Part shown: in pieces, positions 1 to 64,000 of the stretch | How positions within the stretch are numbered: position 1 is the stretch's first letter | Layout: each line of letters begins with the position of its first letter | From: Bacillota bacterium | Lineage (GTDB): Bacteria > Bacillota > Clostridia > Acetivibrionales > DTU013 | DNA length: 64,000 nucleotides | Reading direction: 5' to 3' | Assembly (NCBI GenBank): GCA_023411715.1 | Contig: JAEYOM010000004.1 | Coordinates: forward strand, 20,351-84,350 | Notes under the pieces: model-generated | The model's database searches: none | The model's input: the letters and a program-made list of their open reading frames with translations, nothing else | What the model was told of the DNA's origin: nothing | Made by a program: the position numbers and the translations under genes

Positions 1-557
1 ATGGTGATCTTTTCTTCAGTTCCGGCCAGTGTAACGTACATATCGCTCTTTTCTCTCTGAGCGGTATTAGGGTTTATTATGACTTCTCCGTCGATAAGTC
101 CGAGTACGACTCCGCCGATTGGACCGTTGAACGGTATGTCTGAAATGCTCAATGCAACGGATGCGCCTATCATTGCCGCTATCTCGGGTGAATTGTCCTG
201 ATCTACCGACATAACCGTATTGACAACTGTTACATCATTTCTCAGATCCTTCGGAAAAAGCGGACGTATCGGCCTGTCTATTACTCTCGACGTCAGAATT
301 GCCTTTTCAGAGGGTTTTCCTTCCCTTTTTATGAAGCCTCCGGGTATTTTGCCTACGGCATAGAGCCTTTCTTCATAGTCAACGCTGAGCGGGAAAAAGT
401 CTATCCCTTCCCTTGGCGCGGTCGAAGCGGTGGCTGTGGACAGGATCACCGTATCCCCATATCTTACGAGCGCAGCTCCGTTAGCCAGCTGAGCCAATTT
501 GCCGGTCTCTATCGTAAGAGTCCTACCGGCCAGTTCCATTGTGAATTTTTTTTGCAT
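1..557 (-). CDS. pnp: Polynucleotide phosphorylase, N-terminal part (gene runs off the left edge)
   Basis: Own translation of the minus strand from ATG at 557: [42 protein letters not shown]...[30 protein letters not shown], matching the first RNase-PH domain of PNPase. AAGGAGG RBS upstream. Lies downstream of rpsO, as is usual. Confidence 0.9.
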
Positions 558-744
558 AAAATGCCTCCTTTTTTACTGCAATGCGCAAAGGGAGGCAGAT
601 TACAGAAAACGGACACCAGAAACCGTATGCGGGTGATCCGAAAATAAGTTTCTTGCGGGTTCTGGTCTCTGTTCTCTGTTTGCCGCGACTTCTTTACGCT
701 GCAGTATATATGTTTTTTTCTTTTAATAGTATTGCACCGTTATG

Positions 745-776
745 TAAAAATAATGAGCGGGATATCCCGCCCATCA
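745..776 (-). terminator. Hairpin plus U-run after rpsO
   Basis: Minus strand reads AAUGAUGGGCGGGAUAUCCCGCUCAUUAUUUUU immediately after the rpsO stop: a GC-rich stem followed by a U-run. Confidence 0.6.
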
Positions 777-1040
777 TTATTTCCTCAAATTGAGTTTTTC
801 AACGATTGCACGATACCTTTCGATATCCTTTTCCTGCAGATAGTTCAACATGCCTCTTCTCTGACCAACCATCTTGAGAAGTCCCCTTCTGGAATGATGG
901 TCTTTTTTGTGATCCTTGAGGTGATCATTGAGGTGATTGATCCTCTCTGTGAGGATAGCTACCTGTACTTCAGGCGATCCTGTATCACCGTCGTGCAGTT
1001 TGTACTTCTCGATGATTTCCGTTTTTTGTTCCTTTAACAT
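777..1040 (-). CDS. rpsO: 30S ribosomal protein S15
   Basis: 87 aa, [62 protein letters not shown], typical of S15. GGAGG RBS. Confidence 0.95.
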
Positions 1041-1317
1041 CGTATTGCCTCCTTTAATTTATAACGCCATGAGCCAGGTAATTGGTCGGAGCGTCCAGTA
1101 ACCGGGCAGATGGTTAAATGTTGCACTGAAATATTTTAACATATCATTTCCATAATGTAAATGATTTATTTGCAGACTTTTAATATGCCTGGTTTATGGC
1201 TGGTTTATGAATATGCAAACGTTATCGCAGCGGTTTCCGACTCATAATAATTTATTTGAACAAATTTATGTTAACAAGAATATTATATACAAAAAGTGTT
1301 TACAAGGAGGGAGCCTG

Positions 1318-1578
1318 ATGAAACCCAACGAGATAATGCCGGCCGCACTTGAAAACATCCCCGGATCTAAAGTCGCAGCCGCTGAAACTATCGATATGTG
1401 CAAAATGCAGTTCTATAACCCCATGCCGATCGTCGGAGCCAAGCTGACTTTTGCCTATGTTCCCTTTCAGTGTCTTTGCTGTCTCTATCCGCCAGAAGTC
1501 GGCCTGAGGCAGGGCACTATTTTCCCGGAACTCGACAGGCCTTACGGTGCTGATCCGGTTTATACGGTTGACGGATGA
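1318..1578 (+). CDS. cotJA: Spore coat-associated protein CotJA
   Basis: Start moved to ATG 1318, behind AAGGAGGGAG. Carries the FAYVPFQ...LYPPEVGLRQGTIFPELDRPY motif. Followed by cotJB and cotJC. Confidence 0.8.
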   Translation: MKPNEIMPAALENIPGSKVAAAETIDMCKMQFYNPMPIVGAKLTFAYVPFQCLCCLYPPEVGLRQGTIFPELDRPYGADPVYTVDG

Positions 1579-1626
1579 ACACGCGTATACCAATTCCATG
1601 CAGGTATGAATAAGGGAGGTGTTTAT

Positions 1627-1875
1627 ATGAACGAAGCACGGGATAGGATGCTCAAAGAGGTAATGGCTTTGGATTTTATGATTATAGAGCTGAATCTCTA
1701 TCTTGATACGCACCCGTATGATCAGAGAGCGGTCATGGTCTTCACCGATACCGCCCGGAGAGCTAAGATGGCCAGAGAAAACTTTGAACGCATGTACGGT
1801 CCTCTGACGGTAAGCGCCAGCAATTCCTTCCCCTGGCCCTGGATCGAGAACCCCTGGCCGTGGGATGTACAATAA
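1627..1875 (+). CDS. cotJB: Spore coat protein CotJB
   Basis: MNEARDRMLKEVMALDFMIIELNLYLDTHPYDQRAV... with a CotJB-type helical hairpin. RBS GGGAGG. Sits in the cotJ operon. Confidence 0.85.
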   Translation: MNEARDRMLKEVMALDFMIIELNLYLDTHPYDQRAVMVFTDTARRAKMARENFERMYGPLTVSASNSFPWPWIENPWPWDVQ

Positions 1876-1927
1876 GATATGCTTTCTATTTTTTCGTTAA
1901 TATTTCTGAATGAAGGAGGTCGTGTAA

Positions 1928-2779
1928 ATGTGGGTCTATGATAAAAAGCTGGAATATCCCGTTAAAATAAAAAATAGCAACCCAAGGCTTGCAAAATATG
2001 TTATAACACAATACGGCGGACCCGACGGCGAGCTTGCCGCATCGCTCAGATACCTGAGCCAGCGGTTCAGCATGCCCTTAGAAGTAGCCAAGGCTACGCT
2101 CAACGATATCGGTACGGAAGAAATGGCTCATCTCGAGATCGTCGGCGCCATTGTGCATCAGCTTACGAAAGGCGTTCCGCCTAAAGTACTTGAGAAGGAA
2201 GGTCTAGGAGGCTATTTTGCCGACCATGACCGTGCAGTGTATCCCGTAAATGCATCAGGCTCGCCTTTTACCGCAGCCTATATAGCATCGAAGGGCGATC
2301 CCGTGGCCGACCTGGTCGAAGACCTTGCCGCTGAACAAAAAGCGCGTGCTACGTATGAAAACCTTATAAACATGATGGACGATCCTGACGTGATAGATCC
2401 GCTTCGCTTCCTGAGAGAGCGTGAAGTAGTACATTTTCAGCGTTTCGGTGAAGTATTGCGTATCGTGCAGGAAAAACTCAATGAGAAGCCGTATTTCGTC
2501 AAGAAGCCCGAATTAATGAATGTGAGCCCGGCAGCTGCAAATATAAGTCCAGCGACTAATGTAAGCCCGGTATCCAATGTAAGCCCGGCAGCTGTAAGCC
2601 CGATCTCGAACGTAAGCCCGATCTCAAACGTAAGTCCCGCGACTAACGTAAGCCCTGTCTCAAACGTCGGCCCGGCAGCTGTAAGTCCGATCTCGAACGT
2701 AAGCCCGGTTTCGAATGTAAGTCCCGCGACTATGAAAAAACCATCTTTCGTGAGTCCGGAAGCGACGGGTAAAAAATAA
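1928..2779 (+). CDS. cotJC: Spore coat protein CotJC (manganese-catalase/ferritin-like fold) with a repetitive C-terminal extension
   Basis: N-terminal ~190 aa (YPVKIKNSNPRLAKYVITQYGGPDGELAASLRYLSQRF...EEMAHLEIVG...EREVVHFQRFGE) is CotJC-like. Residues ~198-268 are NVSP-type repeats. Confidence 0.85.
   Translation: MWVYDKKLEYPVKIKNSNPRLAKYVITQYGGPDGELAASLRYLSQRFSMPLEVAKATLNDIGTEEMAHLEIVGAIVHQLTKGVPPKVLEKEGLGGYFADHDRAVYPVNASGSPFTAAYIASKGDPVADLVEDLAAEQKARATYENLINMMDDPDVIDPLRFLREREVVHFQRFGEVLRIVQEKLNEKPYFVKKPELMNVSPAAANISPATNVSPVSNVSPAAVSPISNVSPISNVSPATNVSPVSNVGPAAVSPISNVSPVSNVSPATMKKPSFVSPEATGKK
2519..2731. repeat. In-frame tandem 18-nt-class repeats encoding (N-V/I-S-P-x-x)n in the cotJC tail
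   Basis: DNA repeats aatgtaagcccggtatcc / aacgtaagcccgatctcg and similar. Peptide: NVSPAAANISPATNVSPVSNVSPAAVSPISNVSPISNVSPATNVSPVSNVGPAAVSPISNVSPVSNVSPAT. Confidence 0.9.
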
Positions 2780-2789
2780 TTTTCCGTTT

Positions 2790-2817
2790 GTCAGGTGGGG
2801 TAACGTCTCCACCTGAC
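2790..2817 (+). terminator. Perfect 9-bp hairpin after cotJC (no clear U-run)
   Basis: GTCAGGTGG-ggtaacgtct-CCACCTGAC, 11 nt after the cotJC stop. Confidence 0.4.
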
Positions 2818-2968
2818 TGACCGTCATACCCTGCCAAAACGTATATATCGCAAATTGTATTTCAACAAGATTTCCTTCCAGCTGCTGTAAAACTTGATAC
2901 TGAACAAATGTTCGTATATAATACAACTAAAAAAGTATACAAATAATAAACGGCGGAAAGGGTTCGGT

Positions 2969-4315
2969 ATGGACGGTATTCAGATTACAAAAGTCCAAGC
3001 CCGCAGATTCATGCTGAAATATCACGGGCTTTACGGCAAAAGGCTTCCCAGGGGCAAAAAAGGCATCCTCGAATACGTGCGAAGAGTCGGATGCATACAG
3101 TACGATCCTCTCAATATCGTGGGCCATAACCAGGAACTGGTGCTCCAGTCCAGGATAGACGGCTTCAAACCTGCCATGCTTCAGGAACTCCTATATAATG
3201 ACCGATTGCTGCTGGACGGCTGGGACAAGGTCATGTCGATCTATCTCACCTCAGACTGGCCGTACTTCAGCCGTTACAGGGCATCACAGCTCGAATGGCT
3301 CGGCAGTCCCGACAAGCCCGTTGTCCCCTACCTTCCGCTTATCAGAAACGAGCTTCGGCAGCGTGGCCCTCTTTCCTCCATCGACCTGGAATATGATCAG
3401 GCGGTACGGTGGCCGTGGGGACCTACGCGCGTTTCCAGAGCGGCATTGGAAAGCATGTGGTTCTGGGGTGAACTCATTATACATCACAAGGTCAATACGA
3501 GGAAATATTATGATTTTGCTTCCGGGTACCTGGCGGGAGATTTGCTGAGCACACCCGACCCGAATGAAACCTTTGAACAGTACAGAGACTGGCGCATATG
3601 CCGGAGGATAGGCGGTACGGGATTTTTATGGGACAGGCCCGGCGATGCCTGGCTGGAGATACCCGAAACAAAGACGCCCGAGCGCAGGGAAAGCATTCAA
3701 AGGCTTACGGCCGCCGACAAGCTTTCGGAGATAAACGTGGAAGGAATAAAGGCGCCGCTTTATATGAGGACCTGCGATATGCCGGTATTGGAAGAGATTC
3801 TGAGCGAACAGTCCGGTGCTCAGGCCTCTTCTGCGAAGCTTTCGGCATCTTCCGCGAAGCTTTCGGCATCTTCCGCGAAAGACGACGCGGCTTCTGATAC
3901 AGGCAGCTTCCGCAGTGCTTCGCGTACACCATCCCCGCGCGCCCATATCCTCGCCCCGCTCGACAACCTGCTGTGGGATCGCAGGCTTGTAAAGGAGATA
4001 TTTGATTTCGACTACCGGTGGGAGGTCTACAAACCACAGTCTGAACGCAATTACGGCTATTATGTCCTGCCGGTCCTGTACGGCGACCGGTTTATCGCCA
4101 GGTTTGAACCCGGGTTTGATAAAAAGTCCAAGGCGCTGATGATAAAAAATTGGTGGTGGGAAGCCGGCGTCAAGCCTACCAAACCGATGCAGCGCGGACT
4201 TGCAAAGTGTTTCAGGCTTTTTGCGGAATATCTCGGGACGGACAATATCGGGATGCCCCGGGACGGCTCAGGTAATACTGATGACAGTATAACCTGCTGG
4301 CTCGATGGAATATGA
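2969..4315 (+). CDS. YcaQ/AlkZ-like winged-helix protein (DUF1006-type putative crosslink-repair DNA glycosylase)
   Basis: MDGIQITKVQARRFMLKYHGLYG...GILEYVRRVGCIQYDPLNIVGHNQELVLQSR and a C-terminal YGYYVLPVLYGDRFIARFE motif typical of the family. Start chosen at ATG 2969. Confidence 0.6.
   Translation: MDGIQITKVQARRFMLKYHGLYGKRLPRGKKGILEYVRRVGCIQYDPLNIVGHNQELVLQSRIDGFKPAMLQELLYNDRLLLDGWDKVMSIYLTSDWPYFSRYRASQLEWLGSPDKPVVPYLPLIRNELRQRGPLSSIDLEYDQAVRWPWGPTRVSRAALESMWFWGELIIHHKVNTRKYYDFASGYLAGDLLSTPDPNETFEQYRDWRICRRIGGTGFLWDRPGDAWLEIPETKTPERRESIQRLTAADKLSEINVEGIKAPLYMRTCDMPVLEEILSEQSGAQASSAKLSASSAKLSASSAKDDAASDTGSFRSASRTPSPRAHILAPLDNLLWDRRLVKEIFDFDYRWEVYKPQSERNYGYYVLPVLYGDRFIARFEPGFDKKSKALMIKNWWWEAGVKPTKPMQRGLAKCFRLFAEYLGTDNIGMPRDGSGNTDDSITCWLDGI
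3827..3880. repeat. 21-nt in-frame tandem repeat (2.5 copies) inside the YcaQ-like gene
   Basis: tcttcYgcgaagctttcggca repeated, encoding SSAKLSASSAKLSASSAK. Confidence 0.9.
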
Positions 4316-4326
4316 CTGGTTATGTG

Positions 4327-4420
4327 CATATTCCCGGGTTTAAGATGTATAGCCGGGTTTAAAACGTATAGCTGGGTTTAATGTGTATAGCCGTGTCTAA
4401 GCCATATAGCCGGTTTCCCG
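4327..4420. repeat. 19-bp intergenic tandem repeat, about 5 degenerate copies
   Basis: gtatagccgggtttaaaac-like units starting at 4347, 4366, 4385 and 4404, plus a diverged first copy. Lies between convergent genes. Confidence 0.85.
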
Positions 4421-4444
4421 TAATCATCACCCGAAAGTATATGA

Positions 4445-6778
4445 TTAAGGAGTTATCGCCCTGCCGTATTCATCGCCGAACCCGCTCTGGACCGACTCCT
4501 TGCCAAAGTATTTCATAAGCTGCTTTAAATCGGGGTCCTTAACTTTATTATAATATAGACTGTACTGATCCTCCTTCTCCTCGCTGGTCTTGAAACGTTT
4601 TTGCAGCACAAGCAGTCCATTGTACATCAGCGCGAGGTCGTCCTCCCTGCCCTTAAGCAGCTTTGCCGCTTCATCAGGCTTTTCGGTGTTGATCAGATTG
4701 AAAAATTCACTATAGTCTGACGTATCCATTTCCAGGTATTTTTTGATCAGCGGTTTGTAATCCGCGTAGAATGACCCATTATACCTGTAATTTTCGGTAA
4801 GCTGGGGCAAAAGCTCCAGCCTGTTCTGCAGTATATAGAGTATAATCAGGTCTCCCGCGCCTCCGCCCGTCCTTTCGTAAAACCGCTCATAATATTCGGT
4901 GGCTTTTTCGAATTTGCCCATATAACCGTAGTTGCGGCCTATCTGAGGCAGATCATAAGGATTGCTGCTCTTCATAAGCAGTTCAAGGCCTTTCTGCAAT
5001 TCGCCCGAATCGATATAAAGCGATCCGAGCACCGAAAGCAGCTCTTCGTTATCGGGTATTTCACTGATCAACCTCTCAAAATAGCCTTTTGCTTTTTCGG
5101 CGTCCTTGTACTTTAACGAAGACGTTTTACTGTCATATTCCCAGCCATTGTAATAAAGCTTGGCCAATACCTTCAAAGCGTGCAGACTCCCGACTCCTTC
5201 GGCCAGATCTCTTTCATACAGGCTGATCGCCTTGTCGTATTTTTTATCCAGCAATGCAAGATCAGCCTCGTTGAATTCGTCGCCGGCGACAGGCAGTATT
5301 TCCCTATGCCTGCTGGGGTATATGCCGTCGCTGCCGTACATGGTGTTGCCGTTATGGTCGTAGAAGGTTACATAATAGGCGTAATCGCCCGTATGATAAA
5401 ACGGCTCGAAGAGATAATACGGGTCGATACCGTCTGTACCGAAGGAAGCGCCCGTATTCATGCCCCTTTTACGCTCACTGGCAGTATCAAGTATATATTC
5501 TCCGGTTTTTATACTTTCCGAATAAAACATATTGTTGGCCATTATCCGCATGTCTTCAATATCACGCAGTTCTCCCGCGTAAATCGTATAATGATCCGCG
5601 TCTTCCGGCATGTTTACGCTGAAACGGAATTTTCCGCCCCCGATATCCTGCACGCTGACCATCCCGACCGTATCAAGAAATGCTATATCCTTTTTGATTG
5701 CAGTATTTCCTGTGAACTTCAAATTGTTGTCCCCTCCCATGTCGAGAGCCTTTCCCTGGACACGCTGCCAGTCGGCGCCTATAGCGATCACATAAATACC
5801 GTCGGGGATGTTCGTAAACCTGAATTTACCTTCCCTGTCCGTTACTGCAGTGCAGCGCACTCCGTCGCCTTGGCCGAACGTACTGCTCCAACCATTTCTT
5901 GTGGCTTCGTCTTTAAGGAAAATCGTTATATAAGGCGCCGGGCTGCCCTCTATACTGACGCAGCCGCTCAAAACATTATTGTTTTTTTCAGCCGTTTCAA
6001 CACTTCTCAGGTATTTAAAGCCCGACAGTTCGCTATTTATCTGCAGCAAGGGCTTTACAAGCGTTTCGCTGGGCTTTTGCGAAGTAAAAAACAAATTGGG
6101 TATTGCCGCCATCTCTTTATCGAAGCTATCCTTATCTTCCTTCATGTAGCAATAATATGCGTATAACGCGTGCCTGACCGTGGAATAACGGTCCTGCACG
6201 TTGAGATGTTCCTGCAGCACAGCCGCTCCCCTGTCCATCTCTCCGAGCCCCATATACATCGCCGCGAGGTGAAGTTTCCTTAGCGATTCAAGCTTGCCGT
6301 CCCTTATATAGTCAAGCTGTTCAAGCAGCTTGATGGCTTTTTCCCCGTAACCCGAAAAATAATTGGCCAGGGCGACATATATCGTGTATTCCGCCAGCGC
6401 ATCACTTTTCATGGCATGTCCGGCGATATCCCTGTATTGCGCATTGATCCTGTCTGCGCTTTCGGCCCCGATGTAGGAGCAGTTGAACGCAGTGAAACTT
6501 TCGGTGAAAAATAGTTTACTGAAATAGCCGAAGTTTTTATTTTCTACAAGAAGCTCGAGTTTCCTTTGCGCAGCCGAAACAGCGGCATTTGAAGCCGGAG
6601 CGCCCTCTGCGGCCCTGTCGTAATAAACGTCTGCCGCCGCGCCGTTTCCGGCCAACTCGCTGATCCTTCCCAGTAAGTAAAACATACGTCCCTGAAAAAG
6701 CAATAGAGCCGCGATCAAAACGAGCGCAGGCAGAATGATCAAAAGCAGGTGCTTAACCTTAATTCTTATATATCCCAT
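4445..6778 (-). CDS. Membrane-anchored TPR-repeat protein with a central carboxypeptidase-regulatory-like (Ig-like) domain
   Basis: 777 aa. N-terminal TM segment (LLLIILPALVLIAALLLF). Sequence EGKFRFTNIPDGIYVIAIG is typical of CarboxypepD_reg folds. TPR-like helical repeats lie on both sides. Last gene of the sigma/anti-sigma operon. Confidence 0.6.
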   Translation of the reverse strand: MGYIRIKVKHLLLIILPALVLIAALLLFQGRMFYLLGRISELAGNGAAADVYYDRAAEGAPASNAAVSAAQRKLELLVENKNFGYFSKLFFTESFTAFNCSYIGAESADRINAQYRDIAGHAMKSDALAEYTIYVALANYFSGYGEKAIKLLEQLDYIRDGKLESLRKLHLAAMYMGLGEMDRGAAVLQEHLNVQDRYSTVRHALYAYYCYMKEDKDSFDKEMAAIPNLFFTSQKPSETLVKPLLQINSELSGFKYLRSVETAEKNNNVLSGCVSIEGSPAPYITIFLKDEATRNGWSSTFGQGDGVRCTAVTDREGKFRFTNIPDGIYVIAIGADWQRVQGKALDMGGDNNLKFTGNTAIKKDIAFLDTVGMVSVQDIGGGKFRFSVNMPEDADHYTIYAGELRDIEDMRIMANNMFYSESIKTGEYILDTASERKRGMNTGASFGTDGIDPYYLFEPFYHTGDYAYYVTFYDHNGNTMYGSDGIYPSRHREILPVAGDEFNEADLALLDKKYDKAISLYERDLAEGVGSLHALKVLAKLYYNGWEYDSKTSSLKYKDAEKAKGYFERLISEIPDNEELLSVLGSLYIDSGELQKGLELLMKSSNPYDLPQIGRNYGYMGKFEKATEYYERFYERTGGGAGDLIILYILQNRLELLPQLTENYRYNGSFYADYKPLIKKYLEMDTSDYSEFFNLINTEKPDEAAKLLKGREDDLALMYNGLLVLQKRFKTSEEKEDQYSLYYNKVKDPDLKQLMKYFGKESVQSGFGDEYGRAITP

Positions 6779-7274
6779 CAGTCTGCCCTCCCTGATTACT
6801 ATCCACTACCGCTATGCTGCTATTTCTGATATCCTCGGCCGAAACGCGCGTAATGCCGATACAGGCATAGACTATGCCCGATACGGTGATCAGCAGCGCA
6901 ACTACCAGGGGTTTAACAGGGATCCGCAGTTCCATGTTCATGAAGAACTGAAACCTTTCCCTCCATGCCTTCGCCCCGGACGCTCTCCGGTCCGATGTGG
7001 CGGGGTTGCTGCGTAATACGGCCCTGCTACGTGATGTGGCCCTGCCGTTTCCATCGGCGCTTCCATAATCGGCTGCGCCCCCGTAAAGTGCGGCCCTGTC
7101 GCGTATTGCCATCCTGTTGTGTGATGCGACCCTGCCGTTTATGTCGGCGTTCTCGTGCGAAGCGGCCTTTCTATGCTCGGCGACCCGTTCGAGCACGCTG
7201 TTCCTGCTTTTATCCGAAAACACGATGTTTTTCAGTTCCGAATCAAGCTTATCCCTGAAATTCATATCACCCAT
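6759..7274 (-). CDS. Putative membrane anti-sigma factor
   Basis: 171 aa. Its start overlaps the ECF sigma stop by 8 nt. Single TM near the C-terminus (PLVVALLITVSGIVYACIGI). Contains an internal Gly/Arg/Ala repeat. Confidence 0.5.
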   Translation of the reverse strand: MGDMNFRDKLDSELKNIVFSDKSRNSVLERVAEHRKAASHENADINGRVASHNRMAIRDRAALYGGAADYGSADGNGRATSRSRAVLRSNPATSDRRASGAKAWRERFQFFMNMELRIPVKPLVVALLITVSGIVYACIGITRVSAEDIRNSSIAVVDSNQGGQTDGIYKN

Positions 7275-7821
7275 TGCAAAAATCCTCCCGCAGGATATCC
7301 CTGAGCCTGTCGCGTCCTCTTTTAAGCCTGCTTTTTACAGAGCCCTCCGGTATTCCGAGGGCTTCCGATATCTCCCTGACCGAGAGATCGTTATAATAAT
7401 GCAGCAGCAATACCTCCCTGCTGCCCTGAGCCAGCTTCATCAGCGCTTCGGTCAAGCTGAGGCGGTCATGCAGCGAACCGATGACGGCCTCTGCGTTGTC
7501 GGCAGCAAGCCCAGGCTCAAATACCGGTGTCGGTATGTTATGCCTGTACCATGCTTTTCTGCGGCTTTGCCTGCATTCGTTGACGAGAATCCTGCAAAGA
7601 TAGGTTTTTATTCCGGCCTCGCCGCGGTAACCGGCATATCCGGCGTAAAACTTGAAAAATGTTTCCTGTACGGCGTCCTCTGCAAGCTTCAAATCCTTCA
7701 GCATCAATGCGGCGACACGTAAAAGCATGTTGGAATAGGCGTCCATCAAGGCTGCCAAATCATTCTCCGTCAAAGTATATTCAATTCCCGGTCGATCTGT
7801 TTTTTCGGGTAGTTCCATCAT
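7267..7821 (-). CDS. ECF-type RNA polymerase sigma-70 factor
   Basis: Region 2 (AEDAVQETFFKFY...YLCRILVNECRQ) and region 4 HTH (LSVREISEALGIPEGSVKSRLKRGRDRL). Confidence 0.85.
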   Translation of the reverse strand: MMELPEKTDRPGIEYTLTENDLAALMDAYSNMLLRVAALMLKDLKLAEDAVQETFFKFYAGYAGYRGEAGIKTYLCRILVNECRQSRRKAWYRHNIPTPVFEPGLAADNAEAVIGSLHDRLSLTEALMKLAQGSREVLLLHYYNDLSVREISEALGIPEGSVKSRLKRGRDRLRDILREDFCNG

Positions 7822-8012
7822 GACCTCCGCATATATATAGATGCGGTATATCTGGAAATGGTTGCATTAAGACAGGATTTTTTTAAATGATTGAATGCGC
7901 TGCTGATTCCGAGCAGCAAAATCCCTATTCAGCTGCTCGCGCTGCCATTGATTTCTTGCAGCAAAATCATTGTTCAGCTGCTTTCGCTGCTATTGATTCC
8001 GCTGCCAAAAAC

Positions 8013-8873
8013 TCAGCTGCTCGCGCTGCCGTAGCGCCTCATGCCTCTCCTCCAGAAGAATACGCACAGGAAGCCGAACACTGCGCCTACCCCCAGAGAC
8101 AGAAGCCAGTAGCGACCGTCCAGCACATCCGCCAGGAATTGCGCGGGAATCGTCGCCATAAGCCCGTACGGCAGCAAAACATAAAAAATAAGCTTCCAGG
8201 CGCCTTTGAAAACGATGCCCGGTATCCTGAACGAAAAGTTCACGAGCTCACCTTCTATTTCGCAGAAAGCGTCTATCCTCACGAAACGGAACGCCAGCGT
8301 ACGTATTATTACCATCAGATCGTACATCAAAAAGTACATGACCAGCAGCAAAAAAACATACCCGGCTACAGCCCCGGCGGTTACGGTTATCCCGAGCATC
8401 CCGACTCCATACGCGACCATCATGATGCCCGGCACAATGAGTACGAGCGAGCCCGGGTCGATATTTTCAAAAGATACGTAAAAGAGCGTACCCACAGGTC
8501 TCACTATATATTGGTCAAGCGTTCCGGTCCTGATTTTCTCCGGTATCGTCAGCACGCCGAAAAAGTAGGTCGCCATGTACGAAGCGTCAAGGATGGTGAA
8601 TGTCCCGATAAATACTATCATCTGATATACATTCCAGCCGTTGAGCGTGCCGACATTGAGGAATATGGCCGAGAACATCGCGATCTGGAGCACGAACAGG
8701 CTCTGATCCGTAATGAAGGCCATCCAGAAATTGAAGCTGTACATCATGCTTTTATTGAGCCTGACCTTCATAAATACGTAGAGAAGCCTGGCATACTTCT
8801 TCATACGGCCCATATATCTCGCGGCATTTTCCGCAAATCTTCCGCTGAAACGCGCATCTGCTTTATTGTTCAT
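8013..8873 (-). CDS. ABC-2 type transporter permease
   Basis: 286 aa, multi-TM. Translationally coupled (4-nt overlap) to the upstream permease and the ATPase. Confidence 0.7.
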   Translation of the reverse strand: MNNKADARFSGRFAENAARYMGRMKKYARLLYVFMKVRLNKSMMYSFNFWMAFITDQSLFVLQIAMFSAIFLNVGTLNGWNVYQMIVFIGTFTILDASYMATYFFGVLTIPEKIRTGTLDQYIVRPVGTLFYVSFENIDPGSLVLIVPGIMMVAYGVGMLGITVTAGAVAGYVFLLLVMYFLMYDLMVIIRTLAFRFVRIDAFCEIEGELVNFSFRIPGIVFKGAWKLIFYVLLPYGLMATIPAQFLADVLDGRYWLLSLGVGAVFGFLCVFFWRRGMRRYGSASS

Positions 8874-9664
8874 ATTCCCACACCCTCAAACCTTCTGACG
8901 GATTTTTTATAATACAGAACTGAAATCACGATCATGACCGCATTCCAGAAAAGCATCAGCGCCGCAGCAGCGAGCGGATTTCCTTCACTCTGCCCGATCA
9001 GCAGGGACGCTGGATAATATACCGTATAATAGAACGGCAGCAGGCTGAAGGCCTTCGTCACTGCGGTCGGGAATATGCTCAGCGGAACGAGCGCGCCTGA
9101 AATGAATTCAATAAGGTTGCCTTTCAGAATGTTCAGGCCATCTATGTTTACAAACCTGAAACAGAGGATCGACAGGAAATAATTGAACATTATCATGAAA
9201 TTCATGCCCAGCAGGAATATCAGCGCCGCCAGGCACCAGTCCACAACGCCGGGCGATATCCTGAACTGCCCGGAAAAAATCAACGCCCACGCGGCCGTAG
9301 CAATAAAGTTGACACCGAACACATAGACGGCCCTGGAGTAGCTGCAGGACAAGAAATACAGCACGGGCTTCATCGGCCTTACGATGTATTTTCCGAACTG
9401 TCCGCTCCTGATCTCACTGCAGAACTGCCCGTTCAGGTTGTTCGACTGGTCGAGCCGGCCGAGGAAGGATGCAATTATGTAATATGTAATCATTGCAGCG
9501 AAATCATAACCTCCCACCTGTTCTTTGCTGCTGAAGATCACGCGCCACATCAGCCAGGCCAGGAGTATCTTGCATATGGAGAACGCCGCGCCGGCGAACA
9601 CATCATAATTGTAAGCCATCATTGATTTCCAGGTTATCCTGGCTATTTCCGCGTACTTTTTCAT
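8870..9664 (-). CDS. ABC-2 type transporter permease
   Basis: 264 aa, multi-TM. 4-nt overlaps on both sides. Confidence 0.7.
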   Translation of the reverse strand: MKKYAEIARITWKSMMAYNYDVFAGAAFSICKILLAWLMWRVIFSSKEQVGGYDFAAMITYYIIASFLGRLDQSNNLNGQFCSEIRSGQFGKYIVRPMKPVLYFLSCSYSRAVYVFGVNFIATAAWALIFSGQFRISPGVVDWCLAALIFLLGMNFMIMFNYFLSILCFRFVNIDGLNILKGNLIEFISGALVPLSIFPTAVTKAFSLLPFYYTVYYPASLLIGQSEGNPLAAAALMLFWNAVMIVISVLYYKKSVRRFEGVGI

Positions 9665-10641
9665 GATGCGGCACCGATCCCGTATATCTTTTCGATAACA
9701 TCGCCGATATCCTCATCTTCAAGCTTCAGATCGTCTACATCGCAGTTGTTGAATATAGCGTTGAGCACAGGTTTGACCTGCTCCCGCCCGACTTTGAAGC
9801 ACCACTTGTAAGGGGACCTCTCTATCCACTGGGCCTCAAAATCCGGTTCGAGCCCGGCTTCGTTTTCGAACGTCACGCTGACCGTCTTATACTCGTTAAA
9901 CCTGTCGAGCAGGGCGTCAAAAGCTCCATCGAATATCTTCAGACCATGGTTCACAACCATGACCCTGCTGCATACGTGCCTTATATCCTCCATATAATGG
10001 CTTGTCAGAAGTACTGTTACCTTTTTTTCAATATTGATCTGCCGAAGCAGCTGTCTGATCTGTTTTTGTGCTATCGCATCGAGGCCTATCGTTGGCTCAT
10101 CCAGAAAGAGTACTCCCGGATCATGCAGCAGCGACAATATGAGCTCCATCTTCATACGTTCGCCGAGCGAAAGCTGTCTCACCTGGGTTTTAAGCAGGTT
10201 TGCGACGCCAAACATTTCCGAGTACCGGGCAACATTCTTTCTGAACCTGTCTTCGGGCATTTCATAAATCTCCCTGTCGAGCAGGAACGAATCTATAGCC
10301 GGCAGATCCCACCAGAGCTGGCTTTTCTGCCCCATGACCACTGCGATGCTTTTTTTGAAGGCATCGGAAGGCCTGGACGGATCAAAGCCCGATACTGCAG
10401 CCTTTCCGGAAGTGGGTTGGATAATGCCCGAAAGCATTTTGACAAGAGTCGTCTTTCCTGCCCCGTTAGGCCCGATCAGCCCTATCATTTCGCCCTTCTC
10501 GGCGTCGAACGAAAATTCGGAGACCGCAGTCTTCTCTATCACCTGCTTGTGAAAAAGCGCCTTGAACGTACCCTTCAGGCCTTCTTCCTTCTCCGCGCTC
10601 CTGTATACCCTGGTAAGCTTCTCAGCTTTCAATGCCTGCAT
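9661..10641 (-). CDS. ABC transporter ATP-binding protein
   Basis: Walker A GPNGAGKTT, signature LSLGERMK, Walker B LLFLDEPTIGLD. Confidence 0.9.
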   Translation of the reverse strand: MQALKAEKLTRVYRSAEKEEGLKGTFKALFHKQVIEKTAVSEFSFDAEKGEMIGLIGPNGAGKTTLVKMLSGIIQPTSGKAAVSGFDPSRPSDAFKKSIAVVMGQKSQLWWDLPAIDSFLLDREIYEMPEDRFRKNVARYSEMFGVANLLKTQVRQLSLGERMKMELILSLLHDPGVLFLDEPTIGLDAIAQKQIRQLLRQINIEKKVTVLLTSHYMEDIRHVCSRVMVVNHGLKIFDGAFDALLDRFNEYKTVSVTFENEAGLEPDFEAQWIERSPYKWCFKVGREQVKPVLNAIFNNCDVDDLKLEDEDIGDVIEKIYGIGAAS

Positions 10642-10818
10642 AACCGCACCTCCAAAAAAAATTATATGCTGCGCGCCATCCGATCGGCAAGTTAATTATC
10701 AGCTATAAAAAAAATCTCCAGCGCATTGAGCGTCTGGATTTTTGAACAATACTTCGCCGGGATTACTACATCGGCATATAATCTACTTTTAGCTGCGGTT
10801 AATGAAAGTACCCTGAAG

Positions 10819-12784
10819 TTATATTCCTAAATCATCAAGAATAGATGCGGCCTTTTCCTTTAGATCCAACTCTTTAATTAATTCCAACGCTTCTGTTTTA
10901 TTCGCTCCAGCATATACTAAAAAGCAAAAGTCTCTTTCCTCATGCTTAACCGCAAACGAAAAGGCATCAAAAACTTCATAATCGTTTTCCTTATAAAAAG
11001 TAATTCCGGGAGCTTCAGGCAGTTCCACCTCATGAGTATTATTGACACCAAATGACGTTTTCCCCGTATCGTAAATATGAATAGACATATTGCGTGAATC
11101 ATTACCGTAATCCAAATAAATTACGCCTGCTTTTTTTATGGAATAATCATACTTAAAGGGTATCCCTGTCTTGTAATTCATAAATTCCGGTTCGATTTCT
11201 GGCATACCGCTGCTAATGATTAATGGCATACCGCTGCTAGTATAGTACGAACCTACTGTATTTACCAAGGTTTTCAGGGAATTTTAAAGAAGGATAGTAT
11301 TTTTCTATTTCCTCCATACTGCTTAATGGCCGGCTCCCCCATACTATGCTACGTTCGCCGTCCATATCGAATATACATGCCTCATCATAATCGAGAGCTT
11401 GTCTGGTTTTTTCCGTAAGCTCCTGAAGCTTCTTGCGATATTCGGGAGATGCCTTATCTTGAACTGCTGCTTCAAATATTTTACCGTCAAGCATATCAAT
11501 AAATTCTGCCGTTACCCTGCTGAGCGTTTCGATCGCCTCTAAATTCAACGCATCTGCCGTATCTTGAACCGTATGAGTTATCGGAATTAAAGCTTCGCAG
11601 GAAAGGTCTATTGCCGCGATACCTTTATTTTGAAATATGATATGATCGCTTGCACCCTCATCTGAGAATGATATCTCGAATCCACCGGACGTAAGGTGTG
11701 AAGCGAAAGCGTCCGCCAGGCTTTTGGACGCCTCGTTAGTATTTAATGTATACTTTGTCGGATTATTTTTACTGCCTGCCATGTCGAAATTTATATTATA
11801 GAAATCTGTATATTTGCCTGTCAGCTCGGATATGGCTGCTTTACTGCCCTGCATCCCGCTCTCTTCGCCGTTGAACGCGTAAAAAACTATGTCTGTCGGC
11901 GGCTGACGGTTTCCATAATGCTTCTTCATGTCTTGAGCAAGCTTTATGAGTAATGCTGTTCAGGAAGCATTGTCGGCAGCTCCGCGGAAGACCGTATCGT
12001 CCCACCAGCCTATATGGTCGAAATGGGTGCTTAGTATGACGGCCTTTGAAGGGTCCTTTCCCTTTAGCACCCCCGCGACATTATTTACGGAGGATGAAAC
12101 CGTCGAATAGTCACAGTCGATTGATACCGATGCAACAGATTCTATTTCCGATAGAAGCCTTTTCATAAAATCAGCGCTCAAATTGAATGTTGGTACAATA
12201 CCTTGGTCCTCCTCAATTCTTGCGGATGCTTTCCCGCTAATAATGAACAAGGCGGCCGGTTCTGTTTCCCGTGCGTCTGAAATCTTACCGCTGTCAGGCT
12301 CAAGCAATATCGTACCGGAAATATTTTCAGCATTGTAATCTGTCGTAATACCGGCGTTTATTGTGAAATCCGATAAGCCGACCGTTGGGAAAAAATCGCG
12401 TCCGGGGTCAAGCTTACATAGCTCTCCATTTTTATACAGAACAGATATGTCGATTTTCTGCTTGTCCGGCATATAGGTCATCTGTGTATAGGGAATGCAG
12501 TAATTCTCTCCAAGAAGCGGTTCCAATCCGGCTGCGTGAAATTGTTCAGCAATGAACATTTCCGTTTTTTTGCTTCCCTCAGTTCCCGTCAATCGCCCCT
12601 TAGCCTCATCCGAGGTTAAAAATGCGACTACTTCTGCGGTGCCTGCCATGTTGTTCTGCTTGAATGAACAACCGGACAAAGCACATACTAAAATAACAAT
12701 AACGACTATCATTCGTTTCTTCATGGATATATACACTCCTTGGCTGTGATGCCTCAAGAGGCCCAAAACTTGAGGCATCCGCAT
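10819..12784 (-). pseudogene. M28-family lipoprotein aminopeptidase, disrupted by an in-frame TGA (11960-11962) and a probable frameshift near 11240-11270
   Basis: Three ORFs (11960..12784, 11237..11929, 10819..11268) form one gene. Lipobox LVCALSGCS. Minus-strand read-through gives ...HFDHIGWWDDTVFRGAADNAS-TGA-TALLIKLAQDMKKHYG...DIVFYAFNGEESGMQGS, so the stop replaces the conserved Gly of the M28 DNASG motif. The 11237 ORF and the 10819 ORF join as FPENL/VNTVGSYY with a 1-nt shift. Confidence 0.75.
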
Positions 12785-12813
12785 TAAAATGGTATCGTTG
12801 AGTCAGTCCTTGC

Positions 12814-13137
12814 TTAACGCATGCATACCCACTCTAACGTATCGGTGGAAGTAATATCAGCTCTGCCGCACCTTGTACATTTCAACCCTGATATAACCAT
12901 ATATTCGTATAGGTAATCAAGCTTTGTAGTATCACCATGGATACAAACCCGGGTAGTCCCTGTAAATAGGTGTGTAGTCTCCTCATAATAGGGTAACATA
13001 CGACCTCCGCATGAGCAGTCAACATAGCGCGGGACAACTCCCGACTGTGAATTTGAAGCAGATGCATATACGGAAGTAAAAGAAAGGCAAAGCATTACAA
13101 CAACAAGAATTGAAACAATAAATTTAATTTTTCTCAT
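12814..13137 (-). CDS. Small secreted Cys-rich protein, unknown function
   Basis: 107 aa. Signal peptide MRKIKFIVSILVVVMLCLSFTSVYASA. CxC...CxH...CxxC pattern. RBS AAAGGAGA. Confidence 0.55.
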   Translation of the reverse strand: MRKIKFIVSILVVVMLCLSFTSVYASASNSQSGVVPRYVDCSCGGRMLPYYEETTHLFTGTTRVCIHGDTTKLDYLYEYMVISGLKCTRCGRADITSTDTLEWVCMR

Positions 13138-13355
13138 AGATGGTCTCCTTTCAAAAGTAGGAAATTTTTTGGAAAACCAAATATCCCAGTATTAGGGGCC
13201 TTTGTAATATATATGTATGAAAAACACTATTTAGGGACAGCAAAAACTAATAGTAGAAATAATTTATATTATAACTTTATTCGCTTTTCATACCAGTCCA
13301 CACATGTAGCGCGATCACAAAAAATCAGTATCATTCCGGATCTTTTTTGTAAGCT

Positions 13356-13824
13356 TTACTTTTGCTCTCTGGTAACACGTTTCTTGCAGGCTTCAACTGA
13401 TATGCCTTGTTCTTGGGCCGCTTCCTTCATCGAATACTTGTCCAGCAAGATTATTTTAATCAAATGAAAGTCCTCAGCGCTTATCAAACCTTCATATAAT
13501 ATTTCCGGATTGTACTCTTCCATTACAGATCCAAATAGATCTTCCCTACATTCTACAGAACAAAAAATATTCTTATAAACCAGGGCTCTGCTTCGCTTAA
13601 TATTACGAATAACGTTTTTTAAGACATTCATAATCCATCCTTCCGGATTGGGACTGATCCTAAGTTCATTTGACTTTATACAAGCAATTCTAAAAGTATC
13701 CTGGACTGCCTCCTCAGCTAATGAATGGCTGACAAGCGCCTTGGGAATAATTAGTGAGCTGATTATGCATTTTACTATATAGCTGTTCAATAAATATGTT
13801 CTGCCTATTTTTTCTCGTATACAT
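13356..13824 (-). pseudogene. ECF sigma factor with a frameshift in region 2
   Basis: Own translation from ATG 13824 (RBS GGAGG) gives MYTRKNRQNIFIEQLYSKMHNQLTNYSQGACQPFIS-stop. The track ORF (13356..13790) continues in another frame with ...KALVSHSLAEEAVQDTFRIAC...region-4 HTH (YSMKEAAQEQGISVEACKKRV). The frames switch near 13740-13750. Confidence 0.7.
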
Positions 13825-13971
13825 GCAGTACCTCCAGCAGCAATACAATTATATCACTTACCTACATATCATAGGTAAAATAATAAATATTAGGATGCAG
13901 GAGACAGCTATATTAAGGGTCCTTCAAATTTCTGTTGTGCATTGCGTATAAAAAATAGAAAATAGAGTATA

Positions 13972-14000
13972 TTGACCATAGAACATATGTTCGGTATAAT
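13972..14000 (+). promoter_or_regulatory. Sigma-A promoter with an embedded LexA (Cheo) box upstream of the Y-family polymerase
   Basis: TTGACC-17 nt-TATAAT. The spacer carries AGAACATATGTTCG (13980-13993), compared with the Gram-positive LexA consensus CGAAC-N4-GTTCG. Confidence 0.75.
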
Positions 14001-14070
14001 AAAACTGTACGCTTAATGTTTCAGCAATTTTCAGCATTAGAAAAAGGTTCGTGTCGACAAGGGTGATCGG

Positions 14071-15309
14071 ATGAGCAGAGTGATTTTGCATAGTGATCTC
14101 AATAACTTCTACGCCAGCGTGGAATGCCTGTACAATCCGGAGATACGCGACCGGCCCGTCGCTGTTTGCGGCTCGCAGTCGACACGTCACGGCATCGTGC
14201 TTGCCAAGAACGGGCTCGCAAAAAAATTCGGAGTTGCGGCCGGGGACGCAGTCTGGGAGGCCAGGTCGAAATGCCCGGGGCTCGTGGTGGTAAGGCCGAA
14301 TTACATGCAGTACCTCAAATTTTCCATGATGGTTCGTAAAATTTACGAAAACTATACGAACCTGATCGAGGCCTTCGGCATCGATGAAAACTGGCTCGAC
14401 GTAACGGAAAGCACACGTTTGTATGGCTCCGGCAAGCAGATCGCAGACGAGCTCCGCAAAAGGATAGAGTTCGAACTGGGCATCACCGCTTCCGTGGGCG
14501 TCAGCTTTAATAAAGTCTTCGCGAAGCTTGGTTCTGATATGAAAAAGCCCGATGCGACCACGGTGATAAGCGAGGAAGACTACCGTGAGAAGGTATGGGG
14601 ACTGCCTGTCGGCGATATGATTTACGTAGGCCCGTCCACCCGAAGGAAGCTTACGGACATCGGCATCTCAACGATAGGTGAGCTGGCCGGCGCGCCCCCG
14701 AGGTTCCTGGAACAGCATTTCGGGCAGTGGGGCCGGACGCTCTGGATATTTGCGAACGGTTACGACGATTCCCCGGTGACCCGGCTCGATTTCCAGCCGA
14801 ATATCAAGGGCGTAGGCAATTCGCTCACCACCCCTCACGACCTCCGCGACGACAATGATGTCAAGATACTCACGTACGTATTGGCGGACAGCGTTGCGGA
14901 AAGGCTCCGGAGGCATCATCTCAAAGGCAGGACCGTGCAGATATACATCCGTTCGTCGGATCTTTCCTTTATCGAGCGGCAGGGACAGCTTTCGCACTAC
15001 ACCTGCGTTTCTTCGGAGATAGCTGAGAAGGCGCTCGAGATATTCGGCCAGTCCTGGGACTGGTCCAAAACGATCCGGACGCTCGGCGTCAGGGTTACAA
15101 ATGTGGTAACGGCAGACAGGTGCGGACAGGTATCTTTTTTTGACGATGAAAAACGGCTGCGCCGGGAGCAGCTCGAGAGCAGCATCGATAATATACGGAC
15201 CCGTTTCGGGCATTATTCGGTACAGCGGGCGGTACTGCTGAAAAGTAACGGGCTCAACGCAAATCCGGTGGAGGAAAATGTTATACATCCCGTGTCCTTT
15301 TTCCGGTGA
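14071..15309 (+). CDS. dinB: Y-family DNA polymerase (DinB/Pol IV-like)
   Basis: MSRVILHSDLNNFYASVECLYNPEIRDRPVAVCG...IDENWLDVT...SVGVSFNKVFAKLGSDMKKPD, the canonical ImpB/MucB/SamB motifs. Confidence 0.9.
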   Translation: MSRVILHSDLNNFYASVECLYNPEIRDRPVAVCGSQSTRHGIVLAKNGLAKKFGVAAGDAVWEARSKCPGLVVVRPNYMQYLKFSMMVRKIYENYTNLIEAFGIDENWLDVTESTRLYGSGKQIADELRKRIEFELGITASVGVSFNKVFAKLGSDMKKPDATTVISEEDYREKVWGLPVGDMIYVGPSTRRKLTDIGISTIGELAGAPPRFLEQHFGQWGRTLWIFANGYDDSPVTRLDFQPNIKGVGNSLTTPHDLRDDNDVKILTYVLADSVAERLRRHHLKGRTVQIYIRSSDLSFIERQGQLSHYTCVSSEIAEKALEIFGQSWDWSKTIRTLGVRVTNVVTADRCGQVSFFDDEKRLRREQLESSIDNIRTRFGHYSVQRAVLLKSNGLNANPVEENVIHPVSFFR

Positions 15310-15315
15310 TATGGG

Positions 15316-15428
15316 GCGTACCGGCGGCAGGCTGTGTCGCGAGTGTGCCATACCGGCGGCAGGCTGTGTCGCGAGTGCGCCGTACCGGCGGCAGGCTGTG
15401 TCGCGAGTGCGCCGTACCGGCGGCTTTT
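15316..15428. repeat. 32-bp GC-rich tandem repeat, 3.3 copies, starting 7 nt after the dinB stop
   Basis: The core ccggcggcaggctgtgtcgcgagtgcgccgta recurs with starts at 15321, 15353, 15385 and 15417 (last copy partial), then ttttt. Confidence 0.95.
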
Positions 15429-15494
15429 TGACCAACGTGCACCGCACCGTTTATGCGCATCCTGCGAAGGTGGTTTGGTTCGGAGGGTAGATAT

Positions 15495-15731
15495 ATGGCT
15501 AAGGTTTTTGTTGAAGTGATCGCGAAGTTTACAAAGGATGGCAGCAAGGTCCCTCTTATCGTCAAGTGGGAGGACGGCAGAAGTTTCGATATAGACAGGG
15601 TGACCGACATCAGGCGCGCAGCGTCCCTGAAGGCGGGCGGCCAAGGTATGCGGTACAGGTGCAGGATAAACGGAAAGGAAACCTACCTCTGGCTCGAGGA
15701 CGACAAGTGGTTTGTCGACAGCAAGGCGTGA
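15495..15731 (+). CDS. Small conserved-looking protein of unknown function, downstream of dinB
   Basis: Start moved to ATG 15495, behind GGAGGG. 78 aa: MAKVFVEVIAKFTKDGSKVPLIVKWEDGRSFDIDRVTDIRRAASLKAGGQGMRYRCRINGKETYLWLEDDKWFVDSKA. Confidence 0.6.
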   Translation: MAKVFVEVIAKFTKDGSKVPLIVKWEDGRSFDIDRVTDIRRAASLKAGGQGMRYRCRINGKETYLWLEDDKWFVDSKA

Positions 15732-15800
15732 GGCGTAAGTATCACGCCATTACGCACATTATACGTATAGTTTCAGTATCAATATTATGACGTGCTTATG

Positions 15801-18200
15801 TTATGACGTCCTCTCCAAGCTGATCTCATATGAATCGAGCTCGAGTTCACCTGCCTGCAGTGGTTTGCTGAAATAGTAGCCCTGCGCGGTGTCGCAGCCT
15901 TCCTTTAGCAGAAACTCCAGCTGTGTCGCATTTTCTACCCCTTCTGCCGTAACGCTCAGGTTCATATTATGGGCGAGCGATATCAGTGCCCTTGTGATTT
16001 TCGTCTGGTTTGAACTGCTGTTGAAGCCGTGGATGAAGGTCTTGTCGATCTTAAGGTTGCTGATTGGCAGGACCTTTAGATAATTAAGCGAGGAATATCC
16101 TTTTCCGAAATCGTCCAGGGAAATACCGATGCCCATATCCTTTAGCTGTCCGAGTATGTCGACGGTATGTTCGAGGTCGTGCATAGCCAGGCCTTCGGTG
16201 ACCTCAAGTTCGAGCCACTCGGCCTTTATACGGGTCTCCTCTATTATCTTCCTGACCGAGCTTACCAGATCGGTCTGCTGAAATTGCCTTGCAGACAGGT
16301 TCACTGAAACTCTGAGATTCTCATAGCCTTGCTCATGCCATTTGAAGAGCTGCCTGCAAGCAGTTCTCAGGACCCATTCGCCTATTTTGCCGATCAGCCC
16401 TATTTCCTCGGCAATATGTATGAATGAATCAGGCATGACCCATCCTATAGCAGGATTCGCCCACCTTATGAGGGCTTCTACGCAGGTCACCCTGCCGGTC
16501 GCCAGCTCTATCATGGGCTGGTAGTATACCACGAATTCATCTTTCTCCGCAGCGCGTCTCAGGTTGTTTTCTATCTCCATTCGTTCCATTATTCGAATAT
16601 TGAGTTCCTGTGTATATATCTGGAAATTGTTCTTGCCCGATTCCTTTGCGCGGTACATTGCCGTGTCCGCATTCTTCATCAGCTCCTGCAGGTCCGAACC
16701 GTCGTCGGGGTATACGGATATACCTATGCTCGCCGTGACGTAAAACTCCCGTTCATCCAGTATCCATGGGTTTTTGAAAATATCGAGCATCCTTGCTGCC
16801 AGATGGCAAACTTCCTCCATGTTCTTGATATTGGCCTGCAGCATTATGAACTCGTCCCCGCCGAGACGCGCCAGCGTATCGCTTCTTCTTAGAGTACACC
16901 TCAGCTGTTCTCCGACCTTCCGGAGCAGTTGATCGCCAAATGAATGTCCTATTGTATCATTAATGGTTTTGAAATTGTCGAGATCCAGAAAGAAAACAGC
17001 CAATCTTCTTTGCTTCCTTTGAGCCGTCGCAGCCGCAACGATGAAACGATCCATCAGCAGCGTCCTGTTCGGGAGCCCCGTCATTGCATCATAATATGCC
17101 AGTTGATGTATTTTTTCATCGGTAAGGCGCTGTTCGGTTATGTCCGTTATAGAACCTGCTATCCTGACAGGGATGTCGCTTTCGTCCCATATTGCCATAC
17201 CCCTGGTCCGAACCCACTTTACTTCGTTTTCAGGTGTGTTTATCCTGTACTCGATCTGAAAATGCTTCTTCTGCGGCTCGGTCACGTATTTGTTCAAACT
17301 TCTGATAAACCTGTCCTGGTCTTCTTTTGCGATTACACTGAACCACTTCTCGATAGTCATGCACTCCTGGCTGTCATCCAAGCCCATGATCATCCTGCTC
17401 TGCTTTGACATGAACAATCTGCCGTCTTTGCCGTCCCAGTCCCATATACCGTCATTGACTCCCTCGACTGCCAGCCTGTAGCGCTCTTCACTGCGCCGCA
17501 GTTCATTTTCATGCATATTCAGGTCGTCATACTGTATTTTACGTTCGATCTCCTTATGTATAAGTTCCTCATGCACCGCCTCCAATTCCTGATAACTCTC
17601 TGTCAGCTTAAGTTCCGTATTCTTCCTGTCCGTTATGCCGACACCCATGGCCATTACGTTTGCGGGCTTATTCTCAGGACCCATTATAACGTCTATATTC
17701 CAAAGTACATTGATCTTTCCGCCATTAGCGCAGATAATACAATTTTCCATATTCTGCACGCTGTTCCCCCTGGCGAGGCTATCGCATATCCTTTTGCCAA
17801 GGTCGGTATCTTCGGAGAAAGCCGGTATCTCATCGAGTCTTTTGCCTTTGACGTCTTTCCCGCTGTAACCTGTGATCTCCTGCGCAAATTTATTGAATAA
17901 TATTATCGATCCTGTTGAATCGCAAACGATTATAATGGTTTTGGCATTCTCTATTATACCTCTGGCCAGGGCTTGTTCCTGTGTGTATTCGCTGCCGGTC
18001 TTTCTGAAATATAAATAAATCCTGACAATAAACAGGATCAGTAAAAGCGCGAATGCTGCAATAAGAACTGTTGTATTTACCCGGTCTACCAGTTCCGATC
18101 GTTCTCTATTAACTGTTTCAGCTGCTGCCGGCATATTTTGCGCAAAAAACAGGAAGAGTATAAAAGCCGGAAACAAGGCTATTTTTAGCCAAGATCTCAT
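15801..18200 (-). CDS. Membrane PAS/PAC-GGDEF-EAL signalling protein (c-di-GMP turnover)
   Basis: 799 aa. N-terminal TM segments, PAS regions, GGDEF (LARLGGDEFIML), EAL (VEALIRW...DDFGKGYSSL). Confidence 0.9.
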   Translation of the reverse strand: MRSWLKIALFPAFILFLFFAQNMPAAAETVNRERSELVDRVNTTVLIAAFALLLILFIVRIYLYFRKTGSEYTQEQALARGIIENAKTIIIVCDSTGSIILFNKFAQEITGYSGKDVKGKRLDEIPAFSEDTDLGKRICDSLARGNSVQNMENCIICANGGKINVLWNIDVIMGPENKPANVMAMGVGITDRKNTELKLTESYQELEAVHEELIHKEIERKIQYDDLNMHENELRRSEERYRLAVEGVNDGIWDWDGKDGRLFMSKQSRMIMGLDDSQECMTIEKWFSVIAKEDQDRFIRSLNKYVTEPQKKHFQIEYRINTPENEVKWVRTRGMAIWDESDIPVRIAGSITDITEQRLTDEKIHQLAYYDAMTGLPNRTLLMDRFIVAAATAQRKQRRLAVFFLDLDNFKTINDTIGHSFGDQLLRKVGEQLRCTLRRSDTLARLGGDEFIMLQANIKNMEEVCHLAARMLDIFKNPWILDEREFYVTASIGISVYPDDGSDLQELMKNADTAMYRAKESGKNNFQIYTQELNIRIMERMEIENNLRRAAEKDEFVVYYQPMIELATGRVTCVEALIRWANPAIGWVMPDSFIHIAEEIGLIGKIGEWVLRTACRQLFKWHEQGYENLRVSVNLSARQFQQTDLVSSVRKIIEETRIKAEWLELEVTEGLAMHDLEHTVDILGQLKDMGIGISLDDFGKGYSSLNYLKVLPISNLKIDKTFIHGFNSSSNQTKITRALISLAHNMNLSVTAEGVENATQLEFLLKEGCDTAQGYYFSKPLQAGELELDSYEISLERTS

Positions 18201-18341
18201 TATGCCCCCTGATTTAAGTCAGCATCCAATACTACAGCGGGTTCGCTGCAATACTATTCACACTGCATAAAATTCTTACTTATGATTATATATTTAATTT
18301 GAAACGAATTTCAACATATTTGTCGAATCTTGCATAAAGAA

Positions 18342-18998
18342 TCAATCCGGCAACTGTCTCTTATATTCGTCATTCGAAACCTGGTCCATATCGTCAACTA
18401 TGCCCTGTTTGTCGGTTTCGTTGTTATAATAATCCTGATAGTCATGATAACCTCCCAGATCCTGCGGGCTGTCCGAACTCCCATATTTCATCAGGTCGTT
18501 GAGCTGATCCATGCCTTCGTATTCATCATCCTCTTGCTTGTTCAGATATTTGCGCCCGAAAGGCGCGTCAATTACCTTTTCCTCGTTAGGCCGGTCTTTG
18601 TTGGACCTGCTACCGGCTTCACGCAGCGGTGAGCTTTCCAATTGCTCTGCGCAATCTACGCATAATTTCGCATAGGGCACAACCTCGAGCCTCTCCTCGG
18701 GGATATCTTTCCCGCAATGTGCGCAGATACCGTAAGTTCCGTTATCTACCCTGACGATGGCGTCCTTTATATCCTGCAGTATATTTTCCTCATGCACCTT
18801 CAGCGCAGTGTTCATCTCTGTCAAAAAAAGCTCGGAGCCCAGATCCGCCGGGTGATTATCATAATTTGACAACTCGGATGGAGAGTAAATATCCTGTTCG
18901 CCCTCGTTGTTTTCCTTCATTACTCCTATTGTGCGGTCGATCTCGCCGAGCCTTTTATTGAGCAGATCCCTGAAATGTTGCAGTTCCCTTTTATCCAT
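18342..18998 (-). CDS. TraR/DksA-family zinc-finger protein (YteA-like)
   Basis: N-terminal coiled coil and C4 finger CAHCGKDIPEERLEVVPYAKLCVDC. Confidence 0.75.
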   Translation of the reverse strand: MDKRELQHFRDLLNKRLGEIDRTIGVMKENNEGEQDIYSPSELSNYDNHPADLGSELFLTEMNTALKVHEENILQDIKDAIVRVDNGTYGICAHCGKDIPEERLEVVPYAKLCVDCAEQLESSPLREAGSRSNKDRPNEEKVIDAPFGRKYLNKQEDDEYEGMDQLNDLMKYGSSDSPQDLGGYHDYQDYYNNETDKQGIVDDMDQVSNDEYKRQLPD

Positions 18999-19001
18999 TA
19001 C

Positions 19002-19307
19002 TTACCTCCCCGGATTGTTTAGATTATTGTTGACAATGTTCACTATCTCGCTAATAAATTCGCCTATTACCGGCAAGTCCCATTTCATGATATACCGCAG
19101 GAGATAAATGATAAGCGCGGCCAGCAGCGTAAAGCCGATGGAAGCGCCGAATCCTCTCGCAAGTCCTGCCAAAAAATTTGAAAACAGCATTTTTCGCGGA
19201 TGTTCAAGGTATTCCACGTATTCCTTGATCTTTGTTTTCTCCATATTGAAAGAAATCCGGTCCAGTTTCTTGTTAAGTAGCCTGTACATGGTTTTGCTGT
19301 CGAACAC
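19002..19307 (-). CDS. Small membrane protein (DUF5665-like)
   Basis: 101 aa. HPRKMLFSNFLAGLARGFGASIGFTLLAALIIYLL hydrophobic core. 3-nt spacing to the YteA-like gene. Confidence 0.55.
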   Translation of the reverse strand: MFDSKTMYRLLNKKLDRISFNMEKTKIKEYVEYLEHPRKMLFSNFLAGLARGFGASIGFTLLAALIIYLLRYIMKWDLPVIGEFISEIVNIVNNNLNNPGR

Positions 19308-19333
19308 AAATACCCCCGCCTTCTCTCATGCGG

Positions 19334-19576
19334 CTAAACGTCGGTTCCGTCAAGTTCCTTTTTTGTAATTACGTGCCTGAGATTGTGAATATCCTTCTGA
19401 AGCGTCCCCGTTATATCCACCAGGCTGAACCTGATACGCTCGAGCAGCTCGTGATCGTCCCGCAGCGCGTCATACGGGTAATCCCCGACCGTATTCAGCT
19501 CGACATCGTTCAATAGATCTCCCGCTATTTTGTAAATCGTCTCAAGATCGCTGTGCAATTCAGTTTCAACAAACAT
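19334..19576 (-). CDS. Hypothetical small acidic protein
   Basis: Start moved to ATG 19576, behind GGAGGG (MFVETELHSDLETIYKIAGDLLND...). Confidence 0.45.
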   Translation of the reverse strand: MFVETELHSDLETIYKIAGDLLNDVELNTVGDYPYDALRDDHELLERIRFSLVDITGTLQKDIHNLRHVITKKELDGTDV

Positions 19577-19760
19577 GTGACCCTCCGTTTGCGGCAAATA
19601 TCATATATATAGAATTTCAAATAAGCCGTATTTTTATTATACAAAAGTAAAAAAGAGCATGGTCGTCCGTTTATGCCGGAAAACCGCGCTCTTTAATAAA
19701 AATTTCAAATCATTCGGATTATACTTGAAAATGCAGCAAGTAACCGGATCACAGCCTGTC

Positions 19761-20855
19761 TCAAACAGCCTGATCCTCCTGTCCGAGTTCTACCAGGACC
19801 TGCTTTATCAGTTCGGCATCTTCCACGTAGCAGCTGATAACTTCCCCGATCTCCCTGGGCAGGATGAAATATAGCCTTCCGTCCCGGACTTTCTTGTCGA
19901 GGTACATCATGTCCAGTATACTGTCGGCGTCCATACCGTTCGTTTTTACGGGCAGGCCCGCTTTCTTCAGCGTACCTTCCACCCTGGCCACAGCTTTGAC
20001 GCTCACCATGCCGAGCTTGTGAGCGAGCCTGAACGCGCCTGCCATACCGATCGAAACACATTCCCCGTGCAGCAGCCTGAAGCCTGAAACACTCTCCACA
20101 GCATGCCCGATGGTGTGCCCGAAATTGAGCAGTGCCCTGATGCCTGCTTCGCGCTCGTCCTGCTCTATTACGCTCCCTTTGATCGAACAGTTCATCTTAG
20201 TGATGTACTGCAGCACATTCTCGTCAAAACCGTATATCTTTTCTATATTGTTATCGATGTAGTCATAAAACTCGGCATTCATTATCAGGCCGTGCTTGAT
20301 GACTTCAGCCAGTCCCGATTTCAATTCCCTTTCAGGCAGCGTCCGCAGCGTATTTACATTGATGAATACGAACCGCGGCTGGTAAAATGCCCCGATCATA
20401 TTCTTGCTGCCCTCAAAATCCACACCGGTCTTTCCGCCGATACTGCTGTCGGCTTGCGCCAGAAGGCTCGTCGGGATCTGTATGAACGGGATGCCTCTCA
20501 GGTAGGTTGCTGCTGCAAAGCCCGTAATGTCCCCCGTGACACCGCCGCCCAACGCTACGAGCGTCGAATTCCTGTCGAGTTTCAACGAGATGAGCTTCCT
20601 GTAAATATCGCTGACCGTATCAAGATTCTTGTTCTTCTCTCCCGCAGGAATCGTATGGCAGGAGACTTCCTTTGCGTACAGCGACAATTCATCCACGCAG
20701 GCCTGACAGTAATGCTTTTCGACATTACTGTCCGAAATGACCACGAATCTTCCGCCAAGCCTTGCGCTGCTGCATGCTTTATCCATGCCTGAAAAATCCG
20801 GTGCTATATAGATCGGATAACCCCTGTCACCGAGGTTGACATTCATTTTTACCAT
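19761..20855 (-). CDS. aroB: 3-dehydroquinate synthase
   Basis: 364 aa. LVALGGGVTGDITGFAAATYLRGIPFIQIPTSLLAQADSSIGGKTG and metal-binding His motifs. Confidence 0.9.
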   Translation of the reverse strand: MVKMNVNLGDRGYPIYIAPDFSGMDKACSSARLGGRFVVISDSNVEKHYCQACVDELSLYAKEVSCHTIPAGEKNKNLDTVSDIYRKLISLKLDRNSTLVALGGGVTGDITGFAAATYLRGIPFIQIPTSLLAQADSSIGGKTGVDFEGSKNMIGAFYQPRFVFINVNTLRTLPERELKSGLAEVIKHGLIMNAEFYDYIDNNIEKIYGFDENVLQYITKMNCSIKGSVIEQDEREAGIRALLNFGHTIGHAVESVSGFRLLHGECVSIGMAGAFRLAHKLGMVSVKAVARVEGTLKKAGLPVKTNGMDADSILDMMYLDKKVRDGRLYFILPREIGEVISCYVEDAELIKQVLVELGQEDQAV

Positions 20856-20868
20856 ACTACAACCTTCC

Positions 20869-23800
20869 TTACACCTTTTCTACTGTAAACGTTACAGCTT
20901 CCCCGTTTATATTCCATTCCTTACTGTAGCCTTCGCCGCCCGAAGGCCTGAGCTCGTCTCCGAGGACTTCGTCGCTTATAACTGCCATGTTGCGCTCAAA
21001 TATGGCGTTGATCCTTTCATTGTCACCGTAATATACCCTGATATGGTCCTGCACCTCGAAGCCTGCTTCCTTCCTCATGGTCTGGAGCTTGCTTATGATC
21101 TCGCGGACAAACCCTTCCTCTATCAGTTCGGGAGTCAGGTTGGTATCGAGCACTACGGCAACATCCCTGTCGCTTTCGGATACGAAGCCTTCCTTCTGCG
21201 CTGTGTCGACAAGCACATCCGACAGTTCGAGGACAATTTCGGCGCCTTCAAGCTCAAAGCTTACGCTGCCGTCCTTGTTGAAACGTGACATGAATTCATT
21301 TCCGTCCACCCCGGAAAGGTATTCGCCGATCTTCGGCACAAGCTTGCCGTATTTCGGACCGAGCGTCCTCAGCTGCGGTTTGAATTTATACGTCGTAAAG
21401 CCCGACGCGTCGTCCGTGAATACTATCTGCTTGACGTTTAGTTCGTCGGCGACCAGTTCGCGATACATCTGCGGCAGTTCGCCCTCCGCCTTCACGTAAA
21501 TCTTTCCGATAGGCTGGCGGTTTTTGATATTCGCGGTATTTCTGCAGGCACGGCCCAGAACTACGTATTTAAGCACTTTATCCATATTTTCTTCAAGATC
21601 GGCGTCGATATATTCTTTCCTTACCACCGGGAAATCGCACAGATGAACGCTTTCAGGCGCATTAGCGTCAACGCTGCCGACGAGGTTCAGATATATCTCC
21701 TCTGTGATGAACGGGACGAACGGCGCAGCTGTCTTAGAAAGCTCGACAAGTACTGTGTAAAGCGTCATATATGCATTTATCTTGTCCTGGCACATCTCCT
21801 TCTGCCAGAAACGCTCCCTGCACCTTCTGACATACCAGTTGCTCAGTTCGTCTACGAATTCCTGTATATCCCTGCCGGACTCGGTTATCCTGTAATTTTC
21901 AAGGTTTTTATCCACGTTTCCGATCAGTGTGTAAAGCCTTGAAAGGATCCACTTATCCATTACGGATAGCTTATCTTTTTCCAGTTTATAATCGAGCGGG
22001 TTAAAACCGTCGATATTCGCATACAGCACATAGAAAGCATAGGTGTTCCACAAGGTGCCCATGAACTTCCTCTGGCTTTCGCTCACAGCTTCTTCATAGA
22101 ATCTGCTAGGCAGCCACGGTGCGCTGCCGGTATAGAAATACCAGCGGACGGCGTCCGAACCCTGCTTGTTGAGAACTGTCCACGGATCGACTACATTGCC
22201 CTTGTGCTTGCTCATTTTCTGACCGTCTTTGTCATTTACATGGCCAAGCACTATACAGTTTTTGAAGGCCGGCTCGTCGAACAACAGCGAAGAAATTGCC
22301 AGCAACGTGTAGAACCAGCCTCTTGTCTGGTCTATAGCCTCGCTTATGAAATCCGCCGGATAGCGTTTTTCAAAAATATCCTTGTTCTCGAAGGGATAGT
22401 GCCACTGTGCAAAAGGCATAGAACCCGAGTCGAACCAGCAGTCTATGACTTCGGATACCCTCTTCATATCGCCCGAGCATTTCGGACATCTGAGCTTCAA
22501 GTTGTCAATAAACGGCTTATGCAGTTCTATATCGTCGGGCACGTTTTCACCGAGCTCTTTAAGTTCGGCAATGCTTCCTACAAGATGCCTGTGTCCGCAT
22601 TTGCACTCCCAGATCGGCAGAGGCGTGCCCCAGTATCTTGAACGGCTGAGACCCCAATCCACGACATTCTCGAGGAAATTACCCATACGGCCTTCCTTTA
22701 TATTATCAGGCATCCAATTTATACTGTTGTTATTCTTCAACAACCTGTCACGGATCGCGGTCATTTTGATGAACCAGGTGTCGCGTGCGTAATAGAGCAG
22801 CGGCGTGTCGCATCTCCAGCAGAACGGATATGAATGCTCGTAAGCCAGCGTCTTGTATAAAAGGCCCCTTGAGTCGAGGTCCTTTATGATATCCGGATCG
22901 ACATCCTTTACGAACCTGCCCTTCCATGGTTTTACTTCCTCTATGAATTCGCCCTGCTCGTTAACCATCTGCACAAAAGGCAGGTCATTATCCTTTCCGA
23001 CTCTTGAGTCATCCTCACCGAACGCGGGCGCGATATGAACTATACCGGAGCCGTCGGACAGAGTGACATAATTGTCGCAGACTACGTACCAGGCTTTTTT
23101 ATCCGGCCTGGCGAAGTCGAATAACGGCTCATATTCCATACCGCGCAGTTCCGTTCCCCGATAGCTGCCGACAACGCTGTATTCGCTCTTCAAAACGGCC
23201 GGAGCAAGCGCTTCCGCCAGAATATATGTCTCATCGCCGCATTTTGCACGTACGTATGTTTCATCGGGATTTACGCACAATGCAACGTTGGAAGGCAATG
23301 TCCACGGAGTGGTCGTCCATGCCATCAGGTAAACTCCCTGTTCGCCTTTTACTTTGAACTTAACAAATACCGAGGTCTCAGTTACATCCTTGTAGCCCTG
23401 CGCGACTTCGTGGCTTGACAGCGAGGTGCCGCAGCGCGGACAGTACGGAACTATCTTGTGCCCCTTGTAAAGCAGCCCTTTGTCCCATATCTGCTTCAAT
23501 GCCCACCATTCAGATTCGATATAGGTATTGTTGTATGTGATATAGGGATCCTCCATATCGGCCCAGAAACCGACACGGTCGCTGATCTCCTCCCACTCGT
23601 GCTTGTATTTCCATACGCTTTCCTTGCACTTCTGGATAAAAGGCTCCACGCCGTATTCTTCGATCTGCGGCTTGCCGTTTATACCGAGCAGCTTCTCAAC
23701 TTCAAGCTCAACAGGCAGTCCGTGCGTATCCCAGCCTGCTTTTCTCAGGACATTATAGCCCTTCATCGTCTTGTAGCGCGGGATTATATCCTTCATTGCC

Positions 23801-23985
23801 CTGGTGAGGACATGGCCTATATGCGGTTTTCCGTTGGCTGTCGGCGGACCGTCGTAGAAGGTGAACGCGTCGCGGCCTTCCCTGAATTTAAGACTCTTTT
23901 CAAAAATTTTATTGTCTTTCCAGTACTTCAGCACTTCCTGCTCACGTTCAACAAATTTCAGATCTGTCGATACTTTTTTGTACAT
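20869..23985 (-). CDS. ileS: Isoleucine--tRNA ligase (type 2, long form)
   Basis: HIGH motif (PHIGH) and KMSKS motif (KMSKH). Start moved to MYKKVSTDLKF at 23985, behind AGGAGG. Confidence 0.95.
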   Translation of the reverse strand: MYKKVSTDLKFVEREQEVLKYWKDNKIFEKSLKFREGRDAFTFYDGPPTANGKPHIGHVLTRAMKDIIPRYKTMKGYNVLRKAGWDTHGLPVELEVEKLLGINGKPQIEEYGVEPFIQKCKESVWKYKHEWEEISDRVGFWADMEDPYITYNNTYIESEWWALKQIWDKGLLYKGHKIVPYCPRCGTSLSSHEVAQGYKDVTETSVFVKFKVKGEQGVYLMAWTTTPWTLPSNVALCVNPDETYVRAKCGDETYILAEALAPAVLKSEYSVVGSYRGTELRGMEYEPLFDFARPDKKAWYVVCDNYVTLSDGSGIVHIAPAFGEDDSRVGKDNDLPFVQMVNEQGEFIEEVKPWKGRFVKDVDPDIIKDLDSRGLLYKTLAYEHSYPFCWRCDTPLLYYARDTWFIKMTAIRDRLLKNNNSINWMPDNIKEGRMGNFLENVVDWGLSRSRYWGTPLPIWECKCGHRHLVGSIAELKELGENVPDDIELHKPFIDNLKLRCPKCSGDMKRVSEVIDCWFDSGSMPFAQWHYPFENKDIFEKRYPADFISEAIDQTRGWFYTLLAISSLLFDEPAFKNCIVLGHVNDKDGQKMSKHKGNVVDPWTVLNKQGSDAVRWYFYTGSAPWLPSRFYEEAVSESQRKFMGTLWNTYAFYVLYANIDGFNPLDYKLEKDKLSVMDKWILSRLYTLIGNVDKNLENYRITESGRDIQEFVDELSNWYVRRCRERFWQKEMCQDKINAYMTLYTVLVELSKTAAPFVPFITEEIYLNLVGSVDANAPESVHLCDFPVVRKEYIDADLEENMDKVLKYVVLGRACRNTANIKNRQPIGKIYVKAEGELPQMYRELVADELNVKQIVFTDDASGFTTYKFKPQLRTLGPKYGKLVPKIGEYLSGVDGNEFMSRFNKDGSVSFELEGAEIVLELSDVLVDTAQKEGFVSESDRDVAVVLDTNLTPELIEEGFVREIISKLQTMRKEAGFEVQDHIRVYYGDNERINAIFERNMAVISDEVLGDELRPSGGEGYSKEWNINGEAVTFTVEKV

Positions 23986-24104
23986 AACTTCCTCCTGTAT
24001 TATAGATCCCGGGTTATACGACCCGCCCAATAATTTTCCTGTTGCGCAAATCCATTACACCCTTGATAAATGAAACTAAAGAACCGTCCCTTTGTTTCAT
24101 GTAA

Positions 24105-24385
24105 ACTAAAAAACCCCTCGATCCCAGATAAAGGGACGAGAGGATATGACTCACGCGTTACCACCCAAATTACCGCTGTAATTACAGTCTTCGACTGTTA
24201 TTCACGGCAGTCTCTTGATCATACCTTTAACGGAGTGACCCGGCTTATCGTACTTGCGCTTTCACGCTTTCAGCAAGCGGCTCCCGGAGGATTTTCAGGA
24301 AACTCTTCCGCAGCCTCGCACCGGCCGGCTGCTCTCTGTTGGATTAGCGATCCTTACTCGTTCCGATCATAGCAATAAAATATTA
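24105..24385 (-). promoter_or_regulatory. T-box riboswitch leader of ileS
   Basis: The minus strand carries AACAGAGAGCAGCC (stem I AGAGA element), the T-box sequence AAUUUGGGUGGUAACGCGUGA (24151-24170), and the terminator CCUCUCGUCCCUUUAUCUGGGAUCGAGGGGUUUUUU. I could not assign the specifier codon with confidence. Confidence 0.85.
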
Positions 24386-24392
24386 AAAATCA

Positions 24393-24422
24393 TTATACAT
24401 CACGGACTTGTTTCCTGTCAAC
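24393..24422 (-). promoter_or_regulatory. Sigma-A promoter for the ileS T-box leader
   Basis: Minus strand TTGACA-18 nt-TATAAT (ttgacaggaaacaagtccgtgatgtataat). Confidence 0.7.
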
Positions 24423-24424
24423 AA

Positions 24425-24477
24425 AGTCCTGCCGTGGTATTCAAGACCTACAGTCCTGCCGTGGTATTCAAGCCGTG
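24425..24477. repeat. 27-bp direct repeat (2 copies) abutting the ileS -35 box
   Basis: agtcctgccgtggtattcaag occurs at 24425 and again at 24452. Confidence 0.9.
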
Positions 24478-24495
24478 TAAAACGATCAGGCAGCC

Positions 24496-24960
24496 TCAAG
24501 CGCTCCTGTCATCATCCTCAAAAATCTGCTTGAGCGTTTCCATCTGCGACATCAATAGCATTTCGCATTTTGACTTGAATATATGCAGCTTCTTCTTGGA
24601 ATCCTCATATTCGAATTTTATTTTTACAACTTCCTGGTTGGCGTCGTTGATAAGCTTCTGTGCTCTGACCTCGGCGTCATGGACGATATTTTCAGCTTTC
24701 TCGTATGCGTTCTTCTTTATGTCCTCTCCGGTTTGCTGCGCAACGAGTAGTGTGTTCTGAAGCGACTCCTCGATGGTCTTGTAATGCTGCAGCCCTTCGT
24801 TCAGCAGTGCGAGCTTGTCCTTCAGTTCCACGTTCTCGCGTATGTATGCGCTGTAGTCTTCAATGACTTTGTCGAGGACATCGTTTACCATATCCTCGTT
24901 GTAGCCCCCGATAGCTTTTTTAAAGGTCAGGTTCTGCAGATCATTCGGTGTATAATTCAT
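24496..24960 (-). CDS. divIVA: Cell-division/septum-site protein DivIVA
   Basis: MNYTPNDLQNLTFKKAIGGYNEDMVNDVLDKVIEDY, the canonical DivIVA N-terminus plus a coiled coil. Confidence 0.9.
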   Translation of the reverse strand: MNYTPNDLQNLTFKKAIGGYNEDMVNDVLDKVIEDYSAYIRENVELKDKLALLNEGLQHYKTIEESLQNTLLVAQQTGEDIKKNAYEKAENIVHDAEVRAQKLINDANQEVVKIKFEYEDSKKKLHIFKSKCEMLLMSQMETLKQIFEDDDRSA

Positions 24961-24975
24961 CGATCGGTCACCTCT

Positions 24976-25773
24976 TCAGACTAATTTTTTTATACAAACT
25001 GTTATTCTGGCCTTTTTCGTCAAGCCTCCGACCTTTTCAAGGACGGCTCTTCCCTTTCCCCGTAAACTTACTGTATCGCCTTCATGCACCACTTTGTCCG
25101 GGCTCAGGGAGACTTCCCAGTTCAGCTGCACCTTGCCGGCTTTTATGCAATCAGCCGCGAGGCTTCTGGATATACCGAATGCGGGGGCACACAGGCTGTC
25201 CAGCCTGAGTGTCGAAAGCGTAGCTTTTATTTCCCTGGTTTTTGCTTCCGGGACATTAAGATCCGAAATTTCGGTTGTTTTAAGGCTGATGCCCGTATTG
25301 CCGATTTTATCGAGATTTCCTGCTATATATCCGGCAATATCGCTCAGCACAATGATACTGCATTTATCTTCTCTGACAAGGATATCACCTGTGACTTCCC
25401 GTTTTATCCCCAAACTCATCAGAGCGCCGAGGTAATCCCTGTGTGTCAGACTGTTCCTTGCGAGCGGAGTTATTTCGATGACCTTGAGGATACTTCCCTG
25501 GAATTCGTATAAATCCTCTTCATCGGAAAATTCCGGTCTGAATACGGCAATAGCCCTTTCAGCGCCCGGGTATCCGCCGAAAAAGGAATATTCGCGGACA
25601 TTGAGCGAGGGCAGGAGCTTTTCCGCCAGATTTATCTGATGAGGGTCGAGAAAATCGGAATGTGAAAAACCCCGCGTCTTTCCGGAAAATTCGGATTTAT
25701 CGAGCAGCCTTGCGATGGCAAGTCTGTCTTCGGCTTTACCTATCGACCTTAAAACTCCGTCTTTGTTTTGCAT
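24976..25773 (-). CDS. ylmH: YlmH-like RNA-binding (S4 domain) division-cluster protein
   Basis: 265 aa. Position between sepF and divIVA. C-terminal S4-like LRLDSLCAPAFGISRSLAADCIKAGKVQLN. Confidence 0.8.
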   Translation of the reverse strand: MQNKDGVLRSIGKAEDRLAIARLLDKSEFSGKTRGFSHSDFLDPHQINLAEKLLPSLNVREYSFFGGYPGAERAIAVFRPEFSDEEDLYEFQGSILKVIEITPLARNSLTHRDYLGALMSLGIKREVTGDILVREDKCSIIVLSDIAGYIAGNLDKIGNTGISLKTTEISDLNVPEAKTREIKATLSTLRLDSLCAPAFGISRSLAADCIKAGKVQLNWEVSLSPDKVVHEGDTVSLRGKGRAVLEKVGGLTKKARITVCIKKLV

Positions 25774-25785
25774 ATGAAGCGATGC

Positions 25786-26247
25786 CTAATATTTCATCCA
25801 GGGAAAATTACCCTTGCCTTTTATTTCGTTATCCAATTCGCCCATTATGTCGACATTATTAGGAGCAATAAGGAAGATGCCTGTAGATACCTTCTGAATC
25901 TCGCCGTCCAGACCGTAGACCGATCCGCTCAGGAAATCCACAACTCTCTGGGCTGTCTCCTTGTTCAGATTTTCAAGATTGACAACTACTGGTTTTTTGC
26001 TCTTGAGATGATCGCAGACTTCGCGGGCGTCATCGAATGTCTCAGGCTGCATTATGACAACCTTGAACTGATTATTGGAATGAATATTTACAACTTTATT
26101 TTGTTGGGACTTCTTTGTAAAGGACTGCAAATAACCGGGAGTTGAATCGGATTCTTCTCTTTCTTCTTCCTGTACATCTTCCGCTTCTTCCTCTTCCTCA
26201 GATTCCCACCCAACGAGATTCAACATCTTGTTCAGCAGTTTAGCCAT
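25786..26247 (-). CDS. sepF: Cell division protein SepF
   Basis: Start moved to MAKLLNKMLNLVGW (26247, RBS GGAGGG). C-terminal FDDAREVCDHLKSKKPVVVNLENL...DFLSGSVYGLDG is SepF-typical. Confidence 0.9.
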   Translation of the reverse strand: MAKLLNKMLNLVGWESEEEEEAEDVQEEEREESDSTPGYLQSFTKKSQQNKVVNIHSNNQFKVVIMQPETFDDAREVCDHLKSKKPVVVNLENLNKETAQRVVDFLSGSVYGLDGEIQKVSTGIFLIAPNNVDIMGELDNEIKGKGNFPWMKY

Positions 26248-26287
26248 TAGTAGATCCCTCCGTTTTTCGTTCGTAAATATATATGGG

Positions 26288-27004
26288 TCATACGCGTTTT
26301 CCAAAAAGAGCGGTACCTATCCTGACCATGTTGGCGCCTTCCTCTATCGCGATCTCAAAATCATTGCTCATGCCCATGGAAAGGTAATCCATATTTATAT
26401 TATCAATATTTTCCTTACCGATGTCAATAAGCAATTTTCTAAGGTTTGCAAACACCCACCTGATATTTTCAGGGTTTTCAGCCATCGGCGCTATCGTCAT
26501 CAAGCCTCTTATCCTAATGTTTTCCAGTTTACTTGCCGCTTTGACAAAGTCGAGCGTCTCTTCGGGCTTTATTCCGAACTTTGATTCCTCTCCAGCGACG
26601 TTTACCTGAACTAGTACATCTATGCGCCTGCCTGCTTTTTGCGCTCTTTTCTGTATTTCATGCGCCAGTTCCAGGCTGTCGAGTGAATGGATCATGCTCA
26701 CCCTGTCTGCTATATATTTGACCTTGTTGGTCTGAAGATGGCCTATAAGGTGCCAATTGCATTCTATGTCCAATATATCGGTTTTGTCGCACAATTCCTG
26801 AACTCTATTTTCGCCGAAATCCATGATCCCTGCGTCAAAAGCTGCTTTGACCTTGTCCGCCGTTACCGTTTTACTGACGGCTATTAACTTTATTTCCCCA
26901 GGATCCCTGCCGGATCTGGCGGCGGCTTCCCGTATACGGGCCAGGATCTTTTCATAATTTTCTTTTAAATTCTTTTGATCCTCTGCGTAATTATTACCGG
27001 TCAT
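26288..27004 (-). CDS. ylmE: YggS/YlmE-family pyridoxal-phosphate homeostasis protein
   Basis: LIAVSKTV...HLIGHLQTNKVKY...LSMGMSNDFEIAIEEGANMVRIGTALFG. Confidence 0.9.
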   Translation of the reverse strand: MTGNNYAEDQKNLKENYEKILARIREAAARSGRDPGEIKLIAVSKTVTADKVKAAFDAGIMDFGENRVQELCDKTDILDIECNWHLIGHLQTNKVKYIADRVSMIHSLDSLELAHEIQKRAQKAGRRIDVLVQVNVAGEESKFGIKPEETLDFVKAASKLENIRIRGLMTIAPMAENPENIRWVFANLRKLLIDIGKENIDNINMDYLSMGMSNDFEIAIEEGANMVRIGTALFGKRV

Positions 27005-28326
27005 TGCTCTATTATATCTCCTTCAGCAATATTATCGGGATTCACTATATAAGTATCGTAAAGACTCACCGTCTTATTTACTTCACCGTCGGGCGTACTG
27101 ATAATAGCGTACTCGTCATCCCTGCAAAGTATATTGACAGTCCTGTTGGCAGCTACGTTATATCTGATCAGCATGATCCTGGCCTTGGTACCGTCTGCGG
27201 ATATATCCCGCAGGCATTTCACCGGAACCTTCAGTCCTTCTTCCGTTTTACTAATGAAGTCAACGCTGACGATCCTTTGGGAAGAAAGCGTATCGACTCC
27301 CTTGTTTATCCTGACGACTACCACTTTCCGGCCATCCCCGCCGTTATTGATATTGTTTACGGTGGCGGTCGTTTCTATGTCAGTTCCGTTAATCCTCAGA
27401 TAGATGCTGCCGCCTGCCTTGAAGGCCTTAGCCCGATCTGCCGGTATTGCAGCGGCAAGATAAAGGTCGGTGCCTTTGATTACCTTGGCTGCTGGCAGGC
27501 CTGCCTTTACAGTTCCGTTTCCGGCCATGATCCCGGAATATTTGCCGGATATGCTGTCAAGCTCCCCGGGAGTGAGCTTTTTAAGCACTGCCGGCGTCAA
27601 TTGCTTTTCAAATCCGTCGATAGCGTATGAGACAACTCCTGAAGTATCCGATTTTATCTCGACGGTATTCCTGTTTATCCTGCCCTGTATGTCATCCTTT
27701 TCTTTCTGCAGGGAAATAATGTAGCTGTCCGTGGAGTTTGCACCAACGATCTCTGCTTTTTTCTCCACTATATTTACGATTTCGTTCCTGTATTTTCCCA
27801 TATCCGAGAAACTTCTTGAATTACACGCAACTATCAGATCCCGGACTTCGATGCCTATTTCATCATCAAGCTTCGCAAGGTCGCCGGAGAAAAAGTCGGT
27901 TTTTTCGGCCTTTTCCATCTTTGCCTTCACGATCTTTGAGTTTATATCTTCAATATCCTTGTGCAGCTTGTCGGAGGTATCGTTCATTACCAGCGCAATC
28001 CGCGAAAACGCCGACGTTCTTTCGCCCTCGCCGATCTCGGCGATATATCTTCCTGCGATCTTTGAAGGCTGCAGCAGCTTTTCATCCCTGATTATAATGG
28101 CGCTGCTTTGTACGTAATCCTCTATAATGCCGTTCCGGATCACGTCGCTGGTTATATGCCTGCTGGAAAGCCAGTTCATGAGCGAAGGTATATAAAGCAG
28201 TACGAAGAGGAAAAACAGAAGGCCCCCAAGCGTGGCGCGCTTGATATAGCGCGGTTTTTTCTCCTCTTCGGTTTTGTCGGCAGTTTTATCTCTTTCCATT
28301 TTGTCTTTCGCTAATTTGTACCTCAT
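27001..28326 (-). CDS. Membrane-anchored protein with an HlyD/barrel-sandwich-like region (function uncertain)
   Basis: 441 aa. One N-terminal TM (LGGLLFFLFVLLYIPSL). Coiled-coil middle and beta-rich C-terminus. 4-nt overlap with ylmE. Confidence 0.5.
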   Translation of the reverse strand: MRYKLAKDKMERDKTADKTEEEKKPRYIKRATLGGLLFFLFVLLYIPSLMNWLSSRHITSDVIRNGIIEDYVQSSAIIIRDEKLLQPSKIAGRYIAEIGEGERTSAFSRIALVMNDTSDKLHKDIEDINSKIVKAKMEKAEKTDFFSGDLAKLDDEIGIEVRDLIVACNSRSFSDMGKYRNEIVNIVEKKAEIVGANSTDSYIISLQKEKDDIQGRINRNTVEIKSDTSGVVSYAIDGFEKQLTPAVLKKLTPGELDSISGKYSGIMAGNGTVKAGLPAAKVIKGTDLYLAAAIPADRAKAFKAGGSIYLRINGTDIETTATVNNINNGGDGRKVVVVRINKGVDTLSSQRIVSVDFISKTEEGLKVPVKCLRDISADGTKARIMLIRYNVAANRTVNILCRDDEYAIISTPDGEVNKTVSLYDTYIVNPDNIAEGDIIEQ

Positions 28327-28330
28327 TTTA

Positions 28331-29623
28331 TCAAAACCTTATCAGTTTTCTTTCCTTCATATACTTAAGTGCGATCATGATACCCAGCTTTACGTGTTCA
28401 TATACCAGGCCGCCCTGCATATAAGCCGTGTATGGCGGTTTCAGCGGAGCGTCCGCGCTCAGTTCAATGGAAGAACCCTGTATAAAAGCGCCCGCCGCCA
28501 TGATAACAGGACTGTCATACCCCGGCATGTCCCAAGGCTCAGGCGTTACGAAGGCGTCTACCGGAGAACCCTTCTGTATGCCCTGGCAGAATGCGATCAT
28601 ACTCTCAGGGTTATTGAACCTGATTGCCTGGATTATATCGCTCCTTTGCTGCTCCGGCTGCGGTGAGGACTCGAATCCCAGACTTTGCATGACAGCCGAG
28701 CAGAAAACGGCTCCTTTCAGGCTCTCCGCAACAACATGCGGCGCCAGGAACAAGCCCTGGAACAACAATCTATTGTTTCCGAGCGTTGCGCCCACCTTTC
28801 TGCCAAGTCCGGGCGTCGTCAGCCTATAAGCCGCATTCTGGACATACTTCTTTTTTCCGACGATATAGCCTCCCGTCGGCGCCAGGCCGCCTCCCGGATT
28901 TTTTATCAGCGAGCCCGCGATTATATCCGCACCCGCCTCTATGGGTTCAGCCGTCTCGACGAATTCGCCGTAACAGTTATCCACCATGACAATCGTCTTA
29001 CTGTTTAATTCTCTTATTACATCGATAACCCTTTTAATTTCCCCTATATTTATCGCCGGTCTCCAGCTGTAGCCACGTGAACGCTGTATCAGCACCATCG
29101 CAGTTTTTGCATTAACGGCTGCCCTGACAGCGTTCAAATCTACCGTACCCTCCGCTGTAAGCTCCACCTGCCTGTATGAAATGCCGAAATCTCTCAGTGA
29201 ACCTGCTCCCTCGCCCCGTAAGCCTATTACTTCTTCAAGTGTGTCATACGGCTTGCCTGTGACCGAAAGCAGCTCGTCTCCCGGCCTGAGGTTTCCGTAA
29301 AGGCATACCGCGAGTGCCTGCGTACCGGCAACTATCTGATGTCTCACCAAAGCATCCTCTGCCTTGAACACCGATGCATAAACGGCATCCAGCACTTCCC
29401 TGCCCCTGTCGTCATAACCGTAACCCGTGGTGCCGCCGAAGTGGGAATCGCTGAGATTGTGTTCCTGCATTGCCGCAATGACTTTGTACTGGTTTATTTC
29501 CCTTACGGCTTCTATATCCCTGAAAGCATCCCTGACATTATTTTCGGCTGTTTCTACTGCTTTGATAATGGCTTCATCTATACCGAACGTATTTTTTAAA
29601 TAATTCTGGTATTCAATATGCAT
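28331..29623 (-). CDS. ynbB: YnbB-type PLP-dependent enzyme (methionine gamma-lyase family, 'aluminium resistance' protein)
   Basis: Start moved to MHIEYQNYLK (29623). HFGGTTGYGYDDRGREVLD...GADIIAGSLIKNPGGGLAPTGGYIVG is typical of the family. Confidence 0.8.
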   Translation of the reverse strand: MHIEYQNYLKNTFGIDEAIIKAVETAENNVRDAFRDIEAVREINQYKVIAAMQEHNLSDSHFGGTTGYGYDDRGREVLDAVYASVFKAEDALVRHQIVAGTQALAVCLYGNLRPGDELLSVTGKPYDTLEEVIGLRGEGAGSLRDFGISYRQVELTAEGTVDLNAVRAAVNAKTAMVLIQRSRGYSWRPAINIGEIKRVIDVIRELNSKTIVMVDNCYGEFVETAEPIEAGADIIAGSLIKNPGGGLAPTGGYIVGKKKYVQNAAYRLTTPGLGRKVGATLGNNRLLFQGLFLAPHVVAESLKGAVFCSAVMQSLGFESSPQPEQQRSDIIQAIRFNNPESMIAFCQGIQKGSPVDAFVTPEPWDMPGYDSPVIMAAGAFIQGSSIELSADAPLKPPYTAYMQGGLVYEHVKLGIMIALKYMKERKLIRF

Positions 29624-29866
29624 ATTCCCGATCCCCTTATGTCGATTGACCGCAGATTTAGCCCGCGTATAATTTCCCAAACGTACCATTTCATTTTATC
29701 CCACTCGGGCAAGCATTTCAAGGAGCTTAAGTAATCTGACCTCCTTAGTGCAGACATTACGGTTATCCATTCTGTGCCATCCGACTTTTCGTATTTCGGG
29801 CTTGCGCCCCTCACGCCCTTGCAATATCCGACCCTCTGCTGTAACATTTAGATACAATATTAAGCA

Positions 29867-30793
29867 ATGGTGGAGAAAATGAGGCTATATCTGACAGTAT
29901 CCCGCGATGATGACAATAAAGAAGCAAAGCATCTGCTCAAGGGAAATTTGCATATCTCTGAGAACCTGATAAAAAAGCTCAAATATTCAGGTAAAATACT
30001 GCTTAATTCCGTGCCTGTGCATGTCAATGCAAGAGTTCATGAGGGCGATCTTCTGGAAGCTTTTATAGAAGCCGATGAATGGAATGAGGATATAGTCCCG
30101 GAACCGCTGGACCTCGATATACTGTTTGAGGATGACAATCTTATTGCGATAAACAAGCCTCCGGACACTGTAGTCCATCCTACCTCGCTCCACCAATCCG
30201 GCACTGTTGCCAACGGGCTCGTGCACCATCTGATGTGCAAGGGCGTCAGAACGCTGGTTCGTCCGGTCAGCAGGCTGGACCGTGATACGTCCGGAATCAT
30301 AATATTTGCGCTCAATCCATACATACAGGAAAACCTGGTCCGGCAGATGCATGAAAAATCATATATCAAGGAATATGTAGGCCTTGTGCACGGTACGATG
30401 AAGGACGCGGCCGGCACGATAGACCTTCCTATCGAAAGGCTTCCCGGCAGTTTAATGCTGCGCCGCGTTTCACCGGACGGTGCGCCTTCCGTCACTCATT
30501 ACGAGGTAATCGAACAGTTTCAGGACGCCGCTTATCTGAAGTTCAGGCTGGAAACCGGCAGGACGCATCAGATACGCGTCCATTGCCAGGCGACCGGCCA
30601 CCCGCTTGTCGGCGACACACTGTATGATCTACCGGCCTTTAACGGCAGACTTGAAGGCCTGATGGGCAGGCAGGCGCTCCATGCGTACAGGACTGTTTTT
30701 ATCCACCCTTATACCAAAAAAGAAATGGAGCTTAAAGCTCCTGTTCCCGCCGATATACTGCACGCGTTGGAAATATTGAGAAATATAAGGTAA
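29867..30793 (+). CDS. RluA-family 23S rRNA pseudouridine synthase (RluD-like, with S4 domain)
   Basis: AINKPPDTVVHP...VSRLDRDTSGIIIFA...GRTHQIRVHC catalytic motifs. Confidence 0.85.
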   Translation: MVEKMRLYLTVSRDDDNKEAKHLLKGNLHISENLIKKLKYSGKILLNSVPVHVNARVHEGDLLEAFIEADEWNEDIVPEPLDLDILFEDDNLIAINKPPDTVVHPTSLHQSGTVANGLVHHLMCKGVRTLVRPVSRLDRDTSGIIIFALNPYIQENLVRQMHEKSYIKEYVGLVHGTMKDAAGTIDLPIERLPGSLMLRRVSPDGAPSVTHYEVIEQFQDAAYLKFRLETGRTHQIRVHCQATGHPLVGDTLYDLPAFNGRLEGLMGRQALHAYRTVFIHPYTKKEMELKAPVPADILHALEILRNIR

Positions 30794-30857
30794 AATTTTA
30801 CTGATTATTCCATTTGTGGTACTATATATCATAGTGAGTTACCAGGGGGGTACCAGA

Positions 30858-31448
30858 ATGGAAGTTCTGAAAGAGAGATACACGATTACCGAGTTAAGCG
30901 AAATGCTTCAGCTAACCGACCATGCCTTGAGGTTTTATGAAAAGGAATTTGAATTGACAGTTCCGAAGGACGAACGCGGAAGGCGCTATTATACTGCCGA
31001 TCTTGCAAATATGATGTACAAGATAAAAGTCATGAGGTCCGAAGGTCTGGAAATAAAGGCCATTAGAAAGATCCTGCAGGATGAATCGGCCTTTGTTATA
31101 CCTCAGGCTGCACCGGACGCCAGTCCTTCCGCTCTCACAGTTCCGGATAATAAGGAATATGAAGCTATCCAGTTGATTTTCAACGAAATAGGAAAACAGC
31201 TTACAAAAGAGCTTTCATTTGAAATCGATTCCGCCAGGGAGCACCTGAGCAGGGAGATATCCAAAAGCAAGCTCGAGCTGGGGGCATGTATGGAAAACGG
31301 CATGCGTAGGCTCGAAAACAAAATGGAGAAGCATTATCAAGAAGTTGACAAAGCCCTGGGCGATTGGAGAAACAAGAAAGGCAGGCATTCCCCGAGAGCA
31401 TTTTTCGCGAGACTGTTCAGGCGCAAATATAGTCAGTTAAATCATTAA
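30858..31448 (+). CDS. MerR-family transcriptional regulator
   Basis: Start moved to MEVLKERYTITELSEMLQLTDHALRFYEKEF (30858), a MerR-type HTH. Confidence 0.75.
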   Translation: MEVLKERYTITELSEMLQLTDHALRFYEKEFELTVPKDERGRRYYTADLANMMYKIKVMRSEGLEIKAIRKILQDESAFVIPQAAPDASPSALTVPDNKEYEAIQLIFNEIGKQLTKELSFEIDSAREHLSREISKSKLELGACMENGMRRLENKMEKHYQEVDKALGDWRNKKGRHSPRAFFARLFRRKYSQLNH

Positions 31449-31632
31449 ACACCCCTTAGTTTAACGCTTATTCTACATATGCCGAATTGGGAAGCTGTTT
31501 TACAGGGCTTTGCAGATGGTAGTTTTCCCAATGCCATTAGGGCCGCAAATAAACAAGAAATACACCAATTAGCTGACCAAAAGCGGTGCCCTACAATATA
31601 TCATTATTGTCAACAGCGGAGTCAAGGCCGGG

Positions 31633-32214
31633 CTAGTTTTTAAACTTCCAAAAGTAAATGATTCTCGGTCCCTTGCTAAATTCAGAACCAGTTCTTGATA
31701 TTTCGATTATTTTCTCTGGTTTTACATTTAAAGTCCAGTCTTCGATGAGCTCTCTATCAATATCTCTATGTGCTCTATGACTTTGTTTTTCTTCTCCGCC
31801 GTCCCAATGATAAGGAAAACTTAAAATCGCCATTTTTGATATTCGCATTACTTCCCTAAATGCCCTACTTTGCTTATTGTCAAGGTGTTCCCACACTTGT
31901 AATGCAATAAACAAATCATATTGCTTGTCCATGATAGGCCAAGGTTTTATTGTAGCATCAAAAGAAAGTACTTTCCCGTAAATTTCTTGAGGTCTACCAA
32001 AAGAGTCTTCTTCGGGGTTCATTATTACATCAGAATTTTTAACTATAGGTAATAATCCAGGCCCTAGTTCCAATACAGTTCTTATCTTTTCGTGCTGGAT
32101 TATTTTTATTACCTCTTTGAAATATTCCCATCTACCAATGTAATAATTACCCCTTGGGCCATTTAATAACTCCTTGTAATCTTCAAATGTCATGATATCA
32201 ATATCAGTATTCAA
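31633..32214 (-). CDS. Putative class I SAM-dependent methyltransferase
   Basis: 193 aa. VLELGPG motif I and DLFIALQVWEHL acidic-loop motif. AT-rich relative to the flanks. Confidence 0.5.
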   Translation of the reverse strand: MNTDIDIMTFEDYKELLNGPRGNYYIGRWEYFKEVIKIIQHEKIRTVLELGPGLLPIVKNSDVIMNPEEDSFGRPQEIYGKVLSFDATIKPWPIMDKQYDLFIALQVWEHLDNKQSRAFREVMRISKMAILSFPYHWDGGEEKQSHRAHRDIDRELIEDWTLNVKPEKIIEISRTGSEFSKGPRIIYFWKFKN

Positions 32215-32356
32215 AGCAAACCCTCCTCTTTATTTTAATTCCGTCGGCGGAGCCCAGGCGCTTATAATGGGCTGCATTTCATATAACATCTCAGTAGTCG
32301 CAACGCCGATGAACTGGACCCCCGGAGCCCTTCTCCCTGGCAGTGCTCGTCACCAC

Positions 32357-32480
32357 GGATGCATGGGCGAGCAGCAGGCTTTGCCTGCGACCAGCCCGGA
32401 TGCATGGGCGAGCAGCAGGCTTTGCCTGCGACCAGCCCGGTTGTATGGGCGAGCTGCAGGCTACTTTATTCCTGTAGTCT
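32357..32480. repeat. REP-A hairpin element, 3 tandem copies (41-nt period)
   Basis: ggatgcatgggcgagcagcaggctttgcctgcgaccagccc at 32357 and 32398 (identical). A diverged third copy from 32439 overlaps the stop of the 32466 ORF. Confidence 0.95.
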
Positions 32481-32729
32481 TCTGGTACATCTGGGGCAAA
32501 CAATTAAATCTTTTGATTTAACTTTCGGATTAAACACAAGCTTACATTCAGGACACCTGTATTGCCTTACAAAACTAACACCTATAGTTAAGATAATGAT
32601 ACCCAAGATAAAACTTAACCAATTTCTGTATACTAAAACTACAACACATGCAATTAATATGACCCAACTACCAATATTTCTATATTTTATTGCTTTTTTA
32701 AATAATAAAATTCGCTCAGCATCATTCAT
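32466..32729 (-). CDS. Small 2-TM protein with a C-terminal zinc ribbon
   Basis: 87 aa. Two hydrophobic helices, then CPECKLVFNPKVKSKDLIVCPRC. Confidence 0.5.
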   Translation of the reverse strand: MNDAERILLFKKAIKYRNIGSWVILIACVVVLVYRNWLSFILGIIILTIGVSFVRQYRCPECKLVFNPKVKSKDLIVCPRCTRRLQE

Positions 32730-32849
32730 ATATACCTTTTCGATTCTTTTTAACTAAGCTATTTTATTCGACCGGCGGCCGGAACCAACGCATCCTCAAA
32801 TTAATTCCTGCTTAATACTTTAAGAATGAAACATTTCAAAAAATATATT

Positions 32850-33635
32850 TCATCTATTGCATTCCAGATACTTCTTTACCAATGGTATTACCTCTTTAGG
32901 ATTTTCCCATAAAGGAAACCCGCCTGCATCTGGGATAACTTTCCTATCAACGAATTTTAATGATTCTTCTAGCATGTCAGCAATTTGTCTAAATTCATCA
33001 AGATCATATATCCCATTATAGATTAATACGGACTGAGTAATGTATTTGAGTTGAGAGTAAACCTCCGGTGCAGGTTTTGGTGTTAATTCACATAACCAGG
33101 GCCTTCCAGTGAAATCATTCACTAATTCCTTCTGTCCTTTTGCATCAGTTTCTTCTTTATGGGTTTGCATATAAGAATACCAGTCTGCATTCTCAAGCCA
33201 ATCGTTAATTGCTTTTTGAACACCTTCTGCTTTTGCAATGTTTTTTGCTCTTGTAATAAGTTCGTTTGTCCTTTTCATTTTAATATCTGGAATTACCGCA
33301 CCTTCTAAGATTAACAATCCGATTAACTCTGGACGTTTAACTGCTATTGCTAATCCTACACCAGTTCCAGTATGCGTTGCCCAATAATATGTGTTTTTAA
33401 TCTGCTCTCTATCTAAAACTTCAATAACATCCTCAGTATATTCAAAACTTCCATACGGTCCACTAATCCCAGCAGAAGTACCATGTCCTCTCAAATCAAT
33501 AAGTAGAAGATTAAAATCATCTGCAAATTCAGTTATAGCATAATTAAAGTAATTACTGTTTTGAGTGAAACCATGTACCAATGTTAACCATGGCTTATTT
33601 TCATTTTCAGTTGAAACTATTTTGTATTTTATCAT
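32850..33635 (-). CDS. Alpha/beta-fold hydrolase
   Basis: Start moved to MIKYKIVSTENENKPWLTLVHGF (33635, RBS AAAGGGGA). Nucleophile elbow ATHTGTG (G-x-S/H-x-G-like). HG oxyanion motif. Confidence 0.7.
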   Translation of the reverse strand: MIKYKIVSTENENKPWLTLVHGFTQNSNYFNYAITEFADDFNLLLIDLRGHGTSAGISGPYGSFEYTEDVIEVLDREQIKNTYYWATHTGTGVGLAIAVKRPELIGLLILEGAVIPDIKMKRTNELITRAKNIAKAEGVQKAINDWLENADWYSYMQTHKEETDAKGQKELVNDFTGRPWLCELTPKPAPEVYSQLKYITQSVLIYNGIYDLDEFRQIADMLEESLKFVDRKVIPDAGGFPLWENPKEVIPLVKKYLECNR

Positions 33636-33680
33636 TCTTCTGTCCCCTTTAAATACTACAAAAACTTTCCCAAAAATAAG

Positions 33681-33700
33681 CGCCTGGATGGCGCATGTTT
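33681..33700 (-). terminator. Small GC hairpin plus U-run inside the hydrolase 5' leader
   Basis: Minus strand GCGCC-AUCCA-GGCGC-UUAUUUUU, 45-65 nt upstream of the hydrolase start. Confidence 0.45.
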
Positions 33701-33731
33701 TTGCGACCAATTTCACTTAACTCTTAGGATC

Positions 33732-33803
33732 GCATATGAAGTTGAGCCAAAACATTGCCAAGAATCAGTCGATTGAACTGACACCTGGCTCAATTTCATA
33801 TGC
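33732..33803. repeat. 18-bp inverted repeat enclosing ~35 nt
   Basis: gcatatgaagttgagccaa ... tggctcaatttcatatgc (one mismatch). Inner hairpin cagtcgattgaactg. Confidence 0.85.
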
Positions 33804-34020
33804 AATTCAGTTGAACGAATCCCTTGATACTTTCTATGGGGATTCAATATATCCAATACTTCTGTGGATTAATGTTTAAATTACCTGACTTATCCTATTT
33901 TATTACACTTTATTCCTTTTAGCAATTAAGCTTTATCTTTATTAAGGTCACAAGGTAGCTTAAGAAAGACAAAAATCTGCCATATCTTGATTTCACCACT
34001 AAAAAAGGGCACACGAATCC

Positions 34021-34155
34021 CTATGCATGTCCTCCAAAACGGGATGTCCAGCATTTTTCTATGGCATCCATTGCCTTTAAATGATGCAGTGGCAATCGAT
34101 GATTTTTTCTGTATTCCTCTCCATATTCACGGAAAATATCTGCCACTTCACTCAT
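34021..34155 (-). mobile_element. Remnant of an IS91-family transposase (N-terminal zinc-binding domain only, truncated)
   Basis: Own translation: MSEVADIFREYGEEYRKNHRLPLHHLKAMDAIEKCWTSRFGGHA-stop. This matches the start of IS91/IS801 transposases (...KAMxAIxxCRTxxLGGH...) and ends before the Cys pairs. Confidence 0.7.
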
Positions 34156-34427
34156 TGCCACATGCCATGACACTTTCCAACGGGCTTGATAGCTTCACTG
34201 AGTCCTGTTGGGCTATGTGTAGGTATACCGTTATATATTATGGTAAACCATTCGTCAAGAATACAAATTGACAGACTGCTAATTGATGGGCAACATACTC
34301 GATATTGGTATCTTATATAATCATATCCCATTGCTGATATTATAAAAAATACCACCCAATCAATTTCGGATGGTATTTTCATATACGGCTTTTTTATTGT
34401 AATTTCTACTAACTTCACTTTAAAATC

Positions 34428-35231
34428 TCAGCTGACCTTCATCTCCAGGCGCAGCTTGTCTGCGACCATTGCTATGAATTCGGAATTGGTGGGCTTGCCC
34501 TTGCCGATGCTGACAGTGTAGCCGAATAATGAATCTATAGCATCTATCTGGCCTCTGCTCCAGGCAACTTCTATCGCATGCCTTATCGCTCTTTCAACAC
34601 GGCTCGGAGTAGTGTTGTATTCACGTGCGATCGACGGGTAAAGCTGTTTGGTAATGGAGTTGATGATATCGAGATCCTTGACTACCATCATGATTGCATC
34701 GCGCAGATACTGGTAACCTTTAATATGTGCGGGGACACCTATCTCATGCATTATGTTCGTGACTTCAACCTCGAGATTCCTCTGAACGGGAACGTGGTAC
34801 GAGGATTTTGTCTCCATCATATGTTCGGATCTGATAACGGAATTGTGGTTGGAATCCTTCAGTTGCCTTATACGAGAAACAAGTACGTCCATGTCGAACG
34901 GTTTTACTATATAATACTCTGCTCCGAGTGCAAGAGCCCTTTGCGTGATTTTATCCTGTCCGACAGCTGAAAGTACTATGAACAGCGGACGCTTCTTAAG
35001 CTGAACGGCTCTCAGTTTCTCCAATACTCCCAATCCGTCAAGATGCGGCATTATAATATCTAGTATGGCAATATCCGGCATCCTTTCGGTGATCAGGTCG
35101 CAAGCTTCATTACCGTCCTTCGCCATACCGACGACTTCAATATCGCCCTGACTGTTAAGGTATTCGCAAAGAATATCACTAAATTCTTTATTGTCATCTG
35201 CTATGACAATTTGTATTTTTCTTTCCAGCAA
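34428..35231 (-). CDS. spo0A: Sporulation master regulator Spo0A
   Basis: Receiver domain ([10 protein letters not shown]...[14 protein letters not shown]) and Spo0A-specific C-terminal DNA-binding domain ([21 protein letters not shown]...[18 protein letters not shown]...[13 protein letters not shown]). TTG start. Confidence 0.95.
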
Positions 35232-35375
35232 TCAAATTCCCCCTCCAAATTCATTCATGACAGCTTCATATGATGTCACCATTTTATTTTAGTTTGGAAT
35301 TTTTATCAAGTATTATTTTATCTATAATTCCATATATTGATTGCTTATTAGTTATTTTTTATGCTTTTATATGAA

Positions 35376-35400
35376 GAAAAGGCTTATTATAAGCCTTTTC
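35376..35400. terminator. Perfect 11-bp hairpin (putative bidirectional terminator) between spoIVB and spo0A
   Basis: GAAAAGGCTTA-tta-TAAGCCTTTTC. Confidence 0.5.
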
Positions 35401-35484
35401 ACTTTTTACATCAATCTGTGATTTTTGTATTATATGTCTGTAATTACATTTGATAATTTCCTTGTTTCACCAGTTTATTTCCTA

Positions 35485-35601
35485 CTAAACATCCTATATG
35501 GATGTTTTAGCGGAAATCCGCGCCTTATGGCGCTAAACATCCTCTTTGAATGTTTTAGCGGAAATCCGCGCCTTAGGGCGCTAAACATCCTATATGGATG
35601 T
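35485..35601. repeat. 48-bp tandem repeat (2.4 copies) of alternating hairpins, overlapping the spoIVB stop
   Basis: ctaaacatcc starts at 35485, 35533 and 35581. Unit: ctaaacatcctatatggatgttttagcggaaatccgcgccttatggcg. Hairpins: aaacatcc/ggatgttt and gcgcc/ggcgc. Confidence 0.95.
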
Positions 35602-36876
35602 ATTTTTCAGCATGGTTTCAATAAATATCCCATAACCTCTTGTCGGGTCGTTTACAAGGACATGCGTCACGGCTCCGATGATCTTTCCATTTTGTATGAT
35701 AGGGCTGCCCGACATCCCCTGTACTATCCCCCCTGTCGTACTGAGCAGACGCTGGTCCGTTACCTTTATGATCATGCCTTTTGAACCATTGAGGTTCTGC
35801 CTGGAAACCTTCTGGATCATGATATCGTATTCTTCAATCTTTTTGCCGTCAATATTTGATAGGATAGTTGCAGGACCTTCTGTGATCTCCGCCCTGACAC
35901 CTACAGGATAGAGCTTCCCCGGTATTCTCGCAACAGAACCCCGGTTGATCTTGCCATAAATGCCGATATTGCTGTTTGTTTGTATAACGCCAAGCTTTGT
36001 GCCTTCCGAAAATATGCCTTTCAGTTCACCCGGATCGCCCTGCGTTCCTTTTTTTATACCCAAAATGCTCGACTCCATTATTTCGCCCGATTCCACCGAC
36101 ATAAGCGTGCCTGTGTCTATATCGGTGATTCCGTGCCCGAGCGCACCGAACCTTCCGGTGTTCATATCGTAATAAGTAAGCGTGCCTATACCGGCCGTAC
36201 TGTCCCTTACCCAAAGTCCGATGTGATATTTATTATCATCCGAAGACATTACCGGCGAAACCATTGCGTCAACAGTATCATTACCTGAGCTGTAACAAAT
36301 TTTCAACGGCTGCCCGTCACTCTGCTCAATAATATCTATCAATTCTTCGACACTTGCGATAAGCTTGTCATTGACTGAAACGATTTTATAACCGGGCCTT
36401 ATTCCGCTGTTTCTTACAGGGATTATCTTCTGGCCGTTGTTTACGACGTCGGAAATACCTATTACGAGTATGCCGTCTAGCTTTATCTTGACGCCTATGG
36501 TATTACCGCACGCTACGACCTGTTTGTTCGATACTATATCGACATTTATCGTCTTTACCGGCAGAACACCGAAAAAGCGCAAATTAAGCTTTACACTGCC
36601 TCCTCTGTCCGAACTGATGGATACAGGTTCAGAAATACCGATTGGATTATTTGAAGATTCGAGGTTTTCGCCATTAATTTCAATAATGCCTTCCGTATCG
36701 GCTTTTATGCTGATAGGGAAAATACTGTCTATATTATAGGTATATTCTTCCCCTTCTATCAGTATCATCTCGCCCGGTACGGTTAGCTGGACCTTTATAT
36801 AAGATACTGCTATCGCAGTAAGGGCTGAAATTGCCAAAACAACCAGTGCTTTCCTCAAAAATGTCAGTTTCCTCAT
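35590..36876 (-). CDS. spoIVB: SpoIVB serine peptidase (S55)
   Basis: 428 aa. PDZ region, GIGTLTYYD...GRFGALGH and GMSGSPIIQNGKIIGAVTHV catalytic motifs. Confidence 0.95.
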   Translation of the reverse strand: MRKLTFLRKALVVLAISALTAIAVSYIKVQLTVPGEMILIEGEEYTYNIDSIFPISIKADTEGIIEINGENLESSNNPIGISEPVSISSDRGGSVKLNLRFFGVLPVKTINVDIVSNKQVVACGNTIGVKIKLDGILVIGISDVVNNGQKIIPVRNSGIRPGYKIVSVNDKLIASVEELIDIIEQSDGQPLKICYSSGNDTVDAMVSPVMSSDDNKYHIGLWVRDSTAGIGTLTYYDMNTGRFGALGHGITDIDTGTLMSVESGEIMESSILGIKKGTQGDPGELKGIFSEGTKLGVIQTNSNIGIYGKINRGSVARIPGKLYPVGVRAEITEGPATILSNIDGKKIEEYDIMIQKVSRQNLNGSKGMIIKVTDQRLLSTTGGIVQGMSGSPIIQNGKIIGAVTHVLVNDPTRGYGIFIETMLKNTSI

Positions 36877-36959
36877 TGTTCAACCTCCTGCAAGTAAGTT
36901 AACCTTTTACAAAATCATTTATTCAAACAAATAAATGAACAGGAGGTAAAAATGAATAG

Positions 36960-36989
36960 AAGAAAGAAAATCCGGCGATTAGCCGGATT
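36960..36989 (-). terminator. recN terminator
   Basis: Minus strand AAUCCGGC-UAAUC-GCCGGAUU followed by UUCUUUCUU. Confidence 0.7.
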
Positions 36990-37011
36990 AATCTGTCATT
37001 ATCTTTGTATT

Positions 37012-38730
37012 TCAAGCTTTATTTATATTTTTTGCACTATTTATCATCTCTTCTGCATATTTCAGAGATGTTGATGATGATTCTGAACCGCCTATCAGTC
37101 TCGCTATCTCCTTTATCTTTTTGCTCTTGTCCAGCAACTCCACAGTCGTCCTTGTATCGTTCTCTCCCGATATTTTTTCAATCAGGTAATGACTGCCCGC
37201 CATACATGCGATTTGAGCAAGATGCGTTACACAGATCACCTGATGCCCCTTTGAAATGTACAAAAGCTTTTCGCCAACCTTTTGTCCGGCTTTACCGCTT
37301 ATTCCGATATCGATCTCATCGAAGATCATTGTAGGTATTTTATCTACTTCGGCCAGTATCGTCTTGATCGCCAGCATGATCCTTGACATTTCACCGCCTG
37401 ATGCTATCTTTGCAAGGGGCTTCAATGGCTCGCCGGCATTAGCTGAGATAAGGAATTCCACCCTGTTGAGGCCGTTTTGCGTATATTTCCTCCAGCCATG
37501 GGCTCCGGCTGCATCATCAAATTGTATTTCCGCCTTGAATCTGGCTCTTTTCATCTCAAGATCGTCAAGCTGCCGGCCTATTCTTTCCTCAAGCAGTGAT
37601 GCAGCTTTCTTCCGCTCATCGTCCAATCTCAGCGACATTTCATAAAGCTGCCTGTCCAGTTCCGCCTGCCTGTTTCTCAAAAGATTGGCGGTTTCTTCAC
37701 TCTTTTCCATCTCGCTCAGTTGTTCCTGAGCCGCATCACAGAATTGCTGGACTTCCTCTATGGAAGAGCCGTACTTCCTCTTCAGTCTGTACAGAAGATC
37801 AAGCCGTTCCTCAATTTCTTCGAGCTGGGCCGGATCATATTCCGTGTTTTCAATGTTTTTCCTTATATCTGCAGTCAGGTCATCCAACTGATATATGATA
37901 TCCTGGAGGCGTTTGCGCAATTCTTCAAATTCATCCTCGAGCCTCGAGACAGATCCCAGTTGTGTAAGCGCCTCATTCATATTATCGGCTGCCGGTCTCC
38001 TTCCGGATTCCCCGGATGAAAGCAGCCCATACGCCACGGAAAGCGCCTCTGATATTTTTTCCGAATTCGCCAGGAGTGTTTTTTGTTTGTTCAGCTCTTC
38101 CTCCTCGCCCGGTTTCAACTTGGCCTTTTTTATCTCATCAATCTGGAATTTGAGAAGATCCATCTTTCTTTCGCGTTCGCCGGGATCCCCCGACAGAGCC
38201 TTCAGCTTTGCCCTGACTTCCCTGTACTGTTCCAGAAGCGTCGTATATTCGCGTCTTATCGATTGGATAGTGTCGCCTCCGAATGAATCCAGCAGATCGA
38301 TGTGGCTTTCCACTCTGAGCAGCGACTGGTTGTCATGCTGCCCGTGCAGGTCGATCAGGCGCTCGCCCAGCGACTTCAGCAAAGATGCCGCCACAAGCCT
38401 TCCGTTGACCCTGCATGTATTTCTGCCCGATTGGGTGAGTTCCCTGGAAAGTATCAAAGTACCGTCTTCTTCAGGATCAATGCCCATTTCGCCGAGAATA
38501 TCTCCGACCTTGTTTGCGTCCGACTGGAAAACAGCTTCAACGACAGCCTTGTCAGAGCCCGTCCTTATGATATCCTTTGAGACCCTGTCACCGAGGACTG
38601 CATTGATGGAATCGATAATTATTGATTTTCCGGCTCCTGTCTCACCGGTAAGTATGTTAAGACCGGAGCCAAGTTCAATATTGACCTCATCTATTAGAGC
38701 GATATCCCGAATGTTCAGCTGTAAAAGCAT
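37012..38730 (-). CDS. recN: DNA repair protein RecN
   Basis: 572 aa. Walker A GETGAGKS, long coiled coil, C-terminal signature SGGEMSRIMLA and Walker B MIFDEID. Confidence 0.95.
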   Translation of the reverse strand: MLLQLNIRDIALIDEVNIELGSGLNILTGETGAGKSIIIDSINAVLGDRVSKDIIRTGSDKAVVEAVFQSDANKVGDILGEMGIDPEEDGTLILSRELTQSGRNTCRVNGRLVAASLLKSLGERLIDLHGQHDNQSLLRVESHIDLLDSFGGDTIQSIRREYTTLLEQYREVRAKLKALSGDPGERERKMDLLKFQIDEIKKAKLKPGEEEELNKQKTLLANSEKISEALSVAYGLLSSGESGRRPAADNMNEALTQLGSVSRLEDEFEELRKRLQDIIYQLDDLTADIRKNIENTEYDPAQLEEIEERLDLLYRLKRKYGSSIEEVQQFCDAAQEQLSEMEKSEETANLLRNRQAELDRQLYEMSLRLDDERKKAASLLEERIGRQLDDLEMKRARFKAEIQFDDAAGAHGWRKYTQNGLNRVEFLISANAGEPLKPLAKIASGGEMSRIMLAIKTILAEVDKIPTMIFDEIDIGISGKAGQKVGEKLLYISKGHQVICVTHLAQIACMAGSHYLIEKISGENDTRTTVELLDKSKKIKEIARLIGGSESSSTSLKYAEEMINSAKNINKA

Positions 38731-38762
38731 ATGACCCCCCGAGACCCAATACTTGAAATAGC

Positions 38763-39212
38763 TTATTTGATCATTTTGCTGAGCTTGTTTACAAGTTCCT
38801 CCGCAATTTTTTCAGCCCTGCAGACTATCATGATCGTATCGTCGCCAGCTATCGTCCCGACTATCTCGGTCCATTTCAGCGTATCTACGGCTGACGCAGA
38901 CGCTTGAGCCATACCGGGCAGCGTTTTAACGATCACGATATTATTTGCGTAATCGCAGCTTACGAAAGATTCGGTAAAAATGGTGAGAAGCTTGTTGGTA
39001 ATGGAAGTTTCACTGTGCGATATCGGAGCATATTTGTAATGCTCGTCGTCGACCATTACCTTTATAAGCCTCAGTTCCTTTATATCTCTGGAGACAGTGG
39101 CCTGTGTAACATCCATACCGTTCTCCTTGAGTTTTTCCGCAAGCTCTTCCTGTGTCTCTATCTGATATCTCTCGATCAACTCAAGTATTTTCGCGTGTCT
39201 GCTGTATTTCAT
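38763..39212 (-). CDS. argR: Arginine repressor
   Basis: MKYSRHAKILELIERYQIETQEELAEKLKENGMDVTQATVSRDIKEL...GTIAGDDTIMIV. Confidence 0.95.
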   Translation of the reverse strand: MKYSRHAKILELIERYQIETQEELAEKLKENGMDVTQATVSRDIKELRLIKVMVDDEHYKYAPISHSETSITNKLLTIFTESFVSCDYANNIVIVKTLPGMAQASASAVDTLKWTEIVGTIAGDDTIMIVCRAEKIAEELVNKLSKMIK

Positions 39213-40083
39213 CTCTTTTCAGACTCTCTCCTCTATAATATATTTTGGTTCTGAGTACATTAAAGAAATTCCTGGATTTCATTTTTATAAGTTTTATCGA
39301 ATACGGCGACCTTTTGACTTCGATCCTGTCGCCTCCCCTTACCTCATGATCGTCCTGTCCGTCGCATGTGACCATTGCCGTATGCTGGTAGTCTTCACCG
39401 ATCATGGCGCCTATCACACTGTCCGGTTTGGTTACGAAAGACCTGGAATAAAGGATATGAGGACATATCGGCGTGATGAGCATCAAATCCGTATCCGGCT
39501 CTACAATTGGACCGCCGGCGGACAGCGAGTAGGCTGTCGAACCAGTGGGACTTGAAATGATAAGTCCGTCGCCCGGGAACGAATCGACAAAAACATCATT
39601 TATATACGCTTTGACATGTAAAATCCGTGAGACCGCTCCTCTGGCAATAACAACGTCGTTTAGCGCAAAATCCCTTTCCGGTTCTCCGTCCTGGCGGTAT
39701 ATCACGGTATCGAGCATCATTCTTTTCTCGACTTCGTACATGCCGGAAAAAAGCTGGTCTACAGCCCGGTCAATATCTTTTCTGTCCACTTCCGTTAAAA
39801 ATCCAAGGTTGCCAAGATTTATACCAAGTATCGGTATGTCTTTCGAGTAAAGCCTTCTGGCGGCCTTCAGGAAGGTACCGTCCCCTCCCAGGCAGACAAT
39901 GATCTCACTGTTGTTTATCAAGCTGTCCTCTTCACCACATGGCATACCGACGCCGCATTTTTCCGAAAGAGCATCGGACATCATGGCGCTGCCGCCTTTT
40001 TTGATTATACTTTCGGCGAGCTGCCGGGTATATGTAAATTCCGTATCACGATCAGCGTTTGTAATGATACCGATCTTTTTCAT
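39181..40083 (-). CDS. nadK: NAD kinase
   Basis: GGDGTFL motif. NLGNLGFLTE. Start chosen at MKKIGIITN (40083). The 3' end overlaps the argR start by 32 nt. Confidence 0.9.
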   Translation of the reverse strand: MKKIGIITNADRDTEFTYTRQLAESIIKKGGSAMMSDALSEKCGVGMPCGEEDSLINNSEIIVCLGGDGTFLKAARRLYSKDIPILGINLGNLGFLTEVDRKDIDRAVDQLFSGMYEVEKRMMLDTVIYRQDGEPERDFALNDVVIARGAVSRILHVKAYINDVFVDSFPGDGLIISSPTGSTAYSLSAGGPIVEPDTDLMLITPICPHILYSRSFVTKPDSVIGAMIGEDYQHTAMVTCDGQDDHEVRGGDRIEVKRSPYSIKLIKMKSRNFFNVLRTKIYYRGESLKRDEIQQTRENT

Positions 40084-40159
40084 CCACACCTCAGCTTAAA
40101 GCATGCTTTTTATTTTCTTTTACATTATATCGTATAATAATACAGAAGACAAATTCGAT

Positions 40160-40969
40160 TTAGAGTTCCACGTGCGATTGCTTAACTGTATTGTCGATTT
40201 CAGGCAATATTTCCCCAATGTCCCTGGTTCCGGCTCCAAACGACAGGTAGCACAGATATTCTATGTTACCCTCAGGCCCTTTAATCGGCGAGTATGTTAT
40301 GCCTTTTACTCCAAAACCAACCCCTATGGCAAAAGATACGATCTCTTCCACGACCTGGCGATGGATTGCAATGTCCCTGACCACGCCATGCTTGCCCACC
40401 TTGTCCCTGCCTGCTTCAAACTGCGGCTTTATCAGACAGAGCACCTCTCCGGCAGCCTGATTCAATAGTTGTTTTACTGCCGGCAGGACTATTTTCAAAG
40501 AAATGAAAGAAACATCTATGGAGGCAAAATCGACAGCCATGCCGATATCCTCCGGTTTTACATAACGGATGTTGGTCCTTTCCAGATTCAGTACGCGTTC
40601 GTCGTTCCTGAGCTGCCAGGCCAGCTGTCCATAGCCTACATCTATTGCAACGACCTTTTCTGCCCCGTTCTGGAGCATGCAGTCGGTAAACCCGCCTGTG
40701 GAGGCCCCGACATCCATCGTTTTTTTGCCTTTGAGATCTATCCCGAAGAAATTGATAGCCTTGTCCAGTTTCAAGCCGCCCCTGCTTACGAAAGGGTTCG
40801 GATTCTTCCTGATCTCTATTTCGGAATCCGCATGATAAATGCTCCCCGGTTTGTCCGCGCGCTCGCCGTTTACATAGATCAAGCCGGCCATGATAGAGGT
40901 CTTCGCTCTCTCCCGGCTTTCGAACAAACCTTTTTGTACAAGCAGCACGTCAAGCCTTTCTTTTTCCAA
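40160..40969 (-). CDS. tlyA: TlyA-family rRNA 2'-O-methyltransferase (S4 + FtsJ domains)
   Basis: RLDVLLVQKGLFESRERAKTSIMAGLIYVNG...DVGASTGGFTDCMLQNGA...LIKPQFE. TTG start. Confidence 0.9.
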   Translation of the reverse strand: MEKERLDVLLVQKGLFESRERAKTSIMAGLIYVNGERADKPGSIYHADSEIEIRKNPNPFVSRGGLKLDKAINFFGIDLKGKKTMDVGASTGGFTDCMLQNGAEKVVAIDVGYGQLAWQLRNDERVLNLERTNIRYVKPEDIGMAVDFASIDVSFISLKIVLPAVKQLLNQAAGEVLCLIKPQFEAGRDKVGKHGVVRDIAIHRQVVEEIVSFAIGVGFGVKGITYSPIKGPEGNIEYLCYLSFGAGTRDIGEILPEIDNTVKQSHVEL

Positions 40970-41100
40970 GGTATTACCTCCAGATAGAACTTTTAGCTTT
41001 TAGCTTTTAACTCAAAATTTAACACTTGTGACTCTATACTCAATATTATCGCTTAACATTATTAAAATAATGATATTTACTATGACCTTTACGTACTAAT

Positions 41101-41334
41101 ACCTGCTGCGCCGGTTGATTAATATTGCATGAGTTTCGTGACCTGGAGCATATTGATGAGGCATTGCCCAAGGAAAATATCTGTTTGAGCGAAGCATTCA
41201 CATCTATGCTTCGCATTTTGTTTCATCTGTAACTATTTGCGGAGCAAATAGTATTGTTAAATTTTCCAACAGAGCCGAATCTATATGCTCCGGGAACGTA
41301 AACTCCGCAATAGGAATCAACCGGCGCAGCAGGT
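41101..41334. repeat. 234-bp long-hairpin (MITE-like or invertible) element: ~52-bp imperfect terminal inverted repeats around a 129-nt core
   Basis: Left arm 41101-41153 (acctgctgcgccggttgatt aatattgcatgagtttcgtgacctggagcatat). Right arm 41283-41334 is its reverse complement, with the outer 20 nt perfect and about 85 percent identity overall. The core holds two perfect hairpins: gcgaagcat/atgcttcgc (41188-41213) and ctatttgc/gcaaatag (41233-41251). Confidence 0.9.
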
Positions 41335-41386
41335 TATGACTGAGTTCATCTAGTGAGAGTCAAACCGGCGCAAGCAGGTTATGACT
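41319..41386. repeat. 23/24-nt direct repeat duplicating the 3' end of dxs
   Basis: aaccggcgcagcaggttatgact (41319-41341) and aaccggcgcaagcaggttatgact (41363-41386). The second copy contains the dxs stop codon (41379-41381). Confidence 0.9.
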
Positions 41387-43265
41387 TATTTTTTATCAGT
41401 TTTATTATGCTGCGGCTTATCGACTCGGCATCGAGCCCGTATTTTTCAAAAATCCTGTTCCGTGGTCCGTGCGTTATCGGAGCGTCAGGGAAACCGAATA
41501 TACCTGTTTTTACCCTGTAACCGTTCCTGTTCAGAAGCTCCAGCACGGCGCTCCCAAAGCCGCCCGTTATACAGTTGTCCTCGAGCGTTGCGACCGCATG
41601 CGTTTTTGCGGCGCTTTCCAGTATCAGCCTTGCGTCGAGCGGCTTTACAAACCTGGCGTCGATCACGTCGGCATGTATGCTTTTTTCTGTGAGCAATTCC
41701 GATACGCGCAGCGCTGTTTCCACCATTTTTCCGACTGCCAGTATAGTGACGTCTTCGCCGTTTTGCAGCTTCAGGCCTTTTCCACACTGTATAGGGGATA
41801 TCGGCACCATTCGTACTTTTCCGGTGCCTCTGGGGTAACGTATCGCTATCGGTCCGTCATGCGCTGTAACCGCATAATCCAGCATGCGCTCAAACTCGAG
41901 ATAATCGCTGGGAGCGGCAATCGTCATATTGGGTATGTGTTCGAGATACGACAGATCGTAAATACCCTGGTGCGTCTCTCCGTCTTCACCTATCAGGCCT
42001 GCCCTGTCAATGGCAAAAACGACATGCAGATCCTGAAGCGCGACATCGTGTATTATCTGATCATACGAACGCTGAAGAAAAGTTGAATAAATTGCCACCA
42101 CAGGCTTGATACCCGCTTTTGCAAGACCGGCGGCAAACGTTACCGCATGCTGCTCCGCAATACCCACGTCAAAGAAACGTTCCGGATATTTTTTTGCAAA
42201 TTCCTCAAGTCCCGTACCAAGGGGCATTGCAGCAGTTATTGCGACGAGTCTGGGCTCGTTGGCCGCAAGATTGACCATTTTTTCGCCAAATATATCGGAA
42301 TAGGACGGCCCGTTATTGATCTTAACCTCGCCGGTCTCAATTTCAAACGGATTTATGCCGTGAAATTGCTGTGGCTTGTTTTCAGCAAACTTGTATCCCT
42401 TGCCCTTTTGGGTCAATACATGTATCAAAACGGGGCCTTTAAGTTTCTTAGCCCTTGAAAGCACATTTGTAAGTTCTTCTACGTCATGTCCGTCGATCGG
42501 CCCCAGATATTTCAGACCCAGTTCTTCGAATAACATTCCGGGAATCAGCATGTATTTTATAGATCCCTTTGCCCTGTTCAATGCGCGTGCGGCGCTGTCG
42601 CCTATGGCAGGCAGCCTCTTCAGCAGGGAATCAAAATCTTCCTTCGCTTTGGAATAGATCGGCTGTGTCCTTATTTTACTCAGGTAACGTGAAAAGCCGC
42701 CTACATTCTTGCTTATGGACATGCCGTTATCGTTAAGGATGATTATCATGTTGTTGCGTGAACGCCCTGCGTCATTGAGCGCTTCGAATGCCATACCGCC
42801 CGTCATCGCACCGTCGCCCATGACTGCGACTACGGAATAATTAACTCCCAGAATATCGCGCGCCTTGGCAAATCCGAGCGCGGCGGATATGGATGTGCTG
42901 CTGTGACCCGTATTGAAGCAGTCGCTATCGCTTTCACAGCTTTTCGGAAACCCGGAGAGGCCATCAATCTGACGAAGCGTGTCAAACCGGTCCCTTCGGC
43001 CTGTTATTATCTTATGCACGTAGGATTGGTGACCGACGTCCCATACTATCTTATCCCTCGGGGTGCTGAATACCCTGTGCAGCGCCAGGGTAAGCTCGAC
43101 TACGCCAAGATTTGACGCCAGATGCCCTCCCGTTTCGGAAACCTTTTCTATCAGGAACTGCCTGATCTCATCGGCAAGTATCTTCATTTGTACTAAATTC
43201 AGCTTTTTAATATCGTCCGAATTATTTATCCGATAAAGTATGCTTTCTTCACTTTTTTCTATCAT
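41379..43265 (-). CDS. dxs: 1-deoxy-D-xylulose-5-phosphate synthase
   Basis: 628 aa. GHSSTSISAALG, TPP motif GDGAMTGGMAFEALN, transketolase-like C-terminus. Confidence 0.95.
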   Translation of the reverse strand: MIEKSEESILYRINNSDDIKKLNLVQMKILADEIRQFLIEKVSETGGHLASNLGVVELTLALHRVFSTPRDKIVWDVGHQSYVHKIITGRRDRFDTLRQIDGLSGFPKSCESDSDCFNTGHSSTSISAALGFAKARDILGVNYSVVAVMGDGAMTGGMAFEALNDAGRSRNNMIIILNDNGMSISKNVGGFSRYLSKIRTQPIYSKAKEDFDSLLKRLPAIGDSAARALNRAKGSIKYMLIPGMLFEELGLKYLGPIDGHDVEELTNVLSRAKKLKGPVLIHVLTQKGKGYKFAENKPQQFHGINPFEIETGEVKINNGPSYSDIFGEKMVNLAANEPRLVAITAAMPLGTGLEEFAKKYPERFFDVGIAEQHAVTFAAGLAKAGIKPVVAIYSTFLQRSYDQIIHDVALQDLHVVFAIDRAGLIGEDGETHQGIYDLSYLEHIPNMTIAAPSDYLEFERMLDYAVTAHDGPIAIRYPRGTGKVRMVPISPIQCGKGLKLQNGEDVTILAVGKMVETALRVSELLTEKSIHADVIDARFVKPLDARLILESAAKTHAVATLEDNCITGGFGSAVLELLNRNGYRVKTGIFGFPDAPITHGPRNRIFEKYGLDAESISRSIIKLIKNKS

Positions 43266-43890
43266 TTTTAGTTTTCCTTTTTTTTGTGAAAAACAATATT
43301 TTGTCCAAAACGAAGCTGATTACCACACTCACCTTATATATTATGTAATTGCTATTGCGCAGCGCAATCGTTTTTCCGAGGGCCTTTCCACCAACTGTCA
43401 TCGCAGTTATCAATCCCGTTATCACAAGCTCCGCGATAGTAATCGTTTCCTGTTCGCCGATGATTCTTATAATAATGTAGGCGCCCGCAGCGCCGCTTAT
43501 AATGCCGCATATATCGCCAACGACGTCGTTGCATACATTTGATACCTTATCAGCATTCCTTATAAGCCTTATAGACTGTTTCGCACCGTAAAGCTTCCGG
43601 GATGCCATGGCATGGAACGGAGCCTCCTCAGCCGCCGTAACAGCCGTCCCTATGGTATCGAACATGATATTTATCAAAATTATAAATAATATTACCAAAA
43701 AAGCTGTAAGTATATCCGATTCTTTCAGAATATTGGATGATGCGATATTAAGTATTGCAGATATAAAAAAGGACGAAAAGGTAACAGCCAGTATCCAGAT
43801 TATATCATTCTTTTTAGCAGCACCCACAGCGGTTTTTTCTCTGAACTTTACTTTCTTTTCTTCGGCGGGATGCTTGAAATTATCGTCCAC
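43249..43890 (-). CDS. oapA: Small 4-TM membrane protein, proposed OLE-associated protein OapA
   Basis: Start chosen at GTG 43890, 9 nt after GGAGG (the track ORF begins at TTG 43914). Four hydrophobic segments. DVVGD (DxxxD) motif. 17-nt overlap with the dxs start. Sits directly downstream of the large RNA. Confidence 0.65.
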   Translation of the reverse strand: MDDNFKHPAEEKKVKFREKTAVGAAKKNDIIWILAVTFSSFFISAILNIASSNILKESDILTAFLVILFIILINIMFDTIGTAVTAAEEAPFHAMASRKLYGAKQSIRLIRNADKVSNVCNDVVGDICGIISGAAGAYIIIRIIGEQETITIAELVITGLITAMTVGGKALGKTIALRNSNYIIYKVSVVISFVLDKILFFTKKRKTKNDRKK

Positions 43891-43956
43891 CGACTTAAAC
43901 CTCCATATCAGCAATAAAGGACGTATCCTGAATCAGGATGCATCCCAGATGATTAA

Positions 43957-44593
43957 GTAAAAACCAGGTGGCAATATATTGAGTAAATTTTGCGGCTTAG
44001 GTCAGGCAGGATTTCCCCCGGAAATACCGATTTGTCGCCAAACCGGCGGTTTCCCTTTAAATTTCCGGCCGCAGCGTTACCGCTGTCGGGGCCTGATTAC
44101 CACTTAGTCCACACTGCAATCCCCAATATATTTCATTTGGAACAGCCTAGGGGTTTTCCCCGGCAGTCTGTCCGTTTCCTAGCCTCTTTTGCAAATAGGG
44201 TTTCAAATAGCGATAATGCGCTCATACCGGCCAGTAATCCTGCATCTGATCCATTATCCACCGTATTCACTCAAGGCAGGCTACGCTGTCCACAGCATCA
44301 AATGATACCGCATAACAGGTTCAATCCCTGATCGTAGTTGATACCAAGCTTCAAAATCCCTTTTTGAATATTCAAAGCCTCTTTCTTCCACAAGTCAGGG
44401 TCTCCACGGTAAAGGGGTCAACGCCTGCATGCCATTGCAGATCGCCCCTGAACCTTAACTCCCAGCACCAGCCCACCACTGGGCGTAGCAAGCCGACACA
44501 AGGAACTTCATCGATATGCCCTTTAACGGATTTTTAGGCCCGTCCTGAGAAACGTCAGTACTGACTAGAATACTGCGCCACCTTGTTTTTTGA
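43957..44593 (-). ncRNA. ole: Large structured ncRNA, proposed OLE (ornate, large, extremophilic) RNA
   Basis: About 640 nt with no credible ORF inside a packed operon. Own promoter. 5' AAGGUGGC pairs with 3' GCCACCUGG, followed by a U-run. A GNRA-capped helix (ACAGCG-GUAA-CGCUGC) exists only on the minus strand. The context ispA-RNA-oapA-dxs-tlyA is diagnostic. No covariance-model search was possible here. Confidence 0.7.
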
Positions 44594-44599
44594 ATTCTT

Positions 44600-44630
44600 A
44601 TTATAGCATATTTCTTGTGACCAATAAAGA
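44600..44630 (-). promoter_or_regulatory. Extended -10 promoter for the large ncRNA
   Basis: Minus strand TTTATT-17 nt-(TGC)TATAAT. TGCTATAAT corresponds to 44600-44608. Confidence 0.5.
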
Positions 44631-44750
44631 ATAACTATCATTCCTTTTAAGTTTCAATGCTGCCGAAACGATAAGTTACGACTCGTTATCGACCATATGC
44701 TTATTTATAATGCATTTACATTGTCCGCGCGCATTATTTGAACTCATTCA

Positions 44751-45641
44751 TCAATGATCGCGGTCCCTTACGAATCCAGCCAGATCCCTGAGAAAACCTG
44801 CTTTATCGTCGAAACTCTCCAAAGCGCCGAGCGCGGTATCTATTGTTTTATCAAGCATAGCCCGGGCATTTTCGAGACCATATAGCGTGACGTATGTAGA
44901 TTTGCCCGATCCAGCGTCGCTTCCGGCCGCTTTGCCCATCTTTCCGGGATCGCCTTTCACATCCATGATATCGTCCTTGATCTGGAAAGCGAGCCCAATA
45001 TTCTCCGCATAGCTGCCAAGCTTTTCGATATCTTTTTCAGAAGCGCCGCACAAAACAGCGCTTGCTATTACCGGAGCTTTTATAAGCGCGCCGGTCTTGC
45101 ACCTATGCATGAATTCCAATGTAACTGTTTCGATCTTCTTTCCTTCCGATTCCATGTCGACGACCTGTCCGCGAATCATGCCGTCCGCGCCTGCCGCCCC
45201 GGCAACGATTTGCATCGCTCTCAGCCTGGCGTCCATATTCCTGCCGTCTGAAATCGACGCTGCAAGCATCAGTTCATATGCGCTGTTCAGGAGCGCATCC
45301 CCCGCTAATATGGCCATTGCTTCTCCAAATACCTTGTGATTCGTCGGTACGCCTCTTCTGTAGTCGTCGTTGTCCATTGCGGGAAGATCGTCATGTATCA
45401 GGGAATAAGTATGTATCATCTCGATCGCGCACGCATACGGAAGTATTTCGTTCTTATTGCCGTCCAGCATTTCGCATACGGCAAGCGCCAGGACCGGCCT
45501 CAGCCTTTTTCCGCCGGCCATCAGGCTGTATTTCATCGCATTGTAAATGTTCGAGCCGGGGCCTTCCTTGATCGAAAGATAATCGTCAAGAGCATTGTTT
45601 ACAAGCTGTGTCCATTTGTCCAACCGAGCGTTGAAGTCCAT
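44751..45641 (-). CDS. ispA: Farnesyl-diphosphate synthase (polyprenyl synthetase)
   Basis: First Asp-rich motif LIHDDLPAMDNDDYRRG and second motif FQIKDDIMD. Confidence 0.95.
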   Translation of the reverse strand: MDFNARLDKWTQLVNNALDDYLSIKEGPGSNIYNAMKYSLMAGGKRLRPVLALAVCEMLDGNKNEILPYACAIEMIHTYSLIHDDLPAMDNDDYRRGVPTNHKVFGEAMAILAGDALLNSAYELMLAASISDGRNMDARLRAMQIVAGAAGADGMIRGQVVDMESEGKKIETVTLEFMHRCKTGALIKAPVIASAVLCGASEKDIEKLGSYAENIGLAFQIKDDIMDVKGDPGKMGKAAGSDAGSGKSTYVTLYGLENARAMLDKTIDTALGALESFDDKAGFLRDLAGFVRDRDH

Positions 45642-45648
45642 AAATCCA

Positions 45649-45882
45649 TCACTGTCCTAAAGCGGGCATCTCCTTTTCCAATATTCCGTTTTCGCCTTCT
45701 ATCAGTATAGTAATACTGCGCTCCGCCTCATCAAGCTTTTTGTTGCAGAACTTCGTAAGTTCGACACCCCTCTGGAAACAGTTTATCGAATCCTCGAGGG
45801 TAAGCTCGCCTTTTTCAAGCTTTTTAACTATCTCTTCGAGCTCCGCTATAGCCTGTTCGAAACTTGCACCTTTTTCACTCAT
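45649..45882 (-). CDS. xseB: Exodeoxyribonuclease VII small subunit
   Basis: Start moved to MSEKGASFEQAIAELEEIVKKLEKGELTLEDSINCFQRGVEL (45882). Confidence 0.9.
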   Translation of the reverse strand: MSEKGASFEQAIAELEEIVKKLEKGELTLEDSINCFQRGVELTKFCNKKLDEAERSITILIEGENGILEKEMPALGQ

Positions 45883-45924
45883 ATTTTTATCCCCCTCCGG
45901 GTTTCCCAGCATATCTTCAATTTT

Positions 45925-46060
45925 TAGGCATCGTTAACATATGACTTCCGCTGATCTTTTCCGGAAAACTTCACTAACCAGGCTGCATGGGCGAGTAGCA
46001 TGCGCAGTATGCGACCAGCCCGCTCCATTTTCCGTTAAAGAAGCGGAAGTAATATTTTAG
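45925..46060. repeat. REP-B hairpin element, copy 1, carrying a nested REP-A insertion (45980-46021)
   Basis: taggcatcgttaa...acttccgct...cggaaaa cttcactaacc [42-nt insert] gctccattttccg...agcggaagtaatatttta. Collinear with copy 2 (60416-60510) except for the insert. Confidence 0.9.
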
Positions 46061-47346
46061 TCGAGTCTTATTTGCACGCCTGGCCCCTTATCGATATCTC
46101 CCGGATCGCCCACTCCGCCTGAATCTCTGCCATACGGCTTTTCGCTTATTTCCTCTATTCGGCAGCTCAGAGTGCCATCCGTGACATAAACCCTGAGGCT
46201 GTCGCCGATATTTACGGAATGAATGGATTTCACCAGAGTATCGTCTTTTTCGGCACGTATTATACCATAGCCCCTTGCCAGTGAATTCAGAGGGCTCAGG
46301 GAATCCAACCTTGCCGCCAGCAGCGAGAGCCTGTTCCTGTACTGTATGCTCAATACTGAGAGCGCCTTATGCAGGTAACGTTTCTGAACGTCGAGCAGCA
46401 TGCGCTCCTGGTATATCTTGTTGTAGGGCTGTCTGAACGCGACGCTTTCTCCAAGCCTCTTCAAAGTGAGCCTTTCCATTGAGGTCTTTTTAACAATTGC
46501 ATTACGCAGGCGCATTTTAAGGCTATCCAGCCTGTTCTCGACCACTGATCTTTCCGGCATAACCAGTTCTGCCGCGGCCGAAGGGGTTGATGCCCTGACA
46601 TCGGCCACAAAATCGGATATTGTGAAATCCGTTTCATGCCCGACAGCCGAAATCACCGGTATGCGGGATTGATATATGCTCCTTGCGACAACTTCCTCGT
46701 TGAAGGCCCAGAGCTCCTCAAGTGATCCTCCGCCCCTCGCAACGATGATGACGTCGACATTGTCAAGTTCGTTGAGCCGGCGCACCGCCCCGGCTATCTG
46801 CCCCGAGGCCGCCTCACCCTGCACCTGTACGGGATATACCTTTATATTTACATTGTAGAATCTTCTGCTGAGGATGTTGATTATATCGCGTACAACGGCG
46901 CCCGTTGAAGATGTGACAACTCCGATCGAACCCGGCAAATAAGGGAGCTTCCTTTTTCTCGCTTCATCAAAAAGCCCTTCTGCCGAAAGTTTTTGCTTAA
47001 GCTTCTCGAAAGCTACATATAGCGCGCCGACACCGTCAGGCTGTATCTCTTCAGCATATAGCTGATATTGCCCATCGCGTTCAAATACGGAAATATACCC
47101 GCGTACCAGTACTTTCATTCCGTCCTCGGGTTCGAACACTACAGAGGCCGCATGCGATCGGAACATTACGCATTTTAGAACGGATTTTTCATCTTTGATG
47201 GTAAAATAGAAATGACCTGAATAGTGGCTTTTAAAATTGGATATCTCACCCTTCACCCAGATGCCTGAGAGTATGATATCCCTTGAAATCAGGTCTTTGA
47301 TATATTTATTCAACTCCGAGACCGTCAAAACGTTATTTGTTGGCAT
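46057..47346 (-). CDS. xseA: Exodeoxyribonuclease VII large subunit
   Basis: 429 aa. OB-fold N-terminus (VSELNKYIKDLISRD...WVKGEISNFKSHYSGHFYFTIKDE) and GRGGGS-like ARGGGSLEELWAFN. Confidence 0.95.
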   Translation of the reverse strand: MPTNNVLTVSELNKYIKDLISRDIILSGIWVKGEISNFKSHYSGHFYFTIKDEKSVLKCVMFRSHAASVVFEPEDGMKVLVRGYISVFERDGQYQLYAEEIQPDGVGALYVAFEKLKQKLSAEGLFDEARKRKLPYLPGSIGVVTSSTGAVVRDIINILSRRFYNVNIKVYPVQVQGEAASGQIAGAVRRLNELDNVDVIIVARGGGSLEELWAFNEEVVARSIYQSRIPVISAVGHETDFTISDFVADVRASTPSAAAELVMPERSVVENRLDSLKMRLRNAIVKKTSMERLTLKRLGESVAFRQPYNKIYQERMLLDVQKRYLHKALSVLSIQYRNRLSLLAARLDSLSPLNSLARGYGIIRAEKDDTLVKSIHSVNIGDSLRVYVTDGTLSCRIEEISEKPYGRDSGGVGDPGDIDKGPGVQIRLD

Positions 47347-47351
47347 AATGT

Positions 47352-47780
47352 TCAGATGCCGCCTGACTGCTCGCCGGCAGGAGCATTTTTATCGGATATG
47401 TTGCTGAGTATCCCGTTTACAAACGAGCCCGCATCCTCACTACTGTACTTCTTGGCAAGTTCAACCGCTTCGTTTACAGAGACGCTGTAAGGAATGTCTT
47501 CCCTGAAGGCAATTTCATATATGCTGAGCCTCATTATCGACAGGTCGATCCTTGATATCCTGCTTATCTTCCAGCCCTTGGAATGGGCTTCTATCATGTT
47601 GTTTATATAATCAAAATGGCTGTATACGCCATCGACCACATCGTTTATGTAAGTCCTGTCCTTTTCGGAGATCGTATTTTCCTCGAAGAACAAATTCTTC
47701 TGAGATTCCCTGTCGTCTTTCTGGAATTCCATCTGGTACAGGAGCTTCATCGCCAATTCCCTGGAGACTCTTCGTCCCAT
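47352..47780 (-). CDS. nusB: Transcription antitermination factor NusB
   Basis: MGRRVSRELAMKLLYQMEF...VNEAVELAKKYSSEDAGSFVNGIL. Confidence 0.95.
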   Translation of the reverse strand: MGRRVSRELAMKLLYQMEFQKDDRESQKNLFFEENTISEKDRTYINDVVDGVYSHFDYINNMIEAHSKGWKISRISRIDLSIMRLSIYEIAFREDIPYSVSVNEAVELAKKYSSEDAGSFVNGILSNISDKNAPAGEQSGGI

Positions 47781-47808
47781 GTGTTATCCTCCCGATTCTT
47801 ACCTTCCG

Positions 47809-48048
47809 CTACCTGTATGTGCCCGGCGGCAATACCCTGTCAAGAAGGTTCTTTATATAGTCCTTGTCGTCATGTATTCTTTTCCCAATATAATAACCTA
47901 CCCCGGTCAATAATGCAATAAAAAGGACTCTCCAAAATCCGAGTATCAGTATTAAAACAGCGGTCAAAAAGCCGATCGCCGCTCCATTGATCGCGCCACG
48001 GTTTGAATTGTAGAATTCCAGGATTTTTTCAAGGCTCATTATTGACAC
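47809..48048 (-). CDS. Small membrane protein (DUF2273-like) of the asp23 cluster
   Basis: 79 aa, two TM helices. Sits downstream of the amaP-like gene. Confidence 0.6.
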   Translation of the reverse strand: MSIMSLEKILEFYNSNRGAINGAAIGFLTAVLILILGFWRVLFIALLTGVGYYIGKRIHDDKDYIKNLLDRVLPPGTYR

Positions 48049-48051
48049 CTC

Positions 48052-48612
48052 CTATTCGACTCTTGCTTTAAATGTGACGCCTGTGTATATACTGTCCACG
48101 ATCACTTTTACGTTCTTGACCTCTATCCCGGAAGCTTCCTCTACAGATTTTTTGACCCTGTTCTGTACCTCTTCCGAAATCACCGGGATACTGAGATCGG
48201 GCATTACTACTATCCGGACCTCTATTTCCACGCCGTCGTCGGCTTTCCTGACGAGCGTCTTCGATTCCCTGACCCCGTTGGATCTCTTTGAGGCGTTGAT
48301 CGCGACATTTTCAATAGAGTTCAGCGATATCCTGATTTCCCCGATATTAGTTTGTTTACTTACAGCTTTTTTATCCTTGTTGCTTCTGACGCCTGAAAGC
48401 AGGAACATTATGCTCATTGCGAAGAAGATCAATCCGATTGTGAATATGATAACTCTCAGTGTTGTCCCGATATCTGACGAGATAGCACTTGTTACCAGGC
48501 CCGTAATGTCGTCGAACGCCTTTGGGACAAACGCTATGTACATCACGAACACGGACAGCACCGCAAGACAAAAAGCATACACAGCCAGCAAAACTCTAAA
48601 AAAGATATTCAT
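48052..48612 (-). CDS. amaP: Alkaline-shock-response membrane anchor protein (AmaP-like)
   Basis: 186 aa. Two N-terminal TM helices and a C-terminal Asp23-like beta region. Adjacent to asp23. Confidence 0.6.
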   Translation of the reverse strand: MNIFFRVLLAVYAFCLAVLSVFVMYIAFVPKAFDDITGLVTSAISSDIGTTLRVIIFTIGLIFFAMSIMFLLSGVRSNKDKKAVSKQTNIGEIRISLNSIENVAINASKRSNGVRESKTLVRKADDGVEIEVRIVVMPDLSIPVISEEVQNRVKKSVEEASGIEVKNVKVIVDSIYTGVTFKARVE

Positions 48613-48692
48613 GCCATACCACCTCTCCGGTCACCATTTTCCTTGGTTTATCCTACGCTTTTTGATGGATATCTTAATTATATTGTATTTAC

Positions 48693-48721
48693 CAAAAAAA
48701 ATAAACCCTTCCGGGTTTATT
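48693..48721 (-). terminator. Strong intrinsic terminator after asp23
   Basis: Minus strand AUAAACCC-GGAA-GGGUUUAU followed by UUUUUUUU. Confidence 0.8.
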
Positions 48722-48734
48722 AATAAATACGTAT

Positions 48735-49139
48735 TTACTTAATTTTTGTCTGTTCCTCAGGCAGTTCCTTCTTATGATCTCTTTCAATATTGACGCCCTG
48801 TATATGTATATTGACCTCTACTACGTTAAGGCCGGTCATTTCTTCGACAGCATGCTTCACTTTTTCCTGGATGCTCCACGCAACATCAGGTATGCGGTAG
48901 CCGTAATCCACTATAATGTAGAGGTCTATCGCCGCTTCCTTTTCTCCGACTTCAACCTTGACGCCTTTGGAAAGGTTTTTTCTGCCAAGTGCTTCAGCTA
49001 TCCCGCCTGCAATTCCGCCGCTCATGCCTGTGACTCCGGGGACCTCCATCGCCGCAATGCCAGCTATGATTGCAACAACCTCGTCGGTTATTTTTATGGC
49101 GCCTATCTCATTGACCACACTTTGAACGTCTTCTTCCAT
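48735..49139 (-). CDS. Asp23/Gls24-family envelope stress protein
   Basis: Start chosen at MEEDVQS (49139, GGAGG 5 nt upstream). KITDEVVAIIAGIAAMEVPGVTGMSG is family-typical. Confidence 0.85.
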   Translation of the reverse strand: MEEDVQSVVNEIGAIKITDEVVAIIAGIAAMEVPGVTGMSGGIAGGIAEALGRKNLSKGVKVEVGEKEAAIDLYIIVDYGYRIPDVAWSIQEKVKHAVEEMTGLNVVEVNIHIQGVNIERDHKKELPEEQTKIK

Positions 49140-49204
49140 GGCTACCTCCATTGGTACATCTTGCAATACAATCATTATAGCACTTCCTCCGCGTCAAGTA
49201 AATG

Positions 49205-49792
49205 TCAGAACAGCGTCTTTATATGAATATCTCCGACATCTACGTCGCCCTGCCTCGTAACGATATCGGTGATCTGGGCGGTCTGTGAAGAAGTCAGGCT
49301 CGGGGTCTTGATAACGATATCAACGCTGCCGTTGTCGGCGAACAGGACGAATGTTTCGTCAAACCCCATCTTGTTGATCAGAGCCTCGATCCTCATTTCC
49401 TTATCAGAGTTCTCAGTCAGCGTGATGATTTTAGCCTGTGCTTCCGCTTTCATCTCATCACTGGAATTGATATCGTCCGCTATAGCCTTGAGAGATTCGC
49501 TGTTTTCGCTTCTGCTCTGTTCCTTATCCATTTTGGCCTGCACAAAGTAATCATTAGCCATTTTTGAAGCGGTTACATTAAGCTGGGTATTCTCATTTTC
49601 AGCTACATCCTGTCCTGTTCCATCCAGACCTTCGTTGGCGATCTCATTATCTACATAAACCGCCTCACCCAGAGTACCGTCGGTATTGGTCGATGTGCTT
49701 CCCTGTCTGTAGCTGTACTGCAGGTAGCCAGCTACCACTATCATGAGAACCAATGCTAAAATGACTATCTGCTTCCTTTTAAAAACCATCAT
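49205..49792 (-). CDS. spoIIIAH: Stage III sporulation protein AH
   Basis: Start moved to MMVFKRKQIVILALVLMIVVAGYL (49792). C-terminal YscJ/FliF-like region EMRIEALINKMGFDETFVLF. Last gene of the spoIIIA operon. Confidence 0.85.
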   Translation of the reverse strand: MMVFKRKQIVILALVLMIVVAGYLQYSYRQGSTSTNTDGTLGEAVYVDNEIANEGLDGTGQDVAENENTQLNVTASKMANDYFVQAKMDKEQSRSENSESLKAIADDINSSDEMKAEAQAKIITLTENSDKEMRIEALINKMGFDETFVLFADNGSVDIVIKTPSLTSSQTAQITDIVTRQGDVDVGDIHIKTLF

Positions 49793-49902
49793 GACTCTGC
49801 CCCCTTTATAAAACTGCGAACAAGTTTTTTCGTTTTTTGTCCCATTCAATAATTAATATATTCAGGTCGTACAGCGTTTATATCTTTTTTTTGGAAAACC
49901 CT

Positions 49903-50511
49903 TTACTTTTTCCTCTGAACGACTTCGACCCTGTGAGCCGGTATATCAAGCACCACCCTGACGGCGCTGACGATATGTTCCCTGACCGTAACGCTGTCCG
50001 CTCCTTCCGCCACTACCAGGACGCCTTTTACCTCAGGACTCAGCTTTTTGAGGATGACCGGAGTCTTCCCCCCCGTCGGTGAATCCTCGTAAACGAGTGT
50101 ATTCTCACTTTCGTCCTCCGTTATATTCCTGGTACCGCCTTCGCTGTCCTTTTCATCCGTCCTGCTGGTCTTTTTGCTGGTGTCATAGGCAGGTACATTC
50201 TCTCCTGCTGCTGAATATGTGATCATGACATCCACCCTGCCGACTCCCTGTATCTGGGAAAGTAATGTCCTGAGCCTTGTTTCCGTGGCATCGCCGCCCG
50301 AAGTGTTCTGTTTCATCACTTGTTCCTGTTCGGAAGTCTTTTGAGGCTCCTGCTTGGTATCCTGCGTCTTTGCGCCAAACAAAGCCGAGCCTGCAATGAT
50401 CAGGATAATTCCGATAATTATGACAATGGCGGTATTCTCGATCAATTTTTTCTTATCCTGGCCCTGTATGAATTCCTTCACTCTTTTTATAACACTTTTG
50501 AAAATTTCCAC
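49903..50511 (-). CDS. spoIIIAG: Stage III sporulation protein AG
   Basis: 202 aa. TM, then LRTLLSQIQGVGRVDVMITY...PEVKGVLVVAEGADS. Confidence 0.85.
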   Translation of the reverse strand: MEIFKSVIKRVKEFIQGQDKKKLIENTAIVIIIGIILIIAGSALFGAKTQDTKQEPQKTSEQEQVMKQNTSGGDATETRLRTLLSQIQGVGRVDVMITYSAAGENVPAYDTSKKTSRTDEKDSEGGTRNITEDESENTLVYEDSPTGGKTPVILKKLSPEVKGVLVVAEGADSVTVREHIVSAVRVVLDIPAHRVEVVQRKK

Positions 50512-50521
50512 AGTCCCACCT

Positions 50522-51223
50522 CTATACCTGCGAAATTACTATGTTTTGCTTGTCTATGCCAAAGACCCGGCTTATTCGGTCCTCAAGCAGGCCTCTCAGC
50601 TTTGGGTCGCATTTTCCGGCAGCCTGTCCATTTGACGCCGTAGAACCGATTTTCACCGTTTGAACTTTTTCAACAGGAGCTATATCATTTCCTAACCCAC
50701 CCTCTTTCGTACCGGCCGGTCCATCACTTCCTTTGTTCAAGGTTCCCGAAGTGTCCGCGGCATCAAGTCCGCCGCGGTATTTGGTATTGTCTGCAGCAAT
50801 GCTGATGTATGCCCTTTTGATTTCTCCGAAAGCTGCCGACTGGTAGTCTTCATTTATGATGACGTCAGCTTTTGCATCCTTTACGCCGTCGATCTCCTCG
50901 GCGTTCTGCTCGAGCTGGTCTATTATGTTTTTACGGTATACCCCGACGATCTGCTTCAATTGCGCCTGTTCAAGGTTTTTGCCTTCCTTTTGTATCTGTG
51001 CTTTTTCAAGCAGGCTGCTGTTCTTTGTCTGGCTCGCAGTAAAGTCGAATTTCTTCCCGGTCAGACCCGTCAGTGGATTTATGATCACAATGACAAGTAT
51101 CGTTCCGGTAACAAGGTTTATGTATTTTTTCATTTTACCGCCGGGAAGCAGCATTTCTACAATGACAATGAACAGGACCAGCGTTACGATATTTACAACC
51201 CACTGCCTAATAAAATCGAGCAT
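50522..51223 (-). CDS. spoIIIAF: Stage III sporulation protein AF
   Basis: MLDFIRQWVVNIVTLVLFIVIVEMLLPGGKMKKYINLVTG is SpoIIIAF-typical. Confidence 0.85.
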   Translation of the reverse strand: MLDFIRQWVVNIVTLVLFIVIVEMLLPGGKMKKYINLVTGTILVIVIINPLTGLTGKKFDFTASQTKNSSLLEKAQIQKEGKNLEQAQLKQIVGVYRKNIIDQLEQNAEEIDGVKDAKADVIINEDYQSAAFGEIKRAYISIAADNTKYRGGLDAADTSGTLNKGSDGPAGTKEGGLGNDIAPVEKVQTVKIGSTASNGQAAGKCDPKLRGLLEDRISRVFGIDKQNIVISQV

Positions 51224-51235
51224 TGCACATTTCTC

Positions 51236-52555
51236 CTATCTGAGCATCGCGCTTGTATTCCCGGCGCTTACAAGCGCAGTCACTGATATCATGAACATGA
51301 ACGCCACAGCTGCGGTCAATGAAAATATATAAAGCATAGAACCCGCCACATCGTTGATACAGGTCGTTATCCTGCTTTCCGATATCGGTTCGAGCAGCGC
51401 GCTCGCAGCCTTATACAGCGCTACCAGCGCAATGATCTTGATCAACGGGACTATGCATATGAGAAGGATGCCCACCATTGCCGCCACACCGGCCGCGTTT
51501 TTGATCAACAGCGTACAGGCGATAACGGTATCGGCCGCATCCGAAAGTGTTTTCCCGATTACCGGTATGAACGTGCTAATGGCGAACTTGGTCGCTTTCG
51601 TCGTTGCTCCGTCTATTACGGCGCCCAATGTGCCCTGGAGCGTTACGATTATGATAAAAGCTGTGAGTATGATTCCCAGCATCCATTGAACTACAGTCTT
51701 AATAAGGCTTGCGAGTCTGGTGAGCTGAATCTTCTCTGAAATGTTGTTTACTATGTTTATTATTGTAGTCAGAAATATCAGGGGCACGAAAAGGTTCTTT
51801 ATAAGCGTTGCCGTGACCTCCACCACCATGAGGAGCACAGGATGCAGTATACCCCCGGCGGTTATGTTGCCGCCCGAGATTAGCAGGGCCATCAGCACGG
51901 GTATGGTCGCATACATGAAGCCTACCATCCGGTCTATGATCGAAGTACCCATTTTCACGACGGTACCGAAGCTGACAAGCAGTATCGTGACAATAACGAT
52001 ATAGCATACATAGAACGCGATGCGGCTCACATTCTCATTCATAAAATTCGCCTGCAGGTTTTTTAACAGCGAACATATGACTATAAGTATCGCAAGCTTT
52101 AATATGATGCCTAGGTTTTGATACAGTTCTTTAAAGAATAATTCCAGTATGTTGCCGGCTATTCCCTTGATATCGAAACTAAGCTTGCCCTCCGTAATAT
52201 TCTTTATAAGTTCGTCGGGGTCGAAGCCGTCAAGGACGTCAAGATCCTTGCTGTCGGTATATTTTGAGATCACATCCCCGATATCTCCGGTACCGCTCGA
52301 CGAAAGCTGCTGCTTGATCATATCGGATGTAATATCCGAGCCTTCCACTGTACTGTCGTTCCCAATGCCATTTTCAACAGTTGTCCCAATGTCATCGGCC
52401 GAAGTATCACCGACAGTTACATCGATTTTATCGGCCGCATCGGCTCCGGTATTACCCTCTGCCTCAGCAAAGCAGCACTCGGGCAGGATGCCGGACAACA
52501 ATAGGAGGATCAGAAATTGCATTATTACTATTTTAATTTTTCTTCTGCGGATCAT
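51236..52555 (-). CDS. spoIIIAE: Stage III sporulation protein AE
   Basis: Start moved to MIRRRKIKIVIMQ (52555, GGAGG upstream). Signal/TM followed by a polytopic permease-like body. Confidence 0.85.
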   Translation of the reverse strand: MIRRRKIKIVIMQFLILLLLSGILPECCFAEAEGNTGADAADKIDVTVGDTSADDIGTTVENGIGNDSTVEGSDITSDMIKQQLSSSGTGDIGDVISKYTDSKDLDVLDGFDPDELIKNITEGKLSFDIKGIAGNILELFFKELYQNLGIILKLAILIVICSLLKNLQANFMNENVSRIAFYVCYIVIVTILLVSFGTVVKMGTSIIDRMVGFMYATIPVLMALLISGGNITAGGILHPVLLMVVEVTATLIKNLFVPLIFLTTIINIVNNISEKIQLTRLASLIKTVVQWMLGIILTAFIIIVTLQGTLGAVIDGATTKATKFAISTFIPVIGKTLSDAADTVIACTLLIKNAAGVAAMVGILLICIVPLIKIIALVALYKAASALLEPISESRITTCINDVAGSMLYIFSLTAAVAFMFMISVTALVSAGNTSAMLR

Positions 52556-52649
52556 CGGTATTGAACCTCCATATCCTCCGTGTTTTTTCTGCCCAAAACC
52601 ATTCCCGGCAGTCAATTGTTTCAGAATTTCGGCGTGATCTTCAATGGTA

Positions 52650-53039
52650 TCACTGCGGCATGACCTTCAATACCAGGTCTAGCAGGGATGTAATGATCGG
52701 AACTGCCATTACAACTATGATCACTTTTCCTGCCAGTTCAATTTTTGATGCGATGGCGCTTTCCCCCGCGTCATTGCATATCTCCGCCCCAAACTCCGCT
52801 ATGTAGGCTATACCTGTTATCTTCAATACTGTGGAAAAATAGACGGGTTTGATGTCGGCACGGTCGCCATAGCTCTGCAGGAGTTCGACAACCGACGAAA
52901 GCTTCGACGCCAGCAGGAGGAATATCACTACGCCTGTTACTATGCTGACCTGTACCGCCATTTCAGGTTTCTGTTTTTGCAGGATCAATATTATGACGGT
53001 CGACACAAGCCCGATCCCAATGATTTGTACTATCTGCAT
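52650..53039 (-). CDS. spoIIIAD: Stage III sporulation protein AD
   Basis: Start chosen at MQIVQIIGIGLVSTVIILIL (53039). Small polytopic protein. Confidence 0.85.
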   Translation of the reverse strand: MQIVQIIGIGLVSTVIILILQKQKPEMAVQVSIVTGVVIFLLLASKLSSVVELLQSYGDRADIKPVYFSTVLKITGIAYIAEFGAEICNDAGESAIASKIELAGKVIIVVMAVPIITSLLDLVLKVMPQ

Positions 53040-53062
53040 TACAGCCTCACTCCCGGGCTTTA

Positions 53063-53260
53063 TCATTCAAGTTTGAATATGGTTTTCACTGTATCGAAAA
53101 GAACCGCTATCTCTTTTACTACCATAAGCAGGACGACAATAAGGCCTGCAAGAGTCGTCATCATAGCCTGTTCCTCTCTTCCCGAACGTATGAGCAGCTG
53201 ATTTAGCACTGCTACGAGAATACCTATTGCAGCGATCCTGAAAATCAAATCCACACCCAT
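53063..53260 (-). CDS. spoIIIAC: Stage III sporulation protein AC
   Basis: 65 aa: MGVDLIFRIAAIGILVAVLNQLLIRSGREEQAMMTTLAGLIVVL. Confidence 0.85.
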   Translation of the reverse strand: MGVDLIFRIAAIGILVAVLNQLLIRSGREEQAMMTTLAGLIVVLLMVVKEIAVLFDTVKTIFKLE

Positions 53261-53296
53261 AGAATGGTCAACCCCTTTTAAAGTAATTGCGTTCCG

Positions 53297-53374
53297 GTGT
53301 TTTGTAACACTCCATTTCTATTTGCATTTAGAGTGTTACAAAGACACTTTACCGACAATTGACCCTGTCAATTG
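53297..53374 (-). promoter_or_regulatory. Two strong hairpins in the spoIIIAB-spoIIIAC gap (function unknown)
   Basis: gtgttttgtaacactc (53297-53312) pairs with gagtgttacaaagacac (53331-53347), and caattgac (53356-53363) pairs with gtcaattg (53367-53374). Confidence 0.5.
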
Positions 53375-53444
53375 CGGTTACCTGATTATTGCGGTCTGCA
53401 TACCCGCGTTTTTTTCTGTTACAGTCCACTAATTGCTCACCCTT

Positions 53445-53972
53445 TTACAGCAGGACTATCACTACGGCGATCCCGCCAAGTACGCCGAGGCTTTTATACA
53501 TCGTTTCATTTTTATTTCTGCTCTCTTCAGCCTTTTTCTCCTGCATCCGGAGCGCTTCCATCGCAAGCCTGATGTTTTTGATCTGGCCGTCAAGATCTGT
53601 ACTGCCAAGCATCTTGCCGAATTCCACGAGTACTTGCTCGTCTTCCCTGTCGAGCGCCGTCCGGCGTATACATTGTCTAACAGCCTGTTCCCAGGCATTT
53701 TTCGCACTTTGAGCACCATTGTCCCTGAGTATCTCCGCCGCCCTGCCGAATATCAATCCTGTCTCGCTGTTTCCAACCCTGCTTACCCTTTCAAAAGCTT
53801 CGATCAGCACATCCGACAGATAACTTATCTGGTTCTCAAACATCTGAAGCAGCGTTTGCAGCTCCCTCAACTGCTGAGGCCTCCTGCTGCAGTCCCTTGA
53901 GAGTATGAAACCCAGGAAACTGCATGAAAGAATTACAATAAGGCTGCCAACTATTTTAAAAAGCATTTGCAC
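53445..53972 (-). CDS. spoIIIAB: Stage III sporulation protein AB
   Basis: 175 aa. N-terminal TM, then LRELQTLLQMFENQISY... Confidence 0.85.
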   Translation of the reverse strand: MQMLFKIVGSLIVILSCSFLGFILSRDCSRRPQQLRELQTLLQMFENQISYLSDVLIEAFERVSRVGNSETGLIFGRAAEILRDNGAQSAKNAWEQAVRQCIRRTALDREDEQVLVEFGKMLGSTDLDGQIKNIRLAMEALRMQEKKAEESRNKNETMYKSLGVLGGIAVVIVLL

Positions 53973-54978
53973 CAGCTCCTGTTATTGGTTTCATCGTGCT
54001 GCCATCGACCACCTCGACAAGTGTTCCCGGACCGTTTCTGTTCCCCAGGACTACATACCTTTCAAACACCTTCTCTTCGATGAGTTTCAGGACCTCCCGG
54101 CGGCTTTTCAATTCCGAGATATTGTATCCGTGCGCCGATGTAACGATCCTTACACCGGCGTTCAGAACACATTGGACCGCCTCCCTGTCGCCGTCGTTTC
54201 CTATCTCGTCCGTTACGATCACTGCGGGCGACATTGACCGGATCATCATTGGCATGCCTATATTTTTCGGACATCCGTCCAGCACGTCTGTCCTTATACC
54301 GACGTCGTTCTGCGGGATACCCTTCATGCATGCCGCGAGCTCCGATCTTTCATCTATGATGCCGACCTTCACGCCTTTAAAGCCGTATTCGGATGCACCG
54401 TTGCTCAGAGTCTTTGCTATGTCCCTGAGTATCGTCGTTTTTCCGCATTGCGGGGGCGATATTATCAAAGTGTTGTATATATCCGAACTGTTCCTGAAAA
54501 GATACGCGAGCAGTTTGGAAGAACAGCCTGGTATCTGGTTTGACAGCCTTATGTTAAGGCCTGATATATCCTTGATGTTCCGGACTGCGCCGCCTTCCAG
54601 TATCACTCTGCCCGACAGGCCGACGCGGTGTCCTCCCTTTATCGTTATATAGCCATTCCTGATCTCATCCTGGTATGCGTATATGGAGTTCTCACTCATC
54701 ATTTCCAGGGACTGCCTGATATCTTCCTGCGAAACGAGGAAACTTCCCGAAGGTTTGGACGATAACAGTCCGTCGGCGCCGATGAACCATTCCTTGTAAT
54801 AATTTTGAAGTATCAGAGGTTTGTCCGCCCTGAGGCGTATTTCTTCCAGCGGCTCCAGGCCGTATATAAGCGCGCCCTCTATCGCGGAAGCCACTCTCTT
54901 TGAAATTACCGGCAGGATATATTTTTTGAGACTGCTTGCACTGCTGTTGTTCTGGTTGTTTTCAGCACTGTTCTTCAT
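53956..54978 (-). CDS. spoIIIAA: Stage III sporulation protein AA (secretion-ATPase-like)
   Basis: 340 aa. Walker A SPPQCGKTT and Walker B VIVTDEIG. Confidence 0.9.
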   Translation of the reverse strand: MKNSAENNQNNSSASSLKKYILPVISKRVASAIEGALIYGLEPLEEIRLRADKPLILQNYYKEWFIGADGLLSSKPSGSFLVSQEDIRQSLEMMSENSIYAYQDEIRNGYITIKGGHRVGLSGRVILEGGAVRNIKDISGLNIRLSNQIPGCSSKLLAYLFRNSSDIYNTLIISPPQCGKTTILRDIAKTLSNGASEYGFKGVKVGIIDERSELAACMKGIPQNDVGIRTDVLDGCPKNIGMPMMIRSMSPAVIVTDEIGNDGDREAVQCVLNAGVRIVTSAHGYNISELKSRREVLKLIEEKVFERYVVLGNRNGPGTLVEVVDGSTMKPITGAGANAF

Positions 54979-55117
54979 CAGTTTTCTACCTTCTTTTTCG
55001 CCTCACAATTTACGTGTCCCCATTTTTACTTTGATGCCTTAACTATAATTATTTGGCTTTGTCCAAATTTATGACTGGCAAAAAAATTTCCTGATTTTAA
55101 AATTATTATAAAAAGTA

Positions 55118-55148
55118 TTGACCCTGACACAATGTCATAGTGTAACAT
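55118..55148 (+). promoter_or_regulatory. MerR-type promoter with a 19-bp spacer and palindromic operator
   Basis: TTGACC-19 nt-TAACAT. The region carries ACACAATGTCATAGTGT, a 17-nt palindrome with 7 of 8 arm pairs, spanning the spacer and the first nt of the -10 box. Confidence 0.6.
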
Positions 55149-55237
55149 GATGATAAAGATAGATAATATTTGAAAACTTCATAGCCGGCAGAGTAACATT
55201 CAGAATTAAAAAGCTCCCGGCAGGCCAGGAGGTATGG

Positions 55238-56398
55238 ATGAGAACAATAAAGCAAGTTTCGGATCTGACAGGTATCAGTGTACGCATGCTGCATTACTAT
55301 GACAACATTGGTTTATTAAAGCCTAGCGATGTCACAGACGCAGGTTACAGACTTTATAATGACAAAGCTCTTGAAACATTACAGCAAATACTATTTTACA
55401 AGGAGCTTGACATACCATTGAAAGAGGTTAGTGAACTCATGACCAATGCCTGCTTTGACAAAGCGCAGGTGCTGGAAAACCAAAAAAAGCTGTTGATACT
55501 GAAACGCAAAAGATTGACCGATTTGATAGAGCTTATAAATAGTACGCTAAAAGGAGAAAGCAAGATGAGTTTTAAGGAATTTGATATGAGTGAATATTTC
55601 AGTGCTCTGGAAGAATTAAAAATAGTACATAAGGATAGGATAATCAAAGCTTGCGGCAGTATGGAAAAATTTAATGAACTTATTGAAGGATGTAAATCCA
55701 AAGAAGTTGAAATCGCCAAAATGGCCGTGATGCAATATGGAAGTATTGAAAAATATATTACAGCCATGAAGAAGAATTTTGACAGTGATATTTTTACTAT
55801 CGCAGAACAATATGATATGTTTAAAAAAGATTGCCTGGAAGATAAACATCCTGAATTGAAAGAATTGTTTAAAAAGCTTGTCTCCGACCTAAGCAAAGAT
55901 ACTGCTTCAGAGGAAATTCAACAAATTGCTGAAAGAATAACCGATACGGCCAAAAGGGATTACGAGTTATTTAGAACAGATGTGGAAGGTTATCACTGGT
56001 ATAGTATGGTGCGAGGTTATCTGTTGATTCCCGAATGGATAACTGCGGTTGACGCGAAGTATGGCGCCGGCGCATCCAAATTCATTGGCGAAGCTCTGAA
56101 AAATAATCTGGGAGATAGGAAGCCCAAGATAGAAACATTATATGAAAAGCTTGTATCCGACTTAACTATAGATCCTTCTGTAAATGAAATTCAGGAGATC
56201 GTCAATGAAATAGTATATGAGACCCAAAAACAGCACGAAGCTTTAAAAATCGATGAGGGAGAAAATTATTGGGGCTATACGGCAGAGCTATATTTGTCAA
56301 ATTCTATCTGGATAAAGGCAACTGATAATAAATATGGTAATGGTGCGGCTGAATTTATTGGTAAAGCTTTAAAGTTTTATTCTGAAAAAAGTAAGTAA
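55238..56398 (+). CDS. MerR-family regulator with two TipAS-like C-terminal effector domains
   Basis: HTH MRTIKQVSDLTGISVRMLHYYDNIGLLKPS. The C-terminal halves are internally duplicated (ELFKKLVSDLSKD...KYGAGASKFIGEALK versus TLYEKLVSDLTID...KYGNGAAEFIGKALK). Confidence 0.75.
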   Translation: MRTIKQVSDLTGISVRMLHYYDNIGLLKPSDVTDAGYRLYNDKALETLQQILFYKELDIPLKEVSELMTNACFDKAQVLENQKKLLILKRKRLTDLIELINSTLKGESKMSFKEFDMSEYFSALEELKIVHKDRIIKACGSMEKFNELIEGCKSKEVEIAKMAVMQYGSIEKYITAMKKNFDSDIFTIAEQYDMFKKDCLEDKHPELKELFKKLVSDLSKDTASEEIQQIAERITDTAKRDYELFRTDVEGYHWYSMVRGYLLIPEWITAVDAKYGAGASKFIGEALKNNLGDRKPKIETLYEKLVSDLTIDPSVNEIQEIVNEIVYETQKQHEALKIDEGENYWGYTAELYLSNSIWIKATDNKYGNGAAEFIGKALKFYSEKSK

Positions 56399-56498
56399 CA
56401 AAATGCTCCCTCTATGTATAACGGTTATTGTTTCCGCTGTATGCCATAAAGGGAGCAAATTAATCTTTGAGCAGCTTTATAACAATGTAGAGACCGGC

Positions 56499-57095
56499 TT
56501 AATGGACAGTTCCGAACTTATTGAAGGGCCAGAACCTGAACACAGCTTTCCCTTCGATCTGTGAGCGGTCGATCAGCCCGAAGGTCCTGCTGTCCTTGCT
56601 GACCTCCCTGTTGTCGCCCAAGACCAAGTATTTGCCCACAGGTACATTTATGGGGAAGATGACTTCCCTGGGGTATGTAAGTCCTTTTACATATGGCTCA
56701 TCAAGCCTTTCACCGTTCCTGTAAACGCTTCCGTCGCGGATATCTATCTCATCGCCAGGTATTCCGATAACTCTCTTTACAAGGCGCACATTCGTCTTTT
56801 CCTCGACCGGCACGAAAACCTGGGATACGTCCTTCAGAAAGACTTTTACCCTATCTATGTAATTCATTGGATATTGGTCCTCAATAAAAACTATTATATC
56901 GCCCCTGGCAGGACTGCTGAACAAATATGTAATTTTTTCAATAAACAAGTGCTGGCCTTCCATCAGGGTATCCTGCATGGAAGTCTGTCTGACCTGTGTC
57001 GTCGCGAAAACTGTTGTATTGAGCAATGCGACCAGTATGAACGCAGCGGCAAACACAACGATCCATTCCCAGACTTCCCTTAAAAGTGTTTTCAT
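56499..57095 (-). CDS. lepB: Signal peptidase I (S26)
   Basis: Catalytic Ser box TSMQDTL, Lys box VKRVIGIPGD, and GDNREVSKDSR. Confidence 0.9.
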   Translation of the reverse strand: MKTLLREVWEWIVVFAAAFILVALLNTTVFATTQVRQTSMQDTLMEGQHLFIEKITYLFSSPARGDIIVFIEDQYPMNYIDRVKVFLKDVSQVFVPVEEKTNVRLVKRVIGIPGDEIDIRDGSVYRNGERLDEPYVKGLTYPREVIFPINVPVGKYLVLGDNREVSKDSRTFGLIDRSQIEGKAVFRFWPFNKFGTVH

Positions 57096-57234
57096 TTATG
57101 ATATTCACTCTTTTCCGCTAAGTAAAAATCTTCGGAGCATCAAGCACTTCAGATTTTTAAACAAGACTTCGCCATGTTTCATTAATAAAAAGGCAGGTCA
57201 CCTGTTTCCAAGGACCCGCCTTGATACTTTATGA

Positions 57235-57702
57235 TTATTTATCCGAATCGTCGCTGCTGTCTGCACATTCATTGCAGTCGCATGTCCATTCTATTTCTAT
57301 CTCCTTGTTGCAGTGAGGGCACAATACGGAATCCTTTTTCATGTATGCATCTTCAAGATTTACGGTTTCTCCGCAATGCGGGCAATCGAATTCGGCGTCT
57401 ATTTCTTCCTCTTCCTCGTCTTCTTCTTCATCATTGTCGTCCTCATCGCAGCATTCACCGTCACAGCATTCGTCTTCGTCATCGTAAATAAGGCTTTCGA
57501 TTTCGGACAGATCGTCATCTATCTCATCGATCTGTTCGGTGAGCTGTTCCTGAACTTCTTCAACGTCGTCTACAGCAAGCGCTACATCGTCCAGCACATC
57601 AATAATAGCTTTCAGCAGTTTGCCTTCGTTTGTGGCGTCGCTGATCTGCATCCCTTCAGCCAGCCCCTTCAGGTAGGACACTCTTTCCTTCAGATAATTC
57701 AT
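57235..57702 (-). CDS. Highly acidic zinc-ribbon protein (CD1247-N-domain-like), unknown function
   Basis: Start moved to MNYLKERVSYLKGLAEGM (57702, GGAGG). Poly-Asp/Glu linker. CPHCG...CPHC ribbon. Confidence 0.6.
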   Translation of the reverse strand: MNYLKERVSYLKGLAEGMQISDATNEGKLLKAIIDVLDDVALAVDDVEEVQEQLTEQIDEIDDDLSEIESLIYDDEDECCDGECCDEDDNDEEEDEEEEEIDAEFDCPHCGETVNLEDAYMKKDSVLCPHCNKEIEIEWTCDCNECADSSDDSDK

Positions 57703-57802
57703 AAAACCTCCGTTCCTTTGCAGTTTATGCAAAGTATGCTTATTTTCACACTTTTCAATACTATTCCCGCTGTTAAATCTGTTTATGCCCACGGGTCACA
57801 GT

Positions 57803-58360
57803 TTACGCTCTTTCAAGATATTCCCCGGTCCTGGTGTCTATCCTGATCCTATCACCCTGGTTCACAAAGAGCGGAACCTTGACTACAGCGCCTGTTTCAA
57901 GAGTCGCAGGCTTTGATGCGCCGGTGGCGGTATCACCCTTGAATCCGGGTTCGGTTTCAGTAATTTCCAGTTCGACGAATGTCGGAGGTTCGATACCGAA
58001 AACATTTCCCTTATAGGAAAGTATCTTTACGGTCATGTTTTCCTTGACGAACTTGAACGTATCACCGATGGTATCCTTACCTATCGGAAGCTGTTCGTAA
58101 GTCTCGGTATCCATGAAGTAGTAGAGGTCGCCGTCGTTGTAAAGGTACTGCATGTCCTTTCTTTCGATATGCGCCTGTTCCACTTTATCGGTCGGGTTGA
58201 ATGTTCTTTCAACCGTAGCACCGGTTATTATGTTTTTCATTTTCGTTCTTACAAAAGCAGCGCCCTTACCGGGCTTTACATGCTGAAACTCCACGACCTG
58301 AAATATCTGACCGTCCAGTTCGAACGTAACTCCGTTTCTGAAATCACCTGCTGTTATCAT
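57803..58360 (-). CDS. efp: Translation elongation factor P
   Basis: [43 protein letters not shown]. Confidence 0.95.
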
Positions 58361-58499
58361 CTGAATTCCCTCCACTTATATCAATCTGATTCTTTCGCTT
58401 ATTACCGCACGGATGCATGATCGGTTCCATTACAACGTTAGTAATATATCCTAGATAATATTAAATTAAAATAACATGTATTTCAAGAAAAATTTTCTT

Positions 58500-59579
58500 T
58501 TATAAAACAATCACTTCTTTGGTCGAAGCTGTCAATATACTGACATTATCAGCGCCGATGGCGACCATATCCTCGATCCTCACGCCGCCGAGGCCGGTCA
58601 CGTATATCCCGGGTTCAACGGTAACTATCATTCCTTCCTTCAGTACGAGATCTCCTCTCATTGAAAGCGTGGGATCCTCATGTATCTCCAGACCTACGCC
58701 ATGGCCCAGTCCATGTCCGAAATTGTCGCCGAAGCCCGCATCCGATATGAATTTCCTTACTACTGCATCCACTTCCCTGCCCGTCATACCGCTTCTAACC
58801 GTATCAAGTCCAAGCCGGTTCGCCTCAAGTACGATTTTGTATATCCTTGCAAGCTCAGGATCCGGCTTGCCCAGAAATACGGTCCTTGTCATATCCGAGC
58901 AGTAGCCCTTGTAAAGAGCTCCGAAATCTAATGTTATGATATCTCCGGCCTCGATTTTCTTTTCCGAAGCAACGCCGTGCGGCATCGAAGCCCTGAGGCC
59001 TGAAGCGATTATCGTGTCGAAGGACGGTCCGATGGCTCCCTCACGCCTCATTTCATGCTCCATTTCGGCAGCAAGTTCGATTTCGCTCACACCGGGCTTT
59101 ATATATTCGAGAATGTGTGAAAAAACATTGTCGGCTATTTTGACAGCCCGCCGTATAACATCTATCTCAGATTCATCCTTGACAATACGCAGTTCTTCAA
59201 GTACCCTGCCAAGAGGAAGAAACTCGGCAGCCTTCAGTTTTTCATGGTATTTGCTGTATTCGGCGTAGGTCACACGGCTGTCTTCGAAAGAAAGGCTCCT
59301 GATCCCGTCTTCTTCTATAAGGCGGTTCAGCTCGTCATATTGACCGCCCCTGTATTGAATGATCTCATAATCCGGCGCCTGGGACGCCGCCTGCTCGACA
59401 TATCTGAAATCCGTAAGCAGCGCCGCCCTGTTTTCGTCGATGAACAAAATTGCCGAAGTACCCGTAAATCCGGACATGTACATATAATTGACACGTTCAG
59501 TTATCATTACCCCATCGATATTGTTCTGTTTCATTTTCGCACGCAGTCCGGCAAGTCTGTTTTTAAATATATCCGGCAT
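58500..59579 (-). CDS. pepP: Xaa-Pro aminopeptidase (M24B)
   Basis: Start chosen at MPDIFKNRLAGLR (59579). Metal ligands in DFGALYKGYCSDMTRT and HGLGHGVGLEIHE. Confidence 0.9.
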   Translation of the reverse strand: MPDIFKNRLAGLRAKMKQNNIDGVMITERVNYMYMSGFTGTSAILFIDENRAALLTDFRYVEQAASQAPDYEIIQYRGGQYDELNRLIEEDGIRSLSFEDSRVTYAEYSKYHEKLKAAEFLPLGRVLEELRIVKDESEIDVIRRAVKIADNVFSHILEYIKPGVSEIELAAEMEHEMRREGAIGPSFDTIIASGLRASMPHGVASEKKIEAGDIITLDFGALYKGYCSDMTRTVFLGKPDPELARIYKIVLEANRLGLDTVRSGMTGREVDAVVRKFISDAGFGDNFGHGLGHGVGLEIHEDPTLSMRGDLVLKEGMIVTVEPGIYVTGLGGVRIEDMVAIGADNVSILTASTKEVIVL

Positions 59580-59632
59580 TTTCATTGCTCCTTTATATAT
59601 AAGATATTTTGTTAAAGCGTCTGAAATTCTTA

Positions 59633-60073
59633 TTACAGCAGGGACGCCGCCTTCAAAGCGATCATGTAACTGTCGGCTCCGAACCCGCAGATCTGCCCGA
59701 CGCATACAGGCGCGATCACCGACTTGCTTCTGAATTCCTCCCTGGCATGTATATTCGAAAGATGTATTTCTATGCATGGAATCTCGACAGCCTTTACGGC
59801 GTCGCGGATAGCTATGCTGTAATGCGTATAGGCGCCGGGGTTCATGATAATCACGTCATATTTGCCCCTGGCCTCATGCAATTTATCGATTATCTCACCT
59901 TCGTGGTTTGACTGGACAAAGTCGGCTTCCATCCCCAGTTTTTCCGCCTCTTTTGTTACAGCGGCGCCGATCTCCGCAAGGGTCACGCTTCCATAGATGT
60001 CCTTTTCCCTGACTCCGAGCAGGTTGAGATTAGGTCCGTTTATTACGATTATCCTTTTACTCATATTACTCAT
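59633..60073 (-). CDS. aroQ: Type II 3-dehydroquinate dehydratase
   Basis: [21 protein letters not shown]...[15 protein letters not shown]...[15 protein letters not shown]. Confidence 0.95.
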
Positions 60074-60108
60074 ATTTCCCCTTTGCTAAAGCCTTTATCC
60101 GCGCACTG

Positions 60109-60378
60109 TCAAGGATTGTGCCTGGGATTCCTCTTTACGAGGACGGCTGCCTTTGTGATTGCTGCAATAACGTCGACTTCGAACTGCTGCCTCAGCGTAT
60201 CAATCTTCGAGTACAGCTCGCCCTTTTCAGTTACTATGTACTTGGGCGGCAGATCATTGAGGGCTATTGCAGCGATATCGAGCAGGCACTTGTCGCAGGT
60301 GCACACATTGATGTCCGAAAGGATTTCCTTCATCTGGTTGAATACGATCTCTTCCATATAATTTTTGATTTGCGGCAT
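60109..60378 (-). CDS. comFB: ComFB-family late-competence-type small protein
   Basis: 89 aa. NVCTCDKCLLDIAAIALNDLPPKY is ComFB-typical. Confidence 0.75.
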   Translation of the reverse strand: MPQIKNYMEEIVFNQMKEILSDINVCTCDKCLLDIAAIALNDLPPKYIVTEKGELYSKIDTLRQQFEVDVIAAITKAAVLVKRNPRHNP

Positions 60379-60415
60379 ATGATTTCCCCCTTAAATAATT
60401 TATTTGCTCTATGCT

Positions 60416-60510
60416 TAGGCATCGTTAAAAAATAACATCCGCTAATCATTTACGGGGAACTACACTAACCGCTCCATTCCCCGTATAAGAAGCGGAAGTA
60501 ATTTTTTAGC
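60416..60510. repeat. REP-B hairpin element, copy 2 (no insert)
   Basis: taggcatcgttaa...acatccgct...tacgggga actacactaaccgctccat tccccgta...agcggaagtaatttttta. Hairpin with T-runs on both strands. Confidence 0.9.
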
Positions 60511-60542
60511 CGAGCCTTAACAGAAATTGTGACTCCGCCGGT

Positions 60543-61364
60543 TCAACCGCCCATGTAAATCAAAAACAGATCCCAACCCCACATGATAGTAATGAAGGCT
60601 CCGATAACGATAAACGGCCCGAATGCGATAGTGTCCTTTCTCTTCTTCAAACCCGAAACCATCATCAAAAGCGAGAGGACGCCCCCCAGCACGACTGAAA
60701 GCAAAAGTGCCTCCATGCATAGTCTCCAGCCGAGAAAGAGCCCTATCGGGGCCATAAGCTTGACATCTCCCATACCGAGAGCGTCATCGGACCTGTATAT
60801 CAGCGAACCGAGTATCGCCACCAGCAGCAGGAAGCCTGATCCCGGCAGTATTCCTGCCAAAGGGGTCCACCATTTTTCATCCCCGAATATTTCAACCTGG
60901 GGATAGAAGCAATTATATGCGAAAAATGCCATTCCGCCAATCAGGCCGGCTATGACAAGCCCGTTCGGAATGATCCTGTGTTCTAAGTCGATAAAGAACA
61001 CCGCGATCAGTATAGTCATCAGATATGCATAAGCAAAAAATGATACCGAAAACCCGAACTTGTAAAACAGGGCTGTGAGAATAGCCGCCGTTAGAAGCTC
61101 AACAAGCGGATACCTCGGTGAAATACGCTCTCCGCAATGTCTGCAGTGGCCTTTGAGAATAGCGTAGCTGAAAACCGGGACGAGGTCTCTTGCAGTCAGG
61201 CGCTTTCCGCATTTTGTACATGAAGATGGCGGCGCGATTATCGATTTACCCTGAGGGACCCTGTAAATAAGAACATTTGCAAAAGAGCCGACAAACAGGC
61301 CCAGAACAAATATTGCCGCAAAAGCAAACGCCATAACTCCTCCTGACCTTTCATTGAAAATCAA
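60543..61364 (-). CDS. Prepilin peptidase (A24 family; PilD/ComC-like)
   Basis: Zn-finger CTKCGKRL...CRHCGERI and catalytic Asp region LGMGDVKLMAPIG. True start may be MAFAFAAIF at 61334. Confidence 0.9.
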   Translation of the reverse strand: MIFNERSGGVMAFAFAAIFVLGLFVGSFANVLIYRVPQGKSIIAPPSSCTKCGKRLTARDLVPVFSYAILKGHCRHCGERISPRYPLVELLTAAILTALFYKFGFSVSFFAYAYLMTILIAVFFIDLEHRIIPNGLVIAGLIGGMAFFAYNCFYPQVEIFGDEKWWTPLAGILPGSGFLLLVAILGSLIYRSDDALGMGDVKLMAPIGLFLGWRLCMEALLLSVVLGGVLSLLMMVSGLKKRKDTIAFGPFIVIGAFITIMWGWDLFLIYMGG

Positions 61365-61419
61365 TAGACCTCATGGTTTATTGTCCTATGATTATTCTCT
61401 GCTTTTGTCAGAAAATCCT

Positions 61420-62319
61420 TTATTCGGCCAAATATTTTACAAATTCCGATGAAAGGTCCCGAAGCTTAACATCCGGGATATCTATCCCCATCCATATCTC
61501 AAAAGCCCTTACACCCTGATAAAGCAGCATTCCAGCTCCATTTGCAACCCTGCAGCCCGCTTTTTTCGCCTGCGTCAGGAGCTTTGTCTCCGCAGGGTTA
61601 TAAATAACATCATAAACTATCTGTTCCCTCCGGAACTTGAAATCCTCCTTCAGAGGACTATTGTCCACCCTGGGGTACATACCGGCGGATGTAGTGTTGA
61701 TGATCACATCACACTCCTCGAGCGCAACTGCAGCTTCTTTGGAATCCAAAGCCATAGATTCCGTTATCTTGCCGAAGCCTTTAGCCTCAAGCACACGGTT
61801 TACATTGAGTGAAAGCTCCAGCGCTCTTTCAGGCGTACGGTTTATGACGGTTATTTTTTCAGCGCCCACCGTTGCTATCTTTGCTGTCAGCGCCCGCGCA
61901 GTGCCGCCGGCCCCGAGTATGCAGACAAGCTTGCCCTCGAAGCCGCCGCCCGTCTGCTCGCTGAACGCGCGTAAAAAACCGTCCCCGTCGGTATTATAGC
62001 CGTATAGCTTATCGTCGGAGAGCCTTATAGTATTCGCCGCGCCCAGTAATAAGACTTCCTCGTCTATTTCATCAAGAAATCGCAGAACTTCTTCCTTATA
62101 TGGTATCGTGACATTGAAACCGGCAAACCCCAAAGCTTTAAGACCGGATACGGCATCTTCCAGCTTTCCGCCGGGGACCTTTATCGGGATGTATATCCCG
62201 TCGATCCCCATCATGGAAAAAAGGCTGTTCTGCAGTACCGGTGAAACAGTATGCTCTATTGGATTTCCAATCAGCCCGGTCAGTTTTGTCTTTCCGCCGA
62301 CTCTTGTATCAAGCTGCAT
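61420..62319 (-). CDS. aroE: Shikimate dehydrogenase
   Basis: GLIGNPIEHTVSPVLQN...FNVTIPYKE...NTDGDGF...ILGAGGTARA. Confidence 0.95.
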   Translation of the reverse strand: MQLDTRVGGKTKLTGLIGNPIEHTVSPVLQNSLFSMMGIDGIYIPIKVPGGKLEDAVSGLKALGFAGFNVTIPYKEEVLRFLDEIDEEVLLLGAANTIRLSDDKLYGYNTDGDGFLRAFSEQTGGGFEGKLVCILGAGGTARALTAKIATVGAEKITVINRTPERALELSLNVNRVLEAKGFGKITESMALDSKEAAVALEECDVIINTTSAGMYPRVDNSPLKEDFKFRREQIVYDVIYNPAETKLLTQAKKAGCRVANGAGMLLYQGVRAFEIWMGIDIPDVKLRDLSSEFVKYLAE

Positions 62320-62335
62320 TGAATGCCCCGCCTTT

Positions 62336-62854
62336 TCAATGAATATCTTTCTTTTTCGACCATTCCGAATACCGTATCAGTACCCTTTTCTCAAATATGC
62401 GTTTGAACCTTACAAGCTTGCTTTCCCGCTTGTCGATGGGACGGACAAGTATGGTGAACATGCCTGCGCGGTTCCCCCCGTAGACATCTGTAAATATTTG
62501 GTCTCCGACCACGGCTATGTTTTCGTTTCCGATACCCATTATCCTGCCTGCTTTCAAAAAAGCCTGCGTACCCGGCTTCATCGCCCTGTGCACCGCATTG
62601 AGCTGCAGTCTGTCGTTGAATCTGACCACTCTTTTCTTCGAAGCGTTTGATACTATGCAAAGCTTGAAACCCGCAGCCTTCATCTTACCTATCCATTCGG
62701 CCGCGTTCTCGTCGGCATCGGCAACATGGTTCGGTACCAGCGTGTTGTCGATATCGAGTATCAACCCGAGGATCCTGTTCTTCTTCAGCAGTTCGGCGGT
62801 TATATCCCGGATGCCGTTGATATAGAGATCCGGGAAAAGTATTTCGGACATCAT
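62336..62854 (-). CDS. yqeG: YqeG-family HAD-IIIA phosphatase
   Basis: LGLILDIDNTLVP...IVSNAS...VVGDQIFTDVYGGNRAGM. Confidence 0.85.
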   Translation of the reverse strand: MMSEILFPDLYINGIRDITAELLKKNRILGLILDIDNTLVPNHVADADENAAEWIGKMKAAGFKLCIVSNASKKRVVRFNDRLQLNAVHRAMKPGTQAFLKAGRIMGIGNENIAVVGDQIFTDVYGGNRAGMFTILVRPIDKRESKLVRFKRIFEKRVLIRYSEWSKKKDIH

Positions 62855-63034
62855 TGCCTCCCGGTTTATATAAATTATTAGCTTTTCATTTATGTACAGA
62901 TGATATCGCGCTTTCTGTTATAACGCATCAGTTCACAGAAAATTTTTCGGCAACAGATTTCGCCAAGGCGAAATGTTTCATTAAAGTAGTATTTCTGCAA
63001 AGCAGAAATCCATTGTAGAAAAATTTTCTTACTC

Positions 63035-63075
63035 AGGATGCATGGGCGAGCAGATGACATAATCATCGACCAGCC
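63035..63075. repeat. REP-A hairpin element, solitary copy
   Basis: aggatgcatgggcgagcag-atgacataatcat-cgaccagcc. The flanks are conserved and the central stem is fully substituted with compensating bases. Confidence 0.85.
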
Positions 63076-63230
63076 TCTGCTGCGTTTCAACGTCGCTACC
63101 TCGTTATAATAACAAAAATATACCCGGCAGGCAACGGGCGAATTTGCTTTAAAGTATGGATTTTTTATAAAAAAAGTTGCATAATTAAAAAAAACATTTA
63201 TAAGGGTAATACGTTAGGAGGTTGCCGATA

Positions 63231-64000
63231 GTGACACAGAAAATAAGCATACACAAAACCAGGAACCCGAAAACAAAGCCTGATCAGAAAAACCTTGGAT
63301 TCGGGCAGCATTTCACGGATCATATGTTCATTATGGACTACAGCAGGGAAAAAGGCTGGTATGATCCGCGCATAGTTCCCTACGGACCTTTGGAACTCGA
63401 CCCTGCTACAATGGTATTCCATTACGGCCAGGCCATCTTTGAAGGCTTGAAGGCCTACAGGACCGAAGACGGACGCATCAACCTCTTCAGACCCGAAATG
63501 AACATGAAAAGGGTCAATAATTCAAATGAAAGGATGTCTATTCCTCAATTTGACGAAGCATTCGGAGTTGAAGCGATCAAAACGCTGGTAAGCATAGACC
63601 GCGACTGGATCCCGACCGAACCGGGCACATCGCTATATATCCGTCCATTCATAATTGCTACGGACCCGTTCCTTGGCGTAAGATCTTCGGATACTTATAA
63701 ATTTTTAATAATACTTTCCCCGAGCGGCGCTTATTACCCATCCGGAATAAATCCCGTCAGGATCATGATAGAAAATGAATATGTACGTGCGGTAAGAGGC
63801 GGCACCGGCTTTGCCAAAACTCCGGCCAATTACGCAATAAGCCTCAAAGCACAGGAGCTCGCTCACGATAAAGGCTACGTACAGGTCCTCTGGCTCGACG
63901 GCGTCGAAAGGAAATATATTGAAGAAGTCGGTTCCATGAACGTATTCTTCAAGATCGGCGACGAAGTCGTGACGCCGGAGCTCAATGGAAGCATACTCCC
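63231..64000 (+). CDS. ilvE: Branched-chain amino-acid aminotransferase (5' part; runs off the right edge)
   Basis: Own translation from GTG 63231 (AGGAGG 7 nt upstream): VTQKISIHKTRNPKTKPDQKNLGFGQHFTDHMFIMDY...MVFHYGQAIFEGLKAYR...GTGFAKTPANYA. Not in the ORF track because it has no stop inside the window. Confidence 0.9.
   Translation, partial: MTQKISIHKTRNPKTKPDQKNLGFGQHFTDHMFIMDYSREKGWYDPRIVPYGPLELDPATMVFHYGQAIFEGLKAYRTEDGRINLFRPEMNMKRVNNSNERMSIPQFDEAFGVEAIKTLVSIDRDWIPTEPGTSLYIRPFIIATDPFLGVRSSDTYKFLIILSPSGAYYPSGINPVRIMIENEYVRAVRGGTGFAKTPANYAISLKAQELAHDKGYVQVLWLDGVERKYIEEVGSMNVFFKIGDEVVTPELNGSIL

What the first reader, a model, noticed from the sequence alone, without database searches (positions are those of the whole stretch)
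32357..32480. REP-A: a 41-42-nt hairpin repeat family whose central stem covaries between copies
There are five copies in this window: three in tandem here, one at 45980-46021 and one at 63035-63075. The flanks are conserved (GGATGCATGGGCGAGCAG ... CGACCAGCC). The central stem is CAGG/CCTG around a TTT-type loop here. It becomes CATG/TATG (one G-C to T-A swap and one G.T wobble) at 45980, and ATGA/TCAT at 63035. The closing G-C pair is kept in all copies. A complete compensatory replacement of a 4-5-bp stem between conserved flanks argues for selection on structure (DNA or RNA hairpin), not on sequence. This is how REP/BIME-type elements or small structured RNAs behave. The third tandem copy supplies the stop-codon region of the 32466..32729 ORF.
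Basis: seen in the sequence. Interest (0 to 1): 0.7.

Follow-up and report, generated by a model that had tools for sequence, protein, structure and literature searches.

The report
Tiny mobile DNA hairpin repeat family
The repeat is a 41-43-base DNA element found across several bacterial phyla: its flanks are almost invariant, its central hairpin changes sequence freely but always stays paired, and comparison with empty sites shows that it inserts into new places, so it behaves like one of the smallest mobile DNA elements known, although the enzyme that moves it was not found.

Summary
The window holds five copies, all on the + strand: two identical tandem copies, a third that is truncated, and two single copies.

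Scans of public genomes, metagenomes and viral contigs recovered about 150 distinct copies. They come from Clostridia, Paenibacillaceae, termite-gut Spirochaetia and a Geobacteraceae genome.

All share C(C)NGGN-YGCAT-GGGC-GA-G-CA-G-[variable hairpin]-C-GA-C-CA-GCC. The variable stem is 4-9 bp and 96-97% Watson-Crick. It carries 137-199 double-sided changes, and 0 of 500 shuffles reach the observed values. Rare flank variants also covary, which extends the stem outwards.

Hairpin loops are G..A type in 62 of 114 hairpins on this strand and never on the complementary strand. That is the signature of a stable DNA mini-hairpin.

Six filled/empty site pairs, one of them inside the window (45979-46020 filled, 60469-60470 empty), show clean 41-43-nt insertions. 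Insertion is 3' of C or CC and often falls in the loop of another hairpin. The element's own GCC end recreates that target, which explains the head-to-tail arrays.

Copies show no orientation bias relative to genes. There is no Rfam match, and no transposase was found nearby.

Best reading: a non-autonomous, REP-like mobile element that moves as single-stranded DNA. An HUH-type enzyme is inferred as the mobiliser, not shown.

It differs from classical REPs: it has no GTAG head, its stem varies while its flanks do not, and its arrays are head-to-tail.

The parts
32356..32396 (+). Tandem copy 1. Full element: CGGA-TGCAT-GGGC-GAGCAG-[CAGGC TTT GCCTG]-CGACCAGCC.
   Evidence: The DNA fold gives ((((.....((((((...)))))).....)))).
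32397..32437 (+). Tandem copy 2, identical to copy 1. It starts directly after the GCC end of copy 1, giving a 41-nt period.
32438..32478 (+). Tandem copy 3, degenerate and truncated. The 5' half is GGTTGTATGGGCGAGCTG and a stem remnant CAGG...CCTG survives, but the 3' flank is missing. It overlaps the last codons and the stop of ORF 32466..32729 (-). It abuts an AT-rich island.
45979..46020 (+). Single copy 4 (42 nt), with hairpin CATGC GCA GTATG containing one G.T pair. It lies between xseA and xseB, both on the - strand, and is inserted in the apical loop of a longer hairpin repeat here called X.
63034..63075 (+). Single copy 5 (42 nt), with hairpin ATGA CATAA TCAT. It lies upstream of a HAD phosphatase gene on the - strand. 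The orthologous site is filled in L051 and L024 and empty in L105.
60469..60470 (+). Empty target site. This is the CC in the apical loop of the second copy of hairpin repeat X (60408-60519), at the position where copy 4 sits in the other X copy.
   Evidence: families D5/D6.
45917..46070 (.). Host repeat X carrying copy 4, a hairpin of about 112 nt once the insertion is removed. It is context for the element, not part of it.

Best explanation
REP-A is a family of miniature, non-autonomous mobile DNA elements. A copy with a 13-nt hairpin is 41-43 nt long.

**Anatomy on the active strand**
- A 10-11-nt single-stranded 5' tail, C(C)NGGN-YGCAT.
- A conserved lower stem, GGC/GCC.
- Two symmetric 2x2 internal loops, GA/CA and CA/GA, around a central G-C pair.
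- A closing G-C pair.
- An upper stem-loop that is free to vary in sequence and length, provided it stays paired.

**What is shown**
- The element is an insertion. Filled and empty sites differ by exactly the element.
- It lands 3' of C or CC with no target duplication beyond that ambiguity.
- It often lands in the single-stranded loop of another hairpin.
- Its own 3' GCC end recreates the target, so repeated insertion builds head-to-tail arrays such as the one at 32356-32478.
- The hairpin is selected on one strand only, and its loops are those typical of stable DNA mini-hairpins.

**What is inferred**
- The element moves as single-stranded DNA.
- A trans-acting enzyme reads the invariant tail and lower stem by sequence and the upper hairpin by shape.
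- That enzyme is most likely a HUH/Y1 transposase of the RAYT or IS200/IS605 kind.
For: **Family and covariation**
- Searches recover the family.
- Searches show the covariation: 96.7-96.9% paired, 137-199 double-sided changes, and 0 of 500 shuffles reaching the observed values.

**The stem extends into the flanks**
- The closing pair 23-46 changes from G-C to A-T in 4 independent copies.
- Pair 15-54 changes to A-T once.
- Pair 16-53 changes to C-G in L016 and L161.

**Strand and DNA signature**
- 62 of 114 loops are G..A on this strand and 0 are T..C.
- 44 are GNA triloops, and 41 of those are closed by C-G.
- GCGNAGC and GCGNNAGC are the extraordinarily stable DNA mini-hairpin motif, more stable as DNA than as RNA (PMC13037366).

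**Insertion**
- Filled/empty pairs: window 45979-46020 against 60469-60470; L116 against L116/L041; L176; L149 against L242; L051 against L105; L248.
- The junctions read ACC|, GCC|, GCC|, ACC| and TAC|.

**Targets in hairpin loops**
- Repeat X, repeat Y and L248, GTAG-REP loops in L054 and L102, and another copy's hairpin in L161.

**Recent spread**
- An identical 20-nt hairpin sits at three different contigs of one spirochaete genome assembly: L012, L070, L073.

**Other points**
- One copy is inserted in frame inside a relaxase gene.
- There is no orientation bias relative to genes.
- There is no Rfam hit.
Against: - No transposase of any kind was found in the window. None recurs next to copies in 0.87 Mb of related loci. 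The mobilising enzyme is therefore pure inference.
- If ssDNA transposition worked as in IS608, copies should be oriented with replication. The crude test shows none: 19 copies share the majority gene strand and 23 oppose it. In the window, the hairpin strand is the presumed leading-strand template.
- A general enrichment of flank complementarity, as expected for insertion into hairpin loops, is not significant: 8.0 cross pairs against 6.4 in controls.
- Flank invariance is partly built in by the exact-match search patterns.
- Near-identical flanks in different phyla are unusual for REP systems, where REPs co-evolve with their transposase.
Confidence: 0.68

Rival explanations
1. A cis-acting structured RNA, such as an mRNA stabiliser, processing site, protein-binding hairpin or small ribozyme, carried in transcripts of neighbouring genes.
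For: - Covariation is strong and the flanks are highly conserved.
- In several loci, especially phage contigs, the complementary strand lies immediately upstream of a Shine-Dalgarno sequence and start codon.
- Some loops are GNRA tetraloops.
Against: - Orientation is random relative to flanking genes: 14 against 14 downstream starts, and 9 against 10 upstream stops.
- All window copies are antisense to adjacent genes, including one inside the xseA-xseB operon.
- The strand with the favoured loops is the one that is not co-transcribed in those Shine-Dalgarno-adjacent cases.
- Triloops C-GNA-G dominate over RNA-type tetraloops, 44 against 8 GNRA and 0 UUCG.
- Rfam has no match even at E up to 10.
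- No promoter or terminator was detected at the array.
- Gene contexts are unrelated.
Confidence: 0.1
2. A host-used single-stranded DNA signal, either alone or as a later co-option of the mobile element. Examples are a priming or ssi-type site, a hairpin promoter, or a binding site for a nucleoid or topology protein, as reported for REP/BIME.
For: - The flanks are invariant across phyla, which suggests a conserved partner.
- Mini-hairpin motifs occur in ssDNA replication origins, ssi signals and phage N4 hairpin promoters (PMC13037366).
- Some copies persist at orthologous sites: window, L010, L051 and L024.
Against: - Copies are present or absent between relatives and between paralogous repeats.
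- They occur in arrays, inside genes and nested inside each other. None of this is expected of a positioned host signal.
- No link to any gene class was seen.
Confidence: 0.15
3. A tandem-repeat RNA antitoxin (type III toxin-antitoxin) or a CRISPR-like array.
For: There are three head-to-tail repeats of 41 nt at 32356-32478, a unit size similar to ToxI-type repeats.
Against: - Most copies are single and dispersed.
- No toxin or cas gene lies next to arrays.
- Arrays have no spacers.
- The same flanks occur in unrelated genomes.
Confidence: 0.02
4. Fragments of a decayed coding gene, or chance similarity.
For: Some exact matches to the 18-mer in high-GC genomes and in one human-gut gene are plain coding sequence.
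Against: - True copies are recognisable by the hairpin. They occur in unrelated intergenic contexts.
- The 41-nt period is not a multiple of 3.
- Shuffles do not reproduce the counts.
Confidence: 0.01

Closest known systems
REP / REPIN elements mobilised by RAYT (TnpA-REP, HUH Y1) transposases
   Same: - Short, mostly extragenic, GC-rich imperfect palindromes present at many sites.
- Found as singles, dimers and clusters.
- Occasionally found inside genes.
- An asymmetric conserved motif lies 5' of the hairpin foot.
- Presumed ssDNA hairpin recognition.
- Vertical persistence together with presence/absence turnover.
   Different: - No GT[AG]G or CGTC head. GCAT abuts the stem instead.
- The flanks are invariant and the stem varies freely, even within one genome. 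Classical REP families keep the stem.
- Arrays are head-to-tail with overlapping ends, not alternating BIME or REPIN doublets.
- The same flanks are shared across Bacillota, Spirochaetota and a Geobacteraceae genome.
- No RAYT has been linked.
- The published surveys read here list no Firmicutes families (PMC3733652; PMC6006769).
IS200/IS605 transposition (IS608, ISDra2) and derived palindrome-associated elements
   Same: - No terminal inverted repeats and no target duplication.
- Insertion 3' of a short specific sequence.
- Hairpin recognised on one strand.
- Preference for single-stranded targets.
- The end sequence resembles the target.
   Different: - One hairpin instead of separate left-end and right-end hairpins.
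- The target is only C or CC.
- 41-43 nt in total.
- No TnpA or TnpB was found nearby.
- No detectable orientation bias in the crude test.
DNA mini-hairpin motif d(GCGNAGC) / d(GCGNNAGC)
   Same: Loops are C-GNA-G in 41 hairpins and G..A type in 62 of 114, on one strand only. This is the motif reviewed in PMC13037366.
   Different: This is a structural motif, not an element family. About 46% of copies use other loops, such as AAA, TTT and TTTA.
Integron attC sites
   Same: A conserved imperfect lower stem with unpaired bases, topped by a variable terminal structure, functional as one folded DNA strand.
   Different: - No R''/R' (RYYYAAC/GTTRRRY) core sites.
- No cassettes between copies.
- No integrase context.

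Membership tests
REP (RAYT-associated repetitive extragenic palindrome) | Short imperfect palindrome, many dispersed and mostly extragenic copies. | tested here: met
   - The element is 41-43 nt.
- The window has 3 loci and 5 copies in 64 kb.
- Extra independent sites occur roughly once per 50 kb in related loci.
- Copies are mostly intergenic.
REP (RAYT-associated repetitive extragenic palindrome) | Conserved GT[AG]G (or CGTC) tetranucleotide at the foot of the hairpin. | tested here: not met
   The stem foot is preceded by an invariant YGCAT in 147 of 147 copies. True GTAG REPs occur separately in some of the same loci.
REP (RAYT-associated repetitive extragenic palindrome) | Cognate single-copy RAYT gene flanked by inverted REPs. 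| not testable with these tools
   - No whole genome could be fetched.
- None was seen in the window or in 0.87 Mb of loci.
- The expected number in that sample is below 1.
REP (RAYT-associated repetitive extragenic palindrome) | REPIN or BIME organisation, meaning inverted doublets. | tested here: inconclusive
   Arrays are head-to-tail in the window and in L008, L020, L077, L081, L100 and L109. Inverted pairs about 25 nt apart occur in L051 and in L149/L242.
IS200/IS605-type ssDNA elements and their miniature derivatives | No TIR, no TSD, insertion 3' of a specific short target. | tested here: met
   Six filled/empty comparisons. Junctions lie 3' of C or CC, with only a 1-3-nt ambiguity from the shared C/CC/GCC.
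IS200/IS605-type ssDNA elements and their miniature derivatives | Distinct subterminal hairpins at the left and right ends. | tested here: not met
   Each unit has a single hairpin.
IS200/IS605-type ssDNA elements and their miniature derivatives | Orientation bias relative to replication. | tested here: inconclusive
   19 copies share the majority gene strand and 23 oppose it, using gene strand as a crude proxy on short contigs.
Classical MITE (DDE transposase derived) | Terminal inverted repeats and a fixed-length target site duplication. | tested here: not met
   The ends CNGGN... and ...CCAGCC are not inverted repeats, and there is no TSD.
Known structured RNA family (Rfam 15) | Match to a curated covariance model. 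| tested here: not met
   No hit at gathering thresholds in the window. Only chance-level hits appear at E up to 10 over the array.
Type III toxin-antitoxin RNA antitoxin | A single tandem array directly upstream of a ToxN-, CptN- or TenpN-like toxin gene. | tested here: not met
   Neighbours are a Zn-ribbon ORF, a methyltransferase-like protein and a hydrolase. Most copies are dispersed singles.
Integron attC | R''/L''...L'/R' boxes with the GTTRRRY core. | tested here: not met
   These boxes are absent from the consensus.

The most novel reading that the evidence does not exclude
REP-A is a previously undescribed class of minimal ssDNA-hairpin transposon.

- It is 41-43 nt long and spread across at least three phyla with near-identical recognition flanks.
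- It is defined by a fixed tail plus lower stem and a shape-only upper hairpin.
- It targets C/CC in single-stranded hairpin loops and targets itself, which builds arrays.
- Its mobiliser would be a conserved enzyme not yet linked to any repeat family: a new HUH subgroup, or a host enzyme.
Probability: 0.3. Interest if true: 0.75.

Novelty: new variant of a known kind. Interest (0 to 1): 0.58.

Why it matters
- REP-like elements have mostly been characterised in Proteobacteria and Cyanobacteria, and they are usually species-specific.
- This family spans Clostridia, Paenibacillaceae, gut Spirochaetia and a Geobacteraceae genome, with the same 26 flanking bases. That points to a widely shared recognition system.
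- It gives a very clean natural experiment on how a DNA hairpin can be read by shape.
- Its clear insertion footprints, self-targeting arrays and nesting make the question "what moves REP-type elements in Gram-positive bacteria" directly testable.
- On the practical side, such copies sit in operons, next to ribosome-binding sites and inside genes. They can confuse searches for structured RNAs, because their covariation looks like that of a functional RNA.

Tried and rejected
**Known RNA families**
- Rfam was searched at gathering thresholds over the window and at E up to 10 over the array and over repeat X. Nothing was found.

**Literature**
- Full-text search for the conserved sequence on either strand returned only unrelated miRNA and primer hits.
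- The REP/RAYT surveys read here describe no comparable Firmicutes family.

**Alternative pairings**
- An outer stem GGNUG/CAGCC was rejected. The common GGACGC variant breaks it, and the L016 variant compensates the GGGC/GCC stem instead.
- By-eye fits to a K-turn and to hammerhead, twister, pistol and HDV-like ribozymes failed. These rested on my own recollection of the consensus sequences, not on a tool.

**Orientation and strand tests**
- Orientation relative to flanking genes and to the majority gene strand shows no bias.
- G.T against A.C asymmetry in the flanks is uninformative, because the second scan fixed the 5' half.

**Search for a partner gene**
- All-against-all clustering of ORFs around copies found only common families: ABC transporters, AraC regulators and phage proteins.
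- A motif screen for IS200/RAYT-like ORFs found none.
- Solo half-sites, which might mark a full-length parent element, turned out to be only truncated, nested or interrupted copies.

**Other**
- A plasmid BLAST returned noise only.
- A general test for flank complementarity, as a sign of insertion into hairpins, was not significant.
- Viral contigs hold only about 10 copies.

Full report
**1. Observation**

The window has five copies on the + strand: 32356-32396, 32397-32437 (identical to the first), a degenerate third at about 32438-32478, then 45979-46020 and 63034-63075.

The flanking motifs are far above chance. GGNTGNATGGGCGAG gives 5 exact matches against 1.7 expected even with 2 mismatches allowed. 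CGACCAGCC gives 4 against 0.23 expected, and 0 of 100 shuffles reach 4.

The stop codon of ORF 32466..32729 (-) lies inside the third copy.

The window is core chromosome of an uncultured spore-forming Clostridia bacterium. It carries spo0A, spoIVB, recN, dxs, xseAB, an OLE RNA and a T-box. Most genes are on the - strand, and the source is an ENA metagenome scaffold of 212 kb. All copies are intergenic and antisense to their neighbours. One lies between xseA and xseB.

**2. The family elsewhere**

About 45 are true copies. The rest are chance matches in high-GC genomes without a hairpin.
- True copies come from Clostridia (Oscillospiraceae, Ruminiclostridium, Acetivibrio, Eubacteriaceae), Paenibacillus and Cohnella, termite-gut Spirochaetia and a Geobacteraceae genome assembly.
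- Ten copies were found in viral contigs.
- A metagenome scan with only the 5' half returned 120 more loci.
- Covariance model R1, built from the first set, recovered 175 hits, of which 147 are distinct and well aligned.

The consensus on the strand I call P is C(C)NGGN-YGCAT-GGGC-GA-G-CA-G-[hairpin]-C-GA-C-CA-GCC.

One caveat applies. The scans required exact matches to part of the flanks, so flank invariance is partly built in. Positions that a given scan did not fix are nevertheless conserved:
- CNGG, YGC and CAG in the first scan.
- The 3' nonamer in the second scan, exact in 91 of roughly 116 real copies.

**3. Structure**

- The variable hairpin is paired in 96.9% of cells with 137 double-sided changes, and 0 of 500 shuffles reach the observed values. 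Sliding the 3' partner by 1-3 columns drops pairing to 19-41%. The independent second set gives 96.7% and 199.
- RNAalifold predicts the same fold without guidance, including an outer GGC/GCC stem and a central G-C pair. Single-sequence DNA folding of copy 1 agrees.
- Rare flank variants covary:
  - The closing pair is A-T instead of G-C in four independent copies, and G.T in two.
  - Pair 15-54 is A-T once and G.T several times.
  - Pair 16-53 is C-G in L016 and again in the nested copy of L161.
- The two strands of the lower helix read CGAGCAG and CGACCAG. When folded they give two symmetric 2x2 internal loops around a G-C pair.
- Stems are 4-9 bp, with a mode of 5. The first variable pair is pyrimidine-purine in 98 of 114 hairpins.

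**4. Which strand, and DNA or RNA**

Loops on the P strand start with G and end with A in 62 of 114 distinct hairpins. The complementary type never occurs. There are 44 GNA triloops, 41 of them closed by C-G. GNRA tetraloops number 8 and UUCG none.

GCGNAGC and GCGNNAGC are the extraordinarily stable DNA mini-hairpin, reported to be more stable as DNA than as RNA (PMC13037366).

Orientation relative to genes is random:
- 14 against 14 for a downstream start codon within 90 nt.
- 9 against 10 for an upstream stop codon.
- 19 against 23 relative to the majority gene strand.

Some copies in phage contigs have their complementary strand directly upstream of a ribosome-binding site. The mirror arrangement is equally frequent. 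No promoter or terminator was found at the array.

Together these results favour a hairpin formed by single-stranded DNA over a transcribed RNA.

**5. It is an insertion**

Inside the window, the two flanks of copy 4 recur contiguously at 60408-60519 without the element (families D5/D6). This 112-nt sequence, which I call X, folds into a long hairpin with z about -5.4. The insertion point is the CC of its 17-nt apical loop.

Five further filled/empty pairs show the same pattern:
- L116 against other copies of an 80-nt repeat, which I call Y. The empty site is GGATTTGCC|AATGCAAATCC, a hairpin loop.
- L176 against a paralogous site in the same contig.
- L149 against L242.
- L051, the window and L024 (filled) against L105 (empty).
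- L248, in the loop of a GCGAC/GTCGC hairpin.

Junctions lie 3' of C or CC (ACC|, GCC|, GCC|, ACC|, TAC|). There is no duplication beyond the ambiguity caused by the element's own GCC end. The inserted length is 41-43 nt for a 13-nt hairpin.

Because the element ends in GCC, a second insertion at that end produces head-to-tail arrays sharing the CC. This is what is seen at 32356-32478 and in L008, L020, L077, L081, L100 and L109.

Copies also sit in other places:
- In the loop of GTAG-type REPs, in L054 and L102.
- Inside another copy's hairpin, in L161.
- In frame inside a relaxase gene, in L188.
- At the end of a tRNA-Val, in L025.

A general statistical enrichment for complementary flanks was not significant. 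The preference for loops therefore rests on individual cases.

Three contigs of one spirochaete genome assembly carry the same 20-nt hairpin, which suggests recent spread. The three window loci carry three different hairpins, and two of them are shared with related genomes, which suggests old insertions.

**6. Mechanism**

*Shown:*
- Insertion with a short C/CC target.
- One-strand hairpin selection.
- Invariant tail and lower stem.
- Self-targeting arrays.

*Inferred:*
- Movement as single-stranded DNA.
- Mobilisation by a trans-acting enzyme that reads the flanks by sequence and the upper hairpin by shape.

The closest known mechanisms are HUH/Y1 transposases (RAYT with REPs; TnpA of IS200/IS605). 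This comparison rests on established knowledge of those families and on PMC6006769 and PMC3733652.

No such gene was found in the window or near any copy. The sample, 0.87 Mb from about 100 genomes, is too small to exclude a single-copy gene. An IS91 (HUH Y2) zinc-domain fragment lies 1.5 kb from the array, in an AT-rich island that truncates copy 3. I see no reason to link it to the element.

**7. Comparison and novelty**

The element works like a REP or like an IS200-type miniature, but it fails defining features of each:
- No GTAG or CGTC head.
- A single hairpin.
- A variable stem with fixed flanks.
- Head-to-tail arrays.
- Spread across phyla.

It matches no Rfam family, and the conserved sequence appears in none of the papers searched. 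The REP surveys I read list no Firmicutes families, though RAYT group 1 is reported in Clostridia (PMC5581495).

I rate it a new variant of a known kind. Interest is moderate to high for specialists in mobile DNA. It is also a useful warning for RNA-motif discovery, because its covariation mimics that of a functional RNA.

Noticed in passing
window 45917-46070 and 60408-60519; also L010 380-560: A long-hairpin repeat of about 112 nt, here called X. Its DNA fold is -24 to -26 kcal/mol with z about -5.4. The window has two copies, both in intergenic regions between - strand genes, and there is no Rfam match. One copy carries the REP-A insertion in its apical loop. Its own nature (MITE, regulatory hairpin or RNA) is unknown.
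   Followed up: partly
window 32466-34420: An AT-rich island (GC about 0.37, against 0.45-0.50 around it). It holds a small Zn-ribbon membrane ORF, an alpha/beta hydrolase and a fragment of an IS91-family transposase zinc-binding domain (34024-34173, -). It abuts and truncates the third tandem copy.
   Followed up: partly
window 15312-15424: At least three tandem 32-nt GC-rich repeats (TG.GCC.TACCGGCGGCAGGCTGTGTCGCGAG) just downstream of a dinB-like polymerase IV gene.
   Followed up: no
window 35485-35604: Tandem 48-nt repeats, each containing the palindrome CTAAACATCC...GGATGTTTTAG, between spo0A and spoIVB.
   Followed up: no
window 43952-44597 (-) and 24129-24379 (-): An OLE RNA (532 bits) in its usual ispA-dxs neighbourhood, followed by a 221-aa membrane-protein ORF at 43249..43914 that I did not identify, and a T-box leader upstream of ileS.
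   Followed up: no
L188 2166-2214: A REP-A copy inserted in frame in the C-terminal region of a MobA/VirD2-type relaxase ORF. The reading frame continues through it as PVAWASSSRRERPA. L193 and L238 carry related relaxases.
   Followed up: partly
L054 about 1270-1400; L102 about 120-230; L012 and L070 flanks: Classical GTAG-headed REP hairpins, such as GTAGGGGCGAC...GTCGCCC and GTAGGGGCGCGAAGCGGC, occur next to REP-A copies or enclose them. Some host genomes therefore carry both repeat types. The REP stem GGGCGAGC resembles the REP-A lower stem.
   Followed up: partly
L116 about 110-260 and 6385-6463; L041 (three places); L012 3461-3543; L109; L073: An unrelated dispersed repeat of about 80 nt, here called Y (AAAAAACCGGGCTTTCCGCTCCAAGTCCTCGGATTTGCCAATGCAAATCC...), in contigs resembling those of termite-gut spirochaetes.
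   Followed up: no
L025 7412-7528: A REP-A copy begins at the last acceptor-stem base and discriminator of a tRNA-Val gene, so the tRNA 3' end and the element's 5' end overlap.
   Followed up: partly
L161 1965-2053; L155 663-738; L166 716-812; L244; L070 2389-2491: Copies whose upper hairpin is interrupted by 30-75 nt of extra sequence. In one clear case (L161), the extra sequence is another REP-A copy of the C16-G53 subfamily.
   Followed up: partly

What the first reader, a model, noticed from the sequence alone, without database searches (positions are those of the whole stretch)
35485..35601. 48-bp tandem array of alternating hairpins bridging the spoIVB stop codon and the spo0A upstream region
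There are 2.4 copies with a strict 48-nt period. Each unit folds into an AT-rich hairpin (AAACATCC-tatat-GGATGTTT) and a GC hairpin (GCGCC-ttat-GGCGC). The last partial copy encodes the final residues and the stop of spoIVB. The 35-nt core GTTTTAGCGGAAATCCGCGCCTTATGGCGCTAAAC superficially looks like a CRISPR repeat (GTTTTAG...CTAAAC). However, the intervening segments are only 13 nt, and two of the three are identical. The array lies ~250-370 nt upstream of spo0A, the most heavily regulated sporulation promoter region. A repeated protein- or RNA-binding platform there would matter.
Basis: seen in the sequence. Interest (0 to 1): 0.55.

Follow-up and report, generated by a model that had tools for sequence, protein, structure and literature searches.

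The report
Young hairpin tandem duplication after spoIVB
The 48-base repeat between the sporulation genes spoIVB and spo0A is real, but it is a recent, lineage-specific tandem duplication of two small hairpins just past the spoIVB stop codon; close relatives carry two, one or no copies, so it is an ordinary unstable minisatellite rather than a conserved control platform for spo0A.

Summary
Positions 35485-35601 carry 2.4 copies of a 48-nt unit: 62 of 69 positions match at lag 48, P about 1e-29. Each unit has an ACATCC-N5-GGATGT hairpin and a GCGCC-N4-GGCGC hairpin, and the copy nearest spoIVB contains the last codons and the TAG stop. The unit is unique to this site. It was not found elsewhere in the 64-kb window, in 185,579 species-representative genomes, or in plasmid, phage or viral collections. 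The only JGI metagenome hit was the orthologous site. Among uncultured Clostridia whose SpoIVB is 89-94% identical, the site holds 2.5, 1.5, 1.4, about 1.2, 1 or 0 units. At 72-78% identity it holds none. In contrast, an AGGAAAT-N14-AGGAAATT motif, a hairpin at 35376-35400 and the spo0A-proximal promoter are conserved. Within a species the array is invariant (4 and 6 independent contigs). There are no Spo0A boxes, no compensatory base-pair changes and no intrinsic-terminator U-tracts. A sub-threshold Rfam STAXI hit (22 of 40.5 bits) is not reproduced in a relative. Best reading: replication slippage made a minisatellite of spoIVB 3'-UTR stem-loops. At most these act as dispensable mRNA 3'-end stabilisers or read-through barriers. 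Interest is low.

The parts
35485..35601 (-). The tandem array: 2.4 units of 48 nt, described on the spoIVB/spo0A sense (minus) strand. GC is 44%, against 25% for the rest of the intergenic region.
   Evidence: TRF; the repeat finder; composition
35554..35601 (-). Unit 1: the stop-codon-spanning hairpin ACATCC-ATATA-GGATGT plus the core TTTAGCGCC-CTAA-GGCGCGGATTTCCGCTAAA.
   Evidence: Covariance model R1 scores 75.4 bits; sequence
35506..35553 (-). Unit 2: hairpin ACATTC-AAAGA-GGATGT (one U.G pair on the sense strand) plus a core with loop ATAA.
   Evidence: R1 scores 72.4 bits
35485..35505 (-). Partial unit 3: hairpin ACATCC-ATATA-GGATGT plus TTTAG, running straight into the conserved AGGAAAT motif.
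   Evidence: R1 partial hit at 35474-35505, 24.2 bits
35590..35592 (-). The spoIVB TAG stop codon, inside hairpin 35585-35601.
   Evidence: ORF list; sequence
35568..35581 (.). GC hairpin GCGCC-N4-GGCGC of unit 1. The unit 2 copy is at 35520-35533. An alternative 9-bp bulged helix, TTTAGCGCC/GGC[10 nt]GCTAAA, is equally compatible with the sequences.
35590..36876 (-). spoIVB CDS (428 aa). Its last four codons, ACA TCC ATA TAG, form the 5' arm and loop of unit 1.
   Evidence: Pfam Peptidase_S55 at 5e-87
34428..35231 (-). spo0A CDS (267 aa, TTG start after GGAGGGGG). This is context.
   Evidence: Pfam Response_reg plus Spo0A_C
35455..35483 (-). Context: the direct repeat AGGAAAT-N14-AGGAAATT begins one base after the array. 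It is conserved in every relative down to 72% SpoIVB identity. It resembles SigH-type promoters, but that reading is an inference.
   Evidence: alignments; C. difficile SigH promoter examples in PMC7438776
35376..35400 (-). Context: a conserved hairpin, GAAAAGGCTTAT-A-ATAAGCCTTTTC, is the only terminator-like structure between spoIVB and spo0A. One of its base pairs runs U-A, U.G and C-G across relatives.
35281..35309 (-). Context: a conserved sigma-A-like promoter, TTGATA-17-TAAAAT, lies proximal to spo0A.
   Evidence: conservation

Best explanation
The array is a young, lineage-restricted minisatellite. A module of two stem-loops sits immediately after the spoIVB stop codon: ACATCC-N5-GGATGT, whose 5' arm is the last codons of spoIVB, and a GC-rich hairpin. 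Slipped-strand mispairing or unequal exchange between the 21-nt direct repeats ACATCC..GGATGTTTAG that flank the GC core has duplicated and deleted this module in whole-unit steps. The array lies upstream of the only conserved terminator-like hairpin (35376-35400). I therefore infer that it is transcribed as part of the spoIVB 3' UTR and folds into two or three stable stem-loops. Its most likely effect is that of a dispensable 3' stabiliser or read-through barrier that hinders 3'-to-5' exoribonucleases, like the 3' inverted repeats of cry mRNAs or REP elements. It is not a conserved operator array for spo0A. What is shown: the repeat, its uniqueness to this site, the gain and loss of units among relatives, and its dispensability. 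What is inferred: transcription as a 3' UTR, the stabiliser or barrier effect, and the slippage mechanism.
For: The repeat is real and non-random. It is unique to this site. A covariance model of the unit, run with filters off, finds only the array in the 64-kb window and only the spoIVB-stop site in 27 relatives' loci. Pattern scans gave 0 hits in species-representative genomes, only the orthologous contig in JGI metagenomes and 0 in viral contigs. BLAST found nothing meaningful in plasmids or phages. Changes occur in whole-unit steps. The window has 2.4 units. L008-type relatives (93% SpoIVB identity) have exactly 48 nt fewer. L016 (94%) has 1.5 units. L017/L039 (93%) have 2.5 units of 47-48 nt. 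L047 (93%) has about 1.2 decayed units. L012 (89%) has one decayed unit. L010 (90%) has a different single hairpin. L048 (89.5%) has none, and neither do relatives at 72-78%. Cores within one genome are closer to each other than to orthologous cores: 1 of 32 positions differ within the window against at least 3 of 32 to relatives. This indicates recent or independent duplication. Stems are retained while loops vary in sequence and length. The five stem positions that vary within the 93-94% clade all yield G.U pairs on the spoIVB-sense strand, and one change favours the opposite strand. Unrelated hairpins span or follow the spoIVB stop in more distant relatives, for example L021 TACGAATA-G-TATTCGTA, and L020. 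Stabilisation of Firmicute mRNAs by 3' inverted repeats is established (PMC4113751).
Against: No pair shows a compensatory double change, so structure is not statistically supported beyond sequence identity. The G.U bias could simply reflect C-to-T mutation bias on the non-template strand. No U-tract follows any hairpin on the sense strand, so these are not canonical terminators. Several relatives lack any structure here (L048, L014, L019), so any function is dispensable. No transcript data exist, so the 3'-UTR status is inferred. The conserved AGGAAAT-N14-AGGAAATT motif just downstream may be a promoter, which would place the array in upstream-promoter DNA as well.
Confidence: 0.6

Rival explanations
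1. The array is purely neutral junk. It is a slippage-prone palindromic sequence with no effect at the RNA or DNA level, and the stems persist only because the copies are too young to have decayed.
For: There are no compensatory changes. Decayed copies occur in L047 and L012, and the module is absent from L048, L014 and L019. The same 64-kb window holds several other unrelated intergenic tandem arrays, which suggests a genome-wide tendency to short tandem duplication.
Against: Loops have diverged in sequence and length while stems stayed paired. Five of six stem changes are wobble-compatible on the sense strand. Independent, unrelated hairpins recur at the spoIVB stop in distant relatives.
Confidence: 0.25
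2. The array is a repeated double-stranded DNA platform for a regulator (Spo0A~P, a SinR-type protein or another) that controls the spo0A promoter region.
For: The array ends one base from a conserved SigH-like motif (35455-35483) and contains three identical-arm dyads, ACATCC/GGATGT, 48 bp apart.
Against: It is not conserved, ranging from 0 to 2.5 units among 89-94% relatives, while the adjacent motifs are conserved down to 72%. No 0A box with up to 1 mismatch occurs in 35232-35700, where the background rate of 3.5 per kb predicts about 1.6. Dyad spacers are 5 or 6 nt in different copies and lineages. A 48-bp phasing is about 4.6 helical turns, which puts successive dyads on different faces of the helix (inference).
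Confidence: 0.06
3. The array encodes a structured antisense RNA, or a single-stranded DNA element, on the + strand that is related to or built like the STAXI tandem-pseudoknot motif.
For: Rfam STAXI (RF01728) aligns end to end to 35472-35603(+) at 22.4 bits, E = 0.005-0.008. The architecture is similar: a 6+3-bp helix with a 10-nt 5' bulge, CGCCUU-GGGCG, and a period of about 47-48. A sigma-70-like site at 35405-35433(+) and a hairpin plus T-run at 35585-35611(+) could delimit a roughly 170-nt + strand RNA.
Against: The score is far below the gathering threshold of 40.5. The 2.5-unit array of L017 gives no STAXI hit even at E up to 10 in a 281-nt search, and no relative scores. The loops are not UUCG. 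STAXI is an Enterobacteriales motif found near ssb, topoisomerase, antirestriction and integrase genes (PMC2864571). The 10-nt bulge is not conserved. Most stem changes disfavour the + strand. The T-run is just the Lys-Asn codons of spoIVB and is broken in L017.
Confidence: 0.04
4. The GC core is a small mobile palindromic element of the REP, BIME or MITE kind that inserted after spoIVB and then amplified locally.
For: The layout of alternating hairpins just past a stop codon resembles a BIME. L010 carries a roughly 30-nt palindrome flanked by ATGT...ATGT, while L048, from the same 90% SpoIVB cluster as L010, has an empty site. The array's GC content (44%) is foreign to the 25% GC spacer. An IS91 remnant lies 1.3 kb away.
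Against: No second copy exists in 64 kb of this genome with a full covariance-model scan, in about 160 kb of relatives' loci or in any collection scanned. REPs typically occur every few kb (own knowledge).
Confidence: 0.04
5. The array is a degenerate CRISPR mini-array or a tracrRNA-like anti-repeat.
For: The only support is the GTTTTAG...CTAAAC ends of the 35-nt core.
Against: The 'spacers' are 13 nt, two of three are identical, and they base-pair with the repeat ends. No array with this repeat exists in any collection scanned. The neighbours are NAD kinase, argR, recN, spoIVB, spo0A and a hydrolase, with no cas genes. TRF finds no CRISPR-period array in the window.
Confidence: 0.01

Closest known systems
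Intergenic minisatellites / VNTR loci of bacteria (slipped-strand tandem duplications)
   Same: It is a head-to-tail array with a 48-nt period and high copy identity. Whole-unit gains and losses occur between closely related lineages, and short-k-mer assemblies break inside it (L040, L050-52).
   Different: No copy-number polymorphism was seen within a species here (4 and 6 independent contigs were identical). The unit is built from hairpins and includes the end of a coding sequence.
REP/BIME elements of enterobacteria and 3' inverted-repeat 'retroregulator' stabilisers of Bacillus cry mRNAs
   Same: It consists of clustered, alternating stem-loops just downstream of a stop codon and upstream of the terminator. 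The expected effect is a block to 3'-to-5' exoribonucleases (PMC4113751).
   Different: It is not dispersed, occurring at a single locus. No RAYT-type transposase was seen. No functional data exist.
STAXI RNA motif (Rfam RF01728)
   Same: Units of about 47-48 nt repeat in tandem. Each unit is a helix interrupted by a 10-nt 5' bulge and has a CGCCUU.GGGCG-like apex. The cmscan alignment runs end to end.
   Different: The score is 22.4 bits against a gathering threshold of 40.5. There are no UUCG loops. The bulge is not conserved. The taxon (Clostridia rather than Enterobacteriales) and the gene context are wrong. The L017 relative's array, tested on its own, gives no STAXI hit, and none of the six relatives' loci scanned does either.
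CRISPR repeats
   Same: The 35-nt core has GTTTTAG...CTAAAC termini.
   Different: The spacers are 13 nt, non-unique and palindromic. There are no cas genes and no other arrays with this repeat anywhere.

Membership tests
Tandem-duplication minisatellite (VNTR-type locus) | Head-to-tail copies of one unit with high identity, beyond chance | tested here: met
   TRF gives 2.4 copies at 89% matches. 62 of 69 positions match at lag 48, P = 1.7e-29.
Tandem-duplication minisatellite (VNTR-type locus) | Copy number changes in whole-unit steps among related genomes | tested here: met
   Relatives with 89-94% identical SpoIVB carry 2.5, 2.4, 1.5, 1.4, about 1.2, 1 or 0 units.
Tandem-duplication minisatellite (VNTR-type locus) | Copy-number polymorphism among strains of one species | tested here: not met
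   Four independent contigs of the window's species, including a strain with 99.5% identical SpoIVB, are identical across the whole spacer. So are 6 contigs of the L008-type species. Sampling is small and comes from a few projects.
REP/BIME or MITE-like dispersed palindromic element | Many dispersed copies in the same genome | tested here: not met
   Model R1 with filters off finds only the array in 64 kb. There is none elsewhere in the relatives' loci. Collection scans were empty apart from the ortholog. The rest of the genome was not available.
REP/BIME or MITE-like dispersed palindromic element | Associated RAYT / IS200-IS605-type transposase | not tested
   Only an IS91 Zn-finger remnant was noticed, at 34021-34173. 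The whole genome was not available.
STAXI RNA (RF01728) | Score at or above the Rfam gathering threshold (40.5 bits) | tested here: not met
   The score is 22.4 bits, and there was no hit at the gathering threshold.
STAXI RNA (RF01728) | Motif recurs in homologous arrays and has UUCG tetraloops | tested here: not met
   The L017 array gives no STAXI hit at E up to 10, and relatives give none. The + strand loops are UUAU, UUAG, GUAU, GUC and UUU. The feature definition comes from PMC2864571.
STAXI RNA (RF01728) | Pseudoknot involving the internal bulge | tested here: inconclusive
   The 10-nt bulge (GGAAAUCCGC) varies among relatives (GGAAAUUCGC, GGUAAUUCGC, GGUAAAUCGC) without an obvious conserved partner. 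The pseudoknot pairs of the family were not available for a direct test.
CRISPR array | Repeats separated by unique spacers of roughly repeat length | tested here: not met
   The spacers are 13 nt, two of three are identical, and they are complementary to the repeat ends.
CRISPR array | Adjacent cas genes or the same repeat in other arrays | tested here: not met
   The neighbours are NAD kinase, argR, recN, spoIVB, spo0A and a hydrolase. The repeat pattern is absent from genome, metagenome and viral collections other than the ortholog.
Intrinsic (Rho-independent) terminator | GC-rich stem-loop followed directly by a U-tract on the transcribed strand | tested here: not met
   The scan reports no site on the minus strand within the array. 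The tails are UUAGCG and GGAUUUCC. The only terminator-like hairpin is at 35376-35400.
Spo0A-binding region (0A boxes) | TGTCGAA-type 0A boxes (consensus from own knowledge of B. subtilis and Clostridia) | tested here: not met
   There are zero matches with up to 1 mismatch in 35232-35700 on either strand, against a window background of 3.5 per kb.
Conserved structured RNA (any) | Compensatory base-pair covariation | tested here: not met
   None of 11 or 14 pairs shows a change on both sides. Five pairs show one-sided G.U changes. The shuffle controls do not distinguish the alignment from chance.

The most novel reading that the evidence does not exclude
The hairpin cassette varies in copy number and abuts, one base away, a deeply conserved SigH-like AGGAAAT-N14-AGGAAATT element upstream of spo0A. 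It could therefore be an evolvable tuning knob. By adding or removing stem-loop units, lineages might adjust how much forespore spoIVB transcription reads into the spo0A leader, or alter the upstream context of the distal spo0A promoter. This would give species-specific settings of the sporulation master regulator. A variant of this reading is that the + strand makes a STAXI-like tandem-hairpin RNA in Clostridia.
Probability: 0.07. Interest if true: 0.5.

Novelty: new member of a known kind. Interest (0 to 1): 0.2.

Why it matters
If the best explanation is right, the array matters little. It is one more example of hairpin-promoted tandem duplication in a bacterial 3' UTR, in an uncultured Clostridia lineage, and it should not be annotated as a CRISPR array, a riboswitch or a spo0A operator. 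It has practical uses as a species- or lineage-level marker, as a known breakpoint for short-k-mer assemblies, and as a natural copy-number series (0, 1, 1.5, 2.5 units) for testing how 3' stem-loops affect mRNA stability or read-through between spoIVB and spo0A. The conserved elements next to it (the AGGAAAT repeat and the 35376-35400 hairpin) are better candidates for spo0A control.

Tried and rejected
- **CRISPR.** Rejected on geometry, gene neighbourhood and the absence of the repeat elsewhere.
- **Known RNA family.** At gathering thresholds Rfam finds only OLE and a T-box elsewhere in the window. In E-value mode it gives a 22-bit STAXI hit plus obvious noise (a Tetrahymena snoRNA and ctRNA). 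The STAXI hit was not reproduced in L017 or in any of the six relatives' loci scanned.
- **Dispersed repeat.** A stem-anchored pattern scan of genome contigs found nothing. The metagenome scan found only the ortholog. The viral scan was empty. BLAST against plasmids and phages found nothing, apart from one 24-nt chance hit at E = 0.4. Model R1 found no extra copies.
- **Covariation test of two alternative folds.** No compensatory pairs appeared, so the test cannot distinguish the contiguous GC hairpin from the bulged 9-bp helix.
- **Spo0A boxes.** None found.
- **Coding potential.** The + strand ORF 35425-35784 (119 aa), which runs through the array, was rejected. It is antisense to spoIVB, and the 47-nt units of L016 and L017 would shift its frame.
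- **Strain-level VNTR.** No variation was seen within species.
- **Literature.** No paper in the library describes a repeat between spoIVB and spo0A.
- **Wasted look-up.** P0127 turned out to be the window's own protein.

Full report
**1. What is there**

All relevant genes are on the minus strand: recN (37012-38730), spoIVB (35590-36876) and spo0A (34428-35231). Pfam confirms SpoIVB (Peptidase_S55, 5e-87) and Spo0A (Response_reg plus Spo0A_C).

TRF reports a 48-nt period at 35485-35601, with 2.4 copies, 89% matches and no indels. At lag 48, 62 of 69 positions agree, P = 1.7e-29. The 35-nt core occurs twice, once exactly and once with one mismatch, and in none of 100 shuffles.

Read on the sense (minus) strand the layout is:

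...AAA AAT ACA TCC ATA TAG | GATGT-TTAGCGCC-CTAA-GGCGCGGATTTCCGCTAAA | ACATTC-AAAGA-GGATGT-TTAGCGCC-ATAA-GGCGCGGATTTCCGCTAAA | ACATCC-ATATA-GGATGT-TTAG | TAGGAAAT...

The spoIVB stop codon and its last three sense codons therefore form the 5' arm and loop of the first hairpin. Both strands fold much better than shuffled controls, with z = -6.9 and -7.1. The array has 44% GC in a spacer that is otherwise 25% GC.

**2. Where it comes from**

The window matches a metagenome scaffold (ENA ERZ28599450, 212 kb). The SpoIVB relatives that sources name are MAGs labelled Clostridia, Acetivibrionales or Ruminiclostridium. An OLE RNA in the window fits an anaerobic Firmicute.

**3. Is the unit found anywhere else?**

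No. Evidence:
- A stem-anchored pattern with free loops has 0 hits in 185,579 species-representative genomes.
- It has one hit in JGI metagenomes, which is the orthologous spoIVB-spo0A site of a relative.
- It has 0 hits in viral contigs.
- BLAST finds nothing in plasmids and only a 24-nt chance match in phages.
- A covariance model of the unit (R1), run with filters off, finds only the array in the 64-kb window; the next best hit scores 10 bits at E = 1.5.
- In 27 loci from relatives it finds only the site at the spoIVB stop.

The unit is therefore not a dispersed REP/MITE-type element or a CRISPR repeat family, within the sequence available.

**4. Comparison with relatives (the key result)**

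I recovered the spoIVB-spo0A spacer from relatives graded by SpoIVB identity:

| Relative | SpoIVB identity | State of the site |
|---|---|---|
| Window species (4 independent contigs, including a 99.5% strain) | 99.5-100% | 2.4 units, whole spacer identical |
| L008-type (6 independent contigs) | 93% | Exactly 48 nt shorter: 1.4 units |
| L016 | 94% | 1.5 units |
| L017/L039 | 93% | 2.5 units of 47-48 nt |
| L047 | 93% | One unit plus a decayed second hairpin |
| L012 | 89% | One unit with decayed stems |
| L010 | 90% | A different single 10-bp hairpin |
| L048 | 89.5% | Nothing: TAA, then 12 nt, then AGGAAAT |
| L014, L019, L021, L024 | 72-78% | No unit |

L021 and L020 have unrelated hairpins spanning or following the stop.

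Cores within one genome are more alike than orthologous cores: 1 difference between the window's two cores against at least 3 to any relative. The window combines an AAAGA-loop hairpin, seen otherwise in L016 and L017, with an ATATA-loop terminal hairpin, seen in L008. I infer that several whole-unit gains and losses occurred within a clade whose SpoIVB differs by only 6-7%.

Logan (k=31) contigs end inside the array (L040, L050-52). This is expected for a repeat. The k141 assemblies span it.

By contrast, the sequence flanking the array is conserved:
- AGGAAAT-N14-AGGAAATT (35455-35483) is kept down to 72% SpoIVB identity.
- The 35376-35400 hairpin is kept down to 78% identity (L014), with one pair running U-A, U.G and C-G across relatives.
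- The spo0A-proximal TTGATA-17-TAAAAT block is kept in all relatives.

**5. Structure and strand**

On an alignment of 11 full or partial units, both candidate folds are more than 93% paired. One fold is hairpin A plus a contiguous GC hairpin. The other is hairpin A plus a 9-bp helix with a 10-nt bulge. Neither shows any compensatory double change, and the shuffle controls are uninformative.

Five stem pairs vary by a one-sided change, and every such change gives a G.U pair on the spoIVB-sense strand. One further change (L017 unit 1) favours the other strand. Loops vary freely in sequence and length (5 or 6 nt; 3 or 4 nt).

This is mild evidence that the hairpins matter as sense-strand RNA. 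It could equally reflect C-to-T bias on the non-template strand and the youth of the copies.

No hairpin is followed by a U-tract on the sense strand. They are therefore not canonical terminators. The only terminator-like structure is 85 nt further downstream, at 35376-35400.

**6. Tests of specific ideas**

- *Spo0A platform.* No 0A box with up to 1 mismatch occurs anywhere in 35232-35700.
- *CRISPR.* The 13-nt, non-unique 'spacers', the absence of cas neighbours and the absence of other arrays rule it out.
- *Known RNA family.* In E-value mode Rfam aligns STAXI (RF01728) end to end on the + strand at 22.4 bits (gathering threshold 40.5), with a genuinely similar unit architecture and period. 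However, STAXI is an enterobacterial motif with UUCG loops found near DNA-handling genes (PMC2864571). The equally long array of L017 gives no STAXI hit at E up to 10, and no relative scores. I treat the resemblance as architectural, not as membership.
- *Coding.* The + strand ORF through the array is rejected because it is antisense to spoIVB and its frame is broken by the 47-nt units in relatives.

**7. Mechanism**

Shown: the array is a unique, young duplication in whole-unit steps, and relatives do without it.

Inferred:
- Origin. Slipped-strand mispairing or unequal exchange between the 21-nt direct repeats (ACATCC..GGATGTTTAG) that bracket the GC core in the 1.4-unit state. The hairpins themselves probably favour this, which is established behaviour of palindromic repeats.
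- Function. The array lies between the stop codon and the only terminator-like hairpin. It should therefore be part of the spoIVB 3' UTR and fold into two or three stem-loops. The most plausible effect is a modest, dispensable protection against 3'-to-5' exoribonucleases or a partial barrier to read-through towards spo0A. This is analogous to 3' inverted repeats that stabilise cry mRNAs (PMC4113751) and to REP elements.

A purely neutral status is the main rival. I give the spo0A-operator reading about 6%.

**8. Novelty and verdict**

The array is a real feature and was correctly described. It is an ordinary kind of thing: a lineage-specific hairpin minisatellite in a 3' UTR or intergenic spacer. 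It is a new member of a known kind, and interest is about 0.2.

The most novel reading not excluded is that unit number tunes spoIVB-to-spo0A read-through or the upstream context of a SigH-like distal promoter. A variant is a Clostridial STAXI-like RNA on the + strand. I give these readings about 7% together.

Noticed in passing
window 43952-44597 (-): A full-length OLE (ornate large extremophilic) RNA scores 532 bits. It fits an anaerobic Firmicute host.
   Followed up: no
window 24129-24379 (-): A T-box leader scores 123 bits against a gathering threshold of 93.
   Followed up: no
window 35455-35483 (-): The direct repeat AGGAAAT-N14-AGGAAATT starts one base after the array. It is conserved in every relative down to 72% SpoIVB identity. 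It resembles C. difficile SigH promoters such as AAAGGAAAATATTCTTTTATGTAGAATTAT (PMC7438776), although its second element reads GAAAT rather than GAAT. It is a better candidate than the array for spo0A control.
   Followed up: partly
window 35376-35400: The perfect 12-bp palindrome GAAAAGGCTTAT-A-ATAAGCCTTTTC is conserved across relatives. One of its pairs runs U-A (6 sequences), U.G (2) and C-G (1). It looks like a terminator on both strands. It may be the spoIVB terminator or an attenuator in a spo0A leader.
   Followed up: partly
window 15317-15424: A 32-nt GC-rich unit (CGTACCGGCGGCAGGCTGTGTCGCGAGTGCGC) is repeated 3.4 times at 96% identity. It starts 8 nt after the stop of ORF 14071-15309(+) and ends in GCCGTACCGGCGGC-TTTTT, which is terminator-like. 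This is another tandem duplication at a gene's 3' end.
   Followed up: partly
window 32356-32462: A 41-nt unit is repeated 2.6 times at 95% identity in the spacer downstream of the hydrolase gene 32850-33716(-). On the minus strand it folds as tandem hairpins, z = -3.6.
   Followed up: partly
window 4334-4413: A 19/38-nt repeat (CCGGGTTTAAGACGTATAG, about 4 copies) lies between the convergent ORFs 2894-4315(+) and 4445-6778(-). It shows no special folding. Together with the two arrays above, it suggests that this genome is prone to short intergenic tandem duplications.
   Followed up: partly
window 33720-34427, especially 34021-34173 (-): A roughly 600-nt insertion lies between spo0A and the downstream hydrolase; in L012 that spacer is only 121 nt. 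It carries a remnant of an IS91-family transposase Zn-binding domain (PF14319, 27 bits).
   Followed up: partly
L021 about 3770-3790; L020 about 3785-3827: More distant relatives have unrelated hairpins at the same place. In L021 the palindrome TACGAATA-G-TATTCGTA spans the spoIVB TAG stop. In L020 the hairpin GATAGGG...CCCTATC follows the stop. Structure at the spoIVB 3' end thus recurs independently.
   Followed up: no
L040 (end), L050-L052 (ends): Logan contigs from four runs stop 28-62 nt past the spoIVB stop, inside the repeat. The array acts as an assembly breakpoint for short-k-mer assemblers.
   Followed up: yes

What the first reader, a model, noticed from the sequence alone, without database searches (positions are those of the whole stretch)
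41101..41386. 234-bp long-hairpin element with ~52-bp inverted arms between dxs and tlyA, plus a duplicated copy of the dxs 3' end
In the usual dxs-tlyA arrangement these genes are close, but here they are 409 bp apart. The gap holds arms 41101-41153 and 41283-41334 that are reverse complements; the outer 20 nt CCTGCTGCGCCGGTTGATT are perfect and overall identity is about 85 percent. They enclose 129 nt with two perfect hairpins. The first (41188-41213) is followed by ATTTTGTTT on the + strand, which looks like an antisense-direction terminator. The right arm plus 8 flanking nt (aaccggcgcagcaggttatgact, 41319-41341) recurs 45 nt away as aaccggcgcaagcaggttatgact (41363-41386), where ttatgact is the stop and the last codons of dxs. 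So three copies of one ~20-nt core exist: two direct and one inverted. Competing readings are (a) a MITE-like insertion that copied its target, (b) a site-specific invertible segment (inverted cores flanking ~200 bp) with an att-like scar at the dxs end, or (c) a selected long-hairpin RNA processing or stability element inside the OLE operon transcript.
Basis: seen in the sequence. Interest (0 to 1): 0.65.

Follow-up and report, generated by a model that had tools for sequence, protein, structure and literature searches.

The report
Conserved long hairpin between dxs and tlyA
The dxs-tlyA gap holds a real 234-base hairpin from a small, unrecorded family of palindromic elements in uncultured Clostridia, kept base-paired by compensating mutations, and the supposed copy of the dxs end is one unit of a variable tandem repeat.

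Summary
Window 41101-41334 folds into one long hairpin (z about -12), with a third copy of its basal core 45 nt away.

Comparison with relatives changes the interpretation:
- The "duplicated dxs 3' end" is a 45-46-nt tandem unit. There are 2 copies here and 4 in a 99.9% identical strain. dxs ends inside the first unit, so dxs borrowed its last codon and stop from the repeat.
- The hairpin sits at the same site in five related lineages (172-234 nt). It is missing in two more distant ones. One of those keeps only a 16-nt mini-palindrome.
- One lineage carries the whole module inverted.
- A paralogous copy lies 3' of a nucleoside kinase gene in one metagenome. The window's own strain has no copy there.
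- 22 of 67 pairs show compensatory double changes. The inner helix is 89-96% identical where tlyA four-fold sites are 37-72% identical.
- There is no Rfam match, target-site duplication, nearby transposase or recombinase, or conserved promoter or terminator.

Best reading: a low-copy element of the MITE/bcr1/ERIC kind, inherited vertically under selection. It probably acts as a transcribed double-stranded RNA module between dxs and tlyA, but that function is inferred. Active inversion is not excluded and not shown.

The parts
41101..41334 (-). Long-hairpin element (234 nt). Family orientation A: its 5' arm lies on the dxs side when read on the minus strand.
   Evidence: Inverted repeats. Folds. 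Covariance model R1 scores 222 bits here. Homologous copies in L064, L065, L066, L083 and L074.
41315..41334 (-). Outer stem, 5' half (ACCTGCTGCGCCGGTTGATT). This is the quasi-palindromic core.
   Evidence: Perfect 20-nt inverted match. Its outermost ~15-16 nt covary freely between lineages, for example CGCCG/CGGCG in the window against TAACA/TGTTA in L083; the innermost GATT/AATC pairs are shared with the paralogous copy.
41101..41120 (-). Outer stem, 3' half (AATCAACCGGCGCAGCAGGT on the minus strand).
41274..41312 (-). Inner helix, 5' arm (TATTGCGGAGTTTACG..GGAGCATATAGATTCGGC). Its sequence hardly varies across the family.
   Evidence: Alignments. 30 of the 54 pairs of the long helix never vary. 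Inner-helix identity is 89-96% against 37-72% at tlyA four-fold sites.
41123..41163 (-). Inner helix, 3' arm (GCCTCATCAATATGCTCC..CACGAAACTCATGCAATA).
   Evidence: The exact-pattern scan that found the second locus was built on this arm.
41164..41273 (-). Apical domain. It holds a conserved upper helix (GGAAAAT/ATTTTCC, which covaries A-U with C-G) and conserved unpaired TTAAC and CTCAAACAG. It also holds an insertion of roughly 45-60 nt that only the window lineage has.
   Evidence: Alignment. Pair counts for helix 2.
41232..41252 (.). Apical hairpin 1 (9-bp stem in the RNA fold, 3-nt loop). Specific to the window lineage.
   Evidence: Absent in L064, L065, L066, L083 and L074.
41189..41224 (+). 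Apical hairpin 2 (9-bp stem, 8-nt loop) followed by ATTTTGTTTC. It resembles a terminator only on the + strand, antisense to dxs. Specific to the window lineage.
   Evidence: Terminator scan. Not found in L083, L064 or L065.
41342..41386 (-). Tandem unit 1 (45 nt): AGTCATAACCTGCTTGCGCCGGTTTGAC plus an 18-nt linker. It contains the last dxs codon and the stop.
   Evidence: Tandem Repeats Finder on L001 gives period 46, 3.5 copies, 91% matches.
41319..41341 (-). Start of tandem unit 2, which runs into the 5' arm of the hairpin.
41379..41381 (-). dxs stop codon TAA, lying inside tandem unit 1.
   Evidence: Relatives end KNK* and the window ends KNKS*.
41379..43265 (-). dxs (DXP synthase, 628 aa).
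   Evidence: Pfam DXP_synthase_N, Transket_pyr, Transketolase_C.
40160..40969 (-). tlyA (S4 plus FtsJ rRNA methyltransferase, 269 aa).

Best explanation
The 234-bp feature belongs to a small, previously unrecorded family of palindromic non-coding elements (172-234 nt) in one clade of uncultured, OLE-carrying, spore-forming Clostridia.

Shown:
- The element entered the dxs-tlyA spacer before the lineages with 87-91% TlyA amino-acid identity to the window separated. It has since been inherited vertically.
- Selection keeps the whole hairpin paired. The outermost ~15 bp of the stem may change as long as they change on both sides. The inner helix keeps its sequence as well as its pairing.
- The family was mobile at least once. 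A paralogous copy lies 3' of a nucleoside kinase gene in one lineage only.
- The DNA next to the hairpin is unstable. It shows a 45-46-nt tandem array of the basal core plus linker (2 to 4 copies). dxs is fused to the first unit. A methyltransferase gene comes and goes. One lineage carries a whole-module inversion and one has collapsed to a 16-nt mini-palindrome.

Inferred mechanism: the element is transcribed as part of the dxs-tlyA-nadK-argR-recN message and works as a long double-stranded RNA module. It could be an RNase III-type processing site, a barrier to 3' exonucleases, or both. Either would uncouple the fate of the dxs message from the downstream cistrons. The invariant inner helix would be a sequence-specific binding or cleavage site.
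For: - Real and non-random: z about -12 on both strands and as DNA. The 20-nt perfect inverted repeat is expected 0.01 times by chance.
- Orthologous copies sit at the same site in L064, L066 and L083 in the same orientation, and in L065 inverted.
- Empty sites: L068 has a 51-nt spacer with the single palindrome ACCTGCTGCGCAGGTT. L072 has a 28-nt spacer with no core.
- Second locus: L074, found by an exact-pattern scan of JGI metagenomes.
- No copy at that second locus in the window's own strain (L080, L081), in L078/L079, or in L082.
- Covariation: 96.5% of cells are paired and 22 of 67 pairs have changes on both sides. 0 of 500 shuffles reach this, and slid controls give 1-4 such pairs. RNAalifold on an unfitted MAFFT alignment already gave 11 compensated pairs.
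- Constraint: paired columns are 81-92% identical and the inner helix 89-96%. tlyA four-fold sites are 37-72% identical.
- Vertical descent: element divergence tracks host divergence (r = 0.83 over 10 non-independent pairs).
- Tandem array variation and the dxs fusion.
- The general kind is known. MITEs fold into long RNA stem-loops, and bcr1 keeps its structure through compensatory changes (PMC3184786). Correia elements are bound or cut by RNase III (abstract of PMC2649163).
Against: - No expression, cleavage or stability data exist. The RNA role is inference.
- In L065 the operon transcript would carry the complement of the element, so any RNA role must tolerate either strand.
- The strand antisense to dxs folds 2-17 kcal/mol more stably in all seven copies. 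That does not favour the operon-sense RNA.
- No target-site duplication and no partner transposase were found, so mobility rests on only two loci.
- Only six distinct sequences are available, and the pair counts come from an alignment fitted to the model.
- Copy number in a whole genome is unknown. The collection of GTDB species-representative genomes gave no hit, and only about 222-270 kb of DNA from this clade could be searched.
Confidence: 0.5

Rival explanations
1. A purely selfish MITE with no host function. Its apparent conservation would reflect recent spread or repeated insertion at a preferred site.
For: - Inverted terminal arms, no ORF, size near 200 bp, and folding into a long stem-loop.
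- A second, unrelated locus where presence varies between lineages.
- Empty sites at dxs-tlyA in L068 and L072.
- Different junction positions and orientations between lineages.
Against: - No target-site duplication at any junction.
- Low copy number: one copy in the 64-kb window and none in about 160 kb of other DNA from the clade.
- No related sequence in plasmids, phages or viral contigs.
- No transposase among 30 window ORFs tested.
- Divergence between copies tracks host divergence (r = 0.83). The inner helix is far more conserved than synonymous sites.
- Compensatory changes accumulated at the orthologous site, which takes time under constraint.
Confidence: 0.15
2. A site-specific recombination module. 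The quasi-palindromic 15-17-nt cores (ACCTGC-N3-GCAGGT type) would be sites for an unlinked recombinase. Recombination between inverted cores would flip the segment, and between direct cores would add or remove 45-nt units. In the window lineage, flipping would bring the one-direction terminator into the operon-sense strand and shut off tlyA-nadK-argR-recN read-through.
For: - L065 carries the unit plus the element inverted, while the outermost distal core and its flank (GCAGCAGGT ATTGGTA) are unchanged. One inversion between the outermost cores would produce exactly this.
- Those cores are only about 15 nt long. That is short for ordinary homologous recombination (inference).
- Unit number differs between 99.9% identical strains.
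- The terminator-like hairpin works in one direction only.
- Assemblies break at this site.
Against: - The inversion is seen between lineages, not within one. The window, L001 and L063 all show the same orientation.
- No recombinase among 30 window ORFs tested.
- The terminator-like hairpin and any promoter are absent in the other lineages.
- The segment is almost fully self-complementary, so flipping changes little.
- The second-locus copy has a different outer stem and lacks this core.
- Tandem repeats elsewhere in the window also vary between the same two strains. Ordinary slippage is therefore enough to explain the unit numbers.
- Assembly breaks are expected at any repeat.
Confidence: 0.12
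3. A single-stranded DNA hairpin recognised during replication or by an HUH-type or other hairpin-binding enzyme, as with REPIN/RAYT elements or integron attC sites. The covariation would then reflect DNA pairing rather than RNA pairing.
For: - The element folds equally well as DNA (z = -12.8).
- Covariation does not tell DNA from RNA.
- Orientation relative to transcription is not fixed.
- G.U and A.C cells show no clear strand bias.
- The flanks rearrange often, as expected near long palindromes.
Against: - No RAYT, IS200 or integrase gene in the window.
- Copy number is very low compared with REP/REPIN populations.
- There are no R-box-like GTTRRRY ends (read directly from the sequence).
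- One G.U pair is conserved in 5 of 6 copies. In DNA it would be a G.T mismatch.
Confidence: 0.08
4. A small antisense RNA gene on the + strand. It would start at the promoter-like site at 41019-41047 and end at the terminator-like hairpin at 41189-41224, and would act on the dxs-tlyA message.
For: - Promoter-like and terminator-like sites lie on the + strand.
- The + strand (antisense to dxs) folds more stably in all copies.
Against: - Neither signal is conserved in L083, L064 or L065.
- Promoter-like matches are no more frequent than in shuffles (3 found against 1.5 expected).
- Such an RNA would carry only one arm, so it would not explain selection for pairing of both arms.
Confidence: 0.07
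5. Neutral spacer with a chance palindrome.
For: None beyond the absence of any database annotation.
Against: Folding z about -12. Conservation above synonymous sites. Covariation. A paralogous copy.
Confidence: 0.02

Closest known systems
bcr1 and related group A repeats of the Bacillus cereus group (MITE-like, about 155 bp)
   Same: A Firmicute intergenic non-coding repeat of similar size. Its presence varies between related strains. Base-pair compensatory changes maintain an RNA-level structure (PMC3184786).
   Different: bcr1 has many copies, is flanked by 5-bp direct repeats, and folds into a cruciform-like form with two stem-loops. The element here is low copy, shows no direct-repeat flanks, and forms one long hairpin. 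It has been kept at the same operon site through speciation, with an almost invariant inner helix.
Correia repeat enclosed elements (CREE/NEMIS) of Neisseria
   Same: A short element with inverted repeats that folds into a long hairpin when co-transcribed. It can be bound or cleaved by RNase III and so alter expression of adjacent genes (abstract of PMC2649163). This is the functional model proposed here.
   Different: CREE are present in roughly a hundred or more copies, duplicate a TA target, and carry an IHF site and promoter-generating ends (own knowledge plus that abstract). None of these features was found here, and no conserved promoter was found.
ERIC/IRU elements of enterobacteria
   Same: Imperfect palindromes of about 127 bp in transcribed intergenic regions. 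They are thought to act as RNA hairpins affecting mRNA stability (own knowledge).
   Different: ERIC elements are widespread and multi-copy. They share no sequence with this element, and no Rfam family matches it.
REPINs (REP doublets forming hairpins) with RAYT transposases
   Same: Two inverted copies of a short GC-rich palindromic core form a long hairpin. The elements are vertically persistent and sit next to the 3' ends of genes (PMC3116915, listed).
   Different: REPINs form populations of tens to hundreds of copies and need a RAYT gene. Here there are one or two copies and no RAYT was found in the window.
Invertible switches such as cwpV and flgB of Clostridioides difficile
   Same: A segment of about 150-200 bp bounded by inverted repeats, lying between or upstream of genes. 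In cwpV, orientation decides whether a terminator forms (own knowledge). The window's apex carries a one-direction terminator-like hairpin, and a relative has the opposite orientation.
   Different: In those switches the invertible DNA is not itself a hairpin, and both orientations coexist in one population. Here neither coexisting orientations nor a recombinase was shown, and the terminator is not conserved.
Intergenic minisatellites (VNTRs) such as mycobacterial MIRUs
   Same: This comparison concerns the 45-46-nt units. They are tandem intergenic repeats inside an operon, they overlap the stop codon of the upstream gene, and their copy number differs between very close strains (MIRU properties from own knowledge).
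   Different: There is no sequence relation. Here the unit is built from the basal stem of an adjacent hairpin element.

Membership tests
MITE (as defined in PMC3184786) | Terminal inverted repeats around a short core with no transposase gene, usually under 200-400 bp | tested here: met
   20-nt perfect and about 60-nt imperfect inverted arms. Length 172-234 nt. No open frame is conserved across copies.
MITE (as defined in PMC3184786) | Flanking target-site duplication (direct repeats) | tested here: not met
   No direct repeat at the junctions in L083, L064 or L074. The 23-nt direct repeat in the window is a tandem unit with 2-4 copies.
MITE (as defined in PMC3184786) | Multiple dispersed copies, with presence varying between related genomes | tested here: inconclusive
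   Two loci (dxs-tlyA and the nucleoside kinase 3' end) with presence and absence at both. Only one copy in the 64-kb window and none in about 160 kb more. No whole genome could be searched.
MITE (as defined in PMC3184786) | A parent insertion sequence with matching ends | tested here: not met
   No match in plasmids, phages or viral contigs. The scan for the terminal repeat across 185,579 species-representative genomes gave only single chance hits in unrelated taxa.
Structured RNA family already in Rfam | A match to any Rfam 15 covariance model | tested here: not met
   No match up to E = 10 in 40900-41500. The only window hits are OLE and a T-box.
Conserved structured RNA or hairpin (general criterion) | Base pairs kept through compensatory changes, well above controls | tested here: met
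   22 of 67 pairs changed on both sides and 96.5% of cells are paired. 0 of 500 shuffles reach this, and slid controls give 1-4 pairs. The alignment was fitted to the model. An unfitted alignment gave 11 such pairs.
Invertible DNA switch (inverton) | Both orientations present within one population or strain | not testable with these tools
   No reads are available. Three assemblies of the window's species share one orientation. The opposite orientation occurs only in a different lineage with 89% TlyA identity.
Invertible DNA switch (inverton) | An asymmetric functional cargo (promoter or terminator) conserved inside the segment | tested here: not met
   The terminator-like hairpin occurs only in the window lineage. 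No conserved promoter or terminator in L083, L064 or L065.
Invertible DNA switch (inverton) | A cognate invertase | tested here: inconclusive
   None among 30 window ORFs scanned with Pfam or in the neighbourhood gene tables. Invertases can be encoded elsewhere in the genome.
REP/REPIN-RAYT | Tens to hundreds of copies per genome and a RAYT gene | tested here: not met
   One or two copies seen. No Y1 transposase in the window. A whole-genome count was not possible.
Intrinsic terminator (for the long hairpin itself) | A GC-rich stem followed directly by a U tract on the transcribed strand | tested here: not met
   Downstream of the hairpin on the operon strand come ATTAGTACG (window), ATATGATAAC (L064) and ACAGTTTTATTT (L083). 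The scan reports no terminator.
CRISPR array (for the tandem units) | Identical repeats separated by unrelated spacers of about 30 nt, usually with cas genes | tested here: not met
   The linkers are only 17-19 nt and resemble each other (ATCACACTGGATGAACTCA, TCTCACTAGATGAACTCA, ATCGCACTGGATGAACTCA). No cas genes appear in the neighbourhood tables.

The most novel reading that the evidence does not exclude
The quasi-palindromic cores at the base of the hairpin are recombination sites. The locus would then be a small shufflon-like module inside a housekeeping operon. Recombination between cores in inverted orientation would flip the hairpin and its apical cargo, which in the window lineage is a one-direction terminator. 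Recombination between direct cores would expand or contract the 45-nt array. This single mechanism would account for the inversion in L065, the 2 versus 4 units in near-identical strains, and the solo mini-palindrome in L068. It would give phase-variable control of tlyA-nadK-argR-recN read-through downstream of the OLE RNA genes.
Probability: 0.1. Interest if true: 0.7.

Novelty: new member of a known kind. Interest (0 to 1): 0.4.

Why it matters
- If the RNA reading is right, this is a new, strongly covarying structured element of about 170-235 nt, absent from Rfam. It sits in the operon that also carries the OLE RNA and its partner gene oapA.
- It would be a clear case of a palindromic mobile element retained under purifying selection (apparently domesticated). 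Its inner helix is conserved about as strongly as first codon positions, which points to a specific protein or nuclease partner.
- It also shows concretely how a long palindrome reshapes its surroundings. The changes include a new stop codon for an essential gene (dxs), a variable tandem array, an inversion, and gain and loss of a neighbouring gene.
- Practically, the site breaks short-read assemblies, so tandem-unit number and orientation in metagenome-assembled genomes should not be trusted there.

Tried and rejected
- Rfam, at the gathering threshold on the whole window and at E up to 10 on 40900-41500: nothing at the element.
- Exact scan of the GTDB species-representative genomes for the terminal repeat: 60 single hits, all in unrelated and mostly high-GC taxa. 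None was in a Firmicute and none had two arms.
- Viral contigs (two patterns), plasmids and phages: no match.
- nhmmer and covariance-model searches of about 222-270 kb from this clade, including the whole window: no further copies.
- Target-site duplication: looked for at every junction and not found.
- Integration (att) scar reading: rejected. The repeats are 45 nt apart, their number varies, and the outer cores are in inverted rather than direct orientation.
- Insertion into a pre-existing hairpin: considered because L068 keeps a mini-palindrome. The empty second locus (L078/L079) has no such palindrome, so the outer stem travels with the element. L068 is better read as a collapsed remnant (inference).
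- Small ORF or stop-codon read-through peptide (IPIAEFTFPEHIDSAL): rejected. The frame relative to dxs differs between lineages, stops interrupt it, and L065 is inverted.
- CRISPR-like mini-array: rejected (see the membership test).
- Conserved promoter or terminator inside the element: none.
- Recombinase or transposase in the window: none among 30 ORFs.
- Integron attC reading: rejected. The ends do not fit RYYYAAC/GTTRRRY, and the methyltransferase gene is not bounded by a second hairpin.
- Literature searches for this element, or for dxs-tlyA hairpins in OLE operons: nothing found.
- The last large protein search was not spent on spurious ORFs of the element, because gene callers never called a gene there.
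Full report
**Context.** All relevant genes lie on the minus strand. dxs is 41379-43265 and tlyA is 40160-40969. They belong to the gene order xseA-xseB-ispA-OLE-oapA-dxs-tlyA-nadK-argR-recN. OLE RNA is at 43952-44597 with 532 bits. The dxs protein of the window occurs, identical, only on metagenome contigs (ENA, Logan), so the organism is an uncultured spore-forming member of the Clostridia.

**Checking the observation.** The feature is as described.
- The arms are 41101-41128 with 41307-41334 (93%) and 41131-41162 with 41274-41305 (72%).
- The outer 20 nt are a perfect inverted repeat. About 0.01 matches are expected by chance.
- The 311-nt region folds with z = -11.7 on the minus strand and -12.0 on the plus strand. 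As DNA the element gives z = -12.8.
- The apex carries two perfect hairpins, at 41232-41252 and 41189-41214. The second is followed by ATTTTGTTTC on the + strand only.
- The direct repeat 41319-41341 / 41363-41386 and its overlap with the dxs stop (41379-41381) are real.
- Rfam has nothing here, even at E = 10.

**The "copy of the dxs end" is a tandem array of variable length.**
- A contig from a 99.9% identical strain (L001) has the same spacer with four tandem units of 45-46 nt where the window has two. The rest of the spacer is identical.
- Each unit is a small extended palindrome (GTCATAACCTGCT(T)GCGCCGGTTTGAC) plus a 17-19-nt linker. The last unit runs into the 5' arm of the hairpin.
- Relatives end dxs with ...KNK*, but the window ends with ...KNKS*. 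Its last codon and stop lie inside the first unit. So the repeat supplied the end of dxs, not the reverse.
- A second tandem repeat in the window (32356-32462) also differs in copy number between the same two strains.
- Two other assemblies break or leave a gap exactly at this site. Unit numbers may therefore partly reflect assembly.

**The hairpin in relatives.** I looked up the genomic places of TlyA homologues.
- L064 (91% TlyA identity): the element follows the dxs stop, in the same orientation.
- L066 (88%): the same orientation, preceded by a degenerate extra core.
- L083 (88%): a minimal 172-nt version directly after the stop, 20 nt before the tlyA ribosome-binding site.
- L065 (89%): the element is in the opposite orientation. 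It is 82% identical to L064 on the opposite strand and 65% on the same strand. The extra core and linker lie on the tlyA side.
- The L065 arrangement is what one inversion between the outermost proximal and distal cores of a window-like arrangement would give. The distal core and its flank (GCAGCAGGT ATTGGTA) are unchanged.
- L068 (86%): a 51-nt spacer holding only the perfect palindrome ACCTGCTGCGCAGGTT.
- L072 (79%): a 28-nt spacer with no trace of the core.
- A class I SAM methyltransferase gene lies between the element and tlyA in L064, L066 and L075. It is absent from the window, L065 and L083.

**A second locus.**
- An exact-pattern scan of JGI metagenomes with a conserved arm motif found two contigs, both from one sample. 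One is the L064 locus. The other is L074, where a related element lies 24 nt after the stop of a 554-aa nucleoside kinase gene.
- The inner arms of L074 match the family. Its outer stem has a different sequence (CTGGTGTCACTGATTGCT / AGCAATCAGTGACGCCAG) but is still complementary.
- The orthologous site has no element in the window's own strain (L080, L081). A different insert of about 190 nt sits there instead.
- L078/L079 have only a short spacer there, and L082 has a DUF6688 gene.
- So the family has moved at least once. The empty site carries no pre-existing palindrome, so the outer stem belongs to the element.

**Copy number and relatives elsewhere.**
- nhmmer and a covariance model found no further copy in the window or in about 160 kb of other DNA from this clade.
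- Nothing related was found in plasmids, phages or viral contigs.
- The scan of species-representative genomes for the terminal repeat returned only chance hits.
- No junction shows a target-site duplication.
- Thirty window ORFs scanned with Pfam are ordinary chromosomal genes, with no transposase or recombinase.

**Selection on pairing and on sequence.**
- On six distinct copies aligned to the model, 96.5% of cells form standard pairs and 22 of 67 pairs show changes on both sides. None of 500 shuffles reaches this, and sliding the partners gives 1-4 such pairs.
- An unfitted MAFFT alignment already gave 11 compensated pairs.
- Clear examples at the orthologous site:
  - CGCCG/CGGCG (window) against TAACA/TGTTA (L083).
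  - TGC/GCA against TTC/GAA (L066).
  - The upper helix GGAAAAT/ATTTTCC against GGCAAAT/ATTTGCC.
- Paired columns are 81-92% identical between lineages whose tlyA four-fold sites are 37-72% identical. The inner helix is 89-96% identical and the outer stem 63-100%.
- Element divergence follows host divergence (r = 0.83 over ten non-independent pairs).
- This pattern fits vertical inheritance under purifying selection. The outer stem is selected for pairing only. The inner helix is selected for both pairing and sequence.

**What it most likely is and does.**
- Shown: the anatomy is that of the known class of short palindromic intergenic elements. MITEs are described as folding into long RNA stem-loops, and bcr1 of the Bacillus cereus group keeps its structure by compensatory changes (PMC3184786).
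- Shown: this family differs from that class in four ways. It is low copy, it lacks target duplications, it has stayed at one operon site through speciation, and its inner helix is almost invariant.
- Inferred: I read it as a retained (apparently domesticated) element that is transcribed within the dxs-tlyA message and acts as a long double-stranded RNA module. It would serve as an RNase III-type processing site, a 3'-exonuclease barrier, or both. Correia elements provide the precedent for such a role (abstract of PMC2649163).
- No promoter or terminator is conserved within the element. The long hairpin is not followed by a U tract on the operon strand.
- The window's apical insertion, with its + strand terminator-like hairpin, is specific to this lineage.

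**What does not fit neatly.**
- The inverted copy in L065 means any RNA role must work from either strand.
- In all seven copies the strand antisense to dxs folds 2-17 kcal/mol more stably.
- Yet one G.U pair conserved in five of six copies lies on the sense strand.
- Covariation cannot separate RNA hairpins from single-stranded DNA hairpins.
- The inversion breakpoints fall in cores of about 15 nt, which is short for ordinary homologous recombination (inference).
- The core indel pattern of the two tandem-array alleles cannot be produced by simple unit deletion.
- These points keep a recombination-site reading alive at low probability. It needs read-level data, which these tools cannot supply.

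**Verdict.** The finding is real and more interesting than a neutral spacer. It is a new, narrowly distributed member of a known kind of element. The evidence for structural selection is good and the function is unproven.

Noticed in passing
window 35485-35601: A 48-nt tandem repeat (2.4 copies). Its unit includes the last 21 nt and the stop codon (35590-35592) of the spoIVB-like peptidase S55 gene, so this is a second case in the window of a gene's 3' end repeated in tandem. The units form hairpins (CTAAAACATCC..GGATGTTTAG).
   Followed up: partly
window 32356-32462 (L001 20896-21043): A 41-nt intergenic tandem repeat with 2.6 copies in the window and one unit fewer in the 99.9% identical strain L001. 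The unit contains the palindrome GCAGGC-AAA-GCCTGC and the string CCTGCTGC, which the hairpin core also contains.
   Followed up: partly
window 15317-15424, 7913-7998, 4334-4413: Three more tandem repeats start within 8-20 nt of a stop codon. They are a 32-nt repeat (3.4 copies) after a DinB/IMS polymerase gene, a 45-nt repeat (1.9 copies) after an ABC-2 permease gene, and a 19/38-nt repeat after an AlkZ-like glycosylase gene. Tandem repeats at gene 3' ends seem to be a habit of this genome.
   Followed up: no
L064 2105-2863; L066 803-1543; L075 2-583: A class I SAM-dependent methyltransferase gene (246-252 aa) lies between the hairpin and tlyA in three lineages. It is absent from the window, L065 and L083. 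L075 (gene present) and L065 (gene absent) are each other's closest relatives at tlyA four-fold sites (0.79).
   Followed up: partly
L080 about 11666-11870 (window's own strain); L082 11753-12877: The spacer after the nucleoside kinase gene is a hot spot. It holds the hairpin element in L074, an unrelated insert of about 190 nt with a terminator-like hairpin in the window's strain, a DUF6688 gene in L082, and almost nothing in L078/L079.
   Followed up: partly
L063 2578-2676; L002 end (2648): One scaffold has a run of N across the dxs 3' end, the tandem units and the 5' arm. A Logan contig stops inside the first unit. Short-read assemblies fail at this site.
   Followed up: yes
window 43952-44597 and 43249-43914; window 24129-24379: A full-length OLE RNA (532 bits) with the adjacent oapA-like gene (weak CNNM match) lies two genes upstream of the hairpin. 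A T-box leader (123 bits) lies upstream of the 1053-aa ORF at 20869-24030.
   Followed up: no
window 40970-41100: The AT-rich 130 nt between the hairpin and tlyA are shared with L064 and L066, where they follow the methyltransferase gene. They are absent in L065, L068, L075 and L083, whose tlyA follows within 20-50 nt. This region may be a lineage-specific tlyA promoter, and it contains a TAAAAGC x3 repeat.
   Followed up: no
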